Positions 1 through 64,000 of a DNA stretch of 64,000 bases are shown one piece after another; positions within the stretch are counted from its first letter, which is position 1, and the number at the start of each line of letters is the position of its first letter. The stretch lies in IMG/VR virus record IMGVR_UViG_3300025150_000002, positions 64,001 through 128,000 of that record. One strand, written 5' to 3'. Made by a program: the position numbers and the translations under genes. The stretch is from a virus (Duplodnaviria; Caudoviricetes). The notes beneath the pieces were generated by a model that saw nothing but the letters and a program-made list of their open reading frames with translations, was not told the origin of the DNA and did no database searches.

Positions 1-759
1 TCTGTTACGGCTACGAGCTCGATCGTCACTGATGTCCAGGCAAACTACACGGACGGACAGACGTTCGCACTGATTGATGCGACCGGTCAGACCATCACGT
101 TCGAGTTTGACACAGTTCCCAACGGGGTCGGCGGTGGCAACACAGCTGTTGACATTTCCGGAGACACTACGGCCGACAACGTCCGAGACTCGATCATCTC
201 GGCGATCAACGGTGTCGGCGGCACACTACTCATAACCGCCGGCATCGGCGGTGCCGGAACTGTCTCGTTGACGCAAGACGTCGGCGGTTCGAGCGGTAAC
301 ACGAACGTTGCCACGACCGGCGGCCCTCCCGGCACCTACAACGCTTTCACTGGCGGAACTGGTGACGTGGTCATCCTCGGGACTGGCGAGCTTCCGACCC
401 AGACAACCGCCGCCGTAGGTGCTGTCACGACTCTGGGAACCGTCGTAGCGGCCCACACGGGGATCTTCGGGAACATCACTCTCGACGAGGTTTCGGGACC
501 TAACGCCGTCCAGCCCAAGAACCTGATGCAGATCGTGGACGGGAATACCAGGGACCCGATTCTGTCGTCGAGCCGCACCGTTTACGGCCTGCTGCAGGGC
601 GAGTCTGGTGTTGTCGACGGCGCGACCATTACAGACACAACCACCACACGAGTTCAGATCAGTTTTGTGCGGATCACCTCCAACGGTTCGGACCTGGAGC
701 GTGTTCCGGCATCAGATATCGCTGGAATGACAATCAACTACTGCACCCGCGAGCGGTGA
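1..759 (+). CDS. Virion structural protein, 5'-truncated by the window edge
   Basis: Frame 1 is open from base 1 (SVTATSSIVTDVQANYTDGQTF...) to TGA at 757-759. It is Gly/Thr/Val-rich like the neighbouring fibre genes. Confidence 0.75.
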   Translation, partial: SVTATSSIVTDVQANYTDGQTFALIDATGQTITFEFDTVPNGVGGGNTAVDISGDTTADNVRDSIISAINGVGGTLLITAGIGGAGTVSLTQDVGGSSGNTNVATTGGPPGTYNAFTGGTGDVVILGTGELPTQTTAAVGAVTTLGTVVAAHTGIFGNITLDEVSGPNAVQPKNLMQIVDGNTRDPILSSSRTVYGLLQGESGVVDGATITDTTTTRVQISFVRITSNGSDLERVPASDIAGMTINYCTRER

Positions 760-784
760 TGCGTCCAACGAGGCAATCATAGAC

Positions 785-1516
785 TTGTCGCATGGAAAGG
801 TCGGCGACGAGAACGACATCGTGCCGCCCGGTGGGTTCTGGAGAGCTATGGGACACAGTCGATACTACCCAACGCCGACCAACCCGTTCGGGCTATGGGG
901 GACACACTCCGCTGACCTTTCAGGATATGTTCCCATCGTCACCGTAAACGAGATCGAAAAGATCGAGCGGGGTTACGCGACGTCTACCGGTGGTGACTAC
1001 GAGATCGACTACAAAGCTGGGACCTTGACCTTCTACGAAGGAGTCGAGGCCGATGACGTTGTTTCGGTCACCTATTTCTACGTCGACGGCACTGGTGAGG
1101 GAAAGCTACTTGTTGCGCCTGGTGCAGGTAAAAAGTTCTTGATCGACAAAATCGAGATCCAAACAACAACCGATGTGGTCATTAAGGCTGACATGGTCAG
1201 CAATGTTTACGTCGACTCTAGTGTGTTCGGTCTTCCGCCCGGCACTCCGATGGCAGGGCGTCGCCCGACGATCCTCAAGAACTTCAAAGACGTTCACAAC
1301 TGGGCTCATCTGATACATCCAGAGAGTCAAGCACAAGCGGCTAATGACCCGCGCGGGCTCCCAGCCGCTGTTAGAGTCCACGAGGTTCGTTATCTCTCTG
1401 AGATCCCGTTGCTTTCGTCAATGGGCGCTACCCTGAAGACGGCGATCGTTGGCAACGTCCCGTTCGAGGGAACCTGGGCCTCGGTGGTCATTTACGGCAT
1501 CACCGATGTTGAGTAA
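785..1516 (+). CDS. Hypothetical virion-associated protein
   Basis: 243-aa ORF in the structural cluster. Start is uncertain (TTG 785 or a downstream ATG). Confidence 0.65.
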   Translation: MSHGKVGDENDIVPPGGFWRAMGHSRYYPTPTNPFGLWGTHSADLSGYVPIVTVNEIEKIERGYATSTGGDYEIDYKAGTLTFYEGVEADDVVSVTYFYVDGTGEGKLLVAPGAGKKFLIDKIEIQTTTDVVIKADMVSNVYVDSSVFGLPPGTPMAGRRPTILKNFKDVHNWAHLIHPESQAQAANDPRGLPAAVRVHEVRYLSEIPLLSSMGATLKTAIVGNVPFEGTWASVVIYGITDVE

Positions 1517-1610
1517 TAGCTCATGGTCGTCAAATAGAGCACCGGTTACCTTCTAGTCCAGCCCATGTGAGTCTGTTAGAATCCCATACACCACTGATGC
1601 TGGACCCAAC

Positions 1611-1895
1611 ATGAACATCGAAACCATGCCTGGTCAGATCGTCGCCCTGAAGCTCTCCGCTTCGGACAAGCACCGCCTCGTAGCGAAGGCCCTCGAAGCC
1701 GAGATCGCCAAGAAAAAGGCGAACCTGGCTCACGCCGAGTGGCAGATGGCAACTGCTGTGTCCGAAGCCGCAGGCGACGCCATGGCCGCCAGATTGAAAG
1801 TGCCCCAGGAGGCACAGGACGTTACGATCGACCTGAACGAGGGCGTCATTCGGTATCGTATGCCCGGCGTCCCGCCAGTGGTCCACGAAGGCTAA
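1611..1895 (+). CDS. Hypothetical protein, helical/coiled-coil
   Basis: 94-aa ORF with ATG start and GC3-rich codons. CTGATGC motif 10 nt upstream. Confidence 0.7.
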   Translation: MNIETMPGQIVALKLSASDKHRLVAKALEAEIAKKKANLAHAEWQMATAVSEAAGDAMAARLKVPQEAQDVTIDLNEGVIRYRMPGVPPVVHEG

Positions 1896-1907
1896 CGAGG
1901 TCACTCC

Positions 1908-4850
1908 ATGGCTACTACCAAGCAAGTACTTCGTCTTCAGAGTGACCAGACACTAGACGATCCACAAATCGCCACGCGTATACGGCTCAAGGATTTGGCC
2001 GCTACGAGAGCTATCCAGCTTGTTTGGATCGAGCCGGCGGCGGCCGACCGGGACATCACGTTCAAGGACCCTGGCGCGAACGACTCAGTGGTCTACGAGA
2101 ACCTGGCCCAGCCTCTCAACAACAAGACGCTCGGCACCCCGACCATCACGGACTTCACCGACGCCCAGCACACCCACGCTAGCGCGGCGCAGGGTGGGAC
2201 GGTGGCCCATTCCGACATTGGCACTCCAGACGCCGCAGATGACCACCAGCAGTACGCTAGGCTGGCGGGCCGCGTTGGTGGGCAAGTCCTGATCGGCGGT
2301 AGTGCGGCCTCGGAGAACCTGTCCCTGCAGTCGACTTCTGACGCCGCGCGCGGCGACATCATCGCGATCGACGACATCGTGATGGGAACCGGTAAGGAGG
2401 TCACTGGGCTTCCCGCGACACCCAGCGGGCCAACCGCTGCTGCGTCAAAGGCTTATGTCGACCTGGCCATCTCCGGCGGAGCTTCGTGGAAGGAAGTTCT
2501 CCTCACATCGGACCAGCTAGACAACACGAACGATGGAATAGCCCAAGGTGTCGCGTTCTACCTCGTCAACACCGCCCAGATCGGTGACTCGATCACACTA
2601 GACGACGATATCGCAACCGAATCGTGGGTGTTCGCGGGCGTCTCAGCACCTAACCAGCCGGCAGTCGGTGCAAGCGCTCTTGACTCGATGACCGACCTGG
2701 CGGCCCGTATCAATGCCGACTCCGCCACCTGGGCCGCAAGCCTCTTCACCGGCACACTACAGGGGATCAACTCTGCGACCGGTGATGTGGTCGTTATCTA
2801 CAGGCGAATTCCGGCTGCCGCTACTATGGACCGTGTGTTTGGCGTTTTCGCCACCCCGGCCGATGCTCAGTACGTCGACTTCGGCGGCGCGTCTGACTAC
2901 CGTAGCAGCATCAGCGCCAACCTGCCGGCTGTGGATCCCACAACCGCCAACTTCGGCATCGGTCGTGTTACCTCTGGTTTGACGCCGAACGAGGCACACC
3001 TGGTTCGGGCCGAGGACAGCGCCTACATCTGGAACGATGACGCTGGGGTTTGGCAGCTCAGCGCTGGTGCTGTGGCGCTGGCCACGTCTGGATCGGGCGG
3101 CGGTGTTATCGGCCAGTCGACCTTTGACTCCGACAAGGGTCTTTTGGTCGCCGGAGGTGTGGCCGAGGTCCGAGTCGATAACTCGACAATCACTTTCACG
3201 GCTGGTCAGCTCTCTGTTGCTGGTGGAGCTGTTCCCTTTGGAACCTCCGGTTCTGGTGGTGCTATCGCCGGTAAGGTCACAGCAGACTCTGATAAGGGAC
3301 TGGAGATCACTGGCGGTCCAGCAAACGCCATCTTGGCTACCAAGGTGGACGGCATCACGATCACACACAACCTAAGCGGTGAGCTCTCGGCGAGCGGCTC
3401 TCCGCTCGCTCCCACCGGAAGTGTTTCTCACGGCGTACTCCTGACCCGTGACATTGGTGGCGTCGCGGCCCCTACTGCTACCTTCATCTCCACAGACATT
3501 CCGGTTCAAGACTACATCGACGGTTCTACAACCGGTCAGTTGTTCGATTTCGTTGTGCCAACCGACTACGACGGCGGTGATATCGAGCTCCTAGCCTCGT
3601 ATCAGATGACCACCGCCTTCGCCGGCGCCATCGTACTGGAGACCTACGCCAAGATCGTCAAGGCGTCTACCGGATCTGTAGACACCGTTACTTTCCCGCC
3701 CGTCTCCGCGCTTCTGAGCCCTCCTGTGACGACGGACCTAACTCGTAGCATCATCAAGACACTACCAAACCCGTCTGGCGCCAATTACCAGCGCGGCGAC
3801 ACCATCCAGTTCTATGTCAAGCGACTGGGCGCCGACGGCAGTGATGCCCACACCGGCGATTGGCGCGTCGCCGCTTTCGCCTACCGCTATACAGGCCAAG
3901 TCAGCACACGGCTCATGGAGCCGGTTTCAGACATCTTTACGCCGGTTACCGGTGTCCCGTCCCCGTCTATTGACCTCTTCTCCACTGACATCCCAGTGCT
4001 CACCTTCTCCGACGGCACGGACCAGGCTACAGCAGCCCTATTCGTCGTCCCGGACAACTGGGATGGTATTAGCGACGCATTGTTTCGGGTTCAGTACGCG
4101 CTCGACACAGCAGCGGGCGGAACGGTCCGCCTCAACACCTTGGTCAAAGTAGCGGACGTTGCTGGGGGCGCGGTTGTTGTGCTACCAGCCATCGACTTCG
4201 ACCGCACAGTAACAGCCGACACCGACCCGCACAGGACCGAGATCATCAGGTCAGTGCCTGGCGCCTCGATGACGCCTGGTAGCGTCATCCAGATAATCAT
4301 CACACGTGACACGTCGGTCGGTGGTAACGCAGCAGCTGGGTTCCAGCTCATCAACGGCACACTGGCCTTTGGTGTCACGCCTGTCTCCGGGATCTCCGCG
4401 ACCGGCGAGTATTACCTGGACGACCCGGTCGTTGGAAACCTCTCCGGAACCGTGTTCGCAGACTGGCAGTATCCTGCCTACGGAGGTGACTTCGAGCAGT
4501 TCTTCCGCATGCGCTCTACGGCTGCGGCCGGCGTTGTCCACGTCGCATTTGCGGGCCGCCTGGGAACAAGCCAGGCGACCATCGACCAGATAGCCGTGAA
4601 CGTCAAAGGTGTCGACACAGGCACAGTTCAGTACCAGATTCACATCTACGCAGAGGGCTCTGGCGCTGTCCCCGTCTATTCCTCAGTAGCTGCGACACCT
4701 CCTGGGGCGTCGACCTTGGTAGCGATCACTGGAACCTCGCTGAGCGCACAGCCGACCGTCGGTAAGCGGTTCTTCGTAGTCGTTGAGGCTACTGCGATGG
4801 CTAACGGCGAAGAAGTCCTGGTGAGCAAGCCTCTGGTCAGGGTGTCGTAA
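1908..4850 (+). CDS. Large virion structural / tail fibre-like protein (980 aa)
   Basis: GAGG SD upstream. Fibre-type motifs (HTHASAA, DDHQQY). Internal duplications SGSGG..DSDKGL x2 and STDIPV x2. Ala/Gly/Thr-rich. Confidence 0.75.
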   Translation: MATTKQVLRLQSDQTLDDPQIATRIRLKDLAATRAIQLVWIEPAAADRDITFKDPGANDSVVYENLAQPLNNKTLGTPTITDFTDAQHTHASAAQGGTVAHSDIGTPDAADDHQQYARLAGRVGGQVLIGGSAASENLSLQSTSDAARGDIIAIDDIVMGTGKEVTGLPATPSGPTAAASKAYVDLAISGGASWKEVLLTSDQLDNTNDGIAQGVAFYLVNTAQIGDSITLDDDIATESWVFAGVSAPNQPAVGASALDSMTDLAARINADSATWAASLFTGTLQGINSATGDVVVIYRRIPAAATMDRVFGVFATPADAQYVDFGGASDYRSSISANLPAVDPTTANFGIGRVTSGLTPNEAHLVRAEDSAYIWNDDAGVWQLSAGAVALATSGSGGGVIGQSTFDSDKGLLVAGGVAEVRVDNSTITFTAGQLSVAGGAVPFGTSGSGGAIAGKVTADSDKGLEITGGPANAILATKVDGITITHNLSGELSASGSPLAPTGSVSHGVLLTRDIGGVAAPTATFISTDIPVQDYIDGSTTGQLFDFVVPTDYDGGDIELLASYQMTTAFAGAIVLETYAKIVKASTGSVDTVTFPPVSALLSPPVTTDLTRSIIKTLPNPSGANYQRGDTIQFYVKRLGADGSDAHTGDWRVAAFAYRYTGQVSTRLMEPVSDIFTPVTGVPSPSIDLFSTDIPVLTFSDGTDQATAALFVVPDNWDGISDALFRVQYALDTAAGGTVRLNTLVKVADVAGGAVVVLPAIDFDRTVTADTDPHRTEIIRSVPGASMTPGSVIQIIITRDTSVGGNAAAGFQLINGTLAFGVTPVSGISATGEYYLDDPVVGNLSGTVFADWQYPAYGGDFEQFFRMRSTAAAGVVHVAFAGRLGTSQATIDQIAVNVKGVDTGTVQYQIHIYAEGSGAVPVYSSVAATPPGASTLVAITGTSLSAQPTVGKRFFVVVEATAMANGEEVLVSKPLVRVS

Positions 4851-4899
4851 CACGCCCCCTTGTATAGTGTTGCGTTGGTAGTCATACTTGAAACCAGGT

Positions 4900-5379
4900 A
4901 TGACTCATAACGAACTAGTCAAGATCGCCAAGAAATGGCTTATCAAGGCCAGAGCATGCGTCGTCGTTCTTACAGAGACTCAGGCCCAAAGTGGGGAAAT
5001 CCCTGATGTCATCGGATGGCGGGGTCAACTCTCGATTCTGATTGAGTGCAAAACATCGGTGACCGACTTCCGCCGCGATCTGTCGAAGTGGTATCGAAAT
5101 TCAGGTCCGGGAATAGGTCAGCATCGGTATTTCATGGCGCCGAAGGGTGTTATTCCCCAAGATGAAGTTCCCCCGGGATGGGGACTCCTTGAGGTATCTG
5201 GCGATACGGTCAAGACCACCAGGAAGGTCGACCTTCTCTACCTGGACGAGCATGTCTCGGCGGCCGAAGTTCCACTACTTGTGGCGGCCCTGAGGCGCAC
5301 GTCGATGCGCGCATCAACAGCTAGAAACCACAAAAAAAAGGGGTATAGTCGGTCTCAGCAAAGGAGCTCATCGAAATGA
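4900..5379 (+). CDS. PD-(D/E)xK restriction-endonuclease-like protein (MmcB-like)
   Basis: Motifs EIPDVIGW and LIECKTS, followed by RYFMAPKG...WGLLEV. Confidence 0.6.
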   Translation: MTHNELVKIAKKWLIKARACVVVLTETQAQSGEIPDVIGWRGQLSILIECKTSVTDFRRDLSKWYRNSGPGIGQHRYFMAPKGVIPQDEVPPGWGLLEVSGDTVKTTRKVDLLYLDEHVSAAEVPLLVAALRRTSMRASTARNHKKKGYSRSQQRSSSK

Positions 5380-5693
5380 AGGAAGCACTAGCAGGTCTCA
5401 TTGGGTCCAAGAAGGCGCTCGCCGCCATCGGTGGAGCAGCCGCTTCCGCCCTGGCACTCTTGGCAAGCAAGTACGGCTATGGTCTGGATGCTGCAGCTAC
5501 CCAGACATTGATCCAGTCGATCCTCGGCCTCGTAGGCCTCTACATCGTCGGACAGGGCGCTGCTGACTGGGGCAAGGAGAAGGCCAAGGTCGAGGCCGCA
5601 GCAATGGAGTTCGCCATGAAGGCTCACAAGCTGGAGCTGGACGAGCTCGAAGCGGACGACGATGATCTCAAGGTACTGACCGAGGACATCTAG
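5376..5693 (+). CDS. Holin-like small membrane protein
   Basis: Two hydrophobic helices, a GQGAADWGKE motif and an acidic C-terminal tail. ATGA-type overlap with the upstream gene. Confidence 0.5.
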   Translation: MKEALAGLIGSKKALAAIGGAAASALALLASKYGYGLDAAATQTLIQSILGLVGLYIVGQGAADWGKEKAKVEAAAMEFAMKAHKLELDELEADDDDLKVLTEDI

Positions 5694-5839
5694 ATCGTGG
5701 GAATCTTCTTTTGCGGGACGGAAGGGTGCGCCGGCTACTTCTGCAGCGTCGACATGTCCTTCCGACCACACGCGCTCCACTGTGAGCACTACGTAGCGCC
5801 ACAGAACGCCCCTGAGGCGCCGTCTCAGGTCGAGGGAGT

Positions 5840-6343
5840 CTAGTCCTCCTTCGCCGGCTGCCAGCGCCCTGCGAGGACGTCTCTGATCCATGTCAGGGCG
5901 TCCTCGTAGCTCATCATGCGGCCCGCAAAACTCTGGTAATCAGACAAGGCCTTGGCAACGCCTTCGGGCGAAACCTGAAGCCCACGCCGACGATACTCCT
6001 GGATTTGGAGATACCAGCCACGTAGCTCCTCGTCCCGCATGAAGGAGAGGTCCGTCAAGTAACGCCCAAGCCACTTGGTGAGCCCCATATCGAGCTGTCG
6101 CTGAGCGTGAAGCTGTTCATGCAACATGATGGCGTGGAACAGCGGCGATCCTGGAGGATGCTTCTCCAACCACTCGTCGAGGTCCCTCACGTAACAGGAC
6201 TTTCCGAGCGTTGTGATCCCGGTCCCAGGACGCATGACGCTCTCGCGTATCTGCTCTAGGGGCCGATACTGTGAGTCGAGCTTGTGGGCATGGCTGCAGC
6301 CACTGACCAACAGAACGACCATTATGAGCAATCTCCGCATCAC
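5840..6343 (-). CDS. Lipoprotein with HExxH zinc-metallopeptidase-like motif
   Basis: Signal peptide with lipobox LVSGC. Motif IMLHEQLHAQ. Confidence 0.6.
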   Translation of the reverse strand: MMRRLLIMVVLLVSGCSHAHKLDSQYRPLEQIRESVMRPGTGITTLGKSCYVRDLDEWLEKHPPGSPLFHAIMLHEQLHAQRQLDMGLTKWLGRYLTDLSFMRDEELRGWYLQIQEYRRRGLQVSPEGVAKALSDYQSFAGRMMSYEDALTWIRDVLAGRWQPAKED

Positions 6344-6384
6344 TCACCTCTGTGGTCATCCTATCATCGATAACTGTACAAACA

Positions 6385-6412
6385 GAAACGGCGGACCGAA
6401 GTCCGCCGTTTC
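6385..6412 (-). terminator. Intrinsic terminator
   Basis: 12-bp stem GAAACGGCGGAC/GTCCGCCGTTTC with a UUCG loop on the minus strand, followed by a U-rich tract, just downstream of the 6437 gene. Confidence 0.8.
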
Positions 6413-6436
6413 CAGACACCACAAGGAGCAGATCGC

Positions 6437-6883
6437 TTAGAGCGAGAGCTGAACCTTGCTGTTGACGCCCTGGCCCAGGGTCGCGTCGCTGGAGACGCGG
6501 GTGGCCGAGAAGCGGCTGTTGACGGTCAGCCCGTCAATCTGGTGGTTACCCGAGGCGGCGTTCGCCAGCAGTGCAACCTTGTGCTCACCCTTGGTCAGTA
6601 CCACGGGCAGCTCTACATGGAACTCATGCGCGAGCTGACCGGTCAGATAGGTGTGAGCAGCAAGGGGCAGCACAGACGCGGCCACGAAGCCAGCACCTGA
6701 GTCAACCGCGAAGTTCAGGGTGACCAGCTCGGCGGTGACGCCAGTGAGCCGTCCCTGGAACCGGAGGAGAAGCAGCATCTGCTCCTCCTCGACGCGGACG
6801 CTCATCTGCGACCCTGTGACATTGGCGGCGCCACCGGTGGGCAGCGTAACGTCTCCGAACTGAACGAAGCTGTAGAGGCTCAT
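6437..6883 (-). CDS. Small virion protein (beta-rich, possible decoration protein)
   Basis: Strong AAGGAG SD, 148 aa, followed by a terminator. Confidence 0.65.
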   Translation of the reverse strand: MSLYSFVQFGDVTLPTGGAANVTGSQMSVRVEEEQMLLLLRFQGRLTGVTAELVTLNFAVDSGAGFVAASVLPLAAHTYLTGQLAHEFHVELPVVLTKGEHKVALLANAASGNHQIDGLTVNSRFSATRVSSDATLGQGVNSKVQLSL

Positions 6884-6939
6884 GTTGGTTCTCCTTGTTT
6901 CCTAGGTAGATCAACCAGGTTTGTTCTAAGCCGCAAGGC

Positions 6940-7404
6940 TTAGAGACCCTGGTTGCTCCCGTAGTTGGCGTTGTGAAGGCCGAAGTCGAACCGGCCGGTG
7001 ACACCACTGTTGGCGAGCGTGCCAGCGGTGACCTTGATCACCGAGACGCGGACACCAGCCTCGTCCTCCTTGATGATCAGCCGAGCCAGCAGGTCGGTGG
7101 TGATCTGAGCGTTGCCGAGGTAGGCGTTCAGGGTCGTGCTGAGCACGGTGCGGACGACGTTGCCGCTCCAGTCGATGATCTCGACTGCACGAACAGCGGC
7201 GTCGGCCACGGCAAGCACAGCGTTCAGCTGCAACACCGCGAGGCCACCCTCGAACTCCTGACGAGTGTAGGGGCGCACGACGTGGTCGATCGTGTTGCGC
7301 TCGACCGGAAGGTTGCGAGGCCGAAGGACCTCAAAGGGTACCGCTGCGACATTGGTCACACTGGCCAATGCTGACGGCACACCGTACTGAGTGCGGACTG
7401 TCAT
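6940..7404 (-). CDS. Small virion protein
   Basis: AGGAG SD, 154 aa, co-oriented with the 6437 gene. Confidence 0.65.
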   Translation of the reverse strand: MTVRTQYGVPSALASVTNVAAVPFEVLRPRNLPVERNTIDHVVRPYTRQEFEGGLAVLQLNAVLAVADAAVRAVEIIDWSGNVVRTVLSTTLNAYLGNAQITTDLLARLIIKEDEAGVRVSVIKVTAGTLANSGVTGRFDFGLHNANYGSNQGL

Positions 7405-7587
7405 GATTCTCTCCTGCCCTATTGGTTAGGCGTCAATCACCCAAATGGTGATGCAGCTATCGTAATAGCATCAATGCTGCTAGGCAATACACATCCCTAC
7501 TTCTTTAGGGAGTGAACCCCGATTGAGAGAGCGCCCCGTGCGCGACTGGGGGGTTGGGCTTGCGTATTACGGACGGAAAGTAAGGAC

Positions 7588-7947
7588 TTAGCCGATCCCG
7601 CCGGTTAGCGTCTTCAAGCCAGCCTTGGCGATCATGCCCAGTGAGGCTCCGACCACGCCCATGACCTTACCGAAGGACTCCCAGAAAGTCCGAACTGCGA
7701 GAACCTCGCCGGCCACCTTCAGGTTGAGGAGTTGAGCGTGGATGTGCTTCTCCTCCTCAGAGACATCAGCGCCTCCCATTTTCTGGACAGCGAGACGTCC
7801 AGCATCCTTGGCGACATCTGCCAGGATATCCTTGACTTCGGCCTTGACCCCATCCCAGGCGCTGCCGAAGTCTTCCTTGACCTGGTCAAGAACCTTGGCT
7901 CCAAGGTCCTTGGCAAGATCCTCCAGGCTTCCTACTAGCTCGCTCAT
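7588..7947 (-). CDS. Hypothetical helical protein with C-terminal hydrophobic segment
   Basis: ATG at 7947 directly follows the lipoprotein gene stop. 119 aa. Confidence 0.7.
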   Translation of the reverse strand: MSELVGSLEDLAKDLGAKVLDQVKEDFGSAWDGVKAEVKDILADVAKDAGRLAVQKMGGADVSEEEKHIHAQLLNLKVAGEVLAVRTFWESFGKVMGVVGASLGMIAKAGLKTLTGGIG

Positions 7948-7951
7948 GAAG

Positions 7952-8224
7952 TTACTGCCCTTCCCCGCTAGGAGCGGGCTGGACTGGCTGCTCAGCCTGT
8001 TCCAGGCGAAGCTTCCAGGTGGAAATAGTGCGCTCACGGCGCTTCTTCTCGTCGGAGTCGAGAGACTGATCACCCTGCACGTATTGCAGATACTTCGGGG
8101 CGACCGCGTCGTAGGTGGCCCGATCAGCGGCAGTGTAGTCCGCGCGGATCAGGTCAGTGGTTGCGCAGCAACCGGCGGTGGACAGGAGTGCGATGGACAG
8201 GATTGAGGCGCGTAGTAGCTTCAC
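7952..8224 (-). CDS. Small lipoprotein (possible lysis/outer-membrane role)
   Basis: GGAGG SD. Signal peptide ending in LSTAGC lipobox. Confidence 0.7.
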   Translation of the reverse strand: MKLLRASILSIALLSTAGCCATTDLIRADYTAADRATYDAVAPKYLQYVQGDQSLDSDEKKRRERTISTWKLRLEQAEQPVQPAPSGEGQ

Positions 8225-8272
8225 GATTTCCTCCGTGACTTGGATTATCTGATGCGCAGTCCGAAAAGTCTA

Positions 8273-8794
8273 TCAGGTTACCGGCGTGCCTGGGATGACC
8301 TCTACATTATTAACCGACATCGTGAGTGACTCGATGGATACGTCACTTGAGGAGGCATCCATGTTCGTTGACGGGGTCCACCCCTTAGGAACGCAGCCAA
8401 ACAGGTTGTAAACCCGTCTGGGAATCAACTTATCGCGGCCCGTCTGCACGACCGTGAAATTCCGACGAGGGGCACCTGTTCCCCACACCGCCTGGAAGAG
8501 CCACAGGTAGAAGTCCATAGAAAGCGATGTGACTGCAGATTCGATCGTACAATCACCAGCTTTCAGGAACCCAAGGGGAACCTCGTGGGCCCACGGCCAA
8601 TTTCCTTCCTGAATCGTCTTCGTCTGCATGGTGACGTTCGGGATGGAGATGGACTTGAAGCTCAGCAATTGTCCCTCGGAGGCTCCCTGGCCGACCTTGA
8701 ATGGAAACGCCACAGGCAGCAGGCTGATCGTGGGAATGTCCAGCAGGTAGAACGAGTAGTTCTGGAGTGGATCTGTGTCTTCGGCTCTAGCCAT
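8273..8794 (-). CDS. Tail tube protein, T4 gp19-like (paralogue 2)
   Basis: DPLQNYSF N-terminus, QEGN motif, DFYLW, and C-terminal DASSSDVSIESLTM typical of contractile tail tubes. Confidence 0.85.
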   Translation of the reverse strand: MARAEDTDPLQNYSFYLLDIPTISLLPVAFPFKVGQGASEGQLLSFKSISIPNVTMQTKTIQEGNWPWAHEVPLGFLKAGDCTIESAVTSLSMDFYLWLFQAVWGTGAPRRNFTVVQTGRDKLIPRRVYNLFGCVPKGWTPSTNMDASSSDVSIESLTMSVNNVEVIPGTPVT

Positions 8795-9070
8795 AACCGC
8801 CTCGTGTGAGCATCATTGAGTCTATCAGAATACGTCCGACAGCCGAGGCCTGATTACCCGTATGTTACAGGAACCCCCACAAGGAGATTTCCCATGCGTC
8901 TGCTCGAACAGCTCTCTGTTTCAGTCAATCGACGGAACACAAGTAGCTACCACTTCTAGGTAGGCGACTAGAGAGCGGTTCTCTAGGGCCTGCCAAGTAG
9001 CGGTGCTACCAAGCAGGAGCTAGAAGTAAACGACAAGCGCAGCATCGAGGCCGCGTTCGCGAAGGCGAAC

Positions 9071-9850
9071 GTGCCTCTGGAGATCACCAAGCGGTCCATC
9101 AACCGCCGGCTGATCAACGGCGGTGGCGGGCAGATCGTCCAGATGGGCATCGTCCGTGACCGTCAGGGTAACGAGATCATCCAGATGAACATCCCCGACG
9201 GGGAGGACATCAACGTGCGGGCGCTCGGGGCCGACCCTGAGCACCAGCAAGTCGTGATGATGGTCCACGAGCCCGACCGGAAGATCACCGAGCGGCGGTG
9301 GAACTCCGGGACGAAGCAGTTCGAGAACGCGACCATCAAGGTCCCCGGTGGGAAGCGCCGCTTCCTGGTGGGGATGGACGAGTGCCACCTCTTCATCGCC
9401 CAGATGCCCAACACGGCTGGGGCGACCTCGGTCAAGCAGGCTCACGAGGACCTGCGGCCCCGGGGCGTGCCGAAGGGCCGCAAGGCCAAGAAGCAGAAGG
9501 TGAAGCGGACCGGAGAGTGGTTCTTGACGCCCGCGAGCTCCGAGGAGCTCAAGGCGATCGAGGACCACATCAAGGTCTATGGCATCCGCAAGAAGGTTGG
9601 GATCGGGTCTCACCTGGGCCGCATGCGGGGTCGCCCGCACGTGGTCAGCGAGTCCGTCGTCGTCGGGTTCCGCACCCGCATCGAGGACCCCACGACTGGT
9701 CAGCACCGGATCCTGGTGGCCCGCCGGGGGACGGAGTACGTCCGGGGCCGGATCCTCCACCCCGACCACAAGGTGGTCGATGTGAAGGTCTGGTCCAAGG
9801 TGACCATGAACGCCGAGGACCGGGCCGCCGGGGCCCAGTGGGTGGATTAG
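9071..9850 (+). CDS. Hypothetical phage protein; true start unclear (see finding at 8894)
   Basis: Strongly GC3-biased ORF with RTGEWFLTP and VRGRILHPDH motifs. Coding-like sequence extends upstream of the GTG at 9071. Confidence 0.75.
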   Translation: MPLEITKRSINRRLINGGGGQIVQMGIVRDRQGNEIIQMNIPDGEDINVRALGADPEHQQVVMMVHEPDRKITERRWNSGTKQFENATIKVPGGKRRFLVGMDECHLFIAQMPNTAGATSVKQAHEDLRPRGVPKGRKAKKQKVKRTGEWFLTPASSEELKAIEDHIKVYGIRKKVGIGSHLGRMRGRPHVVSESVVVGFRTRIEDPTTGQHRILVARRGTEYVRGRILHPDHKVVDVKVWSKVTMNAEDRAAGAQWVD

Positions 9851-9893
9851 GAAGTTGATTCAAGGGGCCAGGCGATCACCTGGCCCCGCTTCC

Positions 9894-10271
9894 TTAGATG
9901 CTGGCCAATCGGTCGAGGACGGTGGTATCGATCAGGCCGGCGATAACCACCTTGGCGAGAGGGTACGGCTCAACAGGATCTTCGGCCACCAACACCTCAT
10001 TCTCCATGTTGTCCAGATTCAGCCAGACCGGGATTTTGAAGAGCGAGCCGACCCGCGCCACCATTTGGCCAGGCGTGGACAGCCGGTCCGCAAACCACAC
10101 TCGTGGGGCAGAGACCTCAAGTATGGACGCTATTTCGGCGCTAACAACGAAAACAGCATCCTTATTACCGGCCTCACGGAACGCCAACAGCATGAATTGT
10201 GGCAACTGCCTGCAGTGCTCTTGCAGCGCGACGCCAGAAGGGGGTGTGTAACGCCAAGATACGGTGATCAT
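9894..10271 (-). CDS. Hypothetical protein, paralogue of 11235..11630
   Basis: Shares GxLxxIPVW..NEVLV.EDP..AK and a C-terminal LDRLA with the 11235 ORF. Confidence 0.65.
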   Translation of the reverse strand: MITVSWRYTPPSGVALQEHCRQLPQFMLLAFREAGNKDAVFVVSAEIASILEVSAPRVWFADRLSTPGQMVARVGSLFKIPVWLNLDNMENEVLVAEDPVEPYPLAKVVIAGLIDTTVLDRLASI

Positions 10272-10798
10272 TTGTCTTGGTAGCGGAACTTGAGGTGATC
10301 GTAGGTCAACAAGTTAAACTCGGGCGTGTTTGGGCTGATGGGCAGCAACGGTGTTGGGTCAAGCAAGTCGCCGGGCGGTTGATCCGTGATCCGCCACCAA
10401 CCAGTCGCCCGAGCGCCAGACCGCATAAGCTCCAAATGAAGCATGACCATCGGTCGGCCTTTGAACCGTTGAAGAACGGGTGCCACATAACCGATAATGT
10501 CACCCTGCTCGACGGATGCACCGACCTTTAGCCCTGTCGTAACCTCACCGTAGACGACCACACCGCTCGCACCCTCGACGAGTACAGCATCTGTAGGACA
10601 CCACCAAGACGACCCGGCCTTCTCGCCGGTGAAAGGCTCGATGTTGACTACCAAGCCTCTTTCTACAGCAACAACCGGAGTGCCAACCTCGCAGTAAAGG
10701 TCTACCCCGGTGTGCCGGTCGAACCGCCTCAAGGCGCCAAAAGAACCAGCGTTATCAGGCAACAGCGGATCAGCGAGTAGCGGCCAAATCCAGCTCAC
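10268..10798 (-). CDS. M23-family peptidase
   Basis: HTGVDL (HxxxD) and LHLE (HxH-like) zinc motifs, plus GTPVVAVERG. Confidence 0.8.
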   Translation of the reverse strand: MSWIWPLLADPLLPDNAGSFGALRRFDRHTGVDLYCEVGTPVVAVERGLVVNIEPFTGEKAGSSWWCPTDAVLVEGASGVVVYGEVTTGLKVGASVEQGDIIGYVAPVLQRFKGRPMVMLHLELMRSGARATGWWRITDQPPGDLLDPTPLLPISPNTPEFNLLTYDHLKFRYQDK

Positions 10799-11220
10799 TA
10801 CACCTCCCTCGCATCACCCAGGTAAACCGGAACAGGATACAACCCGAACGAGAACCGAGGCCAACGTCCGCACGGGCATGAGTAGACGTAGATGTCCTCG
10901 GATTCGTTTTCGTAGGCGCCGTATACTCCAGGCGCACGGGTGAGGTCTCGGTTGCACGTGCAGTAGACCGCGTTGGAGTAGGCCGGGCCGCCGTTCTCTT
11001 CACAGTAAGGCTTCCCGCGTACGATACCCCCCGGGTGGTTTCCTGTCATGCGGTAACACTCCTCGCGCTTCATTCTGACCCAGATCTCGCCGTGGCACGG
11101 ATCTCCAAGTGTCTGTCGCTCCCAGTGACCACCCCAGAGTCGGCGGTAGACAGGTAGGAAGCTCAGGCAATGGTCAATGATGTAGAAGGGCGAGAAAAGA
11201 ACCAGTAGAACCATATTCAT
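10798..11220 (-). CDS. Hypothetical protein, Cys-containing with hydrophobic N-terminus
   Basis: 140-aa ORF abutting the M23 gene. Confidence 0.55.
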   Translation of the reverse strand: MNMVLLVLFSPFYIIDHCLSFLPVYRRLWGGHWERQTLGDPCHGEIWVRMKREECYRMTGNHPGGIVRGKPYCEENGGPAYSNAVYCTCNRDLTRAPGVYGAYENESEDIYVYSCPCGRWPRFSFGLYPVPVYLGDAREV

Positions 11221-11234
11221 GGTGTAGTTCTACC

Positions 11235-11630
11235 TCATCTGATCTGAGCCAGTCGGTCGAGCGCCCGGACGGTTACAAAGTTGATGAGCCTGATTTTGGC
11301 CCGAGGCTGAAGGTCCTCTGGATCGTCGACGATGAGAACCTCATCGGCCCGAACGGCCGTGTTGGCCCAGATAGGGACGCCCCCAAGTCTTCCGGCCGCA
11401 ATGGAACTTCCCGTTGGCCCGTCCCATAAGAACTCTTTACCCAGGAAGGCCGAGGATGTGCAGATCAACATCGATATGGTCATAGGGTGAGACAGAATCA
11501 CTCCCTTTCCTCCGGTCTCGAAAAATATCTGCACCATCATGAGCGCTAGCCCTTGCATGTGATCTATGGCGGAGACGCCCATAGGGATGGCGTGGTCCCA
11601 CATCCGGGTGAAGATCTGCTCGTTCTGCAT
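11235..11630 (-). CDS. Hypothetical protein, paralogue of 9894..10271
   Basis: See the 9894 ORF. Ends in ALDRLAQIR. Confidence 0.65.
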   Translation of the reverse strand: MQNEQIFTRMWDHAIPMGVSAIDHMQGLALMMVQIFFETGGKGVILSHPMTISMLICTSSAFLGKEFLWDGPTGSSIAAGRLGGVPIWANTAVRADEVLIVDDPEDLQPRAKIRLINFVTVRALDRLAQIR

Positions 11631-11718
11631 CTTTAGGCTGCCCTGTCTAGTGTAGACTGATGCTACTGCCGGTGTTACCCGGGCTTAGACCTACCAGCCT
11701 ACATCACAAGGTCTCACG

Positions 11719-11919
11719 ATGCACCTCCACCGAAACTTCGTATGGACTCTGAACCTGAGCGACCGAGAGCTAAAGGTCATCATCAAGTGTCTTCAGGATG
11801 AAGATCTCACAGACGATGAGCAGAGCCTCGTCGACAAGCTGTCCGAGACACTGCCCGAGAACGCGGTTCGCCTAGAGCGGGTCAGTACGGGCCGCAAGCG
11901 CAATACGCCCAAGAATTGA
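11719..11919 (+). CDS. Small hypothetical protein
   Basis: 66 aa with AAGG SD, followed by a terminator hairpin. Confidence 0.65.
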   Translation: MHLHRNFVWTLNLSDRELKVIIKCLQDEDLTDDEQSLVDKLSETLPENAVRLERVSTGRKRNTPKN

Positions 11920-11936
11920 CCCGTCCGTACACGGAA

Positions 11937-11961
11937 ACGCGGCCCACGAAATGGGCCGCGT
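11937..11961. terminator. Hairpin terminator between convergent genes
   Basis: 10-bp stem ACGCGGCCCA/TGGGCCGCGT with a 5-nt loop, between the 11919 (+) and 11998 (-) stops. Confidence 0.7.
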
Positions 11962-11997
11962 CTCTACATCCAACTGAATCGGCGGACTTGACGGGGG

Positions 11998-13143
11998 CTA
12001 GTTAACCACCAGCTCCACCACGATCTTCTTGGCGTAGTAGTTGATGAGACTATGGCTAACTCCGAGCTCGTGGGCGATGTTCTTCTGGGTCTTACCGTCA
12101 GCTAGTAGACCAGGGATGGATGCGATCTGCTCTGTCGTGAGCTTGGCATTCCCGTGCCTTTGAATCAGACTGGGAAGTCCCCAGGCGCAGCCGCGCAGGA
12201 TCGCAGAAATCTGCGCCGGTGTCACTCCATACTCGACAGCCAGTTGCTTACCGGTGACCTGACTGGCTGACTTAAGACCCTTCTGGTATCTGGTTCTGAT
12301 CTCATCAACCTGTGCACGGCTCAGCTTTGCCATACCGTGGCTGTCGCCTCTAGGTCGGTTTGATGGGTTTGCCTTGAGCGCGGCTTGCATTTTATCGATG
12401 TTACGCCTAGCGTAATCTGGATCCCTGTTCCACGGGTGTCTCTCGCCGCGCAGCACCTTCTCTGGATACTTGCGCGTCCAGTGATCATCGCCGGTGGGTG
12501 CGGTCTGGCCGCCATCAGCGTCGTTGGTCAGAAGGTTCAATCCTATTGAACTGATGTGCTCGACTTCGAGCTTCAGCGCCTCGGACTCGGTGAGCTTCTC
12601 GGCAATCCTGCGCTCAGCAGGACTGAGCCCCATCTTGAGCAGCTTGCGGATCACAGAGAACTTATGACCCTTCTTTCCCTTCTTCGCCTTCCTGATGTGA
12701 TCGCCGATCCTCGGGCAGTGCCGATCCGAGCCCTTACCCACGTAGAACACCTTGTTGGTGTCTGGTCGGATCAACTCGTAGACGTAGTAGATAGGGGTCG
12801 GATCAAGGTCTGGCGAGTCAGGGTCTGCCTGCTGATGGACCCTTGGCCGGGAGACTCCTCTACGGGAGCACCGTACACCTTGCTGCTCCCTCAATCCATC
12901 AATGAGCGTGTTCGCAGAATCCTTATCCAGGTTGGTAGCCTTTACCTCCTGGACAGGTGCAATCCCACGAGAGCGGAGGAGTCTCACCTCGTCATACCTG
13001 CGACCGGACGCCCCTGTGGCGGCCTCGTTGATGAGCCTGGTAAGACTGCTGTTCTTATGGGACTTGGCGGATTGTCTAGCAACGTGAATGACCCGACCGT
13101 CAGTCGGGTCATTCAGCGCGACCACCGAATAGCGTAACGACAT
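11998..13143 (-). CDS. Free-standing GIY-YIG-family homing endonuclease with C-terminal HTH repeats
   Basis: YYVYELIRP..VFYVGKG catalytic motif, EALKLE..I..IG..LLTN, and two AKL(S/T)..Q HTH modules. Confidence 0.8.
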   Translation of the reverse strand: MSLRYSVVALNDPTDGRVIHVARQSAKSHKNSSLTRLINEAATGASGRRYDEVRLLRSRGIAPVQEVKATNLDKDSANTLIDGLREQQGVRCSRRGVSRPRVHQQADPDSPDLDPTPIYYVYELIRPDTNKVFYVGKGSDRHCPRIGDHIRKAKKGKKGHKFSVIRKLLKMGLSPAERRIAEKLTESEALKLEVEHISSIGLNLLTNDADGGQTAPTGDDHWTRKYPEKVLRGERHPWNRDPDYARRNIDKMQAALKANPSNRPRGDSHGMAKLSRAQVDEIRTRYQKGLKSASQVTGKQLAVEYGVTPAQISAILRGCAWGLPSLIQRHGNAKLTTEQIASIPGLLADGKTQKNIAHELGVSHSLINYYAKKIVVELVVN

Positions 13144-13220
13144 GTGAGCCCCAGTATTACTGGTCTCACTCTGGTCGCGTCAGGCTGGAAATTCAACCTA
13201 AATTCGAGACCTTCTCGTAA

Positions 13221-14005
13221 CTACGTTACTACCAACTCGATGGAAACTTCCTCAACCGCAAGACTGAGCTCCTGGATCGCGACATCGGAGCTCGATGCAT
13301 CCTTGTCACCGGTCGGCTTGACAGAGGTCGGGAAGACCTCCTTCAGCTGGATCACCTTCGACGGCGAACCGTCGATGCCGAACTCGTCGGCGATGTGGTA
13401 CTCCTGGATGGTGATGTCAGAGCGGTAGGTCTCCCCACCGTTGATGCACTTGAAAATCCAGACCAGGAAGTCCGACTCCTTCTTCACGACGCCCTTGCTC
13501 AGAGAGCAATCGCCGACCTTCGGAATCCCCGGATACTTCCGGGTGTACTTATAGACACCCTCACGGTACTCGACCATGTCGACCGTGAGGTCCGGAATGC
13601 TGGCCGTCCGGAACCCGGCCACAGGGTCCAGGTTCCCGCCGGCCGGGTCGACGACGTGGAAGCGGAAGTTCGTTATGTTACGAGTTGGTCGCACCCACCA
13701 ACTCTCCTCGACTTTCACCGAGGCCCAGACTATATCATCACCCTTTCTGGGGTGCCGCGCACTTCGGGCTCGCTTGAGCCCTACTCCCTTACGGGATAGT
13801 CGTTGAACCTTCCACAGAGCTTGTGGCTTGGCTGCTGATTATCCAATTCCTGAACTTTTCAAGCCTTCACGTTTGATCTTCCGATCTCCGCAGTGGCATC
13901 AGGACTCTAAGGACTTCCCAGCAATTCACGCAGTTTTCGCTACCGGATCACTCCGGTAGGCCACTATTCCTAATGGTACAAGTCGGTGTCAACAGCACGT
14001 GCCAT
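13221..14005 (-). CDS. Tail tube protein, T4 gp19-like, split by a group I intron (exon 1 14005-13973, exon 2 13670-13221; 160 aa spliced)
   Basis: AAAGGAG SD, then MARAVDTDLYH. Joining to NFRFHVVD aligns without gaps to paralogue MARAEDTDPLQNYSFYLLD. Tube motifs YREG, KYPG, DASSSDVAIQELSL. Confidence 0.9.
13671..13972 (-). ncRNA. Group I self-splicing intron (IA-like, 302 nt, no internal ORF)
   Basis: P1 is CCAU|UA-GGAA-UA-GUGG with a U.G pair at the 5' splice site. Core elements: P GAAUUGCUGGGAA (13915-13927), Q AAUCAGCAG (13832-13840), R GUUCAACGACUA (13797-13808), S GAUAUAGUCUG (13726-13736). P7.1/P7.2 and P9 hairpins present. Terminal G at 13671. Confidence 0.92.
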
Positions 14006-14032
14006 GACGATCTCCTTTGATCGAGTTTCAAA

Positions 14033-14869
14033 CTACGAACAAACCCTGTCTGACCGACCATCGGCCAACACGCCACGTCGTTTGAGTTCCCAGTAGTCCC
14101 AGATCTGTAGGTTCAGATCTGGACGGCTCTCTTGAAGAGCCTTGATCTTCTTCATCTGTTCTGGACTCTCGACCCCCTTGACATCGACCACGGTGGTATC
14201 AGCACCGTCGTAGATCCAGAAGTCGGGGGTATAGCGTTTGGGCCTGTCGTCGACCTCGACCTCGTAGGTGACAAGCTCGTAGTCCCACGACATTCCCTGC
14301 TCATCAAGCCAACTCGCCATTCCAAGTTCCCAAGTTGACCGCATTTTGAACTTACGGCCGAGCTTGTCTGTGAAACTTAGTCGTGGACCACCACCCCATG
14401 CCGCTGGTCGCATACCCACACCGTTGCGCGATAGGACAAGACAGATAGCGGATTGGGAGGTGCCGTAGCGACGAGATAGGGCAATTGTGTCCTCGCCGCC
14501 CAAGTAAAGCCGGACCATCTCCGACTCTTCGGCATCAGACCACCGCCTGTTACGGGTGCCTGTCCTATCGACGTCCACACCTTGCTTGTGGAGAGTTTTG
14601 TAGACGCAATCAGGCTTAACGTCCATCTTCGCAGCGATGTCGGGCCCGGATACTCCCTGGTTGTAGAGCTCAACCATCTGCATCTGCTGTTTCTTTGTGG
14701 TCTTGATATGAGTCAAGTTCTTATACAGTAGCTTGACGCCGAGCTTCTTTGCGCGACAACGCGTCGTCGACTGGTCCCGGTCAAGCTGTTCGGCACACCA
14801 CTTCCCTCCGCGAGTAGGGTAGTTCTCGCGGATGAAAGAATCGTCAGAAGTGATCCAAGGGCGTCCCAT
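14033..14869 (-). CDS. Free-standing PD-(D/E)xK-type homing endonuclease with N-terminal HTH repeats
   Basis: MRSTWE..W..YE..RYTPDFW..VDVKG. Paralogous to 26588..27766. Confidence 0.75.
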   Translation of the reverse strand: MGRPWITSDDSFIRENYPTRGGKWCAEQLDRDQSTTRCRAKKLGVKLLYKNLTHIKTTKKQQMQMVELYNQGVSGPDIAAKMDVKPDCVYKTLHKQGVDVDRTGTRNRRWSDAEESEMVRLYLGGEDTIALSRRYGTSQSAICLVLSRNGVGMRPAAWGGGPRLSFTDKLGRKFKMRSTWELGMASWLDEQGMSWDYELVTYEVEVDDRPKRYTPDFWIYDGADTTVVDVKGVESPEQMKKIKALQESRPDLNLQIWDYWELKRRGVLADGRSDRVCS

Positions 14870-14871
14870 CC

Positions 14872-14907
14872 TCAACTCGAAAGATCTGTGTCAACGGCTC
14901 TGGCCAT
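14872..14907 (-). pseudogene. Orphan duplicate of the tail tube 5' end (MARAVDTDLSS*)
   Basis: AGGAG SD plus ATG GCC AGA GCC GTT GAC ACA GAT CTT, encoding the same 9 residues as tube exon 1. Confidence 0.85.
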
Positions 14908-15022
14908 GTCGTCTCCTGCTTGCGCCTTCAGTCTACCGTGTTGGCAGAGGCTGCATCACTCGCGCATCACGAGTGAGTCTAGCAGAATCGTAGCATGTGG
15001 TCCAGGCTATCGATGCTCCGAA

Positions 15023-15526
15023 TTATCTACGCCACTTGGTCCAGGCGGACTTGTTACCGACCAAGTGCTCCAACTGATGAATAAGCTGCACGAACCGTGG
15101 GTTGCAGAGCGGTGTCAAACCCCCCTGAGGTGCTCTCAACCTCTGAACACGTTCAACCGCTTGCTGCGGGCCCATGCCAGCGACCTTCATCAAGGTGAGC
15201 GCTGAAACCAGTGAGGACCTGTTCAAGCCCATGGCACAAGACGAAAGACATGACTTCCCATCGCGGAGACGATCGCTGAACAGATCAGACGCCTTGTCGG
15301 CGCGCACTGCGGTCTGCGTCAGCTCGTCTTTCTCTGCCTGTGGGTTGTCGTCGTAGCCCATTTTGATGAGCTCGTAACTACCGCTCGGGTCGTTCGGCTG
15401 GTACTCCTGGGCAAAGAGCCCGATTACGTGAATCCGGCCATCTGGTTGGCGCAAAAGCTGGGTTACATCGGTCAGGTCACCCTGCCAAAGTTGCGCACCA
15501 GACCTATGAGTGAAAAGTCGATCCAT
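15023..15526 (-). CDS. Dual-specificity/tyrosine phosphatase-like protein
   Basis: CX5R active-site loop SCAMGLNRS. Confidence 0.75.
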   Translation of the reverse strand: MDRLFTHRSGAQLWQGDLTDVTQLLRQPDGRIHVIGLFAQEYQPNDPSGSYELIKMGYDDNPQAEKDELTQTAVRADKASDLFSDRLRDGKSCLSSCAMGLNRSSLVSALTLMKVAGMGPQQAVERVQRLRAPQGGLTPLCNPRFVQLIHQLEHLVGNKSAWTKWRR

Positions 15527-15590
15527 GTCCTAATTGTATCCGGGGTGTAAGCTAACCAAGGGCGCATCAGCGCTCAATGCTGAATCCTGA

Positions 15591-16100
15591 ATGCTGAACG
15601 GGGGTGCGGTGCCGACAGACAGGAGAATGTTGTTCATCGAAGCCCTGGCAGGGATATCTGCTAAGCCTACTCGACGCAGGCGCGGAAGCGCTAGGTGCTA
15701 CGGGCCACCGTGTGAAATCAACGACTGTCCTGGTCAGACAGTGGGCAACAAGCCTTACTGTCTCGATCACGTTCACCTCATGCCCTACGCGGCCAAAATC
15801 CAGGAACGCGAGGCCGCCAGAGATGTCGAAATCGCGAGCGCAGACGGTCCGCCACTAGATGGGTTCGTCGCCCAAGACCTTCTCGGCGCGATCAAGCTGA
15901 CGCAGTCATCCATACCAGCCCTTGCTCGTGATCTTCGTGTGCCGCAAAAGGTCGTGGACAAGCTGGTGCGACAGCTCATAAAACTCGGCAAGGTTAGGAT
16001 TCGTCGGTCGAAGCGCAGCGTCTACGTGATCCGTATTCCAGACCCTAGCGACGATTTTCCTGGATCAGCCGTAGAACCTCCGGACGAATCGAGCGAGTGA
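15591..16100 (+). CDS. Hypothetical protein with Cys/His motif and HTH-like C-terminal half
   Basis: CEINDC..YCLDH, then IPALARDLRVPQKVVDKLVRQLIKLGKV. Likely start is the ATG after AGGAGA near 15627. Confidence 0.55.
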   Translation: MLNGGAVPTDRRMLFIEALAGISAKPTRRRRGSARCYGPPCEINDCPGQTVGNKPYCLDHVHLMPYAAKIQEREAARDVEIASADGPPLDGFVAQDLLGAIKLTQSSIPALARDLRVPQKVVDKLVRQLIKLGKVRIRRSKRSVYVIRIPDPSDDFPGSAVEPPDESSE

Positions 16101-16392
16101 ACCACTCCCCCCGATGACGCCACTCGGCGAACCGAAGGTGCAGCTGCCGCTCAGTTGTGCCGGTCCCATCATCGGCGACGATCACGCCTAGAAGGCGCAG
16201 CTCGCAATCAGAACCGGTCTGAAGCTGCGCAACCCGCGAGCTCACGGATCCCGTGGTAAACCCGACCTTGATTCGGCCGGTCTCGACGTTCTCCAGGAAA
16301 TAGACCTTGGTCATTCGATTCGAGATTGCCGGGTAGAAGAGGTTCATGACTTCTTCTACCAGAATACCGGATCCTGCGGATCGAAACCCCAC
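16045..16392 (-). CDS. T5orf172/MUG113-type GIY-YIG protein
   Basis: VYFL..IKVGFT..RVAQLQTG..ERQLHLRF..RGEWF. True start is probably a downstream ATG. Confidence 0.8.
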   Translation of the reverse strand: MGFRSAGSGILVEEVMNLFYPAISNRMTKVYFLENVETGRIKVGFTTGSVSSRVAQLQTGSDCELRLLGVIVADDGTGTTERQLHLRFAEWRHRGEWFTRSIRPEVLRLIQENRR

Positions 16393-16506
16393 CCTGACGA
16401 ACGACCAGTTGCGGCTCTACTTGCGGCCCGAGTCCTGCATCAGCTTCGCGCTGCAGGCTGTGGTCCGCGAGCTTCTGGAGCGCGCGCTGAAGGAGGTGAT
16501 CGCCCG

Positions 16507-17442
16507 ATGAAGAACTTCGTAACCGATGAGCTGATCTTCATGACGGTGGCCGGCAGCCGCATGTACGGCACCAACATCGCCACGTCGGACGTCGACAAGC
16601 GAGGTGTCTGCGTCCCACCTAAGAAGGTGGTCTACGGGTTCGCCAGAAACTTCAATCAACAGGAGTTTCCCAACGAAGACACGGTGGTGTTTTCGCTGAT
16701 GAAGTTCATGCAGCTTGCAGCTGATGCGAATCCAAACGTCATCGAGCTGCTGTTCGCGCCCGACGACTGCGTCGAGGTGTGCCACCCCACATGGGGGCGC
16801 CTGCTGGAGAGGCGAAACCTCTTCCTCACGGCCAAGGCCTATCACACCTTCACCGGCTACGCGCACAGCCAGCTCAAGCGGATCAATGGTCACAGGGCGT
16901 GGCTGATGAACCCACCGACACACAAGCCTACTCGCGAGGAGTACGGCTTGACGGAGGCGGGACAGGGCGTGCGCGATCTGGCCCGTGGTATCGACCTCTC
17001 CGAGATCAGCCCGGAGACCCTCCAGATCATCGAGAGGGAGAAGGCCTACAAGGCTGCCCTGACCACCTGGAACCAATACGAGAAGTGGAAGACGGAGCGA
17101 AACAAGGACCGGGCCGCGCTAGAGGCGGCCCACGGATTCGACGTCAAGCACGCTATGCACCTGATGCGGCTCCTTCGGATGGGAAAGGAGATTCTGACCA
17201 CAGGATCGCTTCACGTTCGTCGGCCCGACGCCGCCGAGCTACTGGCGATACGCGCCGGTGAGTGGAGCTACGACAGGTTGGTCGGAGAGGCTGAGACTCT
17301 CAAGGCCGAGCTTGACGAGGTATACGAGAACAAGACTTACGTGGTACCCTTCGGGGCCCCACACCAGGAGATCTCGGACTTCTGCATCGAGCTCCACGAT
17401 TACCACTGGGCGAACCACGCCAAGAGCGCCGAGGACGAGTGA
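16507..17442 (+). CDS. Predicted nucleotidyltransferase (RlaP/PF10127-like)
   Basis: GSRMYG..SDVDKRG, NPNVIELLF, and KHAMHLMRLLRMG motifs. Confidence 0.8.
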   Translation: MKNFVTDELIFMTVAGSRMYGTNIATSDVDKRGVCVPPKKVVYGFARNFNQQEFPNEDTVVFSLMKFMQLAADANPNVIELLFAPDDCVEVCHPTWGRLLERRNLFLTAKAYHTFTGYAHSQLKRINGHRAWLMNPPTHKPTREEYGLTEAGQGVRDLARGIDLSEISPETLQIIEREKAYKAALTTWNQYEKWKTERNKDRAALEAAHGFDVKHAMHLMRLLRMGKEILTTGSLHVRRPDAAELLAIRAGEWSYDRLVGEAETLKAELDEVYENKTYVVPFGAPHQEISDFCIELHDYHWANHAKSAEDE

Positions 17443-17654
17443 GGCTGTGAGAAACCTTCAGCATCTCAAAGAGCCGGACCTCAAACCTGACCGCTTAGAG
17501 GCCTGGAGAGCTTTTCAGGCTGCGCTCGCCGAGGCGCGAACCAAACTAGCCGCTCTCTCCGCTCGCACACCAGGTGGGGTAAGCGAGAGATGTTGGGCAG
17601 GGCTCTACGAGGCCGACCTGTGGTCGAGGTAACCCACCTTACAAGGAGAATACG

Positions 17655-18248
17655 ATGAAGCCTGGGCTCTACGACATGGTTCGCGTCACCGACCAGACCG
17701 GTGTCTCCGGTACGGGCCGCGTTGCCCAGGTAGCGGTCTTCGAGGACGGTTCTGCCGTCGTGAGGTGGATGACGGGGAAGGACTCCACCGTCTGCTGGGC
17801 CAAGGTCCAAGACGCACTGGACGTTCACATCAACTGTCACCCCGATACAACCAAGCTTATCCCGGTGGGGGCCCTTCGGGAGCAGCACCAGAGTCCACGA
17901 GAGGTCGACGAGTCTGCCAGGTGGGCCGCGATCCGTGACGTCGACAGGCGAACTACTAAGGCCATCTACGACTGGTGTGCCTCCCGTGCGGTCCGGTGCA
18001 AGGAGCACAATAGTCACGGGCTCTACTTCGATGTCTGGGTGGGGACCAAGCAGATCATGTTCGACTGCTCGCCCGAGGACATCTCCCACGAGCTACGGCG
18101 CGGCAAGGGCATCGTCGTCGTACGTGACGCGTCCCACGGTTGGGACAACATGAGGATCTACGGAACCATCAACATGTTGGACAACGACGCTGGCCGAACG
18201 CTGGACATCTGGCTTGGATGTGGAGAGGAGCGGATCGAGAAGGACTAA
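17655..18248 (+). CDS. Hypothetical phage protein (two-domain)
   Basis: AAGGAG SD. N-terminal TGVSGTGRVA..FEDG..VRW module. Confidence 0.7.
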   Translation: MKPGLYDMVRVTDQTGVSGTGRVAQVAVFEDGSAVVRWMTGKDSTVCWAKVQDALDVHINCHPDTTKLIPVGALREQHQSPREVDESARWAAIRDVDRRTTKAIYDWCASRAVRCKEHNSHGLYFDVWVGTKQIMFDCSPEDISHELRRGKGIVVVRDASHGWDNMRIYGTINMLDNDAGRTLDIWLGCGEERIEKD

Positions 18249-18294
18249 CTCGATGCATCCGACACCAGACTCCTTACGGTCAAAGGACAGCTAG

Positions 18295-18636
18295 ATGGGA
18301 GCTCAAGTGCATATTCGGTTGGAGAACTGCGGCCAGCGGAAGATCCAGGTCATCAAGGACTTGCGGACCGCCTACGGGTTCAACCTCGTGACGGCCAAGT
18401 CTTGGGCCGACAAGGCGCCGTGCATCTTGCCCGCGACTCCACCTGGAGTGGCCGGTAAGCTGATCAAGGATCTGCGGGACAGCGGGGCGACGGTTTCTGT
18501 GGTCGACCCGTCGGTGTTGGACCAGATGGCGGCGGTGTCCTTCATCCAGTCGGCTGCGGCCTCTCTTGGAGAGGGCGATCTGGCAGAGACCCGGACCGCA
18601 CTGAGAGCCGCGCTTGCTCTGGTTGGCGATGTCTGA
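18295..18636 (+). CDS. Protein with ribosomal protein bL12 C-terminal-like domain
   Basis: KIQVIKDLRTAYGFNLVTAKSWADKAPCIL..AGKLIKDLRDSGATV matches the L7/L12 CTD pattern. Confidence 0.7.
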   Translation: MGAQVHIRLENCGQRKIQVIKDLRTAYGFNLVTAKSWADKAPCILPATPPGVAGKLIKDLRDSGATVSVVDPSVLDQMAAVSFIQSAAASLGEGDLAETRTALRAALALVGDV

Positions 18637-18973
18637 GGACTACGACTGCCAGGCCTGCGGGGCGTGTTGCATCTCCAACTGGGACACCGAGACCTACATC
18701 TATGTCTCGGACAACGACATCAGGCGCCTCCGGATGGCATATGCCGAGCCGACCGTTAAGCGCCTCGTTGGCGGACTGGACGATCCCATGGAGCAAGGAA
18801 TACGCACCAAGAAGAACACCCAGGGCCACATCGCCTGCATTGCACTGCGCGGCGCTGTAGGAAAGCGGTGCTCGTGCGGAATCTACGAGGCACGGCCCAA
18901 GGTGTGCCGAGGCTTTAAGCCGGGGTCAGAGTCGTGCCAGTATGCCCGCCAAGAGGCGGGCATTGACACCTAG
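18629..18973 (+). CDS. CxxCxxCC zinc/iron-chelating protein (YkgJ-like)
   Basis: CQACGACC, CIAL, CGIYEARPKVCRGF, C motifs. Confidence 0.8.
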   Translation: MSEDYDCQACGACCISNWDTETYIYVSDNDIRRLRMAYAEPTVKRLVGGLDDPMEQGIRTKKNTQGHIACIALRGAVGKRCSCGIYEARPKVCRGFKPGSESCQYARQEAGIDT

Positions 18974-19272
18974 CCTTGTTGAACCGCCGACCTGGGAAGT
19001 CGCCAGTAGGTTCCATCAGAACGCGCTTGCAGGATGGAGCCGCTCCCTACGTTGTAGGTCTGGTCCAGCCTGTCGATCTCCACCTGGGCCGCGAGCGCCT
19101 TCATCCGGGCGAGCTCGACCTGTAGGTCAGCTACCAGTGATCGGAGGTTCGCCGCCTCGGCGGTTACCTCCCGCAGCCGGGCTGCAAGAAATACAGACGC
19201 ATCGACCTGAACAGGGACATCGGCGGACGCCGGTGACAAGCCCTCCTGCGCGGTGGTCGTATTCTGGTCCAT
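18970..19272 (-). CDS. Hypothetical coiled-coil protein
   Basis: 100 aa with a GGAG SD. Confidence 0.6.
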   Translation of the reverse strand: MDQNTTTAQEGLSPASADVPVQVDASVFLAARLREVTAEAANLRSLVADLQVELARMKALAAQVEIDRLDQTYNVGSGSILQARSDGTYWRLPRSAVQQG

Positions 19273-19350
19273 CTATCACTCCGAGGGTAAGTCCGCCCGC
19301 ACATTGAGGGCGGCCGTTTAGTGTTTAGGCTTCGGCAGACGTTGTGCCAA

Positions 19351-21408
19351 CTACGCCATCAGTCCGAGGTCTCGGAGCGTTGTTCTGATCGTATTGATCT
19401 TAGCAGTCAGATCCGAGAAGTTGTCGTTGATGGTAGCGTCGTCCCCTGTACCAGCTACGGCCACGACCGTGTCGTTAGCCGTGCCGCCAGTACTGTCTGT
19501 TAGCGCCACCATATCCACCGGCTGGGCGACTAGGGCTGCTCCGAAAAACCCAACCTGAGTTGATGTAAGCCGATGAAAATCGGCTCCGATGACCGCGCTG
19601 GTCCCGAAATACCCGGTGCGTGGGCGAGTGGCGCCATCTGCGCCGATGTCGTAGGTGTCGTCTGCTACCGCCAACAGGTGACCGGAGTTTGTGACCTGCC
19701 AGCGGCCAACCCCGGCCGTGTCTAGCTGAACTCGCCCGTGGGTTCCACCTCCGGCGGCTATACCACCGCGAACAAACGCGTTGGCACCGTGGTTATTGTT
19801 GGAGACGCCGTCCCCGCCCTTGAGAATACCGTCGGCGGCCAGACTAACCAGCGTGGCGCTGGCATCACCTCCGCTAAAGGTGCCGGTCCCGGACACCCCG
19901 CCTACAGCGTCTGTGACCCCTCCTCTTACCACCAGAGGTCCGGCGGTGGTTCCGGGCCCTCCCTCAACGGTGACTGCGCCTCCGGTAATACTAGGGCCAG
20001 CACCACCGACCACCAAAACAGCGCCGCCTCCAGCGGCACCGGATCCACCTCTGATCTCAGCTAACCCACCAACGCCGGACGCACCACCGCTACCACCTCG
20101 AAACCGGCTAGCGCCGCCAGCCCCGGTGGTTAGCCCATTACCGGCGATGAGGTCAAGACTGGCTCCGTCGACGGTGGCGCTGATGGAATCGACACCACGA
20201 ATAGTGGTGACCGCCCCCTCTAGTCCGATGTTCAGTTGTAGTCCGGCTGGATCCCAGTGGACCAGATTTGACCCGTCACTGGCGGCGAATTCCCCTGGCG
20301 CGTTAGCAACAGATGTCGATCCGATATTCAACCAGTTTGTGATCGATACGCCCTCACCCACAATCACCTGCGTGGACAGTACCTGTTGGGTGTTACCAGG
20401 CGCTCCGGCGGGCGCAGTTCGGAGCTGGATGGTGCTTGGTGTGGCGTTGCCGGTCCCAGGGCCCGCGACGATGATAAGGTCAGACCCAGCCTCGTTGGTT
20501 TGAGCAGTACTGATCCTAGAGGACGAGACGGTTACCGATTGAGCGGTGGTGCCCACCTCACCCTTACCGAGGTAGAAAACAGCGATCGGGTTTGACTGCG
20601 ACCCGAACACGAACTGGTTTACGGCCGTGGTGGCGGCGCCCGCACCCCAGGCGTGCGCTCCGTCGAACGTCGATGCGGCCCCACGTCCCCACGCAGAGCT
20701 GTCGACACCCGAAGCTCCCGCGCCGTATCCGACCGCTTGAGCTCCGGCCGCCGTGGCCGAACTGCTAGCCCCGACAACCACTGTCTCAATGGCTGTGGCG
20801 GACGATGATCGGCCGGAGGCTACGCTATCCTGCGCGGCGGCGGCGCTGCTTCCAACGGCAACGCTAAAATCACCAGAAGTGGAGGCGCCGGCTCCGATGG
20901 CCGTCGAGTTGGCAAAGGGAGTTGACGCCGCGTTTCCGACCGCCAGCGAAGACGCTCCAGCAGCAACAGACCCCAGTCCAAACCGCTCGCTTGAGCCCCC
21001 GGCGCCAGGTGAACTAATGGCGCCGTTTACGACCAGGAGTCCGGTCGTAAATCCTCCAGGCGCGGCATCAATGGTGAACTTGACGGTGCCTGAAGGCGAT
21101 GCCAACCCAGCGCTCACCTGATCTGCGTCATTGACCAGACGAACCAGCGACCCGGTGTCGTGCCACCCCGCGTCCACGCCTGGGCCCGTGGGCCCCTCTG
21201 GACCCGCCACAACGGTGAACCCGGTCGCTGGCGGACCAACAGTTTCGGTGATTTTGTTCGCTGCTAGAAGCCGAGCTACGGATGGGTTGCTCGACAGCGA
21301 TGTGAAAACGGCGCCCGGTGCATAGCTCGTCGACCCGTAACCATCTACCTCTTCCACGACGACGGGGAGTGGGGAGACCACAAGGTATGTCGTAAGCACT
21401 GCTTGCAT
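19351..21408 (-). CDS. Tail fibre/adhesin-like protein with YadA-like beta-roll repeats
   Basis: About 14-aa repeats (SLAVG, STAIG, SVAVG, SAWG, AHAWG), a glycine-rich shaft and a C-terminal trimer-type helix. Confidence 0.75.
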   Translation of the reverse strand: MQAVLTTYLVVSPLPVVVEEVDGYGSTSYAPGAVFTSLSSNPSVARLLAANKITETVGPPATGFTVVAGPEGPTGPGVDAGWHDTGSLVRLVNDADQVSAGLASPSGTVKFTIDAAPGGFTTGLLVVNGAISSPGAGGSSERFGLGSVAAGASSLAVGNAASTPFANSTAIGAGASTSGDFSVAVGSSAAAAQDSVASGRSSSATAIETVVVGASSSATAAGAQAVGYGAGASGVDSSAWGRGAASTFDGAHAWGAGAATTAVNQFVFGSQSNPIAVFYLGKGEVGTTAQSVTVSSSRISTAQTNEAGSDLIIVAGPGTGNATPSTIQLRTAPAGAPGNTQQVLSTQVIVGEGVSITNWLNIGSTSVANAPGEFAASDGSNLVHWDPAGLQLNIGLEGAVTTIRGVDSISATVDGASLDLIAGNGLTTGAGGASRFRGGSGGASGVGGLAEIRGGSGAAGGGAVLVVGGAGPSITGGAVTVEGGPGTTAGPLVVRGGVTDAVGGVSGTGTFSGGDASATLVSLAADGILKGGDGVSNNNHGANAFVRGGIAAGGGTHGRVQLDTAGVGRWQVTNSGHLLAVADDTYDIGADGATRPRTGYFGTSAVIGADFHRLTSTQVGFFGAALVAQPVDMVALTDSTGGTANDTVVAVAGTGDDATINDNFSDLTAKINTIRTTLRDLGLMA

Positions 21409-21502
21409 GATGGCCCCAACGGGTGACGCTTTATCGCCTAGTATACACCGTCGGCATCACCTAAATCCGTAGTCCGGAAACCTACTCGGCGGGCTAGAGC
21501 AG

Positions 21503-21727
21503 TTAGTCGTTGATAGGGCCAGGAAAAGTGAACCTCCGATTGCGGTGTGGTCTCCGCACTCGCGCCAACCCGCCCACCGCTGGTGGTAGCCCATCCAGAG
21601 TGTGGATGAAGGCTGGTCCCTGAATAACCCCCGGAACACCTTGAGATTGATGGCTGAACGCAGGGCCTTGAACCAGTCCTGGCGGCCCTTCCGCAAGGTG
21701 GATAAACGCCGGGCCTTGAACAGCCAT
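21503..21727 (-). CDS. Small protein with three (V/I)QGPAFxH repeats
   Basis: 74 aa, ATG 2 nt after the upstream stop. 16-aa periodicity. Confidence 0.7.
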   Translation of the reverse strand: MAVQGPAFIHLAEGPPGLVQGPAFSHQSQGVPGVIQGPAFIHTLDGLPPAVGGLARVRRPHRNRRFTFPGPIND

Positions 21728-21729
21728 TC

Positions 21730-23166
21730 CTACACCGTCTCAGGAACCAGCACAGTTAGATTGGTTCCGTTGAGGATCGAGTCCGTGAAGAAATCCCAGG
21801 TGACAGTGTTCACAGTGGTGCCATCTGCAGTCACGCCCTGAACCTGGTTCCCAACCCGGGTTCCACCCCCTGTGGCTGTCCCGGTCAGTGTCGCCAAAGC
21901 CACTGCGCCCTGCTGGGCGACTGATCGTCGAAACTGAACGTCTACGGTTCCACCGCCCGAGGCTATAAACGCAATGGACTCTCCTCCCGGGACAGGAGTA
22001 ACGGATACGATCCGAACGCCGTCTTGGGTCGGCGTGTAGAAGTAAGCGCCGCCGTTTCTAGTGGAATGATGCATTGAGTCGCGCACAGCGCCGCCCGATC
22101 CTACGAACGTGATCAACGTTGCGGGCCCTTGCCATTGGCGGATACTAAACGGTGTGCTGGGCGCGGAGTCCTCGCTAAACGCAAGATAGGTCAGCAGTGT
22201 ACCAGGAGACGTCTCTGTGTCCTGCACTAGATGGCAACGCTTTGTTAGGCTGGCGCTTGCACTGCCGCCATCGCCGGTAGCGATAAGGTCCGTCGTAAGC
22301 ACGCCGCTTGTGATGTCTGTCATCCCGGTCCCATCGAAAGGAGATGGGATGCGACTGCACCTCCACCCATAAGAAACGTTGTTGATGAAGTGGATCGAGA
22401 ACAGATCAGTACCGTCCGAGAAAAGCGCCAACCGTGTTTCACCGTTGGTGCTTATTACACCTGGTGTCGCCTCAATGACGGCAGCCGCTGACCAGGCACC
22501 TGTGAACTTTAGTAGTCTGATCGTGGACGGACTGGTTGTAAACACCGATAGGTAAAGCACACCGTCTGGACCAATGGCGAACGACGATATGGCGTAGTGT
22601 GAGAACCCAGAGGAGTAGGTAGCCCATGTAGCGGTGGTTGGATCGAAAGAATACAGGACCGCGTTAGACGCGAGTCCGTGTAGAACGTGAATAGTCGTAC
22701 CGTAGAGGATCTCTGCTCCTAGGATAAAGGACGCATTTGATGGGCCCAAGACCTCAGCAGTTGCCCCGTCACTGAGCCTGTAGCTCCAACCAACCATGGT
22801 GTTGGTGACACTACTCTTGAACCATCCGGCGAGATAGGTTTCCTGGGTTCCTGGATCGTAGACAAAGTGGATCCCACCATGTCCGATCCTTAAATCAGTG
22901 GACGCTGCGGGTGAAGTGAACGCGAACACGCTGGTAAAGGTAGCGCCACCGTCTATGCTTCGATAGAGGCCGTCGAACAGGACAGCCCAAAGTCGATCGC
23001 TGTCCGTTTGAAGGCAGCAATTCAGCGGATTATGGGCGTTCGCCCCCTCCGCGCTTATGTTCGTTCCGAAGGCTGCGCTCAGGGCGATCTTGGAGAACCC
23101 TCCGACGTATCGGTAGACGATAGGCTGAGCGACACCTCGCTCGGTTACGGAAAGCCAGTCAGCCAT
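21730..23166 (-). CDS. Virion structural protein (beta-propeller-like)
   Basis: 478 aa with aromatic/Ser/Thr-rich beta-strand pattern, inside the fibre operon. Confidence 0.65.
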   Translation of the reverse strand: MADWLSVTERGVAQPIVYRYVGGFSKIALSAAFGTNISAEGANAHNPLNCCLQTDSDRLWAVLFDGLYRSIDGGATFTSVFAFTSPAASTDLRIGHGGIHFVYDPGTQETYLAGWFKSSVTNTMVGWSYRLSDGATAEVLGPSNASFILGAEILYGTTIHVLHGLASNAVLYSFDPTTATWATYSSGFSHYAISSFAIGPDGVLYLSVFTTSPSTIRLLKFTGAWSAAAVIEATPGVISTNGETRLALFSDGTDLFSIHFINNVSYGWRCSRIPSPFDGTGMTDITSGVLTTDLIATGDGGSASASLTKRCHLVQDTETSPGTLLTYLAFSEDSAPSTPFSIRQWQGPATLITFVGSGGAVRDSMHHSTRNGGAYFYTPTQDGVRIVSVTPVPGGESIAFIASGGGTVDVQFRRSVAQQGAVALATLTGTATGGGTRVGNQVQGVTADGTTVNTVTWDFFTDSILNGTNLTVLVPETV

Positions 23167-23690
23167 TAGATTGTCTCCCGGCTATTCACAAGCACAGTAA
23201 ATTGACCTCTAGGACCGAGGCTGAGATAGTCGGCTCCGTCGTTAGACCCGCCGCTGAGGTTAGTGAGCGCCTGAAGTCCAACAGACGATAACCCGTCGCC
23301 GCCGGCCTCAATCGTTACTAGCGCAGCAACAGTTGATGAGACGGCCGCAACAAAATCGGCGGCCGTCGGAGCGATAGATTCACCCGCGCTATCCGTGCCG
23401 AAGATGATGGTAATGGCCGATCCAACTACCGACGCGTTCAGCTCCCGATCTTCGTTTCCAAGGCCGGTGGCGCCGACGAGGTGCTCAACAGTGATGGTGT
23501 TGCCCCACTCGCCACCGCGTGCAGTGTAGGTAACGTCTCCGTTTCCGTCCGATCCAGCCACGACTAGGGAGGCTGAGCTGCCGCCCGTGATGGCATCCGC
23601 CCTCACTGGACCGCGTGTGGTCTTGACCAACTGATCATCTGGGAGCGGACCATGAACATCACGTCCGCAGTTTGTATAGATGTACTGCAT
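23166..23690 (-). CDS. Virion protein with sheath-like segment
   Basis: VTYTARGGEWGNTITV resembles the sheath segment FTANGQGVWGNDLKI. Also contains LTNLSGGSND. Confidence 0.6.
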   Translation of the reverse strand: MQYIYTNCGRDVHGPLPDDQLVKTTRGPVRADAITGGSSASLVVAGSDGNGDVTYTARGGEWGNTITVEHLVGATGLGNEDRELNASVVGSAITIIFGTDSAGESIAPTAADFVAAVSSTVAALVTIEAGGDGLSSVGLQALTNLSGGSNDGADYLSLGPRGQFTVLVNSRETI

Positions 23691-23705
23691 GTTGACCTAT
23701 CTTGG

Positions 23706-24041
23706 TTAGGCGATTCGGTTAACCCAGCCGACGACGTTCACGCCGGCGGCGTCTGCGAAGGCTGTGACAACCAAACTGTTTGAAAGCACAAGCCCGGGTG
23801 AGACAAGCACAAGCCCGGTGTTCTGGTCGATCTGGACTACGATCAGATTCCCTGATGCAGCGCCGCCGTACTCGATGGTCAGGGTCCTCTGAGCACCGGA
23901 CGTGTTCACAGCGTAAATCCAAACCTCGTCCTTGCTCGTAGCGTGGGCGGTATGCACCGTATCACCAAGGGTCGCGGTTTGAGTTATCGCAATAGGCTGA
24001 CCGTTAGTCGACCCACTTAGAAATTCCTTCGTGATTGCCAT
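23706..24041 (-). CDS. Small virion protein
   Basis: GGAG SD, 111 aa, beta-sandwich-like sequence. Confidence 0.65.
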   Translation of the reverse strand: MAITKEFLSGSTNGQPIAITQTATLGDTVHTAHATSKDEVWIYAVNTSGAQRTLTIEYGGAASGNLIVVQIDQNTGLVLVSPGLVLSNSLVVTAFADAAGVNVVGWVNRIA

Positions 24042-24049
24042 TATCGCTC

Positions 24050-24937
24050 CTAGGAGAAGACTTGCGCTATCAGAGCTACTTGTCCTAGTAGCTCATTGAT
24101 AGCCGCAACTACCTCTGTAGATGTGGTATCCAGCCCCACACTCAGGTCGAGCGAGCTCTGGGCTCCGGTGACCGCATCCCCTGAAGTCATCGAGATGTCA
24201 CTGCCGCCGGTGGAATTTGCGACCCCAAGCGTCGCTGCTAGCCCGGTGGATGCAATAGTTACATCGGTGGCGGTCGGTGTAAGGCCTATGCCAGCCCCCG
24301 CAGTCAGACCTCTGAACGGCAAATCAGCGCCGGACTTAGCCAGAGGTAGGGCGACGGTCCCGCCAGCACTACTAGACGTGTTGGCCTCTGCAGTCGTTGC
24401 GATCGTGACATCTGTCGCTGTTGGGGTGAGCGTAACCGCAGTACCTGCAGTCAGACCTCTGAACGGCAGATCAGCGCCGGACTTAGCCAGAGGTAGCGCC
24501 ACCGTTCCACCCGCGCTGCTGCTGGTGTTGGCCTCTGCAGTCGTTGCGATCGTGACATCTGTCGCTGTTGGGGTGAGCGTAACCGCAGTACCTGCAGTCA
24601 GACCTCTGAACGGCAAGTCGAACACCACCTTGGCCAAGGCAAGACCGACATCGCCGCCTGCGTTACTAGAGGTGTTGGGCTCCGCTGTTCCTGCCGGCCC
24701 AGTCGGACCCGTCGGGCCCTGCTGTCCAGTAACAAGGGCGAACCCTTGCAGCGTTTGGCCTCCGCCCATAACCTCGACAATCCGCCCATCCGCGAGCAGC
24801 TGGCGAACCGAGAAGTTGTTCTCCCTAGCCTGAAACGTCGCACCAGGCTGGTAGCTGATGGCGCTTCCGTCGAGCGGTTCCTCGATCACTATGGGTGTCG
24901 GGGACGTTACGAAATAGGTCTTGATTGTCCAGGCCAT
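24050..24937 (-). CDS. Fibre-like virion protein with internal repeats
   Basis: Collagen-like GPTGPTGPAG, three 49-aa repeats, C-terminal VAAINELL. Confidence 0.7.
   Translation of the reverse strand: MAWTIKTYFVTSPTPIVIEEPLDGSAISYQPGATFQARENNFSVRQLLADGRIVEVMGGGQTLQGFALVTGQQGPTGPTGPAGTAEPNTSSNAGGDVGLALAKVVFDLPFRGLTAGTAVTLTPTATDVTIATTAEANTSSSAGGTVALPLAKSGADLPFRGLTAGTAVTLTPTATDVTIATTAEANTSSSAGGTVALPLAKSGADLPFRGLTAGAGIGLTPTATDVTIASTGLAATLGVANSTGGSDISMTSGDAVTGAQSSLDLSVGLDTTSTEVVAAINELLGQVALIAQVFS
24245..24685 (-). repeat. Three tandem 147-bp coding repeats
   Basis: CAGTCAGACCTCTGAACGGCA recurs at 24301, 24448 and 24595 (147-nt spacing). Confidence 0.9.
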
Positions 24938-25009
24938 AGGGTGCCCTCGACGTGATCTAACGCCTGGGCATCAGTATACACTGATGATGCGCCTGCATCT
25001 AAGAACCGA

Positions 25010-25366
25010 TTACGCCTTGTCGGGAATTACTGGAAACAGCTCGGACGAGAAGGTCTTCTCGACAGCAGACCGGCACAGCAACCCGTCGCAGAATCCGCGC
25101 TTGAGCACATCACTGGTGTTGGCCTTGACCCAGTTGATGATAGCGTCGCAACGGGGGTCCTGCGCGTCCCAAGCTAGCAGGAACCCTTCTTCGTAGCCCT
25201 CGGTGAGCTGCTCGCGGAGATCCTCTGTCGCAACCCCGTGGTGGATAGCTAGGGCGTCGATCGCGCACCCTCCACGACTGTCAGTCGTTGTCCAGGCGCA
25301 GCGAATGGGGATCAGGTTGGTCGCAGCATAAGCCTTGACGACGTCGTCGGGTAGGACACGGATCAT
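25010..25366 (-). CDS. Hypothetical protein
   Basis: AGGAGG SD before ATG 25366. Confidence 0.7.
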   Translation of the reverse strand: MIRVLPDDVVKAYAATNLIPIRCAWTTTDSRGGCAIDALAIHHGVATEDLREQLTEGYEEGFLLAWDAQDPRCDAIINWVKANTSDVLKRGFCDGLLCRSAVEKTFSSELFPVIPDKA

Positions 25367-25428
25367 CGGGCACCTCCTGCCATCAGTCAATCTACCAATG
25401 GTGGACCCTTTGTTAGTGCCTGTGTGCC

Positions 25429-25911
25429 CTAAGATTGCCGCTTTTTGTTCTCCGCGTCCTCCGCGTCCTCCGCGTCCTCTACGGCCTCGACGATGTCATC
25501 GAGCACGGTCCGCAACTCGTAGTTGGATGGATCGAGCAATACATCAACGCCCGAAACCGAAACGTCCTCAATCGTGGCTCCTACACCTCTGAGGACACCC
25601 GGCCGTTGTATCCCACCCTCAAGCATCGCTCTCAGATACTTACCTGCCTCGGTGTCCAGAACCTCGATGTCAACCAGAAGTGATCTCCCTTTGACACGAG
25701 CTGTTGGAAGAACGACGTGAGAGGCATCGTTGATGCGGGTTCGACCGTCTATGGGCGGGTCTATCTGGCCGAGCATCTGACGGCCCTGAGCCCTATCGTT
25801 GATCTTGGTCGCAAGCTTTTCCAGCAAGTTACGAGAGACGCGCTGACCCAGTCCCGGCTCCTCATTCAAGGTGCTCGGAACGACGACAACGCACTTGAAC
25901 GAGTCAGCCAT
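25429..25911 (-). CDS. Degenerate T4 gp21-like prohead protease homologue
   Basis: LGQIDPP, ASHV, EVLDTEAGKYLRAML and PGVLRGVG match the gp21 pattern. Catalytic His and Ser positions are substituted. Confidence 0.6.
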   Translation of the reverse strand: MADSFKCVVVVPSTLNEEPGLGQRVSRNLLEKLATKINDRAQGRQMLGQIDPPIDGRTRINDASHVVLPTARVKGRSLLVDIEVLDTEAGKYLRAMLEGGIQRPGVLRGVGATIEDVSVSGVDVLLDPSNYELRTVLDDIVEAVEDAEDAEDAENKKRQS

Positions 25912-25992
25912 GCGGTAGTTATACCGAATTACGGACAGTCGATGCATTCGATCGCCGATTCGTTACGAGCAGAAAGTGGGTAGAAGAACACC

Positions 25993-26448
25993 ATGAACAA
26001 GCGAACGCACCGAGACAAGAAACACCCCAATATGCAGGATCTCATGCTCGACCTGATCGAGCAGAGCTCCTTCAACGCCTTCGACGGGCACCAGGTCCAT
26101 GACGACCTGCGCGAGGCCTTCGCGCTCTGGGACGCAGCCTCGCTGATCCCTGACAGCGCTGGGTTGTTCATCCGCGACCTTCCGGATGGGAGCTTCCACT
26201 GCGACACGCTCTACATTCTGACCACCAAGGACCGGTGGAAGAGGTTGCGGCCCATCGTCGAGAACTGGCGGGCCGACAGCATCACGAAGATCACCAGCAA
26301 GGGGACCAAGGTCGCCAATCGATGGAACTCCGACGATAGCGAAACCTACTCGTACAAGAAGTACGAGAGTCAGAATGTGGGCTCCTTTCTGGGCTCCTTC
26401 CAGGGTAAGGAGGACGACCGCGTTGTTCTCTGCCTTTGGTGGGACTAA
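25993..26448 (+). CDS. Hypothetical protein
   Basis: 151 aa, GC3-rich, ends LCLWWD. Confidence 0.7.
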   Translation: MNKRTHRDKKHPNMQDLMLDLIEQSSFNAFDGHQVHDDLREAFALWDAASLIPDSAGLFIRDLPDGSFHCDTLYILTTKDRWKRLRPIVENWRADSITKITSKGTKVANRWNSDDSETYSYKKYESQNVGSFLGSFQGKEDDRVVLCLWWD

Positions 26449-26587
26449 TGGCCGCCAAGCGCCGAACCCGCAAACGGGTTCCGAAAGGTGATTACACACT
26501 GCGTTACTGCCGCGTGTGCTTCGGTTTTCCGATGAAGATCATCGACGGGACAAGCGGCCTTGCACCTTGGGCAGTAGAACGGTGTCA

Positions 26588-27766
26588 TTAGACGGAACCT
26601 CTTCTTGTCCTGTTTATACCGCGACGCTTGATCTCTCCATGGACCACATCGCGGCTCAGTCCGGTCTTCTGCGCAACCGTGGTGATGGAGTCGCCTGCGG
26701 CGTAGAGATTTGCGGCCCGATCGCGGTCCTCCTGAGGAACCCGGGCCCGGTTCGACTGAGCCTTGGTGGTAACGCGGCCCGTCGACTTCAAGAAGCTGCT
26801 TACGGTGCTGGAACCCCTCTGGATAACCTCGGCAATATTGGCGTAGGACATGCCCTCGTCGAACAGGTTCATCGCCTGGAGTCGCTCCTTGTTCGACATC
26901 CTGGAAGGAGATCCAGCAAACTTGACGCGAGCCGGCTGGTTGCAAATCTCTACATCAAGGATGCCTCTCTTCTTGAGATCGGCCTCCTCCCAAACCTCGA
27001 ACGGGAGCTCCGGGTGGTCCTGCCTGAAGAGGTTCATGCGGCGCTCACATGCCTCGGACAGCCAGCCCTTGACCTCGATGATCTGGGCTACCGACCCATC
27101 AGTTGCGTAGACCCAGAAATCCGGCGTGTAGCGACGGCGCTTACCGTCATCGTCTACTACATAGCTCTTGAGCTCGTAGTCCCAGAGTGCTCCCCGGTCG
27201 TCCAACCACTGAGCGGTGCAGACCTCCCACAAGCTACGCATAAGGTGCTCACGACCCCTGGCGTCGGACCACCTGAGCCCTACGGACTCCAGATGATTGC
27301 GCCGTTGAACCCCAGCGTCGTCGAGCGCCTTATTGATCGCGTCTCGGGAGCACTTGAACTTGATGGCCAGGAAACTAGAGGAGAACCCGTTGGTGTAATG
27401 TTCGACGATGGTCTGCTTGTCGCCCTCATCAGAGATCCGTGGCGGGGCTCCGGAGGGGCGGAAATCGTCGTAGCCGGTCTTGAGCAACCTTCGCCTTATG
27501 GTCGATGCGTCGGTGTCGAACTTCTCAGCAATCTCAGATAGCGTTTGGCCGCCAGTGTAGAGATTGGCGCACTGGTCTACATCAACGGCTGTCAAGGCTC
27601 TACGCCGCTTAGTTCGGCGTCGTGAAACCCCCACCTCATCAATGATCCTGTAAGCCGTCTGGTGGGAACAACCAACTAATCTGGCGATTTCGTTGGGACT
27701 TTTACCCTCCTTGGCCAACTCAATGATTTGTAAGCGCTCTTGATTGGATAGGCGACGTCCAGACAT
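26588..27766 (-). CDS. Free-standing PD-(D/E)xK-type homing endonuclease with multiple HTH repeats
   Basis: MRSLWE..WDYE..RYTPDFW..IEVKGW. HTH modules on both sides. Paralogue of 14033. Confidence 0.75.
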   Translation of the reverse strand: MSGRRLSNQERLQIIELAKEGKSPNEIARLVGCSHQTAYRIIDEVGVSRRRTKRRRALTAVDVDQCANLYTGGQTLSEIAEKFDTDASTIRRRLLKTGYDDFRPSGAPPRISDEGDKQTIVEHYTNGFSSSFLAIKFKCSRDAINKALDDAGVQRRNHLESVGLRWSDARGREHLMRSLWEVCTAQWLDDRGALWDYELKSYVVDDDGKRRRYTPDFWVYATDGSVAQIIEVKGWLSEACERRMNLFRQDHPELPFEVWEEADLKKRGILDVEICNQPARVKFAGSPSRMSNKERLQAMNLFDEGMSYANIAEVIQRGSSTVSSFLKSTGRVTTKAQSNRARVPQEDRDRAANLYAAGDSITTVAQKTGLSRDVVHGEIKRRGINRTRRGSV

Positions 27767-27771
27767 GCAGA

Positions 27772-27825
27772 AACTCCTGGTGGATCACCACCAGGAGTTC
27801 TACTTCGCCGAGTTGTGGTTGTCAA
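27772..27825 (-). promoter_or_regulatory. SD-sequestering hairpin with overlapping sigma70-like promoter
   Basis: 12-bp stem (27772-27799) whose 3' arm holds AGGAG just upstream of ATG 27766. TTGACA (27825-27820), 17 nt, TAGAAC (27802-27797). Confidence 0.65.
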
Positions 27826-27865
27826 GATCGCCGACTACAGTCGGCGTCGACCCAACACCTTGATG

Positions 27866-30796
27866 CTAGATGATAGCACTAGTGCTAGCAGTTCCAGCAG
27901 GTTGCGTCAAGTTAAATATGACAAATTCAGCTGGCTTGTTCGGCGAGAAGCCGATGTCGATGATCACCTTGCCCTGATCCATCGTCACCTGGCTGTTGTT
28001 GTTGCCGTTGCACTTGACGAAGAAGGCCTCCTCCTGGGTGTTACCGGAGAAGTACCCCAGACGAAAGAGCGAGCTGTAGTAGCCCCGGAGAGCTGTCTCG
28101 ATCTTCTGCCAGAGCTGCGGCCCGTTGTTCTCGAAAACCGTCCACTGCAGCTGCAGCTTGGTGGTGTACATCAGGAAGATGTGGAGTTGACGAGCGTTGA
28201 CGTAGCGCCAACGAGCCTCCTTCGAGAGGGACCGCGCTCCGTTGACGATGAACCCGGTAGCAACACCCGTTGGGAGAGGGTTGATTCGCGACTGGTAGAG
28301 GTTGTCCTGATCCAAGCGGGAGAGCTTGATCTCCGGTCCGACCGTTCCAGGCGCGTCCAGTGCCCCATCGACGATCCCCGCAGGGCTCTTTCCTACGTTC
28401 TTGTTCCGAGCGGTCTTCGCATAGACGCCAGCGGCGAAGGGCGACGCCGGGATAAGCTCAGGTAGCTCGGTCGAGTCGTTCAGGAAGTAGACGTTCGGGT
28501 AGTAGATGGCCGCGTTCTTGGTGTTGAACGCCTGAGTCACCAGCACGTACTGGATCGCCTCTGGCACCGTCGTTCCGTTCGCTAGCGCAAAGATCCCGAA
28601 CCGATCCTGGCGCGCATCGCAGAAGTCAACGATGTCCGCCTGGACGAAGGCCGAACCCTCGAAGTCTGGGACGACGACGTTGACCGGCTCCTCGATCAGG
28701 TCCAGAGCGTAGATGCCCTGCTTGGACCCCTCAAGGGTTGGGTTCGAGACATCGTTGCGCGTGATGACGGTGCCGTCCGTTCCGCCCGTCATCTGGTACT
28801 GAACCGCCGAGGACAGCTTCGTGTAGGCCGCCGTGATTGGCGTCGAAGCGGGCGGAGGAACAGCCCAAGTGAAGTCCAACGCTCCGGTGTTGTAGTCGAT
28901 CGTGTTCTCACCGGCGGCATCCACGTCCCCCACAATCACACCCAGCCCGTTGTCCTGGGCGTATTGACCGGTGTTGTAGAGCACATCGATCGTAGAACCT
29001 GTGAGAGGGGCGGATGTCGTGGTGAGTGAAACAGCACCGGTATCGGCGTTGATCACCGACGCTGTCGTCACGTCACCAAGCAGGTTGCCGGTCGTGTTGG
29101 CCCACACGTTGCCGAGGGCGATGTAGTCGACGTAGAAGAACGTACCGGCGATCGGGGCTACTAGTGTAGTCACCTCGATCGGTCCGGATCCAACAGACGA
29201 GGCTGTCTGACTATCGACCAGGTCGATAGTGTTGATGCCGCCACCATCAATCGAGCCGAGTAGCGGGACATCAACTTCCAGGTTGTTGAAATAGACCAGG
29301 TCGATGGTCGCCGTACCGCCGGTAGTCACAATCGCGCCGGGCGCGAAAGACCCACCCGCGATGTTACCGACACGGGCCACGCCCGAGGAAAAGGACAGGA
29401 CGTCACCTGTGACAGCACCCTGCGTGAACGTGTCACCGGGGGCGATGGCCCCTACGATAGCGCTGAGCTCCATCGTAGCGACGTTATCCTTGGTGATGAC
29501 GCTGGATACGTCGTGGTTGGCGACTACAGTCGACAGGGCTACAAGCTCGGCGGTGGTGCCGGTTAGAGCCCCAGTGTCGTAATTGACTGTACCGCCGAGA
29601 GGTAGTGCACCACCGGATCCGGTTAGGTTGCCGGCACCGTCGTCGGTGATGGTTGCCAGACCAATGCCATTCACGTTGACAGAGATCGCCAGCGTACCGG
29701 GGTGAACCGGTACGGATGCCAGAGGTGTTCCAGCCAGGCTGTAGGTCGCCGCAGTGCCACCGATGGTGGTTAGTGTCTGCGGCGCGGCCGCAGCACCAGC
29801 GTACTTCAGACGGAAGACCGTAACCTCCCGGTGAACCGGATTGTCTACGACGCCCGCATTGAAGGTGAACTCCTTGTTCGCACCGTCGATCAGTCCAGCA
29901 CTGGCTGGCAGGACCTCGTTCGCCACCGAAGACCGCTGGTAGAAGATCCGAGTGGACCCCTCCACCACAGGCAGATTGGTGAGCTGAAGCTCGAAGGCAG
30001 TGTTGGTGCTGTTGATTGTTCCTGAGGTCGGAGTGGTCGGCACGTGCTTGGTGGTACCGGACACAGCCGTGAGCTTCAGGGTGTTCGAGAGCACCGGCAC
30101 GTTGGCCAGCGATGCGATGAACCGCTGGGCTAGTGGTGCGCCACCACCAGTGCCGATCGACTCTGACAGTACGGTAACTGGAAGCATCGCCGTCGGCGTA
30201 CCGCCGACACCGATGGTCGTGGTCACCAGGAGACTTGGCCGACGGGGATCCTGAATCACGTTCAGGAGGTAGTCGGAGGCCGACGGGTCGTCGAACTGGA
30301 CCGCCTCGTAGGTCTCAACCGCATCGTCGAATGCCGGGTTGAAGTCCGCCGGGGCCAGGATCTGAAGGTCGTACTTCTCCCACGAGTTCGTGGTGTAGTC
30401 GAGGAAGTTCCGGTTACCCGAGACTCGGATCTTGAGGTCGTTACCCCACACACCCTGTCCGTTGGCTGTGAAGGTCCACTTCTCAGGACCAGGCGTCGCG
30501 TCGATGCTGACCGATGCGAAGGTCGAATCAGCCGGTGCAATGCGGTTGATCCAGGCCCTCTCTCCGCCAGTTCCGAAGAACGCCCGGATGGCCTGGGGAA
30601 CCACACCGCGCGTGTTGACCGGACCGAACACGCGAGTGAAGTCCTCAACAGACCTCACCTCGATAGGGTAGTTGGTCGGACCCTTCTGGGTCCAACCTAC
30701 GACGCCCATCTTTGCGGGCGAGAACTGATCGGGTGCGCGGGCCGGCGCCTTCTCCTGCCCGTAGACACCTGCTGACCGGTATTCAACGATCGGCAT
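27866..30796 (-). CDS. Contractile tail sheath protein (976 aa, large internal insertion)
   Basis: N-terminal AGVYGQE..VGWTQKGP..FTRVFG. C-terminal MTGGTDG, LYQSRINP, GARSLS, RYVNARQL, FENNGPQLW, IGFSPNKPAEF. Confidence 0.92.
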   Translation of the reverse strand: MPIVEYRSAGVYGQEKAPARAPDQFSPAKMGVVGWTQKGPTNYPIEVRSVEDFTRVFGPVNTRGVVPQAIRAFFGTGGERAWINRIAPADSTFASVSIDATPGPEKWTFTANGQGVWGNDLKIRVSGNRNFLDYTTNSWEKYDLQILAPADFNPAFDDAVETYEAVQFDDPSASDYLLNVIQDPRRPSLLVTTTIGVGGTPTAMLPVTVLSESIGTGGGAPLAQRFIASLANVPVLSNTLKLTAVSGTTKHVPTTPTSGTINSTNTAFELQLTNLPVVEGSTRIFYQRSSVANEVLPASAGLIDGANKEFTFNAGVVDNPVHREVTVFRLKYAGAAAAPQTLTTIGGTAATYSLAGTPLASVPVHPGTLAISVNVNGIGLATITDDGAGNLTGSGGALPLGGTVNYDTGALTGTTAELVALSTVVANHDVSSVITKDNVATMELSAIVGAIAPGDTFTQGAVTGDVLSFSSGVARVGNIAGGSFAPGAIVTTGGTATIDLVYFNNLEVDVPLLGSIDGGGINTIDLVDSQTASSVGSGPIEVTTLVAPIAGTFFYVDYIALGNVWANTTGNLLGDVTTASVINADTGAVSLTTTSAPLTGSTIDVLYNTGQYAQDNGLGVIVGDVDAAGENTIDYNTGALDFTWAVPPPASTPITAAYTKLSSAVQYQMTGGTDGTVITRNDVSNPTLEGSKQGIYALDLIEEPVNVVVPDFEGSAFVQADIVDFCDARQDRFGIFALANGTTVPEAIQYVLVTQAFNTKNAAIYYPNVYFLNDSTELPELIPASPFAAGVYAKTARNKNVGKSPAGIVDGALDAPGTVGPEIKLSRLDQDNLYQSRINPLPTGVATGFIVNGARSLSKEARWRYVNARQLHIFLMYTTKLQLQWTVFENNGPQLWQKIETALRGYYSSLFRLGYFSGNTQEEAFFVKCNGNNNSQVTMDQGKVIIDIGFSPNKPAEFVIFNLTQPAGTASTSAII

Positions 30797-30799
30797 TGG

Positions 30800-31102
30800 T
30801 TACTCCTCGCCCTTCGGCTTCTTGGTGGACTTCTTCTTGGCAGCCTCGGCCGCCTGGAGCGGAGTCATCGCCGGCACCGCCGGGATGGCCTTCAACATCG
30901 ATTTGTCGTCGATGGCGAAGTTCGGCACCTCGCGAGGGGTGACCATCCGGATCATGTTCTGTCTTACAAGGCGTGCGACCGACGCGTTGGTCGGATGCGC
31001 CTTGAACATGAACCCGGCTGGATAGCTCACGACGTTCCCGTTCGGGAACTCAACCGTGACAGCCGCTCGTGAGACCACTTGGTAAGTTTGATCGCGCTTC
31101 AT
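30800..31102 (-). CDS. Small virion protein consisting of the shared TYxVxS..SY..G..F..N.SV module
   Basis: Aligns with the N-termini of the 19351 and 24050 ORFs. Lies directly upstream of the sheath gene. Confidence 0.7.
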   Translation of the reverse strand: MKRDQTYQVVSRAAVTVEFPNGNVVSYPAGFMFKAHPTNASVARLVRQNMIRMVTPREVPNFAIDDKSMLKAIPAVPAMTPLQAAEAAKKKSTKKPKGEE

Positions 31103-31971
31103 CGTGAGCTCCCGTATACGCCTGTGCGAACGATGGGCCTACCTGTGCCGTAGAGTCCACCCTCACCAGGATCTGGATTCTGTACACCACCAGGGGAAAG
31201 AGGAACGCCGTTGGCATCAGCGGGAACCAATCCATAACCACCCGGTCCAGGGACAAGCTGGTAACCCGGACCGCCATATCCTGGCAGTGGCTGCGTAGTC
31301 TGCGTCCCCGTGAAAGCGGGAATGCAGATCGGCTCTCGATCCAATGTCAGTTCGCCCTCTACCTTCAACGAGAGTGAGTATCCCGGCACTCGTTCCACCA
31401 GAGAGCTTACATCAGTAAGGTCAGTAACGCCCTGTTGGAACGCGGCGTAGGTACGAGGATTGTTGATGCCGTCGAGCACAACAACCGTCTGACCGCGCAT
31501 TGGGAACCGGCGCATCATTATCTGAAGCAGGATCTGCGCTACCGTCCGGAACCGGGCCCAGCACTCGATTGAGTAGAAGAAGTCATAAGGTTGCTCCTTG
31601 TCCTTCTGCTCGTAGGAGGTCCACCCAGTGAGACCACCGGCAGACACACGCTTGGCGCCTTCGCACGGAAGACGGTAGGAGACCACAGGCGACAGAAGGC
31701 GGTCCTCAGCCGGAATGGTCGAGTCGCGGATGATGGAAATCATCGGCAAAACCGCACCAATCTGAGTCGGCTCAGGGCGCTTATAGACTACGAGTGCCCG
31801 ATCGATCGGTGTCTGGCGACCGTCGATCGTCACAAAGATGCCTTCGAGCGGCAGATACCACTCGTTCTTGACCTCGTCGGGGAGCGCACCGAGAGCCCTA
31901 GCGACAGCTTCGTCGAAGTCGTAGAAATCTACGCTTCCGGTCCGCTCGCCGAACTCTAGTCCATTGCTCAC
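31099..31971 (-). CDS. Putative tail completion/terminator protein
   Basis: Position upstream of the sheath. PYDFFYSIECWAR..YSLSLKVEGEL pattern. Function inferred from context. Confidence 0.5.
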   Translation of the reverse strand: MSNGLEFGERTGSVDFYDFDEAVARALGALPDEVKNEWYLPLEGIFVTIDGRQTPIDRALVVYKRPEPTQIGAVLPMISIIRDSTIPAEDRLLSPVVSYRLPCEGAKRVSAGGLTGWTSYEQKDKEQPYDFFYSIECWARFRTVAQILLQIMMRRFPMRGQTVVVLDGINNPRTYAAFQQGVTDLTDVSSLVERVPGYSLSLKVEGELTLDREPICIPAFTGTQTTQPLPGYGGPGYQLVPGPGGYGLVPADANGVPLSPGGVQNPDPGEGGLYGTGRPIVRTGVYGSSR

Positions 31972-32079
31972 GTGATCCTCTGTCGCATCAGATCGTGATG
32001 ATAACTGTTGATGCGAGAACTAGTCGAGGGTCTACAGCACTATCGGCTGCATCACAGACTAATTGATGCACACTAGAGG

Positions 32080-32109
32080 TTGACCTCGTAAGTGATCAGT
32101 GCGTATGCT
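32080..32109 (+). promoter_or_regulatory. sigma70-like promoter, probably giving a leaderless mRNA
   Basis: TTGACC (32080-85), 18 nt, TATGCT (32104-09). ATG lies 7 nt downstream at 32116 with no SD. Confidence 0.55.
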
Positions 32110-32115
32110 CGGTAA

Positions 32116-33228
32116 ATGCAGCGCGTCGTTCCTATCAAACTCAATGAAGATGTTGATCTTAGGGCGACGATTGAGTCGTTTAGACTCGTTCAGCAGCGCG
32201 TCTCGGATCTAGCCTTTGCGACCGGGTCATGGGATTCGGCGATCGCGCTCCACCGCGTCGCCTACCCACATGTCAGAGGAGCGCTCAAGTCGCAGCTCGT
32301 CTGCACAGCGATACGCCTTGTGGCCTCCGATTACGCTCGGCTTCGGCGGCTCAGAAAGCGTATCCACGGCGCGATTCACTTCAGCAAGCCGAGGGCTCTG
32401 TTCCTGATCGGGAAGGGGAAGCGGGACGCGTGCCCGCCTCGAAAAGAAACCATACGGATCTGGACCGTGGCCGGGCGGAAAGACATCGGCTTTACCATTC
32501 CGAAGGAGTTCGAGAGCTTGCTGAAACGGGTCACGTCCTACGACACACTAGCTGTCAGCATCAAAAGGGGACGACTCGTCGCCTCGCTCTCGGTGACTCT
32601 CAAGGCGCCGGATCGCAAGGGCTCGCGCCCGGCCGGCGTTTCGGCAGGTCTCAGAAACGATATAGCAGCAGTGGACGCCTCCGGACGAGCGCTCCGGATC
32701 GTCACAACAGCCCAAACAGTGATGGAGGAGACAACCCAGAAAACCAAAAAAAGACTTGAGCGACGTCTAGCTGCACGAAAGGCAGATGGGTACGAAACAC
32801 GATCCGTGCGACGTGCCCTCAAACGGCTGAGCAGACGGCGTCACCTGCGAACCAGAGCGTTTTGCCACGTAGCGGCAAACGAGCTGATCCGCTGGTTGGA
32901 TCTAGATGTGATCGTGGTAATGGAAGATCTTAGGCGGCCGCCACCGTCGCGGAGGAAGTCTTCCAGCAGTAACATCCCGCACTACTACGAAGGCCTTCGA
33001 CGGAGGCTTGAGGAGAAGTCGGAGGCTGCGGCTATCCCGGTCCACTATGTGAGCGTCACCGGTAATGCTCGGAGGTGCTCGGTCTGCGGCGACGCCGGCA
33101 CGATCGGCAGACGCGTGTTTAGTTGCGGGTCCTGCGGCAGCAGTGGTCCACTGAGCAAGAATGCCGCACTGAACATCAGGAACAAATTCACGGTCACACG
33201 GCCGTGGGCTGCTGTCAACCAGCCCTGA
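32116..33228 (+). CDS. tnpB: TnpB-family protein with inactivated RuvC (TldR-like)
   Basis: Overall TnpB layout. RuvC-I GVSAG (normally GVDxG), RuvC-II VMEDL intact, zinc finger CSVCG..CGSCG, RuvC-III LSKNAALNI (normally DxNAAxNI). No tnpA nearby. Confidence 0.85.
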   Translation: MQRVVPIKLNEDVDLRATIESFRLVQQRVSDLAFATGSWDSAIALHRVAYPHVRGALKSQLVCTAIRLVASDYARLRRLRKRIHGAIHFSKPRALFLIGKGKRDACPPRKETIRIWTVAGRKDIGFTIPKEFESLLKRVTSYDTLAVSIKRGRLVASLSVTLKAPDRKGSRPAGVSAGLRNDIAAVDASGRALRIVTTAQTVMEETTQKTKKRLERRLAARKADGYETRSVRRALKRLSRRRHLRTRAFCHVAANELIRWLDLDVIVVMEDLRRPPPSRRKSSSSNIPHYYEGLRRRLEEKSEAAAIPVHYVSVTGNARRCSVCGDAGTIGRRVFSCGSCGSSGPLSKNAALNIRNKFTVTRPWAAVNQP

Positions 33229-33272
33229 AGCTCGACAACGGGTAAGTGGCCTTGGTCACAGTTGATGAAAAG

Positions 33273-33968
33273 CTACTTCTGTCGCCAACGTGCTGAAAAC
33301 ACGTTGCGCCCCTTTTCGGTAACGGAGCTTGACTTTGATAGAGCTGCGACCTCGGCGTCGAGCCGGCCCCAAATGATCGTTCGAGGGAACCCGCCTAGCC
33401 CGTATTCAAGCCGTTGCGCAAGGAAGGGAACGTCGGCTAGAACCTTGCCATTGATCTTGGGGAGCGTGGCGTCGAACGCCTGAGGTGTCCTTCCGATCGT
33501 AGCCAGTTGTGACCTGATCTCGATCATCTCAGCGAGTCGAGCGCGGCGGTGAAAGTCAGTCTCTGACTCGGATGACGGCCTTACGAGCATATCGCCGCTA
33601 AAACCATCAGTTACTGCTGGAATGGTATCTAGTGTCCACGGGCTGTGTTGAGATAGAACACCAGCTACGTCGTCTCCACTAGAGATCCAAATCAGGCTAC
33701 GGTCAGCCACTATGCTCCCGTAGTCGATCTCGTTGACTCGGGCCTCGACCTCGAATCGGTCCTTGGCGACCTCCACAACAACGATGGACTTCTTGTAGAT
33801 GTCGTACCAACCACCATCATTGGGAATCAACGCGACGACCCGGTCACGTAGTCTGTAGGCGAGCTCCTTCGCGGAAGACTGCATTGCGACCTTACCGGCC
33901 GCTGGAACGCTAGTCTTTAGCTGCTCGATCTCTTTGACGAGCTCTTTGTCGTCAATCCAGAACCGCAC
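33273..33968 (-). CDS. Putative neck/head-tail joining protein
   Basis: Follows the portal gene. LEYGLGGFPR..IW motif resembles neck proteins. Assigned by context. Confidence 0.45.
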   Translation of the reverse strand: MRFWIDDKELVKEIEQLKTSVPAAGKVAMQSSAKELAYRLRDRVVALIPNDGGWYDIYKKSIVVVEVAKDRFEVEARVNEIDYGSIVADRSLIWISSGDDVAGVLSQHSPWTLDTIPAVTDGFSGDMLVRPSSESETDFHRRARLAEMIEIRSQLATIGRTPQAFDATLPKINGKVLADVPFLAQRLEYGLGGFPRTIIWGRLDAEVAALSKSSSVTEKGRNVFSARWRQK

Positions 33969-33971
33969 GAG

Positions 33972-36900
33972 CTAGTGCCGACCGTGTCCCCGCCCACGGC
34001 CCTGCGGTACCAGCTTGCCGTTACCGTTGCGAGACATGTAGGTGTGCTTGAGCTCTCGAATGAAGTGTTCGGTCTGGGTCAACCTGTGGGCGAGCGACTT
34101 GTTCTCGATCATGGCCTTCCGGAGAGAGTCTTGGATCTCAGCGTCGCGAGCCCTAGACTCCCGGTCCAGACGCTCTTCCAGACGCCGAGCCTGGTCATAG
34201 CGCTTCCATTCATTCTGGGTGTTGGGCCGCCCCGCCACTCCAGGGGGCGGTCCGATGTCCATCGGGGGCGGTGGACCTCCAGCCCCACCGGCGAGGGCTG
34301 GGCCCTCCATAGGCAGCCCGCCGGGTCCACCCGCACCACCACCACCACCGCCTGCGTCGCCCATCAGCTTCTGCTGCTCAGCCTGCTTCTTCATGTCCTC
34401 TTCGCGCTGCTTCTCGATCACATCAATCTCGTCGTCACTGAGCTTGAGGATTCGCTCCTGGATGTAGCGCATAGACACGAAAGGCTGGACGCGCGTGGCG
34501 AAGTCAGCCCGAGCGTTCTTGATCTCGTTGTGTGCCAACTCGTAGATCCCCGACGGAACCGTCATCATGACCTGAAGGTCTTGGTTGAACGGGTTGATAC
34601 CGCGCGAAGCCAGGTCGATTTGGATCAACCGACGAATAGTGTTCTTCATCTCGCGCTGAATACCCATGGTCACACGGGCGGCCCGAACGTCTTCGAACGA
34701 GAGGATCGTCTTAGGAGGCGGAGCATCGTCCTGACCGAGGTAGCTGCGCGGAACCTTGAGCACGCCGTGCAGCTTTCGGGCGAAGTACTCGACATCCTCT
34801 GTGGCCTGGTAGTCGGGACCCTGTAGTACTTCGACGCGGGCCAACTCGCGGTTCTCGCGGACTGCAATGAAGAAGTCCTGCATGTTGTCCATCGGGTTGT
34901 AGCGCATGTCCAGGCGCTGCGTGTTGTGGACAAACACACCAGCGGTCAGGGCGAAGTTGTGATAGTCCTCCACGGTGATGTCGTAAACATCCTCAAACCC
35001 GTCCGGAGTTACGCTGACCACTGTGTGGTTGTTCTTGCCGGCACCGACCAGTCGCCTTTCCTTCTTCTTCTGAGGCCCGCTCTTCCGCTCACCAGTTCCT
35101 GCAACCTGCTCCTTGTAATCGGCGAAGCTCTTGAAACCGCGCCGCTTCAAAAGCGCGGTCCAGCAGCCGCGACTCAACTTGGGCTTGATGGTTGTAGGCA
35201 GGTCCGCATAGATCCGAATGAAGTCCTCTTGCCCGTTGAGCCACGCGACCATGTCCTGGGACGTGATGGTCGGGTCGTTGTGCAGTTTCTGGTCCACCAT
35301 CGCGAAGACCAGGTTGTAGAGGCAATCAGCCCGCTCTGTCTTAGTGGCGGCCGCCTTTTTGTTGGCCTCGCTAATCTTCTCAGGATTCTCCTCGCGCCAA
35401 TCACGGATACGCCCGTATAACTCCTGCTTGAACACCGGATCATTCTGGGCCCTCTCTTTGAGAGCCTTCCGGGCCGCCTGGAGATGAATGGGGTGCCGAC
35501 CACCGGCGTGGTCTCCGGGGGTGATCGGTTCCAGATTTGACGGGTGATTGTTCTCCTTGTTTTCGTCACGATGATGGACATGAAGACCCTTGGCCTTGTA
35601 GTCCGGGTCAATCAGCTCCTCTGTGACCATTTGATGGACGTAGCGCTGCTTACCAAGCCCCGTGTCCTTGTACTTCCAGTAGTGCTGCGTCTCCTTGCTA
35701 CCGCGAGACAGGTAGAGGGGCATGAGCGACTCACCCTTGACGAGGTCTTGGGCCTGCTTGTAGGAGCCGTTTCGCAGCAGGAAGGGGTGGTCTCCTGTGC
35801 ATCGAACGATGGCGCCGCTGTCTACCACGACCCGGTAAACGGCCTTCTTCTTGCCTGAGAGGCCAGCGGCCGTGATCTTGCCGGGAACTACCCTGTGCCG
35901 CTTTGTATCGTAAGAGAATACGTAGTGGTGCTTCCCTTCCTTAGCGAGCCTGGGCACCTCCTCCGCCAGATCGCGCATCGACCTGTCCTTACCATCGAGA
36001 CAGGTGACCGGGGTTTCACCGGTGAGGCAGCGCGGGTTCACGAGCTTCTGCTTGCGCATGTCCTGCTTGGCCTTACGCAAGAACGAGTCGACCTTGTCCG
36101 AGGGTATATCAGTGACGTCGATGTAAAACGCGAAGCGTGCTGGCGCTCTTGTGTTATGGACACAAACCCCGTCTGCGATGAAGTTGTGCTCTTCGTCTTC
36201 GACGCCGATGTCCCAAATATCATCGACGCCGACCACTTCGACTCCACGCAGGGGCTCTGTCAGTGGCTGCTGCTTGAACGTGATGTCCATGCAGTAGGAC
36301 GTAGTGCCCTTCAGCGGCTGGGTCGACCCTGCGATGGTGCGGCCACCTTCGCGGGTTCGCTCGCGCACGAAGGTGACTACCAGTCCTAGCTGCATCGCGA
36401 GCTCGCGCACATCTTCGAGGAGTTGCTTGTTGCACAACTCGAAGCGCGCCTTTTCAAATCGGGTCTTGCGGCCCTCCCTGCGCGGGATGATGTGGGCGTC
36501 CGCATCAGCGAGACCACGGATCATCGCGAGCTTGATCTCTGGACTCGCGCGGAACACCCACTCAGGAAGGCGCTTGTCGTGGGCCCCCGGAATGAATCCA
36601 TTGAGAAGCATGAACTCGGCGAACTTGCTTGAGACAAATGAGTAGGCCCCGAGGCGGTAGTCCTGGTCATTGACCAGCTTCACACCTGGAACATAGCGCT
36701 CGAACAGGCCCTTGTAGCGATCGTTGATTTGGTCGTCCTCGCCCAGGGCAAATCCGATCTCGTTCTGTGAGACGAACCCGCCCTTTTGAGTCCTGGTGGT
36801 GATGAACCCGTCACCAAGCATAAAGCCCCACCACCGGGCGAAGTCTTCGTCGACTACATCTGGGACAGTGACTCCCTTTACCGGGATTCCGCGATCACCG

Positions 36901-38681
36901 CCCCAGTGCTCCTCGACATCGAGGTGCTCGTCGGTGTAGCCGTTAGCTTCAAGTAGCGCTACCGCTGTCTCTGTCTTCAACTCGTAGTCGCCGTTGAAGA
37001 AGTCCCTGGCGCGGTAGTGGTGAACTCCCATCGACCTAGCGATGTCCGGATAAGTCTGCCTACGCACGACCTCGTTCGGAGACCGCAGTCTCGCCTTCGA
37101 GTGAAGGTCAGGCTTCTTGAGTTCGATCTCCTCCCAGTCGTCAGTGTTCTTCTTGGGGGTCACGAGGCGGTGGCGCGTCGGGTCGAGATCTTTCACCTCG
37201 ACGTACTTCAAGAACCTGGCCTTGGGGCGGCCCTTACCCTGCCCGATGATCTCCTCAACCAGGACTGGGTGGGTGGCGTTCGCGTACAACTCGCGATGGT
37301 CACTGAAAACCCGGTAGATCTTGTCCTGCCCGTTGTGCTTCTTGTAGCAGACCCGGGTCTTCCGGAGCTTGTCCTCCTTGGTGAAGGAGTAGACCTCATC
37401 GCCCTCTTCAAGCTCCCTGATGGCCTTCCGTCCTTCGGGGGTCCAGATCTGCGAATCGCCGCGTAGGCAGAGCTTGTAGATGAGCATGGCATCTTCGAGG
37501 AGGACGAGCCGCTTCCAGATCCACCGTGCTCCGTCAGCTACACCGTAGCCGTATGGGCAGCGGCGAACCGTGCCTCGCAACCGTGAGTGCAGGACCTGCC
37601 ACTCCTCGAAAAGCGCTACGTGGTCAGGCACCTTAGTCTGGCCCGCGAGCATGCCGCGCAGGTCCGTGGCGTCCTGAGTGAATTTACCGGTGACGTCCTG
37701 AACGTAGCCGATGAGCGCGCCGTTCGACTGCTCCACGCGCCTCATGGTCGGGACTGGCAGGGAGTTTAGGCCGACGACACCATTCTCGGTGACCAGAACC
37801 TCTTCGTAGTTATTGCCCATCTTCACGGTCGTGTAGACCATGCTCCAGATATCGTCCTCAATCCTCAAACGCCTGTTGAGGAGCGTATCAGTCATGTCCT
37901 TGATGGCTTCGTCGCCCGAGTGAACCCATACGGTCTTGCCTGTGTCGATGTCTGGCTGGGTAGCATCGTTGGTGAAGTAGTGATGTGCGCTGTTATGCAC
38001 AACAACTCCGTTGGCAACGAAGTTCTTGGTCCCGGTTGAGACGTCGTAGACGTCTTCTTCTCCTGCCGGCTGGGCCGCCTGGACGACACGCAGGGTCCCT
38101 GAGATTGTGTGCAGGAAGGAGCACATTCCGTGCGCCTCGAAGCCTGCCCACGTGGAGACGACTACCGTCCCCTCGGTCATGTCAGATGCGTTGATGTAGC
38201 CGTGTTCAACCGTGAGGAACTTGTGATCTGGTGTACACCGGATGTTCTCACCGTTACTGAACCCGAGCTGCACGACTGGCTGCTTGTTCCCGGTCACACG
38301 CGGGTTATTGGTGACCGTCTTTGTAAGTCGCTGCGTCTTGGTGTCGTAAGCGAGGATCTCTACCCCACCACCGTTAGCCGCCAGATCGTGTAGACGGAAG
38401 GGCTTGATGATCGAACCATCAACCACATAGATCAGCGTGTCGCCGGTAAGGCAGTTGATGTCCGGGTAGTCATCCATCTGCTCGTAGTCGGCATACCTGT
38501 CCATCAGGTTCTGCGAGACCGAGAGCAGCCCGCCTACATCCTCTCGCCCCCACACCGAGAACATCGAGGTCGGGATGTGCTTTTCTGCATCAGCAGAAGG
38601 CGATTCGGCCCTGTCACGTTCTGCGCGCTCTCGGCCAAAAACTTGGCGAAGGTAATTCAGCGCATCGTCTCGAAGTGCCAT
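33972..38681 (-). CDS. Portal protein, T4 gp20-like, with three inteins (about 607 aa after splicing)
   Basis: Extein motifs YEQMDDYPDI, LEDAMLIYKL|TRAPARFAFYIDV, MQDFFIA, EDVEYF..KL..VLKVPRSYL. Confidence 0.9.
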   Translation of the reverse strand: MALRDDALNYLRQVFGRERAERDRAESPSADAEKHIPTSMFSVWGREDVGGLLSVSQNLMDRYADYEQMDDYPDINCLTGDTLIYVVDGSIIKPFRLHDLAANGGGVEILAYDTKTQRLTKTVTNNPRVTGNKQPVVQLGFSNGENIRCTPDHKFLTVEHGYINASDMTEGTVVVSTWAGFEAHGMCSFLHTISGTLRVVQAAQPAGEEDVYDVSTGTKNFVANGVVVHNSAHHYFTNDATQPDIDTGKTVWVHSGDEAIKDMTDTLLNRRLRIEDDIWSMVYTTVKMGNNYEEVLVTENGVVGLNSLPVPTMRRVEQSNGALIGYVQDVTGKFTQDATDLRGMLAGQTKVPDHVALFEEWQVLHSRLRGTVRRCPYGYGVADGARWIWKRLVLLEDAMLIYKLCLRGDSQIWTPEGRKAIRELEEGDEVYSFTKEDKLRKTRVCYKKHNGQDKIYRVFSDHRELYANATHPVLVEEIIGQGKGRPKARFLKYVEVKDLDPTRHRLVTPKKNTDDWEEIELKKPDLHSKARLRSPNEVVRRQTYPDIARSMGVHHYRARDFFNGDYELKTETAVALLEANGYTDEHLDVEEHWGGDRGIPVKGVTVPDVVDEDFARWWGFMLGDGFITTRTQKGGFVSQNEIGFALGEDDQINDRYKGLFERYVPGVKLVNDQDYRLGAYSFVSSKFAEFMLLNGFIPGAHDKRLPEWVFRASPEIKLAMIRGLADADAHIIPRREGRKTRFEKARFELCNKQLLEDVRELAMQLGLVVTFVRERTREGGRTIAGSTQPLKGTTSYCMDITFKQQPLTEPLRGVEVVGVDDIWDIGVEDEEHNFIADGVCVHNTRAPARFAFYIDVTDIPSDKVDSFLRKAKQDMRKQKLVNPRCLTGETPVTCLDGKDRSMRDLAEEVPRLAKEGKHHYVFSYDTKRHRVVPGKITAAGLSGKKKAVYRVVVDSGAIVRCTGDHPFLLRNGSYKQAQDLVKGESLMPLYLSRGSKETQHYWKYKDTGLGKQRYVHQMVTEELIDPDYKAKGLHVHHRDENKENNHPSNLEPITPGDHAGGRHPIHLQAARKALKERAQNDPVFKQELYGRIRDWREENPEKISEANKKAAATKTERADCLYNLVFAMVDQKLHNDPTITSQDMVAWLNGQEDFIRIYADLPTTIKPKLSRGCWTALLKRRGFKSFADYKEQVAGTGERKSGPQKKKERRLVGAGKNNHTVVSVTPDGFEDVYDITVEDYHNFALTAGVFVHNTQRLDMRYNPMDNMQDFFIAVRENRELARVEVLQGPDYQATEDVEYFARKLHGVLKVPRSYLGQDDAPPPKTILSFEDVRAARVTMGIQREMKNTIRRLIQIDLASRGINPFNQDLQVMMTVPSGIYELAHNEIKNARADFATRVQPFVSMRYIQERILKLSDDEIDVIEKQREEDMKKQAEQQKLMGDAGGGGGGAGGPGGLPMEGPALAGGAGGPPPPMDIGPPPGVAGRPNTQNEWKRYDQARRLEERLDRESRARDAEIQDSLRKAMIENKSLAHRLTQTEHFIRELKHTYMSRNGNGKLVPQGRGRGHGRH
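34923..36029 (-). mobile_element. Portal intein 3 (HNH, 369 aa)
   Basis: CLTGET..TGDHPF..VHHRDENKENNHPSNL..NFALTAGVFVHN|T. Confidence 0.9.
36153..37469 (-). mobile_element. Portal intein 2 (LAGLIDADG, 439 aa)
   Basis: CLRGDS..GFMLGDG..IRGLADADA..NFIADGVCVHN|T. Confidence 0.9.
37992..38453 (-). mobile_element. Portal intein 1 (mini-intein, 154 aa)
   Basis: CLTGDT..TPDHKF..NFVANGVVVHN|S. Confidence 0.9.
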
Positions 38682-38720
38682 ACGAGTTCCTGTATTCCAG
38701 ACAGTTAGCTCGCGTCTACT

Positions 38721-39452
38721 CTAGCAGGACGGGAGCTCCAGAAACACACCTGAAACTGCCAACGAGCCCATAGATCGGACAGATGCGGTGAATACTTCTT
38801 CCAACGAGCCTGGTGTGACACGCGTCACCTTGTGGTTCCGCCGACCGCGCTTTCCGACGATTTTGGCCATCTTCGGTGATGCGGCAGCGCACTCATCCAG
38901 GATGTCTTTCGCTAGATCGAGCGCCTTGATGATCTTATTCCGGTGACGCTTTTTAGCCCGATTCGGGTTGATGATGATATTCAGGTTGTCGGGGTGGTAG
39001 TGCTTTCGGTTCTTGTCGATGTGCTCGACTGTGGTACCTGGGCCGAGCGGGTGCCCGAGCTTCCACTCGGCGATAAGTCTAGCGATTTTCCGCTTTACGT
39101 AACGACCAGGGATCCTGTAGGTCGGATAACCATAGACATCTTCTTCGAGGTAAAGGGGGAGCAGCGAGTCGCCTGGGACTAGTTCAGGGGGCATCTTCCG
39201 TTCGCCAGACCGCATGACGAATCGGGATGATGGCGAGACCTGAAGCTTCGCTCCGTCGTCGAGCACGACCTCGAACAGTTGCTGAAGTCCGATCGACTTA
39301 ACCCCGCCCACTTCACCTAGAAAGAAGGTCCCGGAAGACCACACAAAGGCCGTCTCGGTGTAGTCAGGGTTTAGGACAGTTCGATTCGACAATTCCGAGA
39401 TTTTGGTTGGGCCAGACACCGTCTCGATGCACATGTCGCCGCGCAATCCCAC
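38721..39452 (-). CDS. Free-standing degenerate intein-like (Hint plus HNH-like) protein
   Basis: GLRGDMCIET (block A with Cys1 replaced), SPSSRF (block B without His), EHIDKNRKHYHPDNL, NHKVTRVTP, LAVSGVFLELPSC (block G without His-Asn). No exteins. Confidence 0.75.
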   Translation of the reverse strand: MGLRGDMCIETVSGPTKISELSNRTVLNPDYTETAFVWSSGTFFLGEVGGVKSIGLQQLFEVVLDDGAKLQVSPSSRFVMRSGERKMPPELVPGDSLLPLYLEEDVYGYPTYRIPGRYVKRKIARLIAEWKLGHPLGPGTTVEHIDKNRKHYHPDNLNIIINPNRAKKRHRNKIIKALDLAKDILDECAAASPKMAKIVGKRGRRNHKVTRVTPGSLEEVFTASVRSMGSLAVSGVFLELPSC

Positions 39453-39460
39453 CGAACCCT

Positions 39461-40747
39461 CTACAGTCCTGCCATCAAAATGGGCTCACGTGTGAGCTCA
39501 TCCTGGCTCTCCGGCTTCACCGTTTGCTCAGCCCCTGACGCATCGATCACCGTGAGGCCTCTCGCCGATATCACCATCCGGAACGGGGTGATCCCGACGT
39601 ACCTCCTGCCGGCTCCCTTCTTCAAGTAGGCAACCGTAAGATGTGGAATGTAGTTCGGGCGAGTCGGCGGTCTGGAGTTGGGCAGCTTGGCGATTTTCTG
39701 GTGAAGCTCTCGAATCGAGTCGCCGATGACTTCGATGTAGAGTACGTCGCGCTCTTCGTGCTCGAAGATGTTGAACGTGCCCAGCATGGCCCTGATTGGC
39801 CTGCCGTAGTCCTGAACGATTTGCTGGATAGCTGAGAGATCTCGCTTGTCGGCGCCGTAGTAGACCGTCACATGGGGCCGGTGCTCCAGCTTCAGGATGT
39901 TGTCCTCAGGGATGTTCTTCTGGACCCAGCCAGGAATGCGAACTCGCAGGTAACCGAAGTCGACCTGGGTCTGCAGGAAGTTCTCGTCCTGCTGCTCACG
40001 CTCGAACTGAAGGTCCTCGAATAGACACCCCTCCGTCAACTCAGGCTTGTGGCGAAGGTGGGCTACGAGCTCCAGGAACACCTTACGGACGATAGAACCA
40101 GAGCGACTCATTTCGCGGCCTGCGTGACCGCGCCCAAGAATCACGTTAGCCGCAACTTCGGCAAAGGCCTCCGCAGGGTCTGCGTTCGCGTATTTGCTGG
40201 GGAAAGAGTCAGACACCTTCTTCGTCTTCAGCCACCCCCTGAACAACTCGGGGTCACTCCCATAATGCTTGTTGAAGAAGAACCAAAGGCTCGACTTCTC
40301 TGGACGACTCTGCACGACTTTCGCCAGCGCGTCGGCGGCTGCCGGGTCATAAGGTCTCCCGACGACCTCACACAGAGTTGCCCACAGTTCACGGGCGTCG
40401 TCACTCATGTGCTTAACCCATATTCTGTGCATCGTCTCATGGACGATGGTCCACAGATAGTCAGCGGCTCCACGAATAGGTGGGTAGAAGATGACTGACT
40501 TGTCATCTTTTGGAAAGTAGCGCCCGTTGGCCCGCTCATCGTCCTTTCGGTGAACAATCTCGATCTTGCCGCCGAAGTCCTTGTCCGAGAAGCCGAACGC
40601 GCGCATCTTTTCGACGGCTACGTAGATCGCGTTGAGGAACTGTCCTACCTCCTCAGACGGTACCTCACCGTCAGATCCCGGCTGCATAGGTCCGGGTGTG
40701 CGGACGCCTGGCGTGAGCAGTCGGAACGCTGAGATAATTCGGTCCAT
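39461..40747 (-). CDS. Zincin-like (HExxH) domain fused to a 2H phosphoesterase (Acb1-like) domain
   Basis: IVHETMHRIW plus KYANADPAEAFAE. Two HxT motifs: PHVTVYYG and PHLTVAY. Confidence 0.75.
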   Translation of the reverse strand: MDRIISAFRLLTPGVRTPGPMQPGSDGEVPSEEVGQFLNAIYVAVEKMRAFGFSDKDFGGKIEIVHRKDDERANGRYFPKDDKSVIFYPPIRGAADYLWTIVHETMHRIWVKHMSDDARELWATLCEVVGRPYDPAAADALAKVVQSRPEKSSLWFFFNKHYGSDPELFRGWLKTKKVSDSFPSKYANADPAEAFAEVAANVILGRGHAGREMSRSGSIVRKVFLELVAHLRHKPELTEGCLFEDLQFEREQQDENFLQTQVDFGYLRVRIPGWVQKNIPEDNILKLEHRPHVTVYYGADKRDLSAIQQIVQDYGRPIRAMLGTFNIFEHEERDVLYIEVIGDSIRELHQKIAKLPNSRPPTRPNYIPHLTVAYLKKGAGRRYVGITPFRMVISARGLTVIDASGAEQTVKPESQDELTREPILMAGL

Positions 40748-41022
40748 CAGTAAAGCTCGTCGGCGCTAAGGTCTTCCCCAGTATAGCCCGGAGTGGACGC
40801 ACGCATCGCCATCACCTTACGGACCAATTCGACGGGAAAGGTCTCATAAGAGCCGTCGAGTAGTTGGATTTGGGCGTATAGACCATCGAGCACGACCTTT
40901 CTGGCCGAGAAAAACGTGCTCTTGTCGTCGAGGTCCGCGAGTTCAACCTCGACGCCCCAAGCAAGGCCCATTTCCTCAGTCGAAAGCCGAGGCTCAAGAT
41001 CCTCTGGATCCACAGTGCCCAT
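40747..41022 (-). CDS. Hypothetical acidic protein
   Basis: 91 aa, stop overlaps the next ATG. Confidence 0.65.
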   Translation of the reverse strand: MGTVDPEDLEPRLSTEEMGLAWGVEVELADLDDKSTFFSARKVVLDGLYAQIQLLDGSYETFPVELVRKVMAMRASTPGYTGEDLSADELY

Positions 41023-41036
41023 TCAGTTCATCCTCC

Positions 41037-41231
41037 CTACGGGATCGTCTCGGTCAACACCCTCGGACCGCCCTGAGAGCCCTGCGCCTCAAGGACCTTC
41101 TGGAAACGATGAGCTGCGGCTTCGTCGACCTCGACTCGGGTGCGCCCGCCGGTCTCGTCCTCCATCGTGACGAACCAGCTCACCGTACCACCGGAGAGAA
41201 GAGACTTGTCTACACTAATGACGCGATTCAT
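41037..41231 (-). CDS. Small hypothetical protein
   Basis: 64 aa, co-oriented with the portal operon. Confidence 0.6.
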   Translation of the reverse strand: MNRVISVDKSLLSGGTVSWFVTMEDETGGRTRVEVDEAAAHRFQKVLEAQGSQGGPRVLTETIP

Positions 41232-41257
41232 TATGTACCCCTAGAGGAGGTCAGGTT

Positions 41258-42073
41258 ATGGAGCATCACGACCATTCTAGCGAGTGTGGTGCTCTGGGAC
41301 ACCAAGTCTCTTCCATAACTACAACTACGGCCACGAGCACCTTGCCCTCTTTCCGGGTATATGTAGATATGGGAACAGACCAACCCGTGGGGCGCGCAAA
41401 CACCGCCGTGACCTTCGAAGCAGCAGATGGAAGCCAGAAGACCTGCATCGACTCTCTGAGAGACGACGCCCACTATCGCTTCTCCTGCAGGTGTGGCTGC
41501 GGCGCTCAGTTCGCTGGATACGGTCGCGACATCAAGGCATCCGGCAAGATCGGCCGAGATGGAGGCAGTATCACATCAACACCTGACGCGGGCGAGTCCC
41601 GGTCAGAGGTTGCCCACGAGGTTCGAACCATGCGCTCCCCACTGCGTCCCTTCGTCTCTGACCGCTACCTGATGAAGGCCATCTTCAAGCTCACGGACGA
41701 CGAGATCGATGCGGCACGCGCGAACGAGCCCGATCCTCTTGAGGGGAAGGGCGTGAACCTATCGGAGCGCAGGCCGCCAGCTATCGCCGACGAGGTCTAC
41801 TCTCTGTCTACCGGAAAGGGTCCGTTCACGCTCATTGACCACGTCAGCAAGAGCCTCAGTGACGAGGATGGCGCATCTCACACGGTGGTCTGCGGACTGC
41901 TGCGGAACGCGGCCGGCAAACTGGTGGTGGTCCCGTTGGCCGACTTGGTCCTCGCTTCCCCGGACCGCGAGTTGCGGCGCCCGTCGAAGGGCTCCTGGGT
42001 CATGCTGACCCTCGCTATGATCTTGTCCTTGGCGATCGGGTCCGGGATCGCACTCGGCTACTTCTGGCCCTAA
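41258..42073 (+). CDS. Membrane-anchored mosaic protein containing a portal-like segment
   Basis: CRCGCG motif, PFVSDRYLMKAIFKLTDDEID segment, C-terminal transmembrane helix. Start uncertain. Confidence 0.65.
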   Translation: MEHHDHSSECGALGHQVSSITTTTATSTLPSFRVYVDMGTDQPVGRANTAVTFEAADGSQKTCIDSLRDDAHYRFSCRCGCGAQFAGYGRDIKASGKIGRDGGSITSTPDAGESRSEVAHEVRTMRSPLRPFVSDRYLMKAIFKLTDDEIDAARANEPDPLEGKGVNLSERRPPAIADEVYSLSTGKGPFTLIDHVSKSLSDEDGASHTVVCGLLRNAAGKLVVVPLADLVLASPDRELRRPSKGSWVMLTLAMILSLAIGSGIALGYFWP

Positions 42074-42417
42074 GGAAGCGTCCCCGACCGTCGTCTACGG
42101 GTATAGTGCTTCGCGCACAGCCCGCGAGCTCGCACCTTAGCTTCGCAGTGCTCCTCTGAGCAAACCGTCTTGCCGGTCATGTACTCGCGGTCGGGGCGCA
42201 GTTCGCCGAACAGCTTGATCTGTCGAGCGTGCTTGCGGCAATGCCCGCCGCTGACCCGGTCGTCGTCACATCCGTCAGCATCACACACCTGCGGCCCGCC
42301 GCGCTCGGCCTCCAACGTGAGGTGTCCGTGGCGTAGGACCTGCATGTAATGTCTTTTACAGTAGCCCTTGGCATACGCAAGACGGTCGCAGTGCTCGACA
42401 ACGCAGTAGCCGCTCAT
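42070..42417 (-). CDS. Protein of three C-x4-C..C-x2-H zinc-finger-like repeats
   Basis: CVVEHC..CKRHY, CDADGC..CRKH, CSEEHC..CAKHY. No nuclease domain. Confidence 0.7.
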   Translation of the reverse strand: MSGYCVVEHCDRLAYAKGYCKRHYMQVLRHGHLTLEAERGGPQVCDADGCDDDRVSGGHCRKHARQIKLFGELRPDREYMTGKTVCSEEHCEAKVRARGLCAKHYTRRRRSGTLP

Positions 42418-42464
42418 CAGTCGTAGTATACAGGGAACCCCCCGACTGATGCTAATGGTGGATC

Positions 42465-43049
42465 ATGAGAAGACTACTGCTGGTAACACTGATGCTCTCT
42501 GTTACGGGATGCTCCGCCCTCAAGGAGCGCACCGGAGAATACGTGACCGAGTCGGTCGTCGATCACATCGCCGAGAAGGTCGACCAACGTCTAGAGAGGC
42601 GGGGTCTTTCCATCTCGCAGATCAAGGGCGTCACCGACTTGAACGACGATGGCGTCGTGGACATGGCCGAGGTCCGGGAGACCGCTAAGCTGGCTGGGCG
42701 CGAAGTCGCCCTCTCAGAGGCTGAGCGCTGGAAGCGAGAGTCTCAGGAGGAGTTGAAGGCCGCGACCAAGCAGTTCGTCACTGCCGACGACCAGTCTACG
42801 GTCAAGTCAAAGCTACAAGACTTTTGGAACTACCTGTTGGCTACAATCGGAGCTCTGGTGGCCACGGTCGTCAGCTACCTTACCAAACAGGTGTTCTCAG
42901 CGAAGAGCGATGGCCGCCGAGATGCCGAGATCGCAAAGGCCGCCGCTAGAACGGACGCGCTCGAACGCCTACTAGGTCGAGACCTGAACAATGATGGCCG
43001 TATAGGGTCTGACAGAGACCAGTCGCCTACCCCTGAGGCCTTGGCGTAG
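42465..43049 (+). CDS. Lipoprotein with EF-hand-like DxNxDG motifs and a hydrophobic segment
   Basis: Lipobox SVTGC. DLNDDGVVD and DLNNDGRIG. LLATIGALVATVVSYL. Confidence 0.65.
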   Translation: MRRLLLVTLMLSVTGCSALKERTGEYVTESVVDHIAEKVDQRLERRGLSISQIKGVTDLNDDGVVDMAEVRETAKLAGREVALSEAERWKRESQEELKAATKQFVTADDQSTVKSKLQDFWNYLLATIGALVATVVSYLTKQVFSAKSDGRRDAEIAKAAARTDALERLLGRDLNNDGRIGSDRDQSPTPEALA

Positions 43050-43064
43050 CGGCTGCGAAAACGC

Positions 43065-43298
43065 TCATCGCGCGTCCAGTTTGCCGAAGTATCGCGGCTT
43101 TACCGGCACGACCGCCTGCTCCGCGCACCACTTAAGGAAGTCGCGGACAGGGGCGGGTAGCTCAACCCCCTCAACATCGGCGTCCCTTAGCGACTCGGCA
43201 CCGACCAGGGCGATGAGCTTCTTCTCGCCACCACAGAACTGCGGCCCCAGGAGGTAGACCTCGTTGACCGGAACGAAGTCCTCGGTCATGCCGACCAC
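43065..43298 (-). CDS. Small hypothetical protein
   Basis: GC3-rich 77-aa ORF. Confidence 0.55.
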   Translation of the reverse strand: MVGMTEDFVPVNEVYLLGPQFCGGEKKLIALVGAESLRDADVEGVELPAPVRDFLKWCAEQAVVPVKPRYFGKLDAR

Positions 43299-43532
43299 GC
43301 AGTGCAGAGAATAGAAGGGTTCGTTCGTAATGGTGCCCTAACCTCATCCTGGGAAGACATCGGGTAGTTCGTCTTCACCTATCGTCTACCACAACCAGTA
43401 GAAGACTTGGAAGCGTGTCGAGAGCGGTCTTACACGCACGCTCAATGAAACCACACAGGCGGCTGCTGACGGCGCAGAGCCGACACCATTCGCCCCAAAC
43501 GGGGGCGGCTATCTGGCAGTGTTGGCAGTAGC

Positions 43533-43721
43533 TCACTGGAGTCTGTCTCGAATCTCCATGAGCTCCATCATGGACCGCTTGAGAGCCTCGTGATACGGAC
43601 TGTTGTATTCGTCATACCCACAGCAGTGGTTGACGACGATTTCACTTATGTCCTTGACCGCGCCCTGGATCTTCTCCAGGGCCGCGTTTAGATGCTCGTC
43701 AGCAGTCGTTTTTACGCTCAT
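43533..43721 (-). CDS. Small hypothetical protein
   Basis: 62 aa, ATG 1 nt after the IHF/HU gene stop. Confidence 0.65.
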   Translation of the reverse strand: MSVKTTADEHLNAALEKIQGAVKDISEIVVNHCCGYDEYNSPYHEALKRSMMELMEIRDRLQ

Positions 43722-43722
43722 G

Positions 43723-44025
43723 CTAAGACGGCTTGTAGCTGTCCGCCAACCTCTGCTTGAGCTCCTTGCCGACCTTGAAGCCGCACACCTTGGTGGCTGA
43801 CACCTCGACCGGCTCGCCGGTCTTAGGGTTGCGCGCTGTCCGCGCCTTGCGCTCCTTCGGGGTGAACACACCGAAGTCGCGGAGCTCGATCCGCTCGTCG
43901 TTCACCATCGCGCCTCCGATCGAGTCCAGGAACTGCTGGATCACGTCGGAGATCTCGTTCTTCTTGATGGCTGGCAGCTGGTCCGCGACTCGCTCGACCA
44001 GGTCCCGCTTGGTAACAGTCTTCAT
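43723..44025 (-). CDS. IHF/HU-family DNA-binding protein
   Basis: MKTVTKRDLV..IELRDFGVF..RTARNPKTGE..FKVGKELK. AGGAG SD. Confidence 0.92.
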   Translation of the reverse strand: MKTVTKRDLVERVADQLPAIKKNEISDVIQQFLDSIGGAMVNDERIELRDFGVFTPKERKARTARNPKTGEPVEVSATKVCGFKVGKELKQRLADSYKPS

Positions 44026-44074
44026 GGTGGCTCCTATGTCCTTTCGGTTTCCTGTTTTACCCGATCTCTGGTCG

Positions 44075-44698
44075 CTACGACACCACATCTTGGTAGCTGA
44101 GCGCTGCTGATGCCCTTAGGACCTTCTCAGCATCCGCAAGCTCGCTAGTCTGCACTACCTCCAGAACCTTGATAACGTCCAACTGACTGATGTCATAGCC
44201 TTTACGGGCATAGCGTAGCAGTCGACAGACCGTGTTCACTACACAAGTTGAGTCGACGTAACAGACTGTGAGCTTTGAGTTTAGCTCGTCGGGCTCGAAC
44301 AAGTGGTGTGCCACACCCGCGTGGATGCTCGTGAGTGCCACTCGACAAACGCTGAAATCGATCTTCCCCAGAGCGTCCTGCAACTCACCACCCTGGTAGT
44401 TCTTGAGTAGCTGGATGTAGAGCTTTGAGCCGTATCCCTTGTAGGTGAAGGAGAACTCGGTCTCGCGTACGAGGCAGGCGCCGTCGCGCTGAAGCTGCTC
44501 GCGCGCCTTATTGATCGCACTGTCGGATAGACAGATCACATCGATGTCAGAGGGCTTAGGGCTACACTCTCGTGGTGAGCACGCCCACCTAGCATAGCCA
44601 CCCGTGATGAAACAGTCGGTGCCTTCCAGTGCCCGAATCAGGCTCACGACCGGCGGATGGATCCTATGAACCGTCGCAGTATTCCACTCAGACATCAA
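44075..44698 (-). CDS. tRNA nucleotidyltransferase/poly(A) polymerase head-like protein
   Basis: FITGGYAR, PSDIDV, and IDFSVCRVAL motifs. Confidence 0.65.
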   Translation of the reverse strand: MMSEWNTATVHRIHPPVVSLIRALEGTDCFITGGYARWACSPRECSPKPSDIDVICLSDSAINKAREQLQRDGACLVRETEFSFTYKGYGSKLYIQLLKNYQGGELQDALGKIDFSVCRVALTSIHAGVAHHLFEPDELNSKLTVCYVDSTCVVNTVCRLLRYARKGYDISQLDVIKVLEVVQTSELADAEKVLRASAALSYQDVVS

Positions 44699-45219
44699 AG
44701 TGTGTCTCCTAGATTGGTATCGAATGTCACGACCTCGGCCTTACCTCGCGTGACCGTGAAGCCCTTCGATTGAAGGGTCCGCGTCACCTCGCGAATAGCT
44801 TCGATAGCCTCTTCGCTTGTGGGGCGTCGCGTGGTGAGGATCAGGTCGTCCTGGTGCTCCTCGCCCGAGGTATCCATACCAAGCCGAGCCCCCCACCAAC
44901 CATCACCCTTCGCGGCGAGCAGTGAGCCGCCAGCCGGGTCATGCCTTACAATCACGTGGCATTCGACGTAGTGCGCGTTCACGCCTATTCCCCGTGGTCC
45001 GGTCGAGTTTTCCTCTAGACGCCCGACCGCGTCGATCACCAGTGCTGAGTACTGGAGTCGCAAGTAAGATCCGCCGCCCTCACACGACATGCAGGCTTTA
45101 TCGAGTGCATAAGGGTTGCAGCGCTCGCACTTCCGCCAGATAGCCTCCAGGTAAGGCCTGCGCTCGTTCTCAGAGAGCGCCTTCAGATCGGCTCTAAAGA
45201 CTGGTCCGGGCGGATTCAT
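44695..45219 (-). CDS. Hypothetical protein with CxxC-x7-CxxC
   Basis: 174 aa, overlaps the flanking genes by 4 nt. Confidence 0.6.
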   Translation of the reverse strand: MNPPGPVFRADLKALSENERRPYLEAIWRKCERCNPYALDKACMSCEGGGSYLRLQYSALVIDAVGRLEENSTGPRGIGVNAHYVECHVIVRHDPAGGSLLAAKGDGWWGARLGMDTSGEEHQDDLILTTRRPTSEEAIEAIREVTRTLQSKGFTVTRGKAEVVTFDTNLGDTL

Positions 45220-45932
45220 GAGGTTATCTCCATCACCAATGATGAGTGCTTGCGCCGAAGACCTTCAAGGATCTCGCCAACGGTCCATCGATACTCGCCA
45301 TTCTCGTAGACTGCCATCCCACGATGGATAGCCTGGTGGTGTGTCGGACAGAGGAAGATCTCTGGGCTGTTCTTGTCGCTACCGCTCTTAGTGAAAACAA
45401 TATGGTGAACATCGATGCAGATGTGCTCAGGACACGGCTCACCCGAAACAAGGCGACCTTGGCACTGCTGGTAGTCGCTCAGCAATCGCTTGTAAAATTC
45501 CGTCTCTACTCGCTTGTAGTGGATCTCGCTGTGGTTTCTGCTATCCCCGTTGCGGTCGCACCACCACAGATTCCCACTATCGCGGTTCGGAACGAGAACA
45601 AGCTCGTTGCACTCGGGCAAGCAGCACGGCAAGAACTCGCCGGGTCCACCCCTCGCGTTGTAGCGCTTGATGTGTTTCCGACAGCACGCCAGCTTAGTTG
45701 ACTTGAACGGAAACATCACGTCGCACTCGACCAGGATGCACTTGACCATCGTCTTGTAGACATCGGTCTCCTGGGACAGCCACCGATAGACGTTGGTGTA
45801 GGAAGTTCCGTAGCGCTCTCCGATCGACTCAAGCGTCTCCCTCGACAACGCCCTACGAATGACGTCCTCGCGGTGCTCGTTGAGGACGCTGTATCCCTTG
45901 GTCGTGACCCACGTGCCAGGCTTTCTACCCAT
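45216..45932 (-). CDS. Free-standing HNH endonuclease with N-terminal HTH
   Basis: CIDVHHI..IFLCPTHHQAIH. Lies directly downstream of the DNA polymerase. Confidence 0.7.
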   Translation of the reverse strand: MGRKPGTWVTTKGYSVLNEHREDVIRRALSRETLESIGERYGTSYTNVYRWLSQETDVYKTMVKCILVECDVMFPFKSTKLACCRKHIKRYNARGGPGEFLPCCLPECNELVLVPNRDSGNLWWCDRNGDSRNHSEIHYKRVETEFYKRLLSDYQQCQGRLVSGEPCPEHICIDVHHIVFTKSGSDKNSPEIFLCPTHHQAIHRGMAVYENGEYRWTVGEILEGLRRKHSSLVMEITS

Positions 45933-45935
45933 CGC

Positions 45936-45957
45936 TCGTCTCCATCAGTGGAGACGA
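45936..45957 (-). promoter_or_regulatory. SD-sequestering hairpin upstream of the HNH gene
   Basis: TCGTCTCCA-ctga-TGGAGACGA, 3 nt before ATG 45932. GGAG lies in the 3' arm. Confidence 0.65.
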
Positions 45958-46031
45958 TACCAGTCCTAGCTACGAGCATCAAGGCTTTGATGTGCTGCTG
46001 TCAGCTAACACCTTTTGACGTAAGTCCTTAT

Positions 46032-49000
46032 CTAGTGCAATTCGTCCCATGTACGCCCCGCACGCGCGTCTGCGGTGAAAGGCACCCTCATTCCGGTCGC
46101 GACGCTCTCCATCGAGGTTTTCACCAATCCGCAGAGCTCCTCTTTCATGGCACGGGGCCCTTGGAAGATGAGTTCGTCGTGGACCTGAATCATGAACCGG
46201 AACTTGGCCCACAACTTCGACTCGGCGGGCCGCGAGTTGGCGACCTTATCGTTCCGGGCGTCGTAGAGCTTGATCATCGCCAACTTGATCAGATCCTGGC
46301 AGCTGTTGTGGGTGAAGAACCCCGCCGCGATGTAGGCATGATTGTCACCGTGAATCTCGATGTCATAGGTCGGTGACGATCCTACATGCTCGACCGAAAC
46401 CACCTTGTCCCACCCATATCCCAGCACCTCCTTGGGACCGGGCTCATCAATGTAGTCGAGAACGGCCTCAATCATGTTCTCGCCTGCGTTTCCTGTCCTG
46501 GCATGTCCGATGTAGGTCTGGATTCTACGGCGCATCCTTCGATCATCAAACGCTGTAGATGATCCCTGCCGCGAAGCGAGCGCAGGCGCTCTGGAGGCCA
46601 GCTCGGCCACAGCCGACACAAACGACCTAGGCAGCTCCCGCCTTGGAGCACGGGTCGCAATAAGCTGGAGAGCGCCCGCCAGGGTGGCCGCCTTCCTTGG
46701 GTGGCGAAGAGGGACCCACCTGTTGAAGGCCTGAAATCCACGATATGAGACATCAAGTCGATACTGCTTGGTCATCCCTCTCTTCTTGCCCGTTCGCGCC
46801 ACGTCGAGCTCGCGGATCGCGCAATCAATCCCGAGAGAACTGGCGAGTTTCCACGCACCTTCAACAAGCTCGCGAACGCGAGAAGAGTAGTTGATGGTCA
46901 GGGATGTATAGGTCTTCTGCTTGTAGCTGAGAACCGACCCGTCAGTGTCGATCAGACCGGCGAGCACAGCGCCTCGCAGTTCGGGACTGGCTGTGTAAGC
47001 CCACTTCGGGATCCTCTTAGCCTGCTTAGAAACGCAGTCCAACCCGAGGATCATCAGGTTTGAACGAGCGCGACTACTGTTACAAACCAGGTCCCTGACC
47101 TTTCCTCCGCGATTCGTATTCCTAAGTCCCCAGCGGAGCTTCTTGCGCGCTGTCTCGCCCTGCGACCTCAAAACCGACTCTTCTAGAGATTCAGGCCAGC
47201 CTGGATCTCTTGCCGATGCCGCCAGGGTAAACCCTTGGGATGACCCGTAGTAACCGTCACCGATGAGTGCACCGACCAAATATGCATCGTCGACGGACGC
47301 CCCATGATCGTCATCACCGCCTGCCGCCAGCACATCGTGCGTGGCTAGCATATCGCCCGAGTCGAGCTCCGACGTCTTGGTCCACACCATTCGCAAGCCA
47401 TCCATGGTCGCGAACCTGTGATCTGCAGAACAGGTGATGGTCCTGCCGCTCGACAGCGTTACCTTAAACACGTCTTTCACGCCGGAGTCGATGACGTCGT
47501 AGTCACTGGTGAATTTCTCGCCGTCGAAAATCGGCAGCCTGTCCGTCGCGAGGTCCTCGATGCTCACGTAGCCCTGCTCTGTGAGAACAGGAGTAGATGG
47601 AGTCACACACCCGCTGACGCGGAACTGGATCGCCTTAGTACCTGCGACGTAGTCATTCTTCTGCCAGTCGGTATCAAGCCGGCGCCGACGTCGCGCAATG
47701 TTGTAGGCGATGTAGTTGTCTTTGACGAGCTGGTTGATGGTCCGCTCATGCCAAGAGGCGATTCCAGGGTAGGCCTGATGCCAGAGCTCGATCAGCCGCT
47801 GGCCGTAACCGATCTGCGGGTTACCGTCCTCATCGAACAGACCTGCATAGATGCAGAACTTGGGTGCTCCCATGCGGTAAAGCAGCCCGAAGTTGCTGTC
47901 CAATACAGCAACACTGTTGCAAATCATCGCAGTTCGTTCGGGCTCGTAAACGTCGAACACTGGGGCCTCCCCAGCATCGGTCACGCTGCGAACTTTTGCG
48001 GTCCAAATTCCAGCGTCTCGATATGCCTTGATCTCGTCCGGTAGCACGTCCTCTAGTAGCTCCAGTCGAGTATCGCCAAATCGAACTGGGCTCTTCTTGC
48101 GGCGGATCACCTCGCGCAGCTTGTCTTTCCTCTTACGCTTGGTCTTGTCGTAGATCGATTCCAGTAGGACCTCTACGCCATCCAAGAACCGGTTGGCGTA
48201 ATCAGCGCTCTGTGGGGCCATGGCCTCCAGGAGCTTGTCAGACTTCTCAGTTGACACGAATCCGACGCGTTCAGCGAACCGCTCGATATCGCGCTGTCGT
48301 CTGACCGTCCAGCACCAGTAAGGTTGCTCTCCCTTTAGGGTGGGCCGCATTTCACTATGGATAAACCCGAGGATGTCGATGTTCATCATCTCGGCGTGGA
48401 TTTGACGAATTAGCTTCTCGGACTTGCTGGTATAGACGATCGCAAAGCTATTTCTCGCCTTTCCAACCGCCTTTACAGTACCGTCGCCCTCGAACAGAGC
48501 CCGGAAGAACTCGCGCTTCAGCGACCACGGTGCACTCCTCACACACCTCGGAATGTCCTTCTCACCAGAGCAGGATTTGAACCCGAGATGGGCCATCCAC
48601 AAATTCAGCTTCTTTGAGGCTACTGTATAGTGCGTAGCCTCCTTATCCAGTGGATGATGTTCAGTGATGGTCCTATCGTTTACCACCAACCTCCAACAGC
48701 CGATGAAATCCTCGACCATCTCTACTGAGCAGTCACCAAACCCGAAGGGCATCTGATAGTAACCGCGAGACTCATCAGTTACCATCCGCCCCTCGGACAC
48801 GAAGTAGCCGAAAAACCGAGCAACCTCTGGCGTCATCTCGGTCGGAAGATCAATATCCTTGAGCGCATTCCCTCCGACCACATCAATCGATGGTAGGGCC
48901 ACGTCCTTTCCGTGAACATCACGACCGGTCATGATCAGGCATGGGTCATCGGGCCGCAGATCAGCAGCCATCACTCGTTCGACCTTTCCGCCTCGCATCA

Positions 49001-52000
49001 CAAAGAATTCGTGGTCCGGCGTGGCCGTGAGCTTGATCCCGTATTCGAGGTTCACATCGACGACGGAACGAACTCCAGGGCTCCAGGTCGAGTCGGTGTA
49101 GCGAATCTGACCATCGTCAGACATGATCCCGATACGCTTCTTGAACCTGTCCGGCTCGGTCACCACCTCGCCCATCTCAAGCAGCCCGTGCTCTGTAAGG
49201 AGCATGGCGTCAGCGGTCACGCAGTTCTTTGCCAACGGATTACGCTTAACTTGGACGTCCTCTGCAGTTCGTTGGTGAAGGTCGACGTGTCGGCAGCGCT
49301 TCTGATGCTCGATGTTTGACAGGCCGCACCCGGGACAAAGCGCCGGGTTGCTGTCGGTGTCCGGCAACCACCCCTCAGGCTGCCACGTGTGGCCGCACTC
49401 GTTGCAGGACCAGTTCAGGTAGCGATCGCATGCTGCGCCGTCCTTGTTCCTGCAATGACCGGTGTTCAAGAACACCTCGATCATGTTGAGCTCGTTTGCC
49501 AGGTGGGCTGCCATCCGCAACTCCATCTGCGATTGGCCGCTCACCAACCCATTCTCTAGGACATACGTGTGTGTCCCCTCGACGGTGATCTGCCAAACCT
49601 CCCGCGAACCCACCGGAGTAATCGACACGATTCGATGATTGTCTGATTTCGCGCGGCCTCGATTTGCGCAGGACCTACCGCAGAACCTTGCTGCGCTCTT
49701 CGTAGGCAGGAAATCCTGGTTACATGTTAAGCACGCTTTAGTCCCTGGCTTACCAGACGTAAAACACTCGCGGGAGCAGAACCGAGTCTTTTTTCCGTCA
49801 CTTCTGTAATAGACCACCCCGCACCGGGCGCAGGTCAGGTCACAGCCGTTCTCGCGTGACTTGTGATAGCACGCTCTGCTACAGAACTTACCGTCTGCAG
49901 AAGGTGGTTGGTAAAACGCACTGCCGCAGGAAGCGCAGTTAGTCACGGCTCCCTTCAGGTTCCCGTGATTTGGGTTTCCGTCTGCTTTATAGGATCGACG
50001 GTTCTTCCTCTGGCCTTCGACTAATTGCTGCTTCTTTCGCCGGCGCTGAGATAGGGTGGCCGCGTCCCACCAGCGCTGAGCCCCCTGCCCCCTGTTCTCT
50101 CGGCTGGGCAACCACCGCAGATTAGCACCTCTGTTATCAAAGGTGTCTCCGTTGATGTGGTCGGCATCGTGGCCCTCAGGACGTTCCCCGTGAAAGTGCT
50201 CAGCGAGTACGATGTGCTGAAACGCAGCAACCCCGCGAACCGCCCACATCTTATATCTACCTAGCTGTGTCTCGCGCACGTGAGCCAAGCGATCCCCTGG
50301 ATTCAAGTACTTGGTCTCAACGAGACGTCCTCCGTATGTCATCCATTTATGATCCTCGGTACAAATCACCGATGACCCGTCTTCTAGAACCAGTTCTACG
50401 CACGGAGCAATACCGACCTTGCCACCGGCAACCACTGGTCGAATCTCTAGACTTCTCCCATCGGCAGATGACAACACCGGAGTCTCTGTAGCTGCTACCT
50501 CTTCAATCGGCATGACCCCATTGACGGTGACAATCGGGGTCCCAGCGACCAAACAGTAGTCGGCGTCTATCAGGCATAGCTGAGATCGTTCCTCGTCGTA
50601 ATCGTTCTCTAGATGGGCGCAGAATGCCTTTCGGATCAGATCCTTGTCCCGTGGTTGGTTCATAAGATTCACGGGGTCCGCCGAGTTGTGATTGACGAAC
50701 CCTTGAGCCAGGTAGCTGTGGTCACCCTCTACGGTGATGTCCCAGACATCTTCGACGCTGACTGGAGTGATGCTGGTAACTCGTGCCCAAGTTCGGACGC
50801 GATTCTCTTGATCACCGTAGGGAGGGCCTTGTCGATCTGCTTCGTAGTGAACCTCACCACTCGGTAGCCAAGTTCCTTCGCCTTCTTCGCCTTCCGACGA
50901 TCCCTGGCCTTGGTCTTCTCGCACTTCCGGTGAAACTCGCCATCGACCTCGACCAGTAGTTTCTTTTCTGGCCAAGCGAAGTCCGCTTGCCAGTTCTTGA
51001 AGAAACAGAACAGACGCCGATGCGGGATTCCAGCCGCCGTCAAAGCTCGTGAGAGTCTCATCTCCCGACGATTGGCAGAAAAGGTTAGATGGGACTTCTC
51101 GATCTCCCCGCGCTCGATCAGAGCCTGCATGAACGATCCGCTCTGCTTGACCGCACTCGCTAGAGACATCAGTCTCTGATACGCCTCTACCAGGGAGGCA
51201 AACGCCTTGGCCGGGTCGGTCGACAGCTTCGATACTTGTGGACATAGCGCCGCAAGAGCTTTGTACTCGGTATCCGTGAGCCTGCTGATCCAGGACATCG
51301 TTCCGTGAGTGTGCGCTGAAATCCCGTGATGTCGCATGTCCATCAGGACAATGGATTCCCCCACCCCAAGCTGATCTGCGATCTCGACCGCCGACAGACC
51401 CCTGGACACCTCGGTCTCCAAAAGATTCTTGGGGAAGAACGCCTCCTCGTTCCTCTTGGATGCGCTCAGGAGCCTGCCGTGCTTCACTGCCAGGTCGTCG
51501 GAGAACTGCTTGTAGGTCTTGACCGCCCTGATCAGGGCCTGATGAGATACGCCGAAGGCTACCTTGGCCTGCTCTTGCGTCAGATTGCTGTCGACGAAGA
51601 TCCTCTTGAACGACGCCTTCGAGAGTATGAATCCCTTCGAGCGATCTCGGCGAACCCATGTCGGCTCGTCGGGAAGGATGTCCTCCAAGTCCGGGAGCTT
51701 GGTAGGGTTCCCCCGAAACAGTTCGGGGAACTCCCATCCGTACACTGCCTTGCAGGTCAAGCTGATCCCATCCGACAGCCCGTACAACTTGGCCTTCTTG
51801 TAGACCGGCCTCGGGTCCTCGGCGTAGACCCTGATGAACGAGGGTCGATCTAGCACCCAACGTCGTTGCCTGACGGGCCGCCTTAGTCTCACATACCTCG
51901 GCTCGAAGCAGCCGGTCCCCTCGTTCGAGGTCCTTGAGATCACGCCACCCATTGTTGGTGAGGAATCTGTGGTCCCTTGTGCATCTGATTCGATTTCCGT

Positions 52001-53417
52001 CATCGGTCACCACCTCGAACATCAGGTCTGGGCCCTTGTTGAACAGGTTCAACACTCGCCCCTCCCGACCCTCATGGGTGATGATCATAACATCAGTTCC
52101 TGCAAACCGACCAAGTTCTGAGATTCTGACTGAACGACGGAAGTTCTCTCCTCTCAATCGGATAGAGAGCTTTGATGTCCCAGAAATGCAGCTGAGGCGA
52201 CCAATGACGGTCCCCGTCTGTCTAAACCGAGCGTAGATCCGACCCTTGTTGTCTGGATCGTTGGCGAGCGAAATCAACTTCTTGCAGAAGCTGCTGTCGA
52301 TAACGCTGAGCGAACGATACTTCAGCAGCTTGCCGACCAGTGGAAACTGATCCTTGCGGTGTTTGATGGCCTTGTCGCCGGTACCGTACTGTTCGAGCTC
52401 CTCGTTGTAGTCGACACCTTTGGTGGGTAGCCCCAGCCCACCCTTCTCTGGCGGGTTGTAGAGGAAGTCGGACACCTGCTTAGGCGAGCGCAGATTGGGG
52501 ACCCAGCCAACAGTCTCCTTGAACTCGTTCAGGATCTCCTGCTGCTCTTTGTTGATCCGCTCCTGAACAGTGACCAGCCACTCCCAATCAATAAAGCAAC
52601 CAGTGATCTCCATCTCCATGAGGATCCGCTGGATCTTCATCTCGATCTTCCAGTAGATCTTCTCCAGGTCGGAGTAGACGCCGGGCGTGTCGTCTAGTGG
52701 TGAGCACCACTCGCCCTTGTGCTTGCGCGGAGGGTCCTGCTTCCGCATGGAGTTTATGGCCCATTTCCAGAGCCGATAGGTCCAGGCACAGTCGTCGGCA
52801 GCGTAAACGCCCAGAGGCTTCTTGTTCGCGAAGCCGAAGGTGGCTTGGCCCCCAAAGGCTTCACTGTAGGTGGTCATCTTGTGGCCGAAGACCTGATCGA
52901 CTCGTGGCTTCAGACCATAGCGCCTCAGCCGTTCGTCCGCGATGTAGTCCGCGAGCATGCTGTCAGCGATGACGTTGTTGACGATCAACGGCTCGTCGAG
53001 ACCGCTCTTTAGGTAGAGGAAGGCGTCGTCGAAGATACCGTTGTGGCGGACCGCAATGATGTGCTTGAGGTCCCACAACTCTCGAAGCTGAAGCATGGTG
53101 GAGCGCTGATCAACCGGTTCACGAAGCGCACGCACTTCGCCATCAACCGTGTGCTCCATCGTTCCGTCCGTAAACGGAAACCAGGCGCGAACTGGTCGCT
53201 GCGATGGATTCTTTTCGTTTGGGACGTAGAAGGCTACACCCTCTATACGATCCTTACGGGGCGACAGCCCTGTTGTTTCCAGGTCGTATGAAAAGACGCC
53301 TTCTTCTTCGGCGCGCTCAATCAGATACGGGACGGAGACATCGCAAGTATCGGTAGGGTCCCAGGAGTTACCTTCTTGGTTGGGCTTAACTTTAGCTTTG
53401 GACCTAGCCACCAACAC
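46032..53417 (-). CDS. polA: Family A DNA polymerase with 3'-5' exonuclease and four inteins (about 741 aa after splicing)
   Basis: Exonuclease YDLETTG, HNGIFD, YAADD. Polymerase TGTVIGRLS|S, DADY|SQMELR, AKN|SNFGLLY, QFRVSG|SCQD, IQVHDEL. Confidence 0.93.
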   Translation of the reverse strand: MLVARSKAKVKPNQEGNSWDPTDTCDVSVPYLIERAEEEGVFSYDLETTGLSPRKDRIEGVAFYVPNEKNPSQRPVRAWFPFTDGTMEHTVDGEVRALREPVDQRSTMLQLRELWDLKHIIAVRHNGIFDDAFLYLKSGLDEPLIVNNVIADSMLADYIADERLRRYGLKPRVDQVFGHKMTTYSEAFGGQATFGFANKKPLGVYAADDCAWTYRLWKWAINSMRKQDPPRKHKGEWCSPLDDTPGVYSDLEKIYWKIEMKIQRILMEMEITGCFIDWEWLVTVQERINKEQQEILNEFKETVGWVPNLRSPKQVSDFLYNPPEKGGLGLPTKGVDYNEELEQYGTGDKAIKHRKDQFPLVGKLLKYRSLSVIDSSFCKKLISLANDPDNKGRIYARFRQTGTVIGRLSCISGTSKLSIRLRGENFRRSVRISELGRFAGTDVMIITHEGREGRVLNLFNKGPDLMFEVVTDDGNRIRCTRDHRFLTNNGWRDLKDLERGDRLLRAEVCETKAARQATTLGARSTLVHQGLRRGPEAGLQEGQVVRAVGWDQLDLQGSVRMGVPRTVSGEPYQAPGLGGHPSRRADMGSPRSLEGIHTLEGVVQEDLRRQQSDARAGQGSLRRISSGPDQGGQDLQAVLRRPGSEARQAPERIQEERGGVLPQESFGDRGVQGSVGGRDRRSAWGGGIHCPDGHATSRDFSAHSRNDVLDQQAHGYRVQSSCGAMSTSIEAVDRPGQGVCLPGRGVSETDVSSECGQAERIVHAGSDRARGDREVPSNLFCQSSGDETLTSFDGGWNPASASVLFLQELASGLRLARKETTGRGRWRVSPEVREDQGQGSSEGEEGEGTWLPSGEVHYEADRQGPPYGDQENRVRTWARVTSITPVSVEDVWDITVEGDHSYLAQGFVNHNSADPVNLMNQPRDKDLIRKAFCAHLENDYDEERSQLCLIDADYCLVAGTPIVTVNGVMPIEEVAATETPVLSSADGRSLEIRPVVAGGKVGIAPCVELVLEDGSSVICTEDHKWMTYGGRLVETKYLNPGDRLAHVRETQLGRYKMWAVRGVAAFQHIVLAEHFHGERPEGHDADHINGDTFDNRGANLRWLPSRENRGQGAQRWWDAATLSQRRRKKQQLVEGQRKNRRSYKADGNPNHGNLKGAVTNCASCGSAFYQPPSADGKFCSRACYHKSRENGCDLTCARCGVVYYRSDGKKTRFCSRECFTSGKPGTKACLTCNQDFLPTKSAARFCGRSCANRGRAKSDNHRIVSITPVGSREVWQITVEGTHTYVLENGLVSGQSQMELRMAAHLANELNMIEVFLNTGHCRNKDGAACDRYLNWSCNECGHTWQPEGWLPDTDSNPALCPGCGLSNIEHQKRCRHVDLHQRTAEDVQVKRNPLAKNCVTADAMLLTEHGLLEMGEVVTEPDRFKKRIGIMSDDGQIRYTDSTWSPGVRSVVDVNLEYGIKLTATPDHEFFVMRGGKVERVMAADLRPDDPCLIMTGRDVHGKDVALPSIDVVGGNALKDIDLPTEMTPEVARFFGYFVSEGRMVTDESRGYYQMPFGFGDCSVEMVEDFIGCWRLVVNDRTITEHHPLDKEATHYTVASKKLNLWMAHLGFKSCSGEKDIPRCVRSAPWSLKREFFRALFEGDGTVKAVGKARNSFAIVYTSKSEKLIRQIHAEMMNIDILGFIHSEMRPTLKGEQPYWCWTVRRQRDIERFAERVGFVSTEKSDKLLEAMAPQSADYANRFLDGVEVLLESIYDKTKRKRKDKLREVIRRKKSPVRFGDTRLELLEDVLPDEIKAYRDAGIWTAKVRSVTDAGEAPVFDVYEPERTAMICNSVAVLDSNFGLLYRMGAPKFCIYAGLFDEDGNPQIGYGQRLIELWHQAYPGIASWHERTINQLVKDNYIAYNIARRRRRLDTDWQKNDYVAGTKAIQFRVSGCVTPSTPVLTEQGYVSIEDLATDRLPIFDGEKFTSDYDVIDSGVKDVFKVTLSSGRTITCSADHRFATMDGLRMVWTKTSELDSGDMLATHDVLAAGGDDDHGASVDDAYLVGALIGDGYYGSSQGFTLAASARDPGWPESLEESVLRSQGETARKKLRWGLRNTNRGGKVRDLVCNSSRARSNLMILGLDCVSKQAKRIPKWAYTASPELRGAVLAGLIDTDGSVLSYKQKTYTSLTINYSSRVRELVEGAWKLASSLGIDCAIRELDVARTGKKRGMTKQYRLDVSYRGFQAFNRWVPLRHPRKAATLAGALQLIATRAPRRELPRSFVSAVAELASRAPALASRQGSSTAFDDRRMRRRIQTYIGHARTGNAGENMIEAVLDYIDEPGPKEVLGYGWDKVVSVEHVGSSPTYDIEIHGDNHAYIAAGFFTHNSCQDLIKLAMIKLYDARNDKVANSRPAESKLWAKFRFMIQVHDELIFQGPRAMKEELCGLVKTSMESVATGMRVPFTADARAGRTWDELH
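46305..47609 (-). mobile_element. Polymerase intein 4 (LAGLIDADG, 435 aa)
   Basis: CVTPST..SADHRF..GALIGDG..LAGLIDTDG..AYIAAGFFTHN|S. Confidence 0.9.
47898..49223 (-). mobile_element. Polymerase intein 3 (LAGLIDADG, 442 aa, C-terminal Asp)
   Basis: CVTADA..TPDHEF..GYFVSEG..RALFEGDG..AMICNSVAVLD|S. Confidence 0.85.
49533..50555 (-). mobile_element. Polymerase intein 2 (HNH plus zinc-finger repeats, 341 aa, C-terminal Gln)
   Basis: CLVAGT..TEDHKW..DHINGDTFDNRGANL..three CxxC/FCSxxC-type repeats..YVLENGLVSGQ|S. Confidence 0.88.
50685..52190 (-). mobile_element. Polymerase intein 1 (502 aa; middle is the alternative frame of a nested nuclease gene)
   Basis: CISGTS..TRDHRF..SYLAQGFVNHN|S. Confidence 0.88.
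50729..51892 (-). CDS. DUF559/Vsr-like endonuclease nested out of frame inside polymerase intein 1
   Basis: REMRLSRAL..QADFAWPEKKLLVEVDGEFH..RDRRK..LGYRVVRF, with HTH-like repeats upstream. The ORF track starts at 52003; the GTG at 51892 after GAGG is the more likely start. Confidence 0.8.
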   Translation of the reverse strand: MRLRRPVRQRRWVLDRPSFIRVYAEDPRPVYKKAKLYGLSDGISLTCKAVYGWEFPELFRGNPTKLPDLEDILPDEPTWVRRDRSKGFILSKASFKRIFVDSNLTQEQAKVAFGVSHQALIRAVKTYKQFSDDLAVKHGRLLSASKRNEEAFFPKNLLETEVSRGLSAVEIADQLGVGESIVLMDMRHHGISAHTHGTMSWISRLTDTEYKALAALCPQVSKLSTDPAKAFASLVEAYQRLMSLASAVKQSGSFMQALIERGEIEKSHLTFSANRREMRLSRALTAAGIPHRRLFCFFKNWQADFAWPEKKLLVEVDGEFHRKCEKTKARDRRKAKKAKELGYRVVRFTTKQIDKALPTVIKRIASELGHELPASLQSASKMSGTSP

Positions 53418-53454
53418 CTCCCGGCTCTAGCTCTTTTACCCGACTCGGCTACAA

Positions 53455-53490
53455 ACAGAAACAGCGCGGCATAAGCCGCGCTGTTTCTGT
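53455..53490 (-). terminator. Intrinsic terminator between the SSB-like gene and polA
   Basis: 16-bp perfect stem ACAGAAACAGCGCGGC/GCCGCGCTGTTTCTGT with a 4-nt loop and U-rich 3' end. Confidence 0.85.
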
Positions 53491-53506
53491 CGTAAAAGGC
53501 CGAGAC

Positions 53507-54376
53507 TTAGTAGTTGATCTCGGCCTCAGAGGCCGCGCCGGCTGCGCTGGCAACGGCGGCGCTCGCGTCACCCGAGTCGTCGTCATCACCGCCCTTGATA
53601 GCGGAGCCATCGCTGCGAATGTCCTCAGCGACCTTGGTCAGCTGAGCGTGGCTCTTCGGCTTGAGCACGATGTCGTAGTTGATCGGCTGGATGAACCGCT
53701 CGACCGGCATGCCGTACTCGGCGGCCCGCTTCTCGAACTCAGCCTTCATCTGCTCGTCGTCGAGCTTCTGCGTGAAGTACCAGACGTCGCCGATCCGAGG
53801 CGAGTCCTTGTACGAGACGACCTCACGCCCATCCTTCATCTCCTTCAGCGGCTCGGAACGAGTGACCTCGAAGAGCGAACCACGGAACCCCTGAGCACGA
53901 TCACCGTTGGCGTTCATGCGCTGAGTCCAGGTGTTGGTGATCAGGATCAGCCGACGTAGATCGGTGTAGGTCACCGAGCTCTTCTTGCCGTCCTTGGTCC
54001 GCTCGAAGGTGTACTTGTTCCGGTCGATGCCGGTCAACACGACGTACCAGCTCGGATCCTTGTTCAGAACCTCACAGACAGGGCAGGGACGCGGATCCGC
54101 AGCCGTCTTCGGGCACACGACGATGTTGTCCTTCGTGCCACGGAGGTTGAACATGTGGATGTTGACGCTGTAGGCGTCATCGGTACTGGCGATGTCGTCC
54201 AGTGTGAGGATCGGCTGATTCTTGGTGCCAGGCCGGAGCTTCAGCGCCTTGACCTGCTTCAGCTGGGGTCCATTGCTCCCCGTGATGGATTCGGACAGGT
54301 AGTAGAGCGCCTGTTCGTTGTTGCCTCGACCACCACCACGCTTCGGTGGTGGACCTCCTGCTCCACGATGTGCCAT
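53507..54376 (-). CDS. Putative single-stranded DNA-binding protein
   Basis: Upstream of the polymerase with an AAAGGA SD and its own terminator. CPK..CPVC motif and an acidic flexible C-terminal tail. Confidence 0.55.
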   Translation of the reverse strand: MAHRGAGGPPPKRGGGRGNNEQALYYLSESITGSNGPQLKQVKALKLRPGTKNQPILTLDDIASTDDAYSVNIHMFNLRGTKDNIVVCPKTAADPRPCPVCEVLNKDPSWYVVLTGIDRNKYTFERTKDGKKSSVTYTDLRRLILITNTWTQRMNANGDRAQGFRGSLFEVTRSEPLKEMKDGREVVSYKDSPRIGDVWYFTQKLDDEQMKAEFEKRAAEYGMPVERFIQPINYDIVLKPKSHAQLTKVAEDIRSDGSAIKGGDDDDSGDASAAVASAAGAASEAEINY

Positions 54377-54455
54377 GATGATCTTATCCTTTCTGCCTGT
54401 CCCTCTGGGACCTCGGCTGGTTTACCGGCATCAAAACGACATCGGCTGATCAGGG

Positions 54456-56087
54456 TTATACCCGAATAACCTGACGCTCTTGCAGGACTTTCTTTAGCAG
54501 GTCGTAGAACGTAGAGAGGAGCCCACTTACGTCCTGTACAACCACGGTGTTATCGTAGAAGCGCTTCACATCATCACCCCCAACGCCAATACCGAAAACG
54601 GTGATTCCAGCAGACTCGATTCGGCTAATCGAAGTTCGAAGATGAGCGGCCAGAACCTCATTGTTCTCTGGTTCTGAAGCCGGTGTCCCGTCTGAGAACA
54701 CCATGAGAACGGGTCGATCGCCGTGGTTGGGCTTGGAGAGCATTCGCTTTGCGGCCCACAACACAGCCTCACCATCAATGTTCTCGGAGCAATGCTCGAA
54801 GAGCGCAAGTGATAGAAAGTTCGCTCGACAGCTTCGGAACGGCCTGTTGTACGGCTTGATGACTAGGTGACTGAGTGCTCGCAGCCGATCAAACTCGGGC
54901 GCCGGAGCAGGAGTCCGCTTGGACGTCGTGAACGCGAGCACCTCGTTGGGGACCCCAATGGCGTCCAAGGTGGATGAGACAGCGGCGGCAGCCTGGGCCG
55001 CAACAAACAACCTGGTTCGGAAGACCAGCGGTTCTCCTGGAGTGGCCGGGTCTCGTGCTGGCCTCGTCATAGACGCCGAACAGTCAACGAGGATCGTCAC
55101 AATGGACCGATTGGACAATGTCGGTCGGCTTCTTTTGTGAATCCGGTCATCGCCAACCCCGTACCGCCACAACCTTCGGTCGTCTAGCCGTCCTCGGCGC
55201 TGAAACCGCTCAACACCGAGCCCAGTAGACCGGAATTGCATCATCAGACGACGACGAAGAATTGGTGCCGTCTTCCGAACCCCATCGAAGAACACCCCAT
55301 ATAGATTGTCGATGGGGAATGATGGCCGGCGAATCATGTCCGATCTGTCTTTATCTGTCTTAGCCCGGTAGGAGCCCGGCGTCTCACCTCGGCTGATCTG
55401 TTGTATGGACTGCTTACGCTCGGTGGCCGGGCTCACGACGAACTCGTCGAGCTCCCTGGCCGCCGCGTTTTCGATAGCTTCCCGTGACTTAGCCCGAGAC
55501 TTCTTGATCGGCTCCCAGCACCAGGTGTCTGCGACTTGTTTCGCAATCTTGACCACATCCATCGTCGATTTAGTGGCTTGAGCCGCCGTCGCGATCTCAC
55601 CGATCTCATCAAAGTAGGAGGATAGGTCTCCTCCCAGTTGTGTAATAGCGTCGGCCGGGTTGTAGCCATAGGCTACGAGGCTCAGGGCGCACAGCGCGCG
55701 CGACCGCCTGTTTAGCTCATCGTCCGACTTGTTCTCGGCAATCCGGGCCACCGCTCGACGATTCGATCGTTCGAGGTTCTCCCCACAACCAAGCCACTCG
55801 TTGCTGACGAGCCGCTCGATGCGCCCATCCTCGATAGCGTCAACTATCTTGCGGACCAGCTTGCGCTTGACCGACGAAAGTGCGCCCGGATCGGTATGCA
55901 GGATGTGCCCCAGCTCGTGATCGCAATCACTGCGCAGGTCCTCGATCGCTTCATCAGATAGCTGATCTGGAACGGGCCGCAAGTGAATGACCCTGTTAGT
56001 CAGGTCAGCCCACGGGGCGTCGGCATCGAATAAAACGGTTACATCAGTCCCGGACAACGTAGACGCAACAACCTCCTGCGCCGACAT
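54456..56087 (-). CDS. vWA (MIDAS) domain protein, CobT-like partner of the MoxR ATPase
   Basis: DHELGHILHT and DAIEDGRIE in the N-domain. LVDCSASM, AFTT, NIDGEAV, VFSDGTP in the vWA domain. Confidence 0.8.
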   Translation of the reverse strand: MSAQEVVASTLSGTDVTVLFDADAPWADLTNRVIHLRPVPDQLSDEAIEDLRSDCDHELGHILHTDPGALSSVKRKLVRKIVDAIEDGRIERLVSNEWLGCGENLERSNRRAVARIAENKSDDELNRRSRALCALSLVAYGYNPADAITQLGGDLSSYFDEIGEIATAAQATKSTMDVVKIAKQVADTWCWEPIKKSRAKSREAIENAAARELDEFVVSPATERKQSIQQISRGETPGSYRAKTDKDRSDMIRRPSFPIDNLYGVFFDGVRKTAPILRRRLMMQFRSTGLGVERFQRRGRLDDRRLWRYGVGDDRIHKRSRPTLSNRSIVTILVDCSASMTRPARDPATPGEPLVFRTRLFVAAQAAAAVSSTLDAIGVPNEVLAFTTSKRTPAPAPEFDRLRALSHLVIKPYNRPFRSCRANFLSLALFEHCSENIDGEAVLWAAKRMLSKPNHGDRPVLMVFSDGTPASEPENNEVLAAHLRTSISRIESAGITVFGIGVGGDDVKRFYDNTVVVQDVSGLLSTFYDLLKKVLQERQVIRV

Positions 56088-56113
56088 TAGGTGACCAGGA
56101 TTGATCGCGCGGT

Positions 56114-56668
56114 TCACCAGGTGTCCTCGTCCCCCCAGAAATCCCAATCGACCGTTGTGTGTACCGTCTTCTGGTTGTTACAGAGCTGGTCTGCCTCGTT
56201 GTTGTAAGTGGTGAAGTCGGAGTGATCCTTCTGGTGACCGCCGTGATGGATAAACTTGATCGATGTGAACTTCCGCTCATCGATGACCCGCCGAATCTCA
56301 GCAAGTGCGTCGGCTACATTATCGCTGTTCACGCGCCAGGCACCGGCCAGCCACGCTCCTGTGCCGATGTAGTCGTGGACTACGACAAGCGGGCGCTCTG
56401 GGTTCACGACGCTCAGCCCGATCAGCAGCGACCAAAGTTCGGGTCCGATGTTCGCGCTCTTCGCGTCACGGTGCTCAGCGATACGCGTGATCGTCTTGGC
56501 GAACGGGTCAAGGATCACCGCCGCATGCCAGCCGCTGGAGCTTCCGTCGATGAACATCCAGATGTTCGAGTGATCGAGCTTGCGATCCGCACGGAGCCGA
56601 AGCCAGTTTGTCTTGTATTTGACCTTCGCGGCCTTTTCGCTAGTGGTCTCTACGAACTTGATGATCAT
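56114..56668 (-). CDS. RNase H-like protein
   Basis: FIDGSS, PELWSL, VVHDY, HHGGH, and YNNEADQL motifs. Confidence 0.75.
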   Translation of the reverse strand: MIIKFVETTSEKAAKVKYKTNWLRLRADRKLDHSNIWMFIDGSSSGWHAAVILDPFAKTITRIAEHRDAKSANIGPELWSLLIGLSVVNPERPLVVVHDYIGTGAWLAGAWRVNSDNVADALAEIRRVIDERKFTSIKFIHHGGHQKDHSDFTTYNNEADQLCNNQKTVHTTVDWDFWGDEDTW

Positions 56669-56756
56669 TCTGGGCCGCCGAGGTCTTTGAGCTTCCTCTT
56701 GATCGCCTGCTTCTTGGCAGCGCTCAGCCGGTCGATGAACAGGGTGCCGTCGAACA

Positions 56757-57383
56757 TCATCTGGCCTCTTTTACCCGTCGAATGGCGTCACCGATGATCA
56801 GCATCTCATCAGGGGTGAATCGGTCACCCCTGGCGATGTTGCATTCAACACAACAACTAACTACATTATCCGATTCGTAACCACGCTTGTTATCTAGGCG
56901 ATCGAGGCCGATGCCGGCTTCCACATTGTTCGTCAACTTGCAGTAGTAGCACGGCGCTTGAACCAGCTCTTCGTATAGGTCTCGCTTCAATGCCCACTTT
57001 CTACCGGACCGCTGAGCGTTAGCTCTGACATAGTTAAATCGTCCACCACCACGCTTTGTCTTAGCAGCGGACTTTCTCTGCGACTCGCGTCGAGCTTCAG
57101 CGGACGCTTCCAGATAGTAGGAACCCTTTTCACTCTTGAGGTATCGCACTACCCCTCGTTTGTTTCTTTCGAGGTGATCCTTACACCTTGTCTTTCCCTC
57201 GACAGCAGCGGTATTACAGTCGTAGCAGATGCCTGATGCCCGACGTGCTCCTCGCGCGTCGACGTAGCGTTTGTGATAGGCGCGATGGTAGTCAAGGTGC
57301 TCTTGGCACCGTGCGTATCCGGAAACAGGTGGGCTTGTACAGTCCCTGCAGCGCTTCCGTCTACTCGTTCTTCCCTTCGCCAT
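56757..57383 (-). CDS. HNH-type endonuclease with N-terminal Cys/His repeats
   Basis: PCYYC..GLDRLDNKRGYESDNVVSCCVECN. Confidence 0.75.
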   Translation of the reverse strand: MAKGRTSRRKRCRDCTSPPVSGYARCQEHLDYHRAYHKRYVDARGARRASGICYDCNTAAVEGKTRCKDHLERNKRGVVRYLKSEKGSYYLEASAEARRESQRKSAAKTKRGGGRFNYVRANAQRSGRKWALKRDLYEELVQAPCYYCKLTNNVEAGIGLDRLDNKRGYESDNVVSCCVECNIARGDRFTPDEMLIIGDAIRRVKEAR

Positions 57384-57912
57384 GCTTTCTCCTCAGTCTG
57401 CGCAGCTTGCCTTTGATGGCATGCTTTCGAGCTGGAGAGAGCCTATCGATAAAGAGTGTACCCATCAAGTGATCGTATTCGTGCAGAAAGCACCGAGCGG
57501 GTAGCCCATCAAGCGAAAATTCGTTTGTCTCTCCGTCCGTGTTCATGCAGCGGATCTTGATTTCCCTTGGACGAACCACCTTTCCGGATATGCCCGGCAC
57601 CGAGAGACATGCCTCGTAGGCCTCGTTCGTGGACTTAGACCTTTCGATGATCTCAGGGTTCAGAAAAATCAGTCCGTCTCGTCTTTGACCGGAGAGGTTT
57701 ATTGCCAAGACCCGAGCGTGCCACGCAACCTGTGGCGCAGCCAGCCCAATACCTTTGGCCTCGTGCATGAGGTCCATAAGCGCGAGGCACTTTCGCCGGA
57801 TGTCGTCTGTTATCTCCGTTACGGGCTGGGACTTGATCCTCAGGCGCCTATCTGGGTAAGTGAGGATCTCCCACTCGTTACCACCCACAGCTGGGTCGCT
57901 CGTGTCGGTCAT
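57361..57912 (-). CDS. def: Peptide deformylase
   Basis: GIGLAAPQV, EACLSVPG, and HEYDHLMG motifs. Confidence 0.93.
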   Translation of the reverse strand: MTDTSDPAVGGNEWEILTYPDRRLRIKSQPVTEITDDIRRKCLALMDLMHEAKGIGLAAPQVAWHARVLAINLSGQRRDGLIFLNPEIIERSKSTNEAYEACLSVPGISGKVVRPREIKIRCMNTDGETNEFSLDGLPARCFLHEYDHLMGTLFIDRLSPARKHAIKGKLRRLRRKHGEGKNE

Positions 57913-59105
57913 TGCTTCCTTGCCGATGTGCCGTAGATCCGGTTCACGAAATCATCGATGTTCTGGAGATCCGAACTCGTCGCTCGGTTCTGAACCGCAA
58001 ACCTCCAGGCATCCTCAGGAGTAAACCCGGCCGCCACGTTGGAAGCAACGGCCAGAGTACGGCGCATTGTCATGCAGAGCATGATCTTGTCGTTAGCGAA
58101 CGCTCGTCGCAGCTCCGTGGCCGCCTTGATTATCAAGGCGGCTTTAGCCTTGGGCAGGCCTGTTCGCCTACACAGGATGAGCTGCTCGGTCTCGTGCGGG
58201 AGGTAGTCGACCTTGATGTAGTTCGGCCAACGATCGAGGAAGGCCTCGTCCTGGAACGCCCGGCCGTGGTGGATACCACGATCATCGCCACGTCCCTCGG
58301 TGTTCTGTGTTCCTACAGCTCGGAAGTTCCTATGAGGTACGATCACGCCCTCATACCCCATTCGAGCGATCCGCATGTCCTTACGGTCCAGGGCCCGATA
58401 GAGGGAGTAGCATGCCTCTGCTGGGGCCGCGTCAACTTCGTCGAGGAGAAGCCCGTAGCCCTTGCCGACAGCCTCGGCGCAGGATGATGGGGTGAACACC
58501 GTATTGCCATCGACCAGATCGATGGCCCCCTCGAAATCGTCGGCGGACATCGAAGGAGTGCAGGAGACGATCTCCAGTCGTTGATCCCTCTTAGAAAAGA
58601 GACGTTCGACAGCCTCGGTTTTCCCAGACCCAGAGGGTCCTATCAGGAGAACCGGTAACCCGCGCGCCACGAACGATTCCATATGGGGAAACCATTCCGG
58701 CTCTACATAGAAGCTCGGATCAACGACCCCTTCAGTCTCGGCGGGTAAAGCGCCAGGGATGGGCGAGAACGTCTGCCGATTGAGCGAGCCGTCTGCGGCA
58801 ACGTAGAACGCGACCCCGCGCCGGGCCGCAGCCCTCACGAAGTATGGATGAATGATCAGTCCGGCCAGATCGGCAATCGAGAGGAGCCGAACAGCATCCT
58901 CAGGAGAGATCGTGGACTTTCCATGATTGAGCAGCTTCGAGACGAGCTCGTTGCAGTGATCCGGGTCCAGTACGGACTCCGCGTTCCTGCGAACAAGTTC
59001 GTTGAGCACGCCGAACGGTGATGTGGCGAGACCAGCTAGACCCTCAGAGTCAGCCGTAAGCTGCTCCAGCAGATTGGTCGCCGGTCGTGCTCGGCTCTTA
59101 GACAT
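57909..59105 (-). CDS. MoxR/CobS-type AAA+ ATPase
   Basis: Walker A GPSGSGKT, Walker B LLLDEVD, FRAVGTQN, AFLDRW. Confidence 0.85.
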   Translation of the reverse strand: MSKSRARPATNLLEQLTADSEGLAGLATSPFGVLNELVRRNAESVLDPDHCNELVSKLLNHGKSTISPEDAVRLLSIADLAGLIIHPYFVRAAARRGVAFYVAADGSLNRQTFSPIPGALPAETEGVVDPSFYVEPEWFPHMESFVARGLPVLLIGPSGSGKTEAVERLFSKRDQRLEIVSCTPSMSADDFEGAIDLVDGNTVFTPSSCAEAVGKGYGLLLDEVDAAPAEACYSLYRALDRKDMRIARMGYEGVIVPHRNFRAVGTQNTEGRGDDRGIHHGRAFQDEAFLDRWPNYIKVDYLPHETEQLILCRRTGLPKAKAALIIKAATELRRAFANDKIMLCMTMRRTLAVASNVAAGFTPEDAWRFAVQNRATSSDLQNIDDFVNRIYGTSARKQ

Positions 59106-59178
59106 TCAATTCTCCGTACAGCTCATCCGCCGTAACTACTTATACCTGTAGCTGCAATCGATAGTTACGCTCGTAGGC

Positions 59179-59856
59179 ATGGGAAGGCGCAAGCGGCCGA
59201 TCTTCGAATTCACCATCTTGGATGCGATCCGACTCGCTGTATTGCCGGAAAAACACAGAACTTCCGCAATGGCCGCCCTGCTGATAACCATCGAAATCGA
59301 CATCCCTGTTCCGGTGGTGGGAGCGCGGCAGCTGGCCGCCTTTCTCACAACGACGCTCGACGATGCGAACGAGATGGTCTTGGACATCCTCGCAGAAGTC
59401 AGGCGTCAGCTCGACATCAGGATGGACCGTGCAGACAGCAGACTCCGGCTGAAAGCGGCGCTGGCCATGGGGTCTCAGGTTTCGGTTGCAGAGCGTGTCA
59501 ACAAGATAGGACCGCGCATTTTCGGACCATCGGACACCTGGACATCAATCGGTCGCGTATCGTCTAAGGTTGAAAGACCAACCTTCAATTGGATGCATCG
59601 GGTGAACCACTGCTTGGTAGCAGGAGTCGATGCCTCCATAGGTGCCGACTTGGTTACCGGTTTCGTCTACATGGCTCACCGAGGGGGCCCGTGTAGATTC
59701 GGCCGGCTGCCTCGTCAGGTGAAAACCATAGATGAACTGTGTCTCGTGCTCGGGCTTCACCCTCGACTGCTGGGGACGAAGCAAGTCAGGGTCGATTGGG
59801 CGCACCGGGCGTTCATCGTCGCCGAAACTAACCGTCTGCCGTGGGTTTATCCTTAG
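59179..59856 (+). CDS. Hypothetical protein
   Basis: 225-aa ORF, first of the divergent + strand block. Confidence 0.65.
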   Translation: MGRRKRPIFEFTILDAIRLAVLPEKHRTSAMAALLITIEIDIPVPVVGARQLAAFLTTTLDDANEMVLDILAEVRRQLDIRMDRADSRLRLKAALAMGSQVSVAERVNKIGPRIFGPSDTWTSIGRVSSKVERPTFNWMHRVNHCLVAGVDASIGADLVTGFVYMAHRGGPCRFGRLPRQVKTIDELCLVLGLHPRLLGTKQVRVDWAHRAFIVAETNRLPWVYP

Positions 59857-59875
59857 GGTATAACTGGAAGACAGT

Positions 59876-60235
59876 ATGAGCCTTAGAGACGATCTTCCAA
59901 AGCGGTCCATCACCAATGCGTTCCTGATTTGGCGTGTTCCTCGGACCATGCCGATCGAGCTGTCGATGTTGCTGAAGAACATCGCTGAGGACATTGAGAC
60001 TGCGAGCGAGGAGTGTAACTTCGACTATGCGTTCTTCTCGCGTCGCGAGAAGCCGGAGAGGTCCATCAAGTTCCTGCTTCAGCGAAACCTCCTGACGAGA
60101 GAGGGAGGCCTGATCTCTCGCAACGCAAGAACGAAGCGCTACGTGGACCGACTTCCCGCTGGCGTCGTCAAGCTCGTCGACAGGCTCCCGATCGGAGACC
60201 CGCTAACGCTACTTGCCGGGGCGGGCGACGAGTGA
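59876..60235 (+). CDS. Hypothetical protein
   Basis: 119 aa, overlaps the next gene by 4 nt. Confidence 0.65.
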   Translation: MSLRDDLPKRSITNAFLIWRVPRTMPIELSMLLKNIAEDIETASEECNFDYAFFSRREKPERSIKFLLQRNLLTREGGLISRNARTKRYVDRLPAGVVKLVDRLPIGDPLTLLAGAGDE

Positions 60236-60615
60236 CGGAGCTGAGTGTCTGCGAGCGCCACCTTCTGATGAAGGCAATGATCGTGCGACGAGTGCCGAAC
60301 GTGGTTTGGATAAAAAGCCAGTTGCTGATGGAGGCGCTTCAGGCCGACTACGAGTTGGTCCGGTCTAAAACTCCAGAGTATTACTACGCAGAGTGGAACT
60401 GGTGGATAAGCCGTGAGGTTGATGAGTGCATTGAGCAGGAGTTGATCTCAGACGGCATCAACAAGAAGACAGGCAAAGGGCCCACGAACCACGGATTCAC
60501 CAGAACAAGCTTGGGAAACACCTACCTCAGGACGCTAGAGCCTAGACTCGCTGAGGCCCTGGACTTTATGCCGATGTCGGATGTCGGTGTACTGGACTTC
60601 CTCAGCCTGATCTAG
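60232..60615 (+). CDS. Hypothetical protein
   Basis: 127 aa, ends VLDFLSLI. Confidence 0.65.
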   Translation: MTELSVCERHLLMKAMIVRRVPNVVWIKSQLLMEALQADYELVRSKTPEYYYAEWNWWISREVDECIEQELISDGINKKTGKGPTNHGFTRTSLGNTYLRTLEPRLAEALDFMPMSDVGVLDFLSLI

Positions 60616-60654
60616 GACCGAACATCAATCTCCGCAGGTATAAGCTCGTGGGAG

Positions 60655-61506
60655 GTGAGCGTGACCGACTCCAAACCACGTAAGCACAGGCTTTTCATTG
60701 TTGGCGGCAAGGGCAGGAACGTGCCGCCGTGGCTCTCTGCAGCCTTCGACTACGAACAGTTCGAACAGGATCACGCGAAGACCAGAACGCTAGAGCCTAG
60801 CGTCCGACCAGACGCGGTGGTTGTTCTTAGCTCGTGGGTGGGTCATGAACACTTCTACGGGGCGCGAGACCTCGCGGGGAGGCTGAGCATCCCCATGATC
60901 CTCTCACCTGGAGGGTGGTCTACATCACTAAAGGCGGCTGCTGACCTTGGCATCGAATGGTTCATCAAGGACATCGAGCGGGCGCGCACATCCGGCGGAC
61001 TACCAACCCCAACGGTCGAGGCGCTCGACGAGTTCGTCGACAACGCCTGGCGTGAGGCCTACAATCGAGAGTGGGCAGCCCGCGAGGCTCTCACCCAGCG
61101 TTACGCTAAGGAGCGTAAGCGATCAGAGCGCCTTGAGGCCGAGCTCACCAAGCTCAAGGTGACGGAGGCAGCCGCCCAACGTGTCATAGCCGAGATCCGC
61201 GCAGCGGCGGCCCTCCAGCGAGCTGAGATGGAGCGGCACAACGAAGAGGTCCAGCATCGCAGTGCCCGAGTAGCGGACGCGCTGGCCGAGCACATGAACA
61301 CTATGAAGGAGCTATTCGAGTCGGTCGACGAGACTCACGCAATGCTAGTCAAAACTACATCACATGTGCACGGCGTGAGAAACGACGCTCAGAGGAAGAT
61401 GGATTTCCTGAGGGCCGCACTCAAGGTCGCCGAAGAGGGCACCCCGTCTCGCATCGTAGCGACAGAGTCTCCTATATCTGCTTCCAATTTGGAGATGGGC
61501 TCGTAG
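60655..61506 (+). CDS. DUF2325-like domain plus long coiled coil
   Basis: GGAGG SD. LFIVGG..DAVVVLSSWVGH..IPMI followed by a heptad-rich helix. Confidence 0.55.
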   Translation: MSVTDSKPRKHRLFIVGGKGRNVPPWLSAAFDYEQFEQDHAKTRTLEPSVRPDAVVVLSSWVGHEHFYGARDLAGRLSIPMILSPGGWSTSLKAAADLGIEWFIKDIERARTSGGLPTPTVEALDEFVDNAWREAYNREWAAREALTQRYAKERKRSERLEAELTKLKVTEAAAQRVIAEIRAAAALQRAEMERHNEEVQHRSARVADALAEHMNTMKELFESVDETHAMLVKTTSHVHGVRNDAQRKMDFLRAALKVAEEGTPSRIVATESPISASNLEMGS

Positions 61507-61518
61507 AATACGAGCCCA

Positions 61519-62241
61519 GTGTCCGACCCCGGCGAACCTCCATACCTTCCTATCAGCTCAGCTATCTACTGCGGTGACGCTTTCAGGCTCATCAAGCAGG
61601 TGGAGCCAGGGTCTGTACGTCTGCTCTTAACGGACCCACCATACGAAATCAGCCAGGACAACAACCTACACACGATGGGCCGCCGGGGTATCGACTTCGG
61701 AACATGGGACCACGTGTTCGATCAGACCGGGTGGCTTGAGGACGCGGTACGCACCTTGATGAAGGGCGGGTCGTTGGTGGTCTTCAACGACTGGAAACTG
61801 CTCGGAATAATTGCGGCACACCTGCAGTCCCTCGGGATGGTGGTGAAGCGCCAACTTATATGGCGCAAATGTAATCCCATGCCACGCAACATCTTACGCG
61901 TTCCGGTTCAGGCTAGCGAGTTCGCTCTGTGGGCCGTGAAGCCAAAGGGTAGGTGGGTCTTCCACAAACGCCCAGACCGACCCTACGAGCGTGGCGAGTT
62001 CGACTACCCTGTAGTTCGTGGGTCGCCGCACCCGACGAAGAAACCTGATGGCCTGTTCCAAGACATCATTGAGATGTTCAGTGATGAGGGGGACCTTGTT
62101 CTGGACCCGTTCGCGGGTTCGGGCACAACGGCCGTCGCAGCTCAGCGCACGAGGAGACGCCACATCAGCTTCGAAAACGACCCTAACTACTACGACCTTG
62201 CTGTAGCAGCACTTGAAAAAGTGATTCCAGTCAAGCGGTAA
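61519..62241 (+). CDS. DNA methyltransferase (N4/N6, beta class)
   Basis: TDPPY precedes HPTKKP and VLDPFAGSGTT. Confidence 0.9.
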   Translation: MSDPGEPPYLPISSAIYCGDAFRLIKQVEPGSVRLLLTDPPYEISQDNNLHTMGRRGIDFGTWDHVFDQTGWLEDAVRTLMKGGSLVVFNDWKLLGIIAAHLQSLGMVVKRQLIWRKCNPMPRNILRVPVQASEFALWAVKPKGRWVFHKRPDRPYERGEFDYPVVRGSPHPTKKPDGLFQDIIEMFSDEGDLVLDPFAGSGTTAVAAQRTRRRHISFENDPNYYDLAVAALEKVIPVKR

Positions 62242-62267
62242 ACAGAGAATATGCAGGAGTGGTGACT

Positions 62268-62378
62268 GTGAGACACGGAGACCGACGGAAGACTCTTACT
62301 GCTCCAGAGTACGCAGCCTGGTCGGCCATGCGATCACGCTGTAGTGGCGTTGGTATTGGCGCATGGGAAGACGCATGA
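62268..62378 (+). pseudogene. Truncated N-terminus of a homing endonuclease
   Basis: RHG..APEYAAWSAMRSRC..GIGAW* matches the HG..EYxxWxxMxxRC..GI pattern of phage HNH nucleases. Stops after 36 aa. Confidence 0.6.
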
Positions 62379-63004
62379 TTCCCCCAGCAGCACACCTCAC
62401 CGGGGGCACCACCGGTAAGTTCATCGTCGTCGAAGGCAACATCGGGCCTGTTGACGACGGTATGGCGTCAATGTTACCTTCTCGTCTTCGGAGGTGGCAG
62501 ATGTCGCAAAGGCAGCGAAAGCCTTGGACCGAGGACCGTAAGCGCCAAGCGGTCGACCTCTACGAGACTGGCGTCTCAATGCATGCCGTGGCCAGAGCCA
62601 TGGTCACGTCGGTGCGCCATGTTCATCGTGTGCTGAACGAGCGCGGTGTGGTCAGGTCGAAGTCAGACCTTTACCGAGGAGACGGAAACCCGGCCTGGAA
62701 AGACGGTAGGCGCGTCGTTGGCGGCTATGTCTACCTCTACAGACCCGAGAGTCCGATGGCGACAGAGGCCGGCTACGTGGCTGAGCATCGGCTAGTCGTA
62801 TCTGAGTCTGTTGGTCGTCCTCTCAAGCGTGGTGAGGTCGTGCATCACAAGAATGGCGACAAGGCAGATAACCGACTGGAGAACTTGGAACTCTTTGCGT
62901 CGAACGCCGAGCATCTGCGTCACGAGCTAACGGGCCGGTGCCCGGAATGGACCGAAGACGGGAAGCGGCGCCTCCGAGAGGCGCGCAACAGAGGTCGGGG
63001 GTAG
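62375..63004 (+). CDS. HNH endonuclease fused in frame to an orphan deoxynucleoside kinase N-terminus; internal SD and ATG at 62501
   Basis: KFIVVEGNIG, then HTH, then YVAEHRLV..VHHKNGDKADNRLENL. Confidence 0.8.
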   Translation: MIPPAAHLTGGTTGKFIVVEGNIGPVDDGMASMLPSRLRRWQMSQRQRKPWTEDRKRQAVDLYETGVSMHAVARAMVTSVRHVHRVLNERGVVRSKSDLYRGDGNPAWKDGRRVVGGYVYLYRPESPMATEAGYVAEHRLVVSESVGRPLKRGEVVHHKNGDKADNRLENLELFASNAEHLRHELTGRCPEWTEDGKRRLREARNRGRG

Positions 63005-63009
63005 CAGCG

Positions 63010-63711
63010 ATGCCGATTGACATACCCGCTGCTTGCTCACATCTGAGCGACGCGCAGCGAGGCGCTTTCATAGTCGTAGAAGGGAATGTGGGGGTTGGCA
63101 AAAGCTCGTTCAGCGAATCACTGACTCGGCTTCGCGGCGAAGGTGCGCAGCTGTTCCCCGAGCCAGTTGATCGGCCCGCCTTCCGTGTGCTCCTCGACCG
63201 CTACTACAAAGAACCCGCACGCTGGGGATTCACGTTCCAGATGTACGCGCTCAAGGAGCGGTTCAAGCAGCACACCCTCGCAGCGGAACTTGTAGCCCAC
63301 GGGATCGACGTAGTCCAGGACAGGAGTATCTACGCTGACGGCTGCTTCGGTCGCCTCGTCCACCTCGACAAGAATATGACCGTAGAGGAGTGGGACATCT
63401 ACGCTGAGACCTTCGGCGCGCTCAAGCGCTTTCTGCGCTACCCCGATCTACTTGTCTACCTACGGGCCGATCCGGAGATTTGCCATGATCGAACCAAACG
63501 GCGAGGACGCAAGGAGGAGTCGGGTGTCCCTCTCGATTACCTGAGACGCCTGCACGACGAACACGAAGCCCTGGTGGATGCCATGAGTCGCTTCACTCGT
63601 GTAGTCACCTTCGACTGGAACGAGTTCCAGGAGGCTGATCTGGTCAATGGGAAAATCGACGAGGCGCTCAACGAAGAAGTGCGGTTCATGCGTGATTTCA
63701 CGCGACTGTAA
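63010..63711 (+). CDS. Deoxynucleoside kinase
   Basis: P-loop EGNVGVGKS, FPEPV, FQMYALKER, DRSIYAD, LVYLRA..KRRGRKEE..YLRRLH. Confidence 0.88.
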   Translation: MPIDIPAACSHLSDAQRGAFIVVEGNVGVGKSSFSESLTRLRGEGAQLFPEPVDRPAFRVLLDRYYKEPARWGFTFQMYALKERFKQHTLAAELVAHGIDVVQDRSIYADGCFGRLVHLDKNMTVEEWDIYAETFGALKRFLRYPDLLVYLRADPEICHDRTKRRGRKEESGVPLDYLRRLHDEHEALVDAMSRFTRVVTFDWNEFQEADLVNGKIDEALNEEVRFMRDFTRL

Positions 63712-63725
63712 GGCTGGAGGCACTG

Positions 63726-64000
63726 ATGAACATCTTCTTACGTGGGGACCGGGCAGTCCCCATAATCATCGCCAAGAGGCTTATCCGAAAAGAACCGAAG
63801 ATCACCAAAACCCGCCGATTCGTCGGGTTTAGGCAGGGGTTCGGTACCTTGGTCTACAAAGCGATCGAGGTCTTACAGGAGTGCTTCTGGGACGAGGAGC
63901 AGGATGTCGAGGACCTGGGCGAGAGCGAGGTTGTCCATTACGCCATCGACGTAATGGATGATCCCGGCTCAGGTGCTCCGGAGCTCGTGGTCACCAAACT
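63726..64000 (+). CDS. Hypothetical protein, 3'-truncated by the window edge
   Basis: GGAGG SD, ATG at 63726, frame open to the end of the window. Confidence 0.65.
   Translation, partial: MNIFLRGDRAVPIIIAKRLIRKEPKITKTRRFVGFRQGFGTLVYKAIEVLQECFWDEEQDVEDLGESEVVHYAIDVMDDPGSGAPELVVTK

Follow-up and report, generated by a model that had tools for sequence, protein, structure and literature searches.

A predicted Vsr-like homing endonuclease gene overprinted in the +1 frame on a contiguous intein of a phage family-A DNA polymerase

Introduction

The slot between blocks B and F of an intein normally holds an in-frame endonuclease domain. Contiguous inteins with the endonuclease in an alternate frame have already been published (Gorbalenya 1998, 'Non-canonical inteins'; Gosselin, Arsenault & Gogarten, bioRxiv 10.1101/2025.01.02.630785; Phillips, DeSimone & Gogarten, bioRxiv 10.64898/2026.09.14.751524), and the reported cases comprise antisense LAGLIDADG and antisense VSR-like endonucleases, sense frame-3 endonuclease-VII-like ones (in actinophage TerL, minor capsid, ThyX and DnaE) and a sense +2 LAGLIDADG endonuclease in cyanobacterial dnaX. 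The element described here, intein 1 of a family-A DNA polymerase (PolA), shares with them a continuous host frame, an intact endonuclease ORF lying between the splice blocks in another frame, purifying selection on the endonuclease frame with relaxed selection on the host-frame peptide, and a proposed origin in which a free-standing endonuclease invaded a mini-intein. It differs from them in that its endonuclease is VSR-like/DUF559, on the sense strand and in the +1 frame, and its host gene encodes the family-A polymerase of a groundwater phage that has not been cultured; its family, moreover, is deep (27-73% identity) and includes a fractured form at this very site. A Vsr-like gene lying within PolA in the +1 frame of the sense strand is a new form of the published alternate-frame layout.

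A related arrangement is found in the fractured genes (Dassa et al. 2009, PMC2677866), in which, as set out in passages of that paper, the two halves of a split intein flank a free-standing endonuclease gene of Vsr-like or GIY-YIG type. According to the same passages, these genes have in common with intein 1 the Vsr-like nuclease superfamily, the phage or metagenomic setting, the order on one strand (extein-N, IntN, endonuclease, IntC, extein-C) and the overlap of the endonuclease 3' end with the IntC coding region. However, intein 1 lacks the 27-51-nt non-coding spacer described there, and its endonuclease gene is overprinted along its full length on the host frame. Since this frame has no stop, intein 1 is contiguous and would splice in cis, unlike the fractured genes. 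In those passages, PolA is not named among the fractured enzymes.

A phage host frame that stays stop-free over a same-strand overprinted endonuclease gene is also known from the ShiLan-type insertions (Arsenault et al. 2025, PMC11855218), which lie in frame in phage methylases and hide an HNH endonuclease that is out of frame. These insertions have no splicing domain and are retained as a loop of the host protein, whereas the filler of intein 1 is predicted to be removed.

As regards the enzyme itself, the best structural match to the C-terminal Vsr-like domain of the nuclease is I-Bth0305I ('EDxHD'; Taylor et al. 2011, PMC3239194; 3R3P). Both appear to be modular, with an N-terminal helical/HTH DNA-binding region, and both belong to self-splicing elements of phage DNA-metabolism genes. 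The gene of I-Bth0305I, however, lies in a recA group I intron and not in an intein, the sequence similarity is marginal, and the nuclease is a DUF559 protein by Pfam with the core VEVDGxxH, in contrast to the core IEVNGVYW of I-Bth0305I.

The polymerase gene and intein 1

The window analysed is a stretch of 64,000 nucleotides (positions 64,001 to 128,000 of the IMG/VR record IMGVR_UViG_3300025150_000002). Its PolA gene occupies positions 46032..53417 of the minus strand (2461 codons) and encodes 3'-5' exonuclease and polymerase domains and four inteins, with Pfam matches to PF01612, PF00476, PF14890 (four regions), HNH_3, LAGLIDADG_3 and Hom_end. It is the only PolA copy in the 203.5-kb virus record, which therefore holds no rescue copy. 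The polymerase frame is a single uninterrupted ORF with 0 stops in 2461 codons, in agreement with a previous reading of the sequence alone (hereafter, the sequence-only reading), which had described it as open across the nuclease gene.

Intein 1 (50685..52190, minus strand) comprises 502 aa, from C410 to N911 of the polymerase, followed by Ser+1, and is inserted at the conserved PolA site 'GRLSS.PNLQN' in the context ...GTVIGRLS/C...VNHN/SADPVN, where the slash marks the splice junctions. The sequence-only reading had placed an intein with normal N- and C-terminal splice blocks at 50685-52190, and both its coordinates and its view of the blocks were right. The class-1 residues C1, T71 and H74 (block B TxxH) are invariant in 13 aligned homologues, and the intein ends (...GFVNHN/S) with an invariant N502, preceded by an H501 whose conservation is at least 90% (K/R in L007/L005) and followed by Ser at +1. 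The match to PF14890 is well above the cut-off (5.1e-14, 52.8 bits vs 35.8). Taking into account that the blocks are intact and that the PolA gene is single, intein 1 is probably removed by protein splicing.

The splicing domain is made of two lobes separated by a long insert, all on the minus strand. The N-terminal lobe (51876..52190) covers intein residues 1 to ~105 and blocks A and B, with polymerase-frame wobble over residues 1 to ~90 and a pLDDT of 88-95, and the C-terminal lobe (50685..50795), with blocks F and G (...VEDVWDITVEGDHSYLAQGFVNHN), shows polymerase-frame selection and a pLDDT of 88-96. In the AF2 model of the host-frame intein, these lobes (residues 1-105 and 466-503) are beta-rich with a pLDDT of ~90, while residues 110-464 have a pLDDT of ~30 and no secondary structure. 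The host-frame filler (50796..51875, residues ~106-465) is the nuclease gene read in the -1 frame; it is stop-free, unconserved, rich in R/G/S/Q/A/P and predicted to be disordered. The non-natural middle that the sequence-only reading had noticed here is indeed filler, although its length had been overestimated at ~390 residues: from the structure and the wobble analysis, the disordered loop of the host-frame mini-intein measures about 355-375.

The nuclease gene

The slot between blocks B and F of intein 1 would be filled by a complete nuclease gene of free-standing type, on the same strand and in the +1 frame. This putative homing endonuclease ORF (P0002; 50729..52003, minus strand; DUF559/Vsr-like) encodes 424 aa from the ATG at 52003. 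At the 5' end it runs over the block-B region, and it terminates within block F (TAG, 50731..50729), its 3' end overlapping the IntC coding region; from the nuclease stop to the end of the intein there are 16 codons in the window and 9-36 in the relatives. With 425 codons, it is the longest open run in the polymerase +1 frame, followed by one of 99, and outside it this frame contains 90 stops, about one per 27 codons.

The product would combine an N-terminal helical/HTH DNA-binding part with a C-terminal Vsr-like DUF559 nuclease. The match to PF04480 (DUF559) covers residues 335-405 (E=1.1e-9, 38.5 bits vs a cut-off of 20.6) and reaches 41.5 bits in a six-frame genome search. The Vsr-like/DUF559 catalytic domain spans residues ~305-410 (50774..51091, minus strand), with N311, E314, D341, E352, D354, H358 and D368 invariant, the last five across 19 nuclease sequences. 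The nuclease has conserved E, D, H and D residues, which may correspond to those of the published EDxHD motif. An HTH-like segment at residues ~190-230 (51314..51436, minus strand; ...LSAVEIADQLGVGESIV...) is a putative DNA-binding module, being helical in the model, with weak profile matches that all fall below the curated cut-offs (NarL HTH, E=0.013 with the family profile; HTH_50, 0.03; HTH_23, 0.0067 in L089). Of the HTH plus DUF559/Vsr-like nuclease that the sequence-only reading had assigned to 51892-50729, the DUF559 domain is thus well supported, the HTH stays below those cut-offs and the start at 51892 is doubtful, as discussed below.

The predicted structure (pLDDT 79.5) is folded from about residue 35 to 415, and the first ~30 residues from the ATG at 52003 are disordered. 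In Foldseek searches, the model matched 3R3P (I-Bth0305I; TMt 0.76, prob 1.00), the DUF559 protein 3HRL (0.79) and Vsr (1CW0/1VSR); when the whole model was used, only the C-terminal domain gave these matches, and the long helical N-terminal part gave rise to spurious mitoribosomal ones. A sequence search of the PDB with the single protein returned 3R3P as sole match (E=0.036; 1.8e-3 with the family profile). No NUMOD family was matched in the nuclease, a blastn search with the region as query gave no match among 50,697 phage records, and no relatives emerged when viral contigs were scanned with the nuclease protein by itself.

Selection on the two frames

The question of whether an open frame of this length could arise by chance was answered by shuffling. 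Synonymous-codon permutation within the nuclease ORF predicts 14.1 +/- 2.9 stops in the polymerase frame, and resampling of the ORF from the genome codon usage predicts 19.1 +/- 3.9, vs 0 observed; a zero-stop outcome was obtained in 0 of 20,000 shuffles under each null model. Among 16 non-redundant lineages (nuclease identity <90% to each other, spanning 27-73% identity), ~199 host-frame stops are expected in total and there are none. Both frames are open in all 16, the host frame over 314-469 codons in each. It has to be noted that a host-frame stop requires a nuclease codon ending in T followed by a codon starting with AA, AG or GA, so every stop can be avoided by synonymous choice; third-position T is found before such codons in 0 of 1564 cases across the lineages, vs 9-35% elsewhere. 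Thus, selection keeps the polymerase frame stop-free across the nuclease gene.

Controls agree with this. Full-length relatives of the nuclease are nested in a PolA frame of 1000-2093 aa at 19 of 19 loci, while distant, ordinary DUF559 genes, a natural negative control, are nested at none of 58. Within the family, L089, which has the same insertion site and a terminated IntN, carries 10 host-frame stops across its nuclease gene. The sequence-only reading had warned that stop-poor shadow frames could mislead, and this caveat was a fair one, given that a junk shadow ORF of 276 codons is present in another gene of the window; even so, the shuffles and the count over 16 lineages reject chance as the cause of the double open frame. 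The sole shadow ORF of the genome that is longer than 276 codons has 348 and is a second real case.

The frame under selection changes twice along intein 1. Wobble periodicity follows the polymerase frame at intein residues 1 to ~90 and 466-502, and the nuclease frame at ~91-465. The dN/dS ratio is 0.11-0.46 in the nuclease frame and 1.26-1.81 in the host frame. Codon usage in the nuclease frame is gene-like (0.262 vs 0.277 +/- 0.089 for genes; GC3 0.75), as the sequence-only reading had perceived when it called it typical, and the host frame scores -0.074, with a GC3 of 0.42. In the middle of intein 1, therefore, the nuclease frame is under purifying selection and the host-frame peptide is not. 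Shuffles, homologues, dN/dS and wobble thus bear out the proposal, made in the sequence-only reading, of a free-standing-type nuclease lying out of frame in the slot of a mini-intein.

Start and translation of the nuclease

An SD-like GAGG (52013..52016, minus strand) lies 9 nt upstream of the ATG at 52003 and is a candidate ribosome-binding site for the nuclease. Of the 14 lineages whose 5' sequence is available, 12 have an SD-like motif with an ATG, at a spacing of 7-9 nt (AGGA at 11 nt in L024), and the ATG at 52003 is aligned within the clade of the window sequence (WIN, L005, L007, L001, L008, L011). The GTG at 51890..51892 (minus strand), the start proposed in the sequence-only reading, marks the point at which nuclease-frame selection and the folded structure begin; it is GTA in L005, the closest relative, and was rejected as a conserved start. 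The ATG, which lies ~35 codons upstream of this onset, appears to be the better start candidate together with its SD. Nevertheless, SD and ATG coincide with intein codons that are themselves conserved, and may be preserved as a side effect.

Concerning transcription, a promoter scan of 50500-53600 found no sigma-70-like promoter, and terminator-like matches in this interval lie only on the opposite strand and are at chance level. No Rfam family, including group I and group II introns, was matched in 50000-53000, which, together with the open host frame, argues against the nuclease residing in an RNA intron.

Proposed mechanism and alternative explanations

The explanation that we consider highly probable is a contiguous class-1 intein with a complete +1-frame Vsr-like homing endonuclease gene in its endonuclease slot, the junk translation being spliced out and the whole homing as a unit. 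Ribosomes translating the polymerase would traverse the nuclease gene in the -1 frame, producing a disordered filler of ~355 residues that joins the two splicing lobes, and protein splicing would then excise this filler along with the intein. Because essential polymerase motifs lie downstream, host-frame stops are selected against. The nuclease would most likely be made separately, by internal initiation at the SD and ATG at 52003, inside the N-lobe coding region. It would cut intein-free PolA alleles at or near GRLS/S, and repair would copy intein and nuclease as one unit. The start codon, the translation of either frame, the splicing activity, the cleavage specificity and the homing are all inferred from sequence, as is, for the history of the insertion, the presumed invasion of a mini-intein by the nuclease gene.

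The alternative that retains some weight, although it is improbable, concerns how the nuclease is made: some ribosomes would shift by +1 close to where the N-lobe ends and so make a PolN-IntN-nuclease fusion, terminated at the nuclease stop, while most stay in frame. It would fit with the lack of a promoter-like site inside the PolA gene, with the location of the candidate starts in a region translated in another frame, with an SD-like GAGG that precedes the junction codon (51892) by 3 nt, where there is nucleotide-level conservation in WIN, L001 and L005, and with the predicted disorder of the ~30 residues after the ATG. However, the sequences yielded no conserved slippery or hungry-codon motif, clades differ in where the frames meet relative to block B, and the SD and ATG recur in 12 of 14 lineages; moreover, L089 keeps the same ATG although its IntN ends in TGATGA, so there the nuclease must be translated independently. 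A pair of programmed frameshifts, +1 after block B and -1 before block F, would instead restore a conventional intein with an internal Vsr-like domain, and the sequence-only reading had mentioned it as its alternative. The nuclease ORF fills the slot between B and F almost exactly, and same-strand ORFs could in principle be joined in this way. The idea is nevertheless very unlikely, given that it offers no reason for a host frame open over hundreds of codons in every lineage: between the junctions the polymerase frame would be unconstrained, yet it has 0 stops where ~199 are expected, and L089, in which the host frame is unused, carries 10. Neither junction has a conserved shift signal and, as far as we know, there is no precedent for two efficient frameshifts in one essential gene.

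That the nuclease gene is a decaying relic, with selection on the host frame alone and the +1 ORF open by inertia, has little more in its favour. Homing theory predicts that an endonuclease decays once it is fixed, and expression of the nuclease is inferred; but an intact +1 ORF is retained by every one of the 16 lineages, even those at 27% identity, whereas this frame has a stop about every 27 codons in the rest of the polymerase gene, and the low dN/dS of the nuclease frame, the invariance of the catalytic-type residues D341, E352, D354, H358 and D368 in 19 sequences and the confident nuclease model speak against decay. Lastly, a single metagenomic assembly can contain indel errors, and indels that offset each other at the two ends of an in-frame endonuclease domain could mimic the layout. 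Such an artefact is close to inconceivable: contigs assembled from four sequencing runs, each of a different study and one of them a hot-spring study of 2025, are identical base for base over 50600-52300, with 0 differences and 0 gaps (X5, X6 and X7 are independent; X2 is possibly from the source sample), the layout is shared by >20 independent contigs from other samples, and indels could not strip the 14-19 expected stops from the wrong frame.

Relatives at the same PolA site

All 16 lineages are PolA inteins at the same GRL(S)/C…HN/S site. The site also holds other forms. L089 is a fractured form, with TGATGA after IntN and a GTG, at or overlapping the endonuclease stop, as putative start codon for IntC; by the description in the passages of PMC2677866 it is a textbook fractured gene. 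Another relative (L087/L088) has a split intein without the nuclease, and empty GRLS/SS sites occur in PolA homologues at 40-52% identity; P0026 and P0030 are examples of natural empty sites.

The relatives were compared by a 17-row tree and by pairwise identities. Correlations of the latter (IntN-nuclease, r=0.77; extein-IntN, r=0.34) show the splicing domain and the nuclease to co-diverge, and their discordance, together with the empty sites, suggests that intein and nuclease are mobile.

It is tempting, although somewhat doubtful, to regard the overprinted contiguous layout as a long-lived ancestral state of this intein family, from which the fractured and split forms were derived by single steps. 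The order of events may then have been a nonsense mutation in the unconstrained filler (L089), followed by loss of the endonuclease (L087/L088). Two features would allow fracture in a single step: the endonuclease would already be provided with its own start, and an IntC start codon may appear at the endonuclease stop or overlap it. If this were true, the order of events in Dassa 2009 would be reversed or complemented, and the birth of a natural split intein would become testable with one designed stop codon.

Implications

With this locus, a class of overlapping genes known only from 2025-26 preprints and one 1998 prediction gains a well-controlled example. Its same-strand overlap of ~1.1 kb is kept solely by the need for a stop-free frame, and is thus a clean example of stop-only selection. 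It has to be noted that gene callers split such polymerases and call the nuclease alone, so polymerases of this kind are mis-annotated as fragments in metagenomic phage genomes. Splicing lobes that apparently tolerate a disordered insert of 355 residues may also interest intein engineers. In sum, the empty, overprinted-contiguous, fractured and endonuclease-free split forms at one PolA site provide a system for the study of endonuclease entry and of the birth of split inteins.

The polymerase gene and its nested nuclease

The window spans bases 64001-128000 of a virus record of 203,521 bp (58% GC, CheckV completeness 89%), and nearly identical DNA turns up in metagenome runs from groundwater, aquifers and hot springs. 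The record carries a single family-A DNA polymerase gene, PolA (53417..46032, minus strand), whose 2461 codons encode 3'-5' exonuclease and polymerase domains and four inteins. Intein 1 (52190..50685, minus strand; residues C410-N911) lies between ...GTVIGRLS and SADPVNLMNQP, within a segment conserved in family-A polymerases, GRLSS.PNLQN. Inside it, in the +1 frame relative to the polymerase (host) frame, a 424-codon nuclease ORF, P0002 (52003..50729, minus strand), gives a Pfam DUF559 match above threshold, the only one in the genome. No Rfam intron match was found at this region.

The ends of inteins 2 and 3 (47898..50555, minus strand) were placed, from the translation only, by restoring extein motifs. 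Intein 2 (HNH_3 type) ends in ...VSGQ once DY|SQMELR is restored, and intein 3 (LAGLIDADG_3 type) in ...AVLD once AKN|SNFGLLY is restored; in both, the C-terminal residue is not Asn and the penultimate His is absent.

Chance, selection and artefact

The sequence-only reading had described a nuclease in another frame within an open polymerase intein, an observation that is confirmed here, and had interpreted it as a dual-coding intein, to be checked by synonymous shuffling, by the openness and dN/dS of each frame in homologues, and against compensating indel errors. This interpretation is supported by the shuffles, lineage conservation, dN/dS and identical contigs. Taking the nuclease frame as coding, and permuting synonymous codons within the ORF or resampling them from genome codon usage, 14.1 +/- 2.9 or 19.1 +/- 3.9 polymerase-frame stops are expected, respectively, while none is observed; chance is rejected, since 20,000 shuffles of each type yielded not one stop-free frame. 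The +1 frame is interrupted by 90 stops over the rest of the polymerase gene; it stays open for 425 codons at the nuclease, and for 99 at most elsewhere in the gene. A baseline for the length of such runs in this genome is provided by a 276-codon stop-free ORF (29487..30314, minus strand) in the +2 frame of a Thr/Gly/Ala/Val-rich structural gene of 976 aa (27866..30796); its Arg/Gly/His-rich translation is junk, and it appears to be a product of chance.

Selection follows the frames. When the intein DNA was aligned with four homologues, the polymerase-frame wobble position was the most variable at intein residues 1 to about 90 and 466-502, and the nuclease-frame wobble position at about 91-465. 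Over about 350 overlap codons, in seven pairs, dN/dS (Nei-Gojobori) is 0.11-0.46 in the nuclease frame versus 1.26-1.81 in the host frame. Codon usage in the overlap is gene-like exclusively in the nuclease frame (score 0.262, versus 0.277 +/- 0.089 for genes; GC3 0.75), the host frame scoring -0.074 with a GC3 of 0.42. In this phase a host-frame stop always requires a nuclease codon ending in T, and every amino acid has at least one codon that does not; thus, by the genetic code itself, the nuclease pays for the overlap in synonymous choices only.

Two explanations would dispense with a continuously open polymerase frame. Compensating indel errors at the two ends would leave the host frame free to gain stops, and it has none; moreover, Logan contigs from four runs in four studies show neither base differences nor gaps against the window over 50600-52300. 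One of these runs (X2) is possibly the source sample of the window, leaving three as independent, and one is a 2025 hot-spring sample. Paired programmed frameshifts would likewise have released the host frame, and the lack of stops speaks against them too. The dual-frame architecture of intein 1 and the selection acting on it can be held as real with high confidence.

Conservation and other states of the site

Nuclease homologues range from 72% to 37% identity in protein searches, and down to 27% in a metagenome scan. All 19 scanned loci with full-length relatives show the nuclease ORF nested, in the +1 frame, within an open frame of 1000-2093 codons, and so do 4/4 further loci obtained by exact protein look-up; at every nested locus this long frame encodes a family-A polymerase whose intein occupies the same site. 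Across the 16 lineages obtained by clustering at 90% identity, host-frame stops number 0, versus about 199 expected from synonymous permutation, and third-position T before AA/AG/GA codons occurs in 0/1564 cases (elsewhere, 9-35% T). As a control, 58 more distant DUF559 genes from the same scan include none with an open -1 frame, their open runs spanning 3-110 codons. In public metagenome records (L001, L002, L003 and others), automatic gene calls choose the nuclease ORF, and the polymerase ends up as fragments or as spurious antisense ORFs, so these polymerases are mis-annotated.

The same site is found in other states. It is uninterrupted (GRLS|SS) in the PolA homologues P0026, P0027 and P0030-P0033, whose N-exteins are 40-52% identical. 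In a JGI 3300081960 contig (L089:713-4018), the gene for the N-extein and N-terminal splicing part (IntN) ends in TGATGA; a DUF559 gene follows, again in the +1 frame, and its TAG is overlapped by the GTG start of the gene for the C-terminal splicing part (IntC) and C-extein. The locus has the fractured-gene layout that Dassa et al. 2009 described, and the 10 host-frame stops across its nuclease gene show how this frame looks when it is not needed. Two further loci (L087:6001-9868 and L088:6001-9868) have a split intein without a nuclease: the IntN gene ends in ...EVDDER and a stop, and the IntC gene, which is in the +1 frame and starts at an ATG lying 11 nt upstream, overlaps this stop. Both also carry a second, LAGLIDADG intein further downstream.

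In a nuclease tree of 17 rows, the fractured form groups, with moderate support, among contiguous ones, close to L013 and L012/L002. Pairwise identities co-vary much more between IntN and nuclease (r=0.77) than between extein and IntN (r=0.34), and some pairs are discordant: the exteins of L012 and L002 are nearer to the window's than that of L001, while their nucleases are more distant. These comparisons suggest that intein and nuclease may travel between polymerases as one unit.

Structure and translation of the nuclease

The nuclease-frame product is modelled confidently (mean pLDDT 79.5, 19-sequence alignment); it is disordered over its first 30 residues and folded between about residues 35 and 415. 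Its C-terminal domain resembles the catalytic domain of the homing endonuclease I-Bth0305I (3R3P, TMt 0.76), the DUF559 protein 3HRL (0.79) and E. coli Vsr; by sequence, the family profile also hits 3HRL and 3R3P, as well as NarL-type HTH domains, the last weakly. Residues D341, E352, D354, H358 and D368 are invariant in 19/19 sequences. In the host-frame model (13 homologues), beta-rich lobes at 1-105 and 466-503 are confident (pLDDT about 90), while 110-464 lacks secondary structure (pLDDT about 30); C1, T71, H74 and N502 are invariant and H501 nearly so. Intein 1 probably undergoes protein splicing, and its nuclease would act in cleavage and homing.

An additional N-terminal module, well folded and about 70-80 aa long (P0002 residues about 45-125; 51628..51870, minus strand; RRWVLDRPSF...CKAVYGWEFP..LFRG), without any family match, is carried by the clade of the window, L005, L007, L001, L008, L011 and L006, and is missing from the other clades.

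At GTG 51892, where the start was earlier placed, nuclease-frame selection and fold begin, but the codon is not kept, being GTA in the closest relative. Among the 14 lineages with 5' sequence, 12 have an ATG that follows an SD-like motif at a spacing of 7-9 nt (11 nt in L024), and L014 and L023 lack one. In the window's clade the ATG is aligned, at 52003, with GAGG at 52016..52013; in fractured L089 the equivalent ATG is retained, and its GAGG, 12 nt upstream, falls narrowly outside the 4-11 nt range scored. Since these signals consist of conserved intein codons, their conservation is not independent proof of the start. Internal initiation at this ATG is the candidate favoured by the sequence, although a low-level +1 frameshift could possibly yield the nuclease.

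Relation to described inteins

Alternate-frame intein endonucleases were predicted by Gorbalenya in 1998, as later papers cite. Actinophage inteins encode antisense LAGLIDADG, antisense VSR-like and sense frame-3 endonuclease-VII-like enzymes (bioRxiv 10.1101/2025.01.02.630785), a cyanobacterial dnaX intein has a +2-frame LAGLIDADG with the same frame-dependent selection (bioRxiv 10.64898/2026.09.14.751524), and out-of-frame HNH genes are known in non-splicing insertions (PMC11855218).

An independent second case occurs outside the window in the same genome, in a helicase gene (genome 134974..137734), where an intein (CIAGDS...LLVHN|C) with a Ser/Thr/Gly-rich host-frame translation contains a LAGLIDADG_2 ORF (PF03161, 1.9e-16; genome 136922..135879, minus strand; L090:980-2023) of 348 codons in the +2 frame.

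Intein 1 of PolA differs from the published cases in being VSR-like, on the sense strand, in the +1 frame and in PolA, and its family is deep and includes a fractured member. Since VSR-like endonucleases had been tied to inteins solely in split form (PMC2677866) or antisense, what is new is the combination of nuclease type, strand, frame and host. Thus, although the phenomenon itself has already been described, PolA intein 1 provides a very clean and evolutionarily informative case of it.

Follow-up and report, generated by a model that had tools for sequence, protein, structure and literature searches.

A probable intron-less homing-endonuclease cassette with a replacement 5′ end in a deoxynucleoside kinase gene of a jumbo phage

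Introduction

It is usually assumed that a homing endonuclease can reside inside a conserved gene, without destroying it, only by way of an intron or an intein. The DNA analysed here, a 64,000-nt stretch from a groundwater jumbo phage (referred to as the window, to which all unassigned coordinates belong), raises the question of whether there is a third solution. In this stretch a deoxynucleoside kinase (dNK) gene has two beginnings, one on either side of an HNH endonuclease gene. The original prediction regarded the arrangement as a layered invasion of the kinase P-loop by homing endonucleases, accompanied by a recoded replacement N-terminus. Here we present evidence that the locus probably represents such a third solution, in which the nuclease brings along a replacement gene end, in this case a 5′ end with its translation signals.

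Results

The kinase locus is preceded by an N6/N4 DNA methyltransferase gene (61519–62241; Pfam N6_N4_Mtase, E = 1.4e-36) whose position as upstream neighbor is shared with the relative L006; this gene and all window features described below are on the plus strand. In the nuclease-free relatives L006 and L102, the methyltransferase stop codon overlaps the kinase start codon. In the window, a stranded native kinase 5′ end of 24 codons (MIPPAAHLTGGTTGKFIVVEGNIG; 62375–62446), termed the stub, breaks off halfway through the Walker A loop (GNIG/VGKS). It is followed by the left end of the insert (62447–62500), which comprises a linker and the HNH leader, has no stop codon in the frame of the stub, and contains the motif CAATGTTACC that is common to the HNH leaders of the relatives L090 and L091. 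A GGAGG sequence (62490–62494) is located 6 nt 5′ of the ATG (62501) of a free-standing homing-type endonuclease gene coding for 167 amino acids (62501–63004). Five nucleotides past its stop codon, a replacement kinase 5′ end of 28 codons (MPIDIPAACSHLSDAQRGAFIVVEGNVG; 63010–63093), termed the surrogate, begins with a start codon of its own and leads into the dNK gene body (63094–63711; Pfam dNK, E = 7.7e-43). As the surrogate counts 28 codons, the inserted block extends from 62447 to 63093 (647 nt) and lies exactly between kinase codons G24 and V25, inside the Walker A loop.

The complete kinase gene (63010–63711) begins with MPIDIPAACSHLSDAQRGAFIVVEGNVGVGKS. Its match to the Pfam dNK profile (PF01712) spans profile positions 1–200 of 203, its Walker A motif GNVGVGKS is intact (GxxGxGK[ST]), and the product is presumably functional with its cassette-derived first 28 codons. 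As had been predicted, the stub runs free of stop codons into the HNH ORF ending at 63004, the HNH gene has a GGAGG of its own, and the two 27-nt cores encoding FIVVEGN(I/V)G differ at six of 27 bases; the observation of a layered insertion with a duplicated kinase start is confirmed. An assembly artefact can be ruled out by identical contigs from several samples and by bridged junctions. Specifically, the locus is base-identical in the eight contigs that were examined out of 19 with the fusion ORF, with the exception of a single SNP that lies outside the cassette in one of the eight, and both junctions are bridged by independent contigs. Neither a sigma-70-like promoter nor an intrinsic terminator was detected between 61400 and 64000, using a consensus that may not be that of the host, which fits co-transcription of the genes.

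Comparison with nuclease-free kinase alleles, which had been suggested as a check, revealed stub-type N-termini joined directly to the gene body. Such empty alleles are present in P0002, P0003/L092, L006, L101, L102, L104 and others. The window stub aligns colinearly with the kinase N-termini (MIPPAxHL..GKFIVVEGNIG-VGKS) of about 20 relatives that lack the nuclease, among them P0002 and P0003 with MIPPAxHL..GKFIVVEGNIGVGKSSFSESL, and stub plus body make up the native gene, VGKSSFSESLTRLRG being identical in P0003. At the DNA level the stub is about 83% identical to L092, which is similar to the value for the gene body. The order of displaced fragment, nuclease and complete dNK gene recurs in L090 and L091. 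The colinearity of the stub with some 20 nuclease-free N-termini and the recurrence of the stub–nuclease–full gene order in two other lineages argue against a chance duplication. Thus, there is a presence/absence polymorphism at one defined site, with three occupied alleles (window, L089/L090 and L091) and about 20 empty ones. In all three diverged lineages the stub ends at the same codon: it is continued as GNIG/PVDD in the window and as GNIG/YHLF in L090/L089, and in L091 the GNIG is followed directly by the stop codon of an antisense HNH gene. The HNH gene is also antisense in L090 and is in the sense orientation in the window.

In P0020, a stretch of 609 nt without a called gene separates the methyltransferase gene from a kinase gene called from MVEGNVG; this contig may carry a decayed fourth occupied allele. 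All close relatives come from metagenomic collections. In a phage collection, a DNA query covering 61500–64000 gave no match, and a protein search retrieved only distant kinases with less than 36% identity.

The in-frame run from the stub into the HNH gene is real in the window and is not conserved, the HNH gene being antisense in L090 and L091. Since continuity of this kind is expected by chance with a probability of about 0.15–0.2 (one of three frames, 18 stop-free codons) and is absent from L090 and L091, we do not regard it as a designed feature.

Excision of 62447–63093 would restore the native frame and protein exactly, and genes for nucleotide metabolism are classic intron hosts in phages. 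Both points fit the view that a self-splicing intron with an HNH gene makes up the 647-nt block, that EGNIG is spliced to VGKS, and that the second kinase start is incidental. Searches against Rfam, however, gave no intron match up to E = 10 for the window region or up to E = 1 for L090 and L091. Sequence outside the HNH ORF amounts to only 54 + 89 nt in the window, and the left side measures 0–2 nt in L090 and L091, leaving no space for a ribozyme core. An antisense HNH gene in two of the three alleles is equally at odds with an intron. The last base of the presumed exon is G, C and T and that of the presumed intron G, T and G in the three alleles; because these boundary bases vary, the exon-terminal U and the intron-terminal G required of a group I intron are not conserved, and no ribozyme core was recognized by Rfam. 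Moreover, the FIVVEGNVG of the surrogate is kept as protein with synonymous differences in the three alleles, as is typical of translated sequence. We therefore regard an intron as extremely improbable, and the predicted intron-free nature of the insertion is upheld by the Rfam result, the antisense alleles and the lack of room for a ribozyme.

An intein was considered as well and rejected. It would call for an uninterrupted insert that starts with Cys or Ser and ends with His-Asn ahead of Cys, Ser or Thr. The insert in question starts with Pro, it is interrupted by a stop codon at 63002–63004 and a new start, and in two alleles the nuclease is antisense.

The region between the methyltransferase gene and the stub contains traces of earlier events. 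A small ORF whose stop codon overlaps the stub start (ATGA) encodes 39 amino acids from GTG 62259 or 36 from GTG 62268, of which the latter is better spaced from AGGAG at 62254–62258. Its product is 58% identical over 33 amino acids to the sequence encoded by L104 338–436 (tblastn, E = 2e-11), that is, to the N-terminus of a full-length ORF (L104 332–787) that matches phrog_3377, annotated as HNH endonuclease, with E = 6.6e-52. Both proteins end with WED[AV] and a stop codon over the kinase ATG, and about 330 nt of L104 are absent from the window. The ORF itself gives weak PHROG nuclease matches (E = 0.03–0.2). The stretch 62259–62378 is hence read as what remains, after an internal deletion, of a free-standing nuclease gene (TAPEY..W..M..RC family) that is older than the HNH insertion and unrelated to it, which agrees with the prediction of an ATGA-coupled nuclease remnant. 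As this older relic lies upstream of the HNH insertion, the invasion is layered, as had been proposed. Further upstream, a 17-nt vestige (ATGCAGGAGTGGTGA; MQEW followed by a stop codon; 62249–62265) aligns with L104 315–331 at 76% identity, a weak match of very short length, and in the pairwise alignment with L104 it is contiguous with the next block. The vestige might be the end of an L104-type N-terminal fragment of a kinase paralogue, which comprises 61 amino acids and ends with PMQEF and a stop codon.

Relics of this second, bacterial-type kinase paralogue are found in several relatives (L104 146–328, Pfam dNK E = 5.5e-13; L092 3900–3926; L095 1595–1621), and L097 contains a C-terminal fragment of it (4600–5004). 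Given such relics at the locus, and given that kinase fragments can arise in other ways, the stub might have decayed from a kinase paralogue or from a tandem duplication of the usual kind, with the HNH gene having landed in the spacer and the P-loop position being unrelated to cleavage. The stub, however, is of the type of the main gene (MIPPAxHL) and not of the paralogue (FVVVSGLIG), and it ends with the identical codon in three diverged lineages, always at the boundary of the HNH unit. In addition, it is the stub and the gene body, not the surrogate tail, that match the nearest nuclease-free alleles. A decayed duplication is in our opinion very unlikely.

The HNH ORF matches Pfam HNH_3 (E = 7.9e-11, above the curated cut-off), more weakly HTH_23 (E = 0.0024), and PHROG HNH endonuclease families with E values down to 9e-22. 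The HTH domain is located at about 62528–62638 and the HNH_3 domain at about 62786–62896, the catalytic stretch being VVHHKNGDKADNRLENLEL. Orthologues occupy the identical kinase site in L090 (60% identity) and L091 (69% identity), and the motif HHxN..DN..NLE (VVHHKNG..DNR..NLEL) is kept in all three proteins. With a dN/dS value of 0.19 against L090 and an intact catalytic motif, the HNH gene is, as judged from sequence, under purifying selection. A kinase gene adjoins the HNH gene in none of 80 loci carrying relatives of the window HNH. When the same 80 loci were screened for duplicated flanking peptides, a very noisy comparison owing to off-frame translations of GC-rich DNA, the positive controls and L032 stood out, and L032 proved to be an unrelated tandem paralogue pair.

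The N-terminal tail of the surrogate is unlike that of any of 77 kinase homologues. Over the first 19 residues it departs from all native alleles both in sequence and in length, and the tail matches L092 at a random level (21 of 90 bases). The surrogates of the window and of L090 are about 60% identical, and on inspection both tails contain one additional residue ahead of the HL motif when compared with native alleles. The first codons of the L090 surrogate (GYNLE) seemed to resemble the 3′ end of the L006 methyltransferase gene (GYQENPM), a similarity that was rejected because these codons lie on the reverse complement of the HNH leader common to L090 and L091.

At the P-loop the window surrogate and the adjoining body carry the sequence GTA GAA GGG AAT GTG GGG GTT GGC AAA AGC (63076–63105), referred to as the V-type haplotype (GNVG). 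In a codon table of 13 alleles, all three surrogates show GGG AAT GTG GGN GTN GGN AAR AGC, and the V-type haplotype is present in nuclease-free alleles, too. The donor-type tract ends after AGC (63105), and from 63106 on the sequence again resembles L092, the nearest nuclease-free allele. Nuclease-free alleles differ among themselves at six of the 27 core bases, exactly as stub and surrogate do, and the sole change consistent between stub and surrogate is that of an Ile codon (ATH) to Val (GTG). What stood of the predicted recoding are the diverged P-loop codons and the Ile-to-Val exchange; the surrogate is not a synonymous copy, as its tail differs from every native one. Because the V-type haplotype also occurs in nuclease-free alleles, "recoding" is better understood as reliance on, or persistence of, an allele that already existed and is presumably resistant, and the replacement end is better read as a diverged allele of presumed resistance.

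Synonymous-site statistics, based on 11 alleles and overlapping scan windows, set the P-loop apart. Codon identity at synonymous sites is 0.68 among the four full-length V-type alleles (two surrogates and two nuclease-free ones; rank 179 of 183 scan windows), and 0.26, the next to lowest value of the scan, between V-type and I-type (GNIG) alleles. One mosaic allele, L118, which comes from the same source metagenome as L089, has a native N-terminus. Compared with L096 (same contig as L090), L118 shows just 66% identity in the methyltransferase region, but 91% identity starting 27 nt upstream of FIVVEG and continuing beyond it, with an exact match to the surrogate over positions −6 to +48 nt. 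This looks like a conversion tract without gain of the nuclease. Alternatively, the V-type alleles could be ordinary polymorphism and L118 an ordinary recombinant with its breakpoint in a conserved motif.

In a broader version of that alternative, the cassette is a fossil whose HNH enzyme does not home or has been recruited for a phage function, and V-type alleles and L118 merely reflect ordinary recombination. Compatible with it are the zero variation among the examined copies of the window phage, the unrelated gene contexts in which other members of the HNH family are found, and the search of contigs from four runs, in which neither a cassette-free variant of this phage nor the corresponding joints were seen. 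It is opposed by the purifying selection on an HNH gene with an intact catalytic motif and by the V-type tract, whose synonymous identity stands out precisely where the insertion lies. Domestication also does not explain why the stub was retained. On balance we consider a fossil unlikely.

Discussion

Taken together, the kinase locus with good probability harbors a homing-endonuclease cassette that does without an intron and exchanges the 5′ end of the gene it targets for a version of its own. What moves would be the HNH_3 gene together with a short, diverged copy of the first kinase codons with ribosome-binding site and start codon. We propose that during co-infection the HNH enzyme would cut the P-loop DNA of cassette-free phages with the common I-type sequence. 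Repair from the cassette-bearing genome would then be guided on the left by homology to the stub and the genes ahead of it and on the right by homology to the kinase body, so that the whole cassette is copied. If both ends paired with the replacement copy instead, the P-loop alone would be converted to the V-type, which is presumed to be a cleavage-resistant version of the target. A short surrogate would suffice, because the conserved residues ahead of the cut number only nine (FIVVEGNxG) and the dNK domain does not include the N-terminal tail. We infer the cleavage site, the position of the cut and the immunity of V-type alleles from junction positions and haplotypes, and the proposed route of the cassette's first origin is likewise a deduction. 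Inversion of the HNH gene in L090 and L091, with stub end and surrogate unmoved, indicates that a single origin followed by simple homing is insufficient.

The layout is not confined to the kinase: as the original prediction of a more general strategy had implied, it recurs at another gene, the methyltransferase gene of the relative L006. It is tempting to speculate that homing without intron or intein into conserved motifs near gene starts, by means of a surrogate 5′ end, is general in phages. Together with its consequences we regard this wider reading as possible rather than probable. If it were true, the resistant haplotype would have spread to nuclease-free phages through conversion-only repair, and fast synonymous divergence of the target motif would be driven in susceptible alleles. 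Likewise, N-termini of phage proteins could be replaced permanently once the nuclease had been lost, and the nuclease unit could be exchanged or inverted inside an existing frame of stub and surrogate.

Cassettes of this kind would account for what look like gene fragments and for unusual fused ORFs called beside nuclease genes in phage annotations, and they would offer a natural explanation for chimeric phage genes with recombination boundaries in catalytic motifs. Our data further suggest that synonymous sites in conserved motifs can be shaped through conflict with selfish nucleases. Three related HNH enzymes, a likely target of 30 bp and naturally occurring candidate sensitive and resistant sequences constitute a test system that could serve to examine how such enzymes recognize their targets and drive gene conversion in uncultured jumbo phages.

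The layout described here is known from yeast and from fungal mitochondria, and accounts of it in phages are very scarce. In T4-like phages, free-standing endonucleases cut a nuclease-less relative within or near a neighboring conserved gene, as we propose for the HNH enzyme; repair co-converts flanking markers, and polymorphism at the site protects the carrier genome. Their genes lie between other genes or split a gene into two working halves, and we know of none that resides inside a gene together with a duplicated replacement gene end. Intron-less homing in T4-like phages is described for SegB, SegF, SegG and MobE (PMC2988022; PMC2330249; PMC2790892).

Closer parallels are the mobile endonuclease ORFs (mORFs) in mitochondria of Allomyces (atp6; cited within PMC3630166) and Glomus (atp6, atp9, cox2 and nad3; Beaudet et al. 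2013, PMC3630166). As in the kinase locus, a free-standing endonuclease ORF, sometimes in phase, is inserted in a protein-coding gene along with a gene-end copy of foreign origin, and the duplicate of the native end is nearer to relatives than the inserted end (PMC3630166). By contrast, mORFs concern C-terminal ends and LAGLIDADG or GIY-YIG enzymes in organelles, whereas the present locus concerns an N-terminal end and an HNH enzyme in a phage. A further difference from mORFs is the shared candidate resistant haplotype that is also present in nuclease-free alleles.

In the yeast aldolase gene FBA1, WHO elements combine an endonuclease gene with a copy of the target gene end that confers resistance (Coughlan et al. 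2020, eLife, PMC7282813). Their integration replaces the gene end, and the old end and older nuclease genes are pushed outward and decay, a model that was tested experimentally for 3′ ends in yeast (PMC7282813). Common to both systems are a displaced fragment that serves, or here would serve, as a homology arm, the absence of intron or intein splicing, and a chimeric target gene (PMC7282813). As is characteristic of WHO elements and mORFs, a complete kinase gene is found on one side of the HNH gene and a displaced fragment of the same end on the other, and the stub is closer to the alleles of relatives than is the replacement end. Unlike WHO elements, which affect the 3′ end of a eukaryotic nuclear gene and encode an intein-derived enzyme of the LAGLIDADG type, the locus described here involves the 5′ end of a phage gene and an HTH-HNH_3 protein whose gene is found in both orientations. 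Since it is a 5′ end that is replaced, a ribosome-binding site and a start codon have to come from the cassette as well.

Results

The kinase locus belongs to a 203.5-kb IMG/VR record (completeness estimate 89%; window, bases 64001–128000), and the sequencing runs bearing the phage derive from aquifer and groundwater metagenomes and one hot-spring study. On the plus strand, a DUF2325-like gene (60655–61506) and an N6/N4 DNA methyltransferase gene (61519–62241) precede a small ORF (62259 or 62268 to 62378), a 213-aa ORF comprising the stub side and an HNH nuclease (62363–63004), and the deoxynucleoside kinase (dNK) gene (63010–63711). No promoter-like or terminator-like site was found between 61400 and 64000, and the genes of this region are therefore probably co-transcribed. 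Two genes downstream of the kinase, just past the window end (L121:3827–4630, same phage), a 288-aa product shows a faint LAGLIDADG_3 match.

The stub (62375–62446) encodes MIPPAAHLTGGTTGKFIVVEGNIG and reads stop-free into the HNH protein, which matches Pfam HNH_3 (E 7.9e-11), weakly a helix-turn-helix, and many PHROG 'HNH endonuclease' families (best E 9e-22). The start codon of the HNH gene (ATG, 62501) follows GGAGG at 62490–62494 with a spacing of 6 nt. The working kinase starts at 63010 with MPIDIPAACSHLSDAQRGAFIVVEGNVGVGKS (Pfam dNK, E 7.7e-43). Thus, both the in-frame run of the stub into an HNH gene with its own GGAGG and the kinase restart with a second FIVVEGN(V)G core, as proposed in the original prediction, are borne out.

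A protein search returned 77 kinase homologues, of which the nearest nuclease-free ones, P0002 and P0003, start with MIPPAAHLLSGEVGKFIVVEGNIGVGKSSFSESLTQLRG (86% identity) and MIPPAGHLNSGEVGKFIVVEGNIGVGKSSFSESLTRLRG (85% identity). The stub is of the same type as their N-termini, and so is the window kinase from VGKSSFSESLTRLRG on, whereas the 19 residues ahead of FIVVEG in the working kinase are unlike every nuclease-free allele. Likewise, DNA identity to L092, a locus from a relative, is about 80–83% for both the stub and the kinase body (63094–63711), but at random level for the surrogate tail. Because stub and body match nuclease-free alleles and the surrogate tail does not, the inserted block is, by sequence comparison, 62447–63093 (647 nt), made up of leader, HNH gene, 5-nt spacer and the 28 codons of the surrogate start (63010–63093). 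The insertion point falls exactly on the G24/V25 codon boundary, midway through the Walker A loop (GNIG/VGKS). Haplotype comparison extends donor-type sequence 12 nt past the block (GTT GGC AAA AGC, to 63105), beyond which the window is L092-like again.

This layout is real and not an assembly artefact, because it is base-identical in the 8 contigs examined of 19 with the fusion ORF, including a 355-kb NCBI contig (one contig has a single SNP, outside the cassette), and because both junctions are spanned, with no difference, by contigs of four sequencing runs.

The closest relatives of the window HNH protein occupy the same kinase site in other phages. In L089/L090, from JGI metagenomes (HNH 60% identical), the order in kinase direction is methyltransferase gene, stub MIPPAGHLYSEGTGKFIVVEGNIG, antisense HNH gene, whose stop lies 2 nt from the last stub codon, and full kinase starting MTGYNLEIPSMASHLRDDSVGKFIVVEGNVGVGKS. 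In L091 (69% identical), stub LIPPAGHLLGDNIGSFIAVEGNIG directly abuts the antisense HNH stop codon and the kinase starts with MRDLIPDNVPPAGHLTVSTGSFIAVEGNVGVGKS. The stub hence ends at the identical codon in three diverged lineages, each time adjoining the nuclease-unit boundary. All three HNH proteins have kept the catalytic stretch, and dN/dS of the HNH gene between window and L090 is 0.19. A leader motif of the nuclease unit (CAATGTTACC) is common to the three alleles; relative to the window, the unit has the opposite orientation in L090/L091, where the reverse complement of the leader supplies GGAG ahead of the surrogate start, while stub end and surrogate stay put. The new starts of the three surrogates differ (MPID, MTGYNLE, MRDL). 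Neither nuclease nor stub is present in about 20 further kinase alleles with readable 5' regions.

An intron was considered and rejected. Rfam searches for introns were negative both for the window region (E up to 10) and for L090/L091 (E up to 1), and non-ORF room around the HNH gene amounts to only 54 + 89 nt for the window allele and 0–2 nt on the left in L090/L091. The would-be splice-site bases are not conserved across the three alleles (before the insert G, C, T; at its end G, T, G), two of which carry the nuclease in antisense orientation, and the surrogate FIVVEGNVG is kept with synonymous differences, as in translated sequence. An intein is ruled out by the stop codon and new start within the insert. 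The insertion can thus be called intron-free, as predicted.

The claim of a recoded N-terminus holds only in part. In the FIVVEGNxG cores of stub and surrogate 6 of 27 bases indeed differ, but nuclease-free alleles diverge as much (L006, from a relative, also differs from the window stub at 6 of 27), surrogate and native tails differ in both sequence and length, and the only consistent surrogate/stub difference is ATH (Ile) to GTG (Val). For these reasons we take the surrogate to be a diverged allele that is presumably resistant, rather than a copy recoded on purpose. In L091, stub and surrogate use different codons at nearly every shared residue, which fits either long divergence or survival of those cassettes in which the direct repeats have too little similarity for recombination to remove the nuclease.

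All three surrogates share the P-loop GAR GGG AAT GTG GGN GTN GGN AAR AGC. This V-type haplotype (GNVG), whose usual Ser codon is AGC and not AGT or TCG, is also carried by alleles that have a native N-terminus and no nuclease (L095/L097, L118, L093), whereas third positions vary freely in GNIG (I-type) alleles. Synonymous-codon identity was scored in 11-codon windows along the kinase gene of 11 alleles, a small sample with overlapping windows that limits these statistics: the P-loop window scored 0.68 among four full-length V-type alleles (rank 179/183; median 0.42), 0.26 between V-type and I-type alleles (next to lowest) and 0.32 among I-type alleles (seventh lowest of 179; median 0.45). By these scores the best-conserved motif of the protein, nearly invariant in its residues, ranks with the stretches of greatest silent-site divergence, except among V-type alleles, which are nearly uniform here. 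Small as the sample is, the divergence of the Walker A codons (63067–63105 and homologous codons) may reflect escape from being recognised by the nuclease.

The clearest example is L118, a nuclease-free V-type allele from the metagenome of L089. It has a native N-terminus close to that of L102 and a methyltransferase region only 66% identical to that of L096 (same contig as L090). Starting 27 nt before FIVVEG, however, and for as far as its contig extends, it is 91% identical to the L096 surrogate and body, and over –6 to +48 nt it equals the surrogate exactly, about 14 of these 54 bases differing from L102. The alignment (L118:1543–1907, L096:1810–2165) is mosaic: a short own-lineage-like patch (KELIDIRTGG..) follows the surrogate-identical P-loop tract, and the body beyond has 96% third-codon-position identity to the nuclease-bearing phage. 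Although ordinary recombination could produce such a mosaic, it fits the outcome expected if a P-loop break were repaired from a surrogate, namely conversion without nuclease gain.

Two further alleles were observed. The V-type allele L093:581–1315 (also L094, L099) has no stub or nuclease upstream and an N-terminal tail (MVLRPEDVEADPITRLEELRQSRGK..) unlike native and surrogate tails; it may be a surrogate start outliving its nuclease, or simply another lineage. On the P0020 contig, a 609-nt stretch without a called gene, possibly a decayed occupied allele, separates the methyltransferase gene from a kinase called from MVEGNVGVGKS.

The predicted layering, with a remnant of another nuclease upstream, is supported by the small ORF, whose product MVTVRHGDRRKTLTAPEYAAWSAMRSRCSGVGIGAWEDA matches L104 338–436 (58% identity, 33 residues, E 2e-11). 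The counterpart in L104, a relative's locus, is a 151-residue ORF (phrog_3377 'HNH endonuclease', E 6.6e-52) immediately upstream of the kinase start; over the kinase ATG, it ends in ..WEDV* and the window ORF in ..WEDA*. As the alignment shows the window to lack about 330 nt of the L104 gene, the small ORF is, on this comparison, an internally deleted older nuclease gene. L104 also has a 61-aa N-terminal fragment of a second, bacterial-type kinase paralogue (Pfam dNK, E 5.5e-13), and the 17 nt preceding the small ORF (ATGCAGGAGTGGTGA) match its end, a correspondence weakly supported at such a short length. Elsewhere in the same genome, outside the window, L088 (G000:C1:170755–170802) holds a full-length 220-aa nuclease (..GSPEYVSWRAMKTRCLNPNH..LERIDNNKGY..) of the TPEY..W..M..RC family to which the relic (62259–62378) belongs.

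Pieces of the paralogue flank the kinase gene of relatives (L104:146–790; L092:3900–3926, 4757–5029; L097:2951–2977, 3752–5004): upstream, an N-terminal fragment or P-loop relic (FVVVSGLIGVGKT..); downstream, a 134-aa C-terminal fragment, located in L097 behind a 283-aa HNH gene (PF01844/PF14279 in the gene annotation of the P0005 contigs). In L092 only the first 8 codons of this HNH gene (MHLTKQCR) are left, and they run into the C-terminal fragment as a fusion. Possibly, the main kinase gene itself landed within an older kinase gene.

Methyltransferase genes of relatives also carry inserts. L006:2590–4001 shows the same architecture of duplicate N-terminus (..SAIYLGDAFQLLKSVRPESVDLVLTDPP; 65% identical to window methyltransferase residues 5–41, ending at the DPPY motif), endonuclease-like ORF (2732–3298; phrog_2340, E 6e-16) and full gene restarting at 3255. 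Intein-like inserts are present in the methyltransferase genes that precede the kinase in two relatives: in L005:1–1614, within the DPFxGxGTT motif (..DPFCG/CYDSQ...VAWCGN/TGTT..), and in L097:145–2559, where a long insert begins CLSGSTRVYA and ends ..THNS.

Discussion

By analogy, we favour a present-day mechanism in which the locus works as a 5'-end mirror image of WHO elements (PMC7282813). Nuclease gene and resistant gene end would together form the mobile unit, with the stub serving as left homology arm; an I-type allele, once cleaved, would either receive the entire cassette by copying or have just its P-loop converted. Concerning origin, one reading has two steps: the nuclease unit would have been captured in either orientation directly at its own break, disrupting the gene, which illegitimate recombination would then have restored by setting a resistant allele's codons, from about codon 2 onward, behind the nuclease. 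Alternatively, the nuclease unit may have been exchanged or inverted inside an existing stub-and-surrogate frame.

T4-type intron-less homing combines a free-standing nuclease with co-conversion, and the kinase locus resembles it in both respects; unlike the kinase locus, however, it is not known to involve a duplicated gene end. Mitochondrial mobile ORFs bring along a foreign gene end, the C-terminal one (PMC3630166), and their logic, like that of WHO elements, is common to the kinase locus. A survey of phage nuclease genes at recombination boundaries (PMC10448857) makes no mention of duplicated host-gene ends, and the literature searched yielded no phage account of a nuclease with a duplicated gene end, which is weak evidence of absence. 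That the kinase locus is a real gene-end-replacing homing cassette is well supported by sequence comparison, with its nuclease specificity being predicted. As a variant of known systems the cassette is new, because it is the 5' end that is replaced, the carrier is a phage, the site is a P-loop, the nuclease occurs in both orientations and there is an apparent conversion-only footprint.
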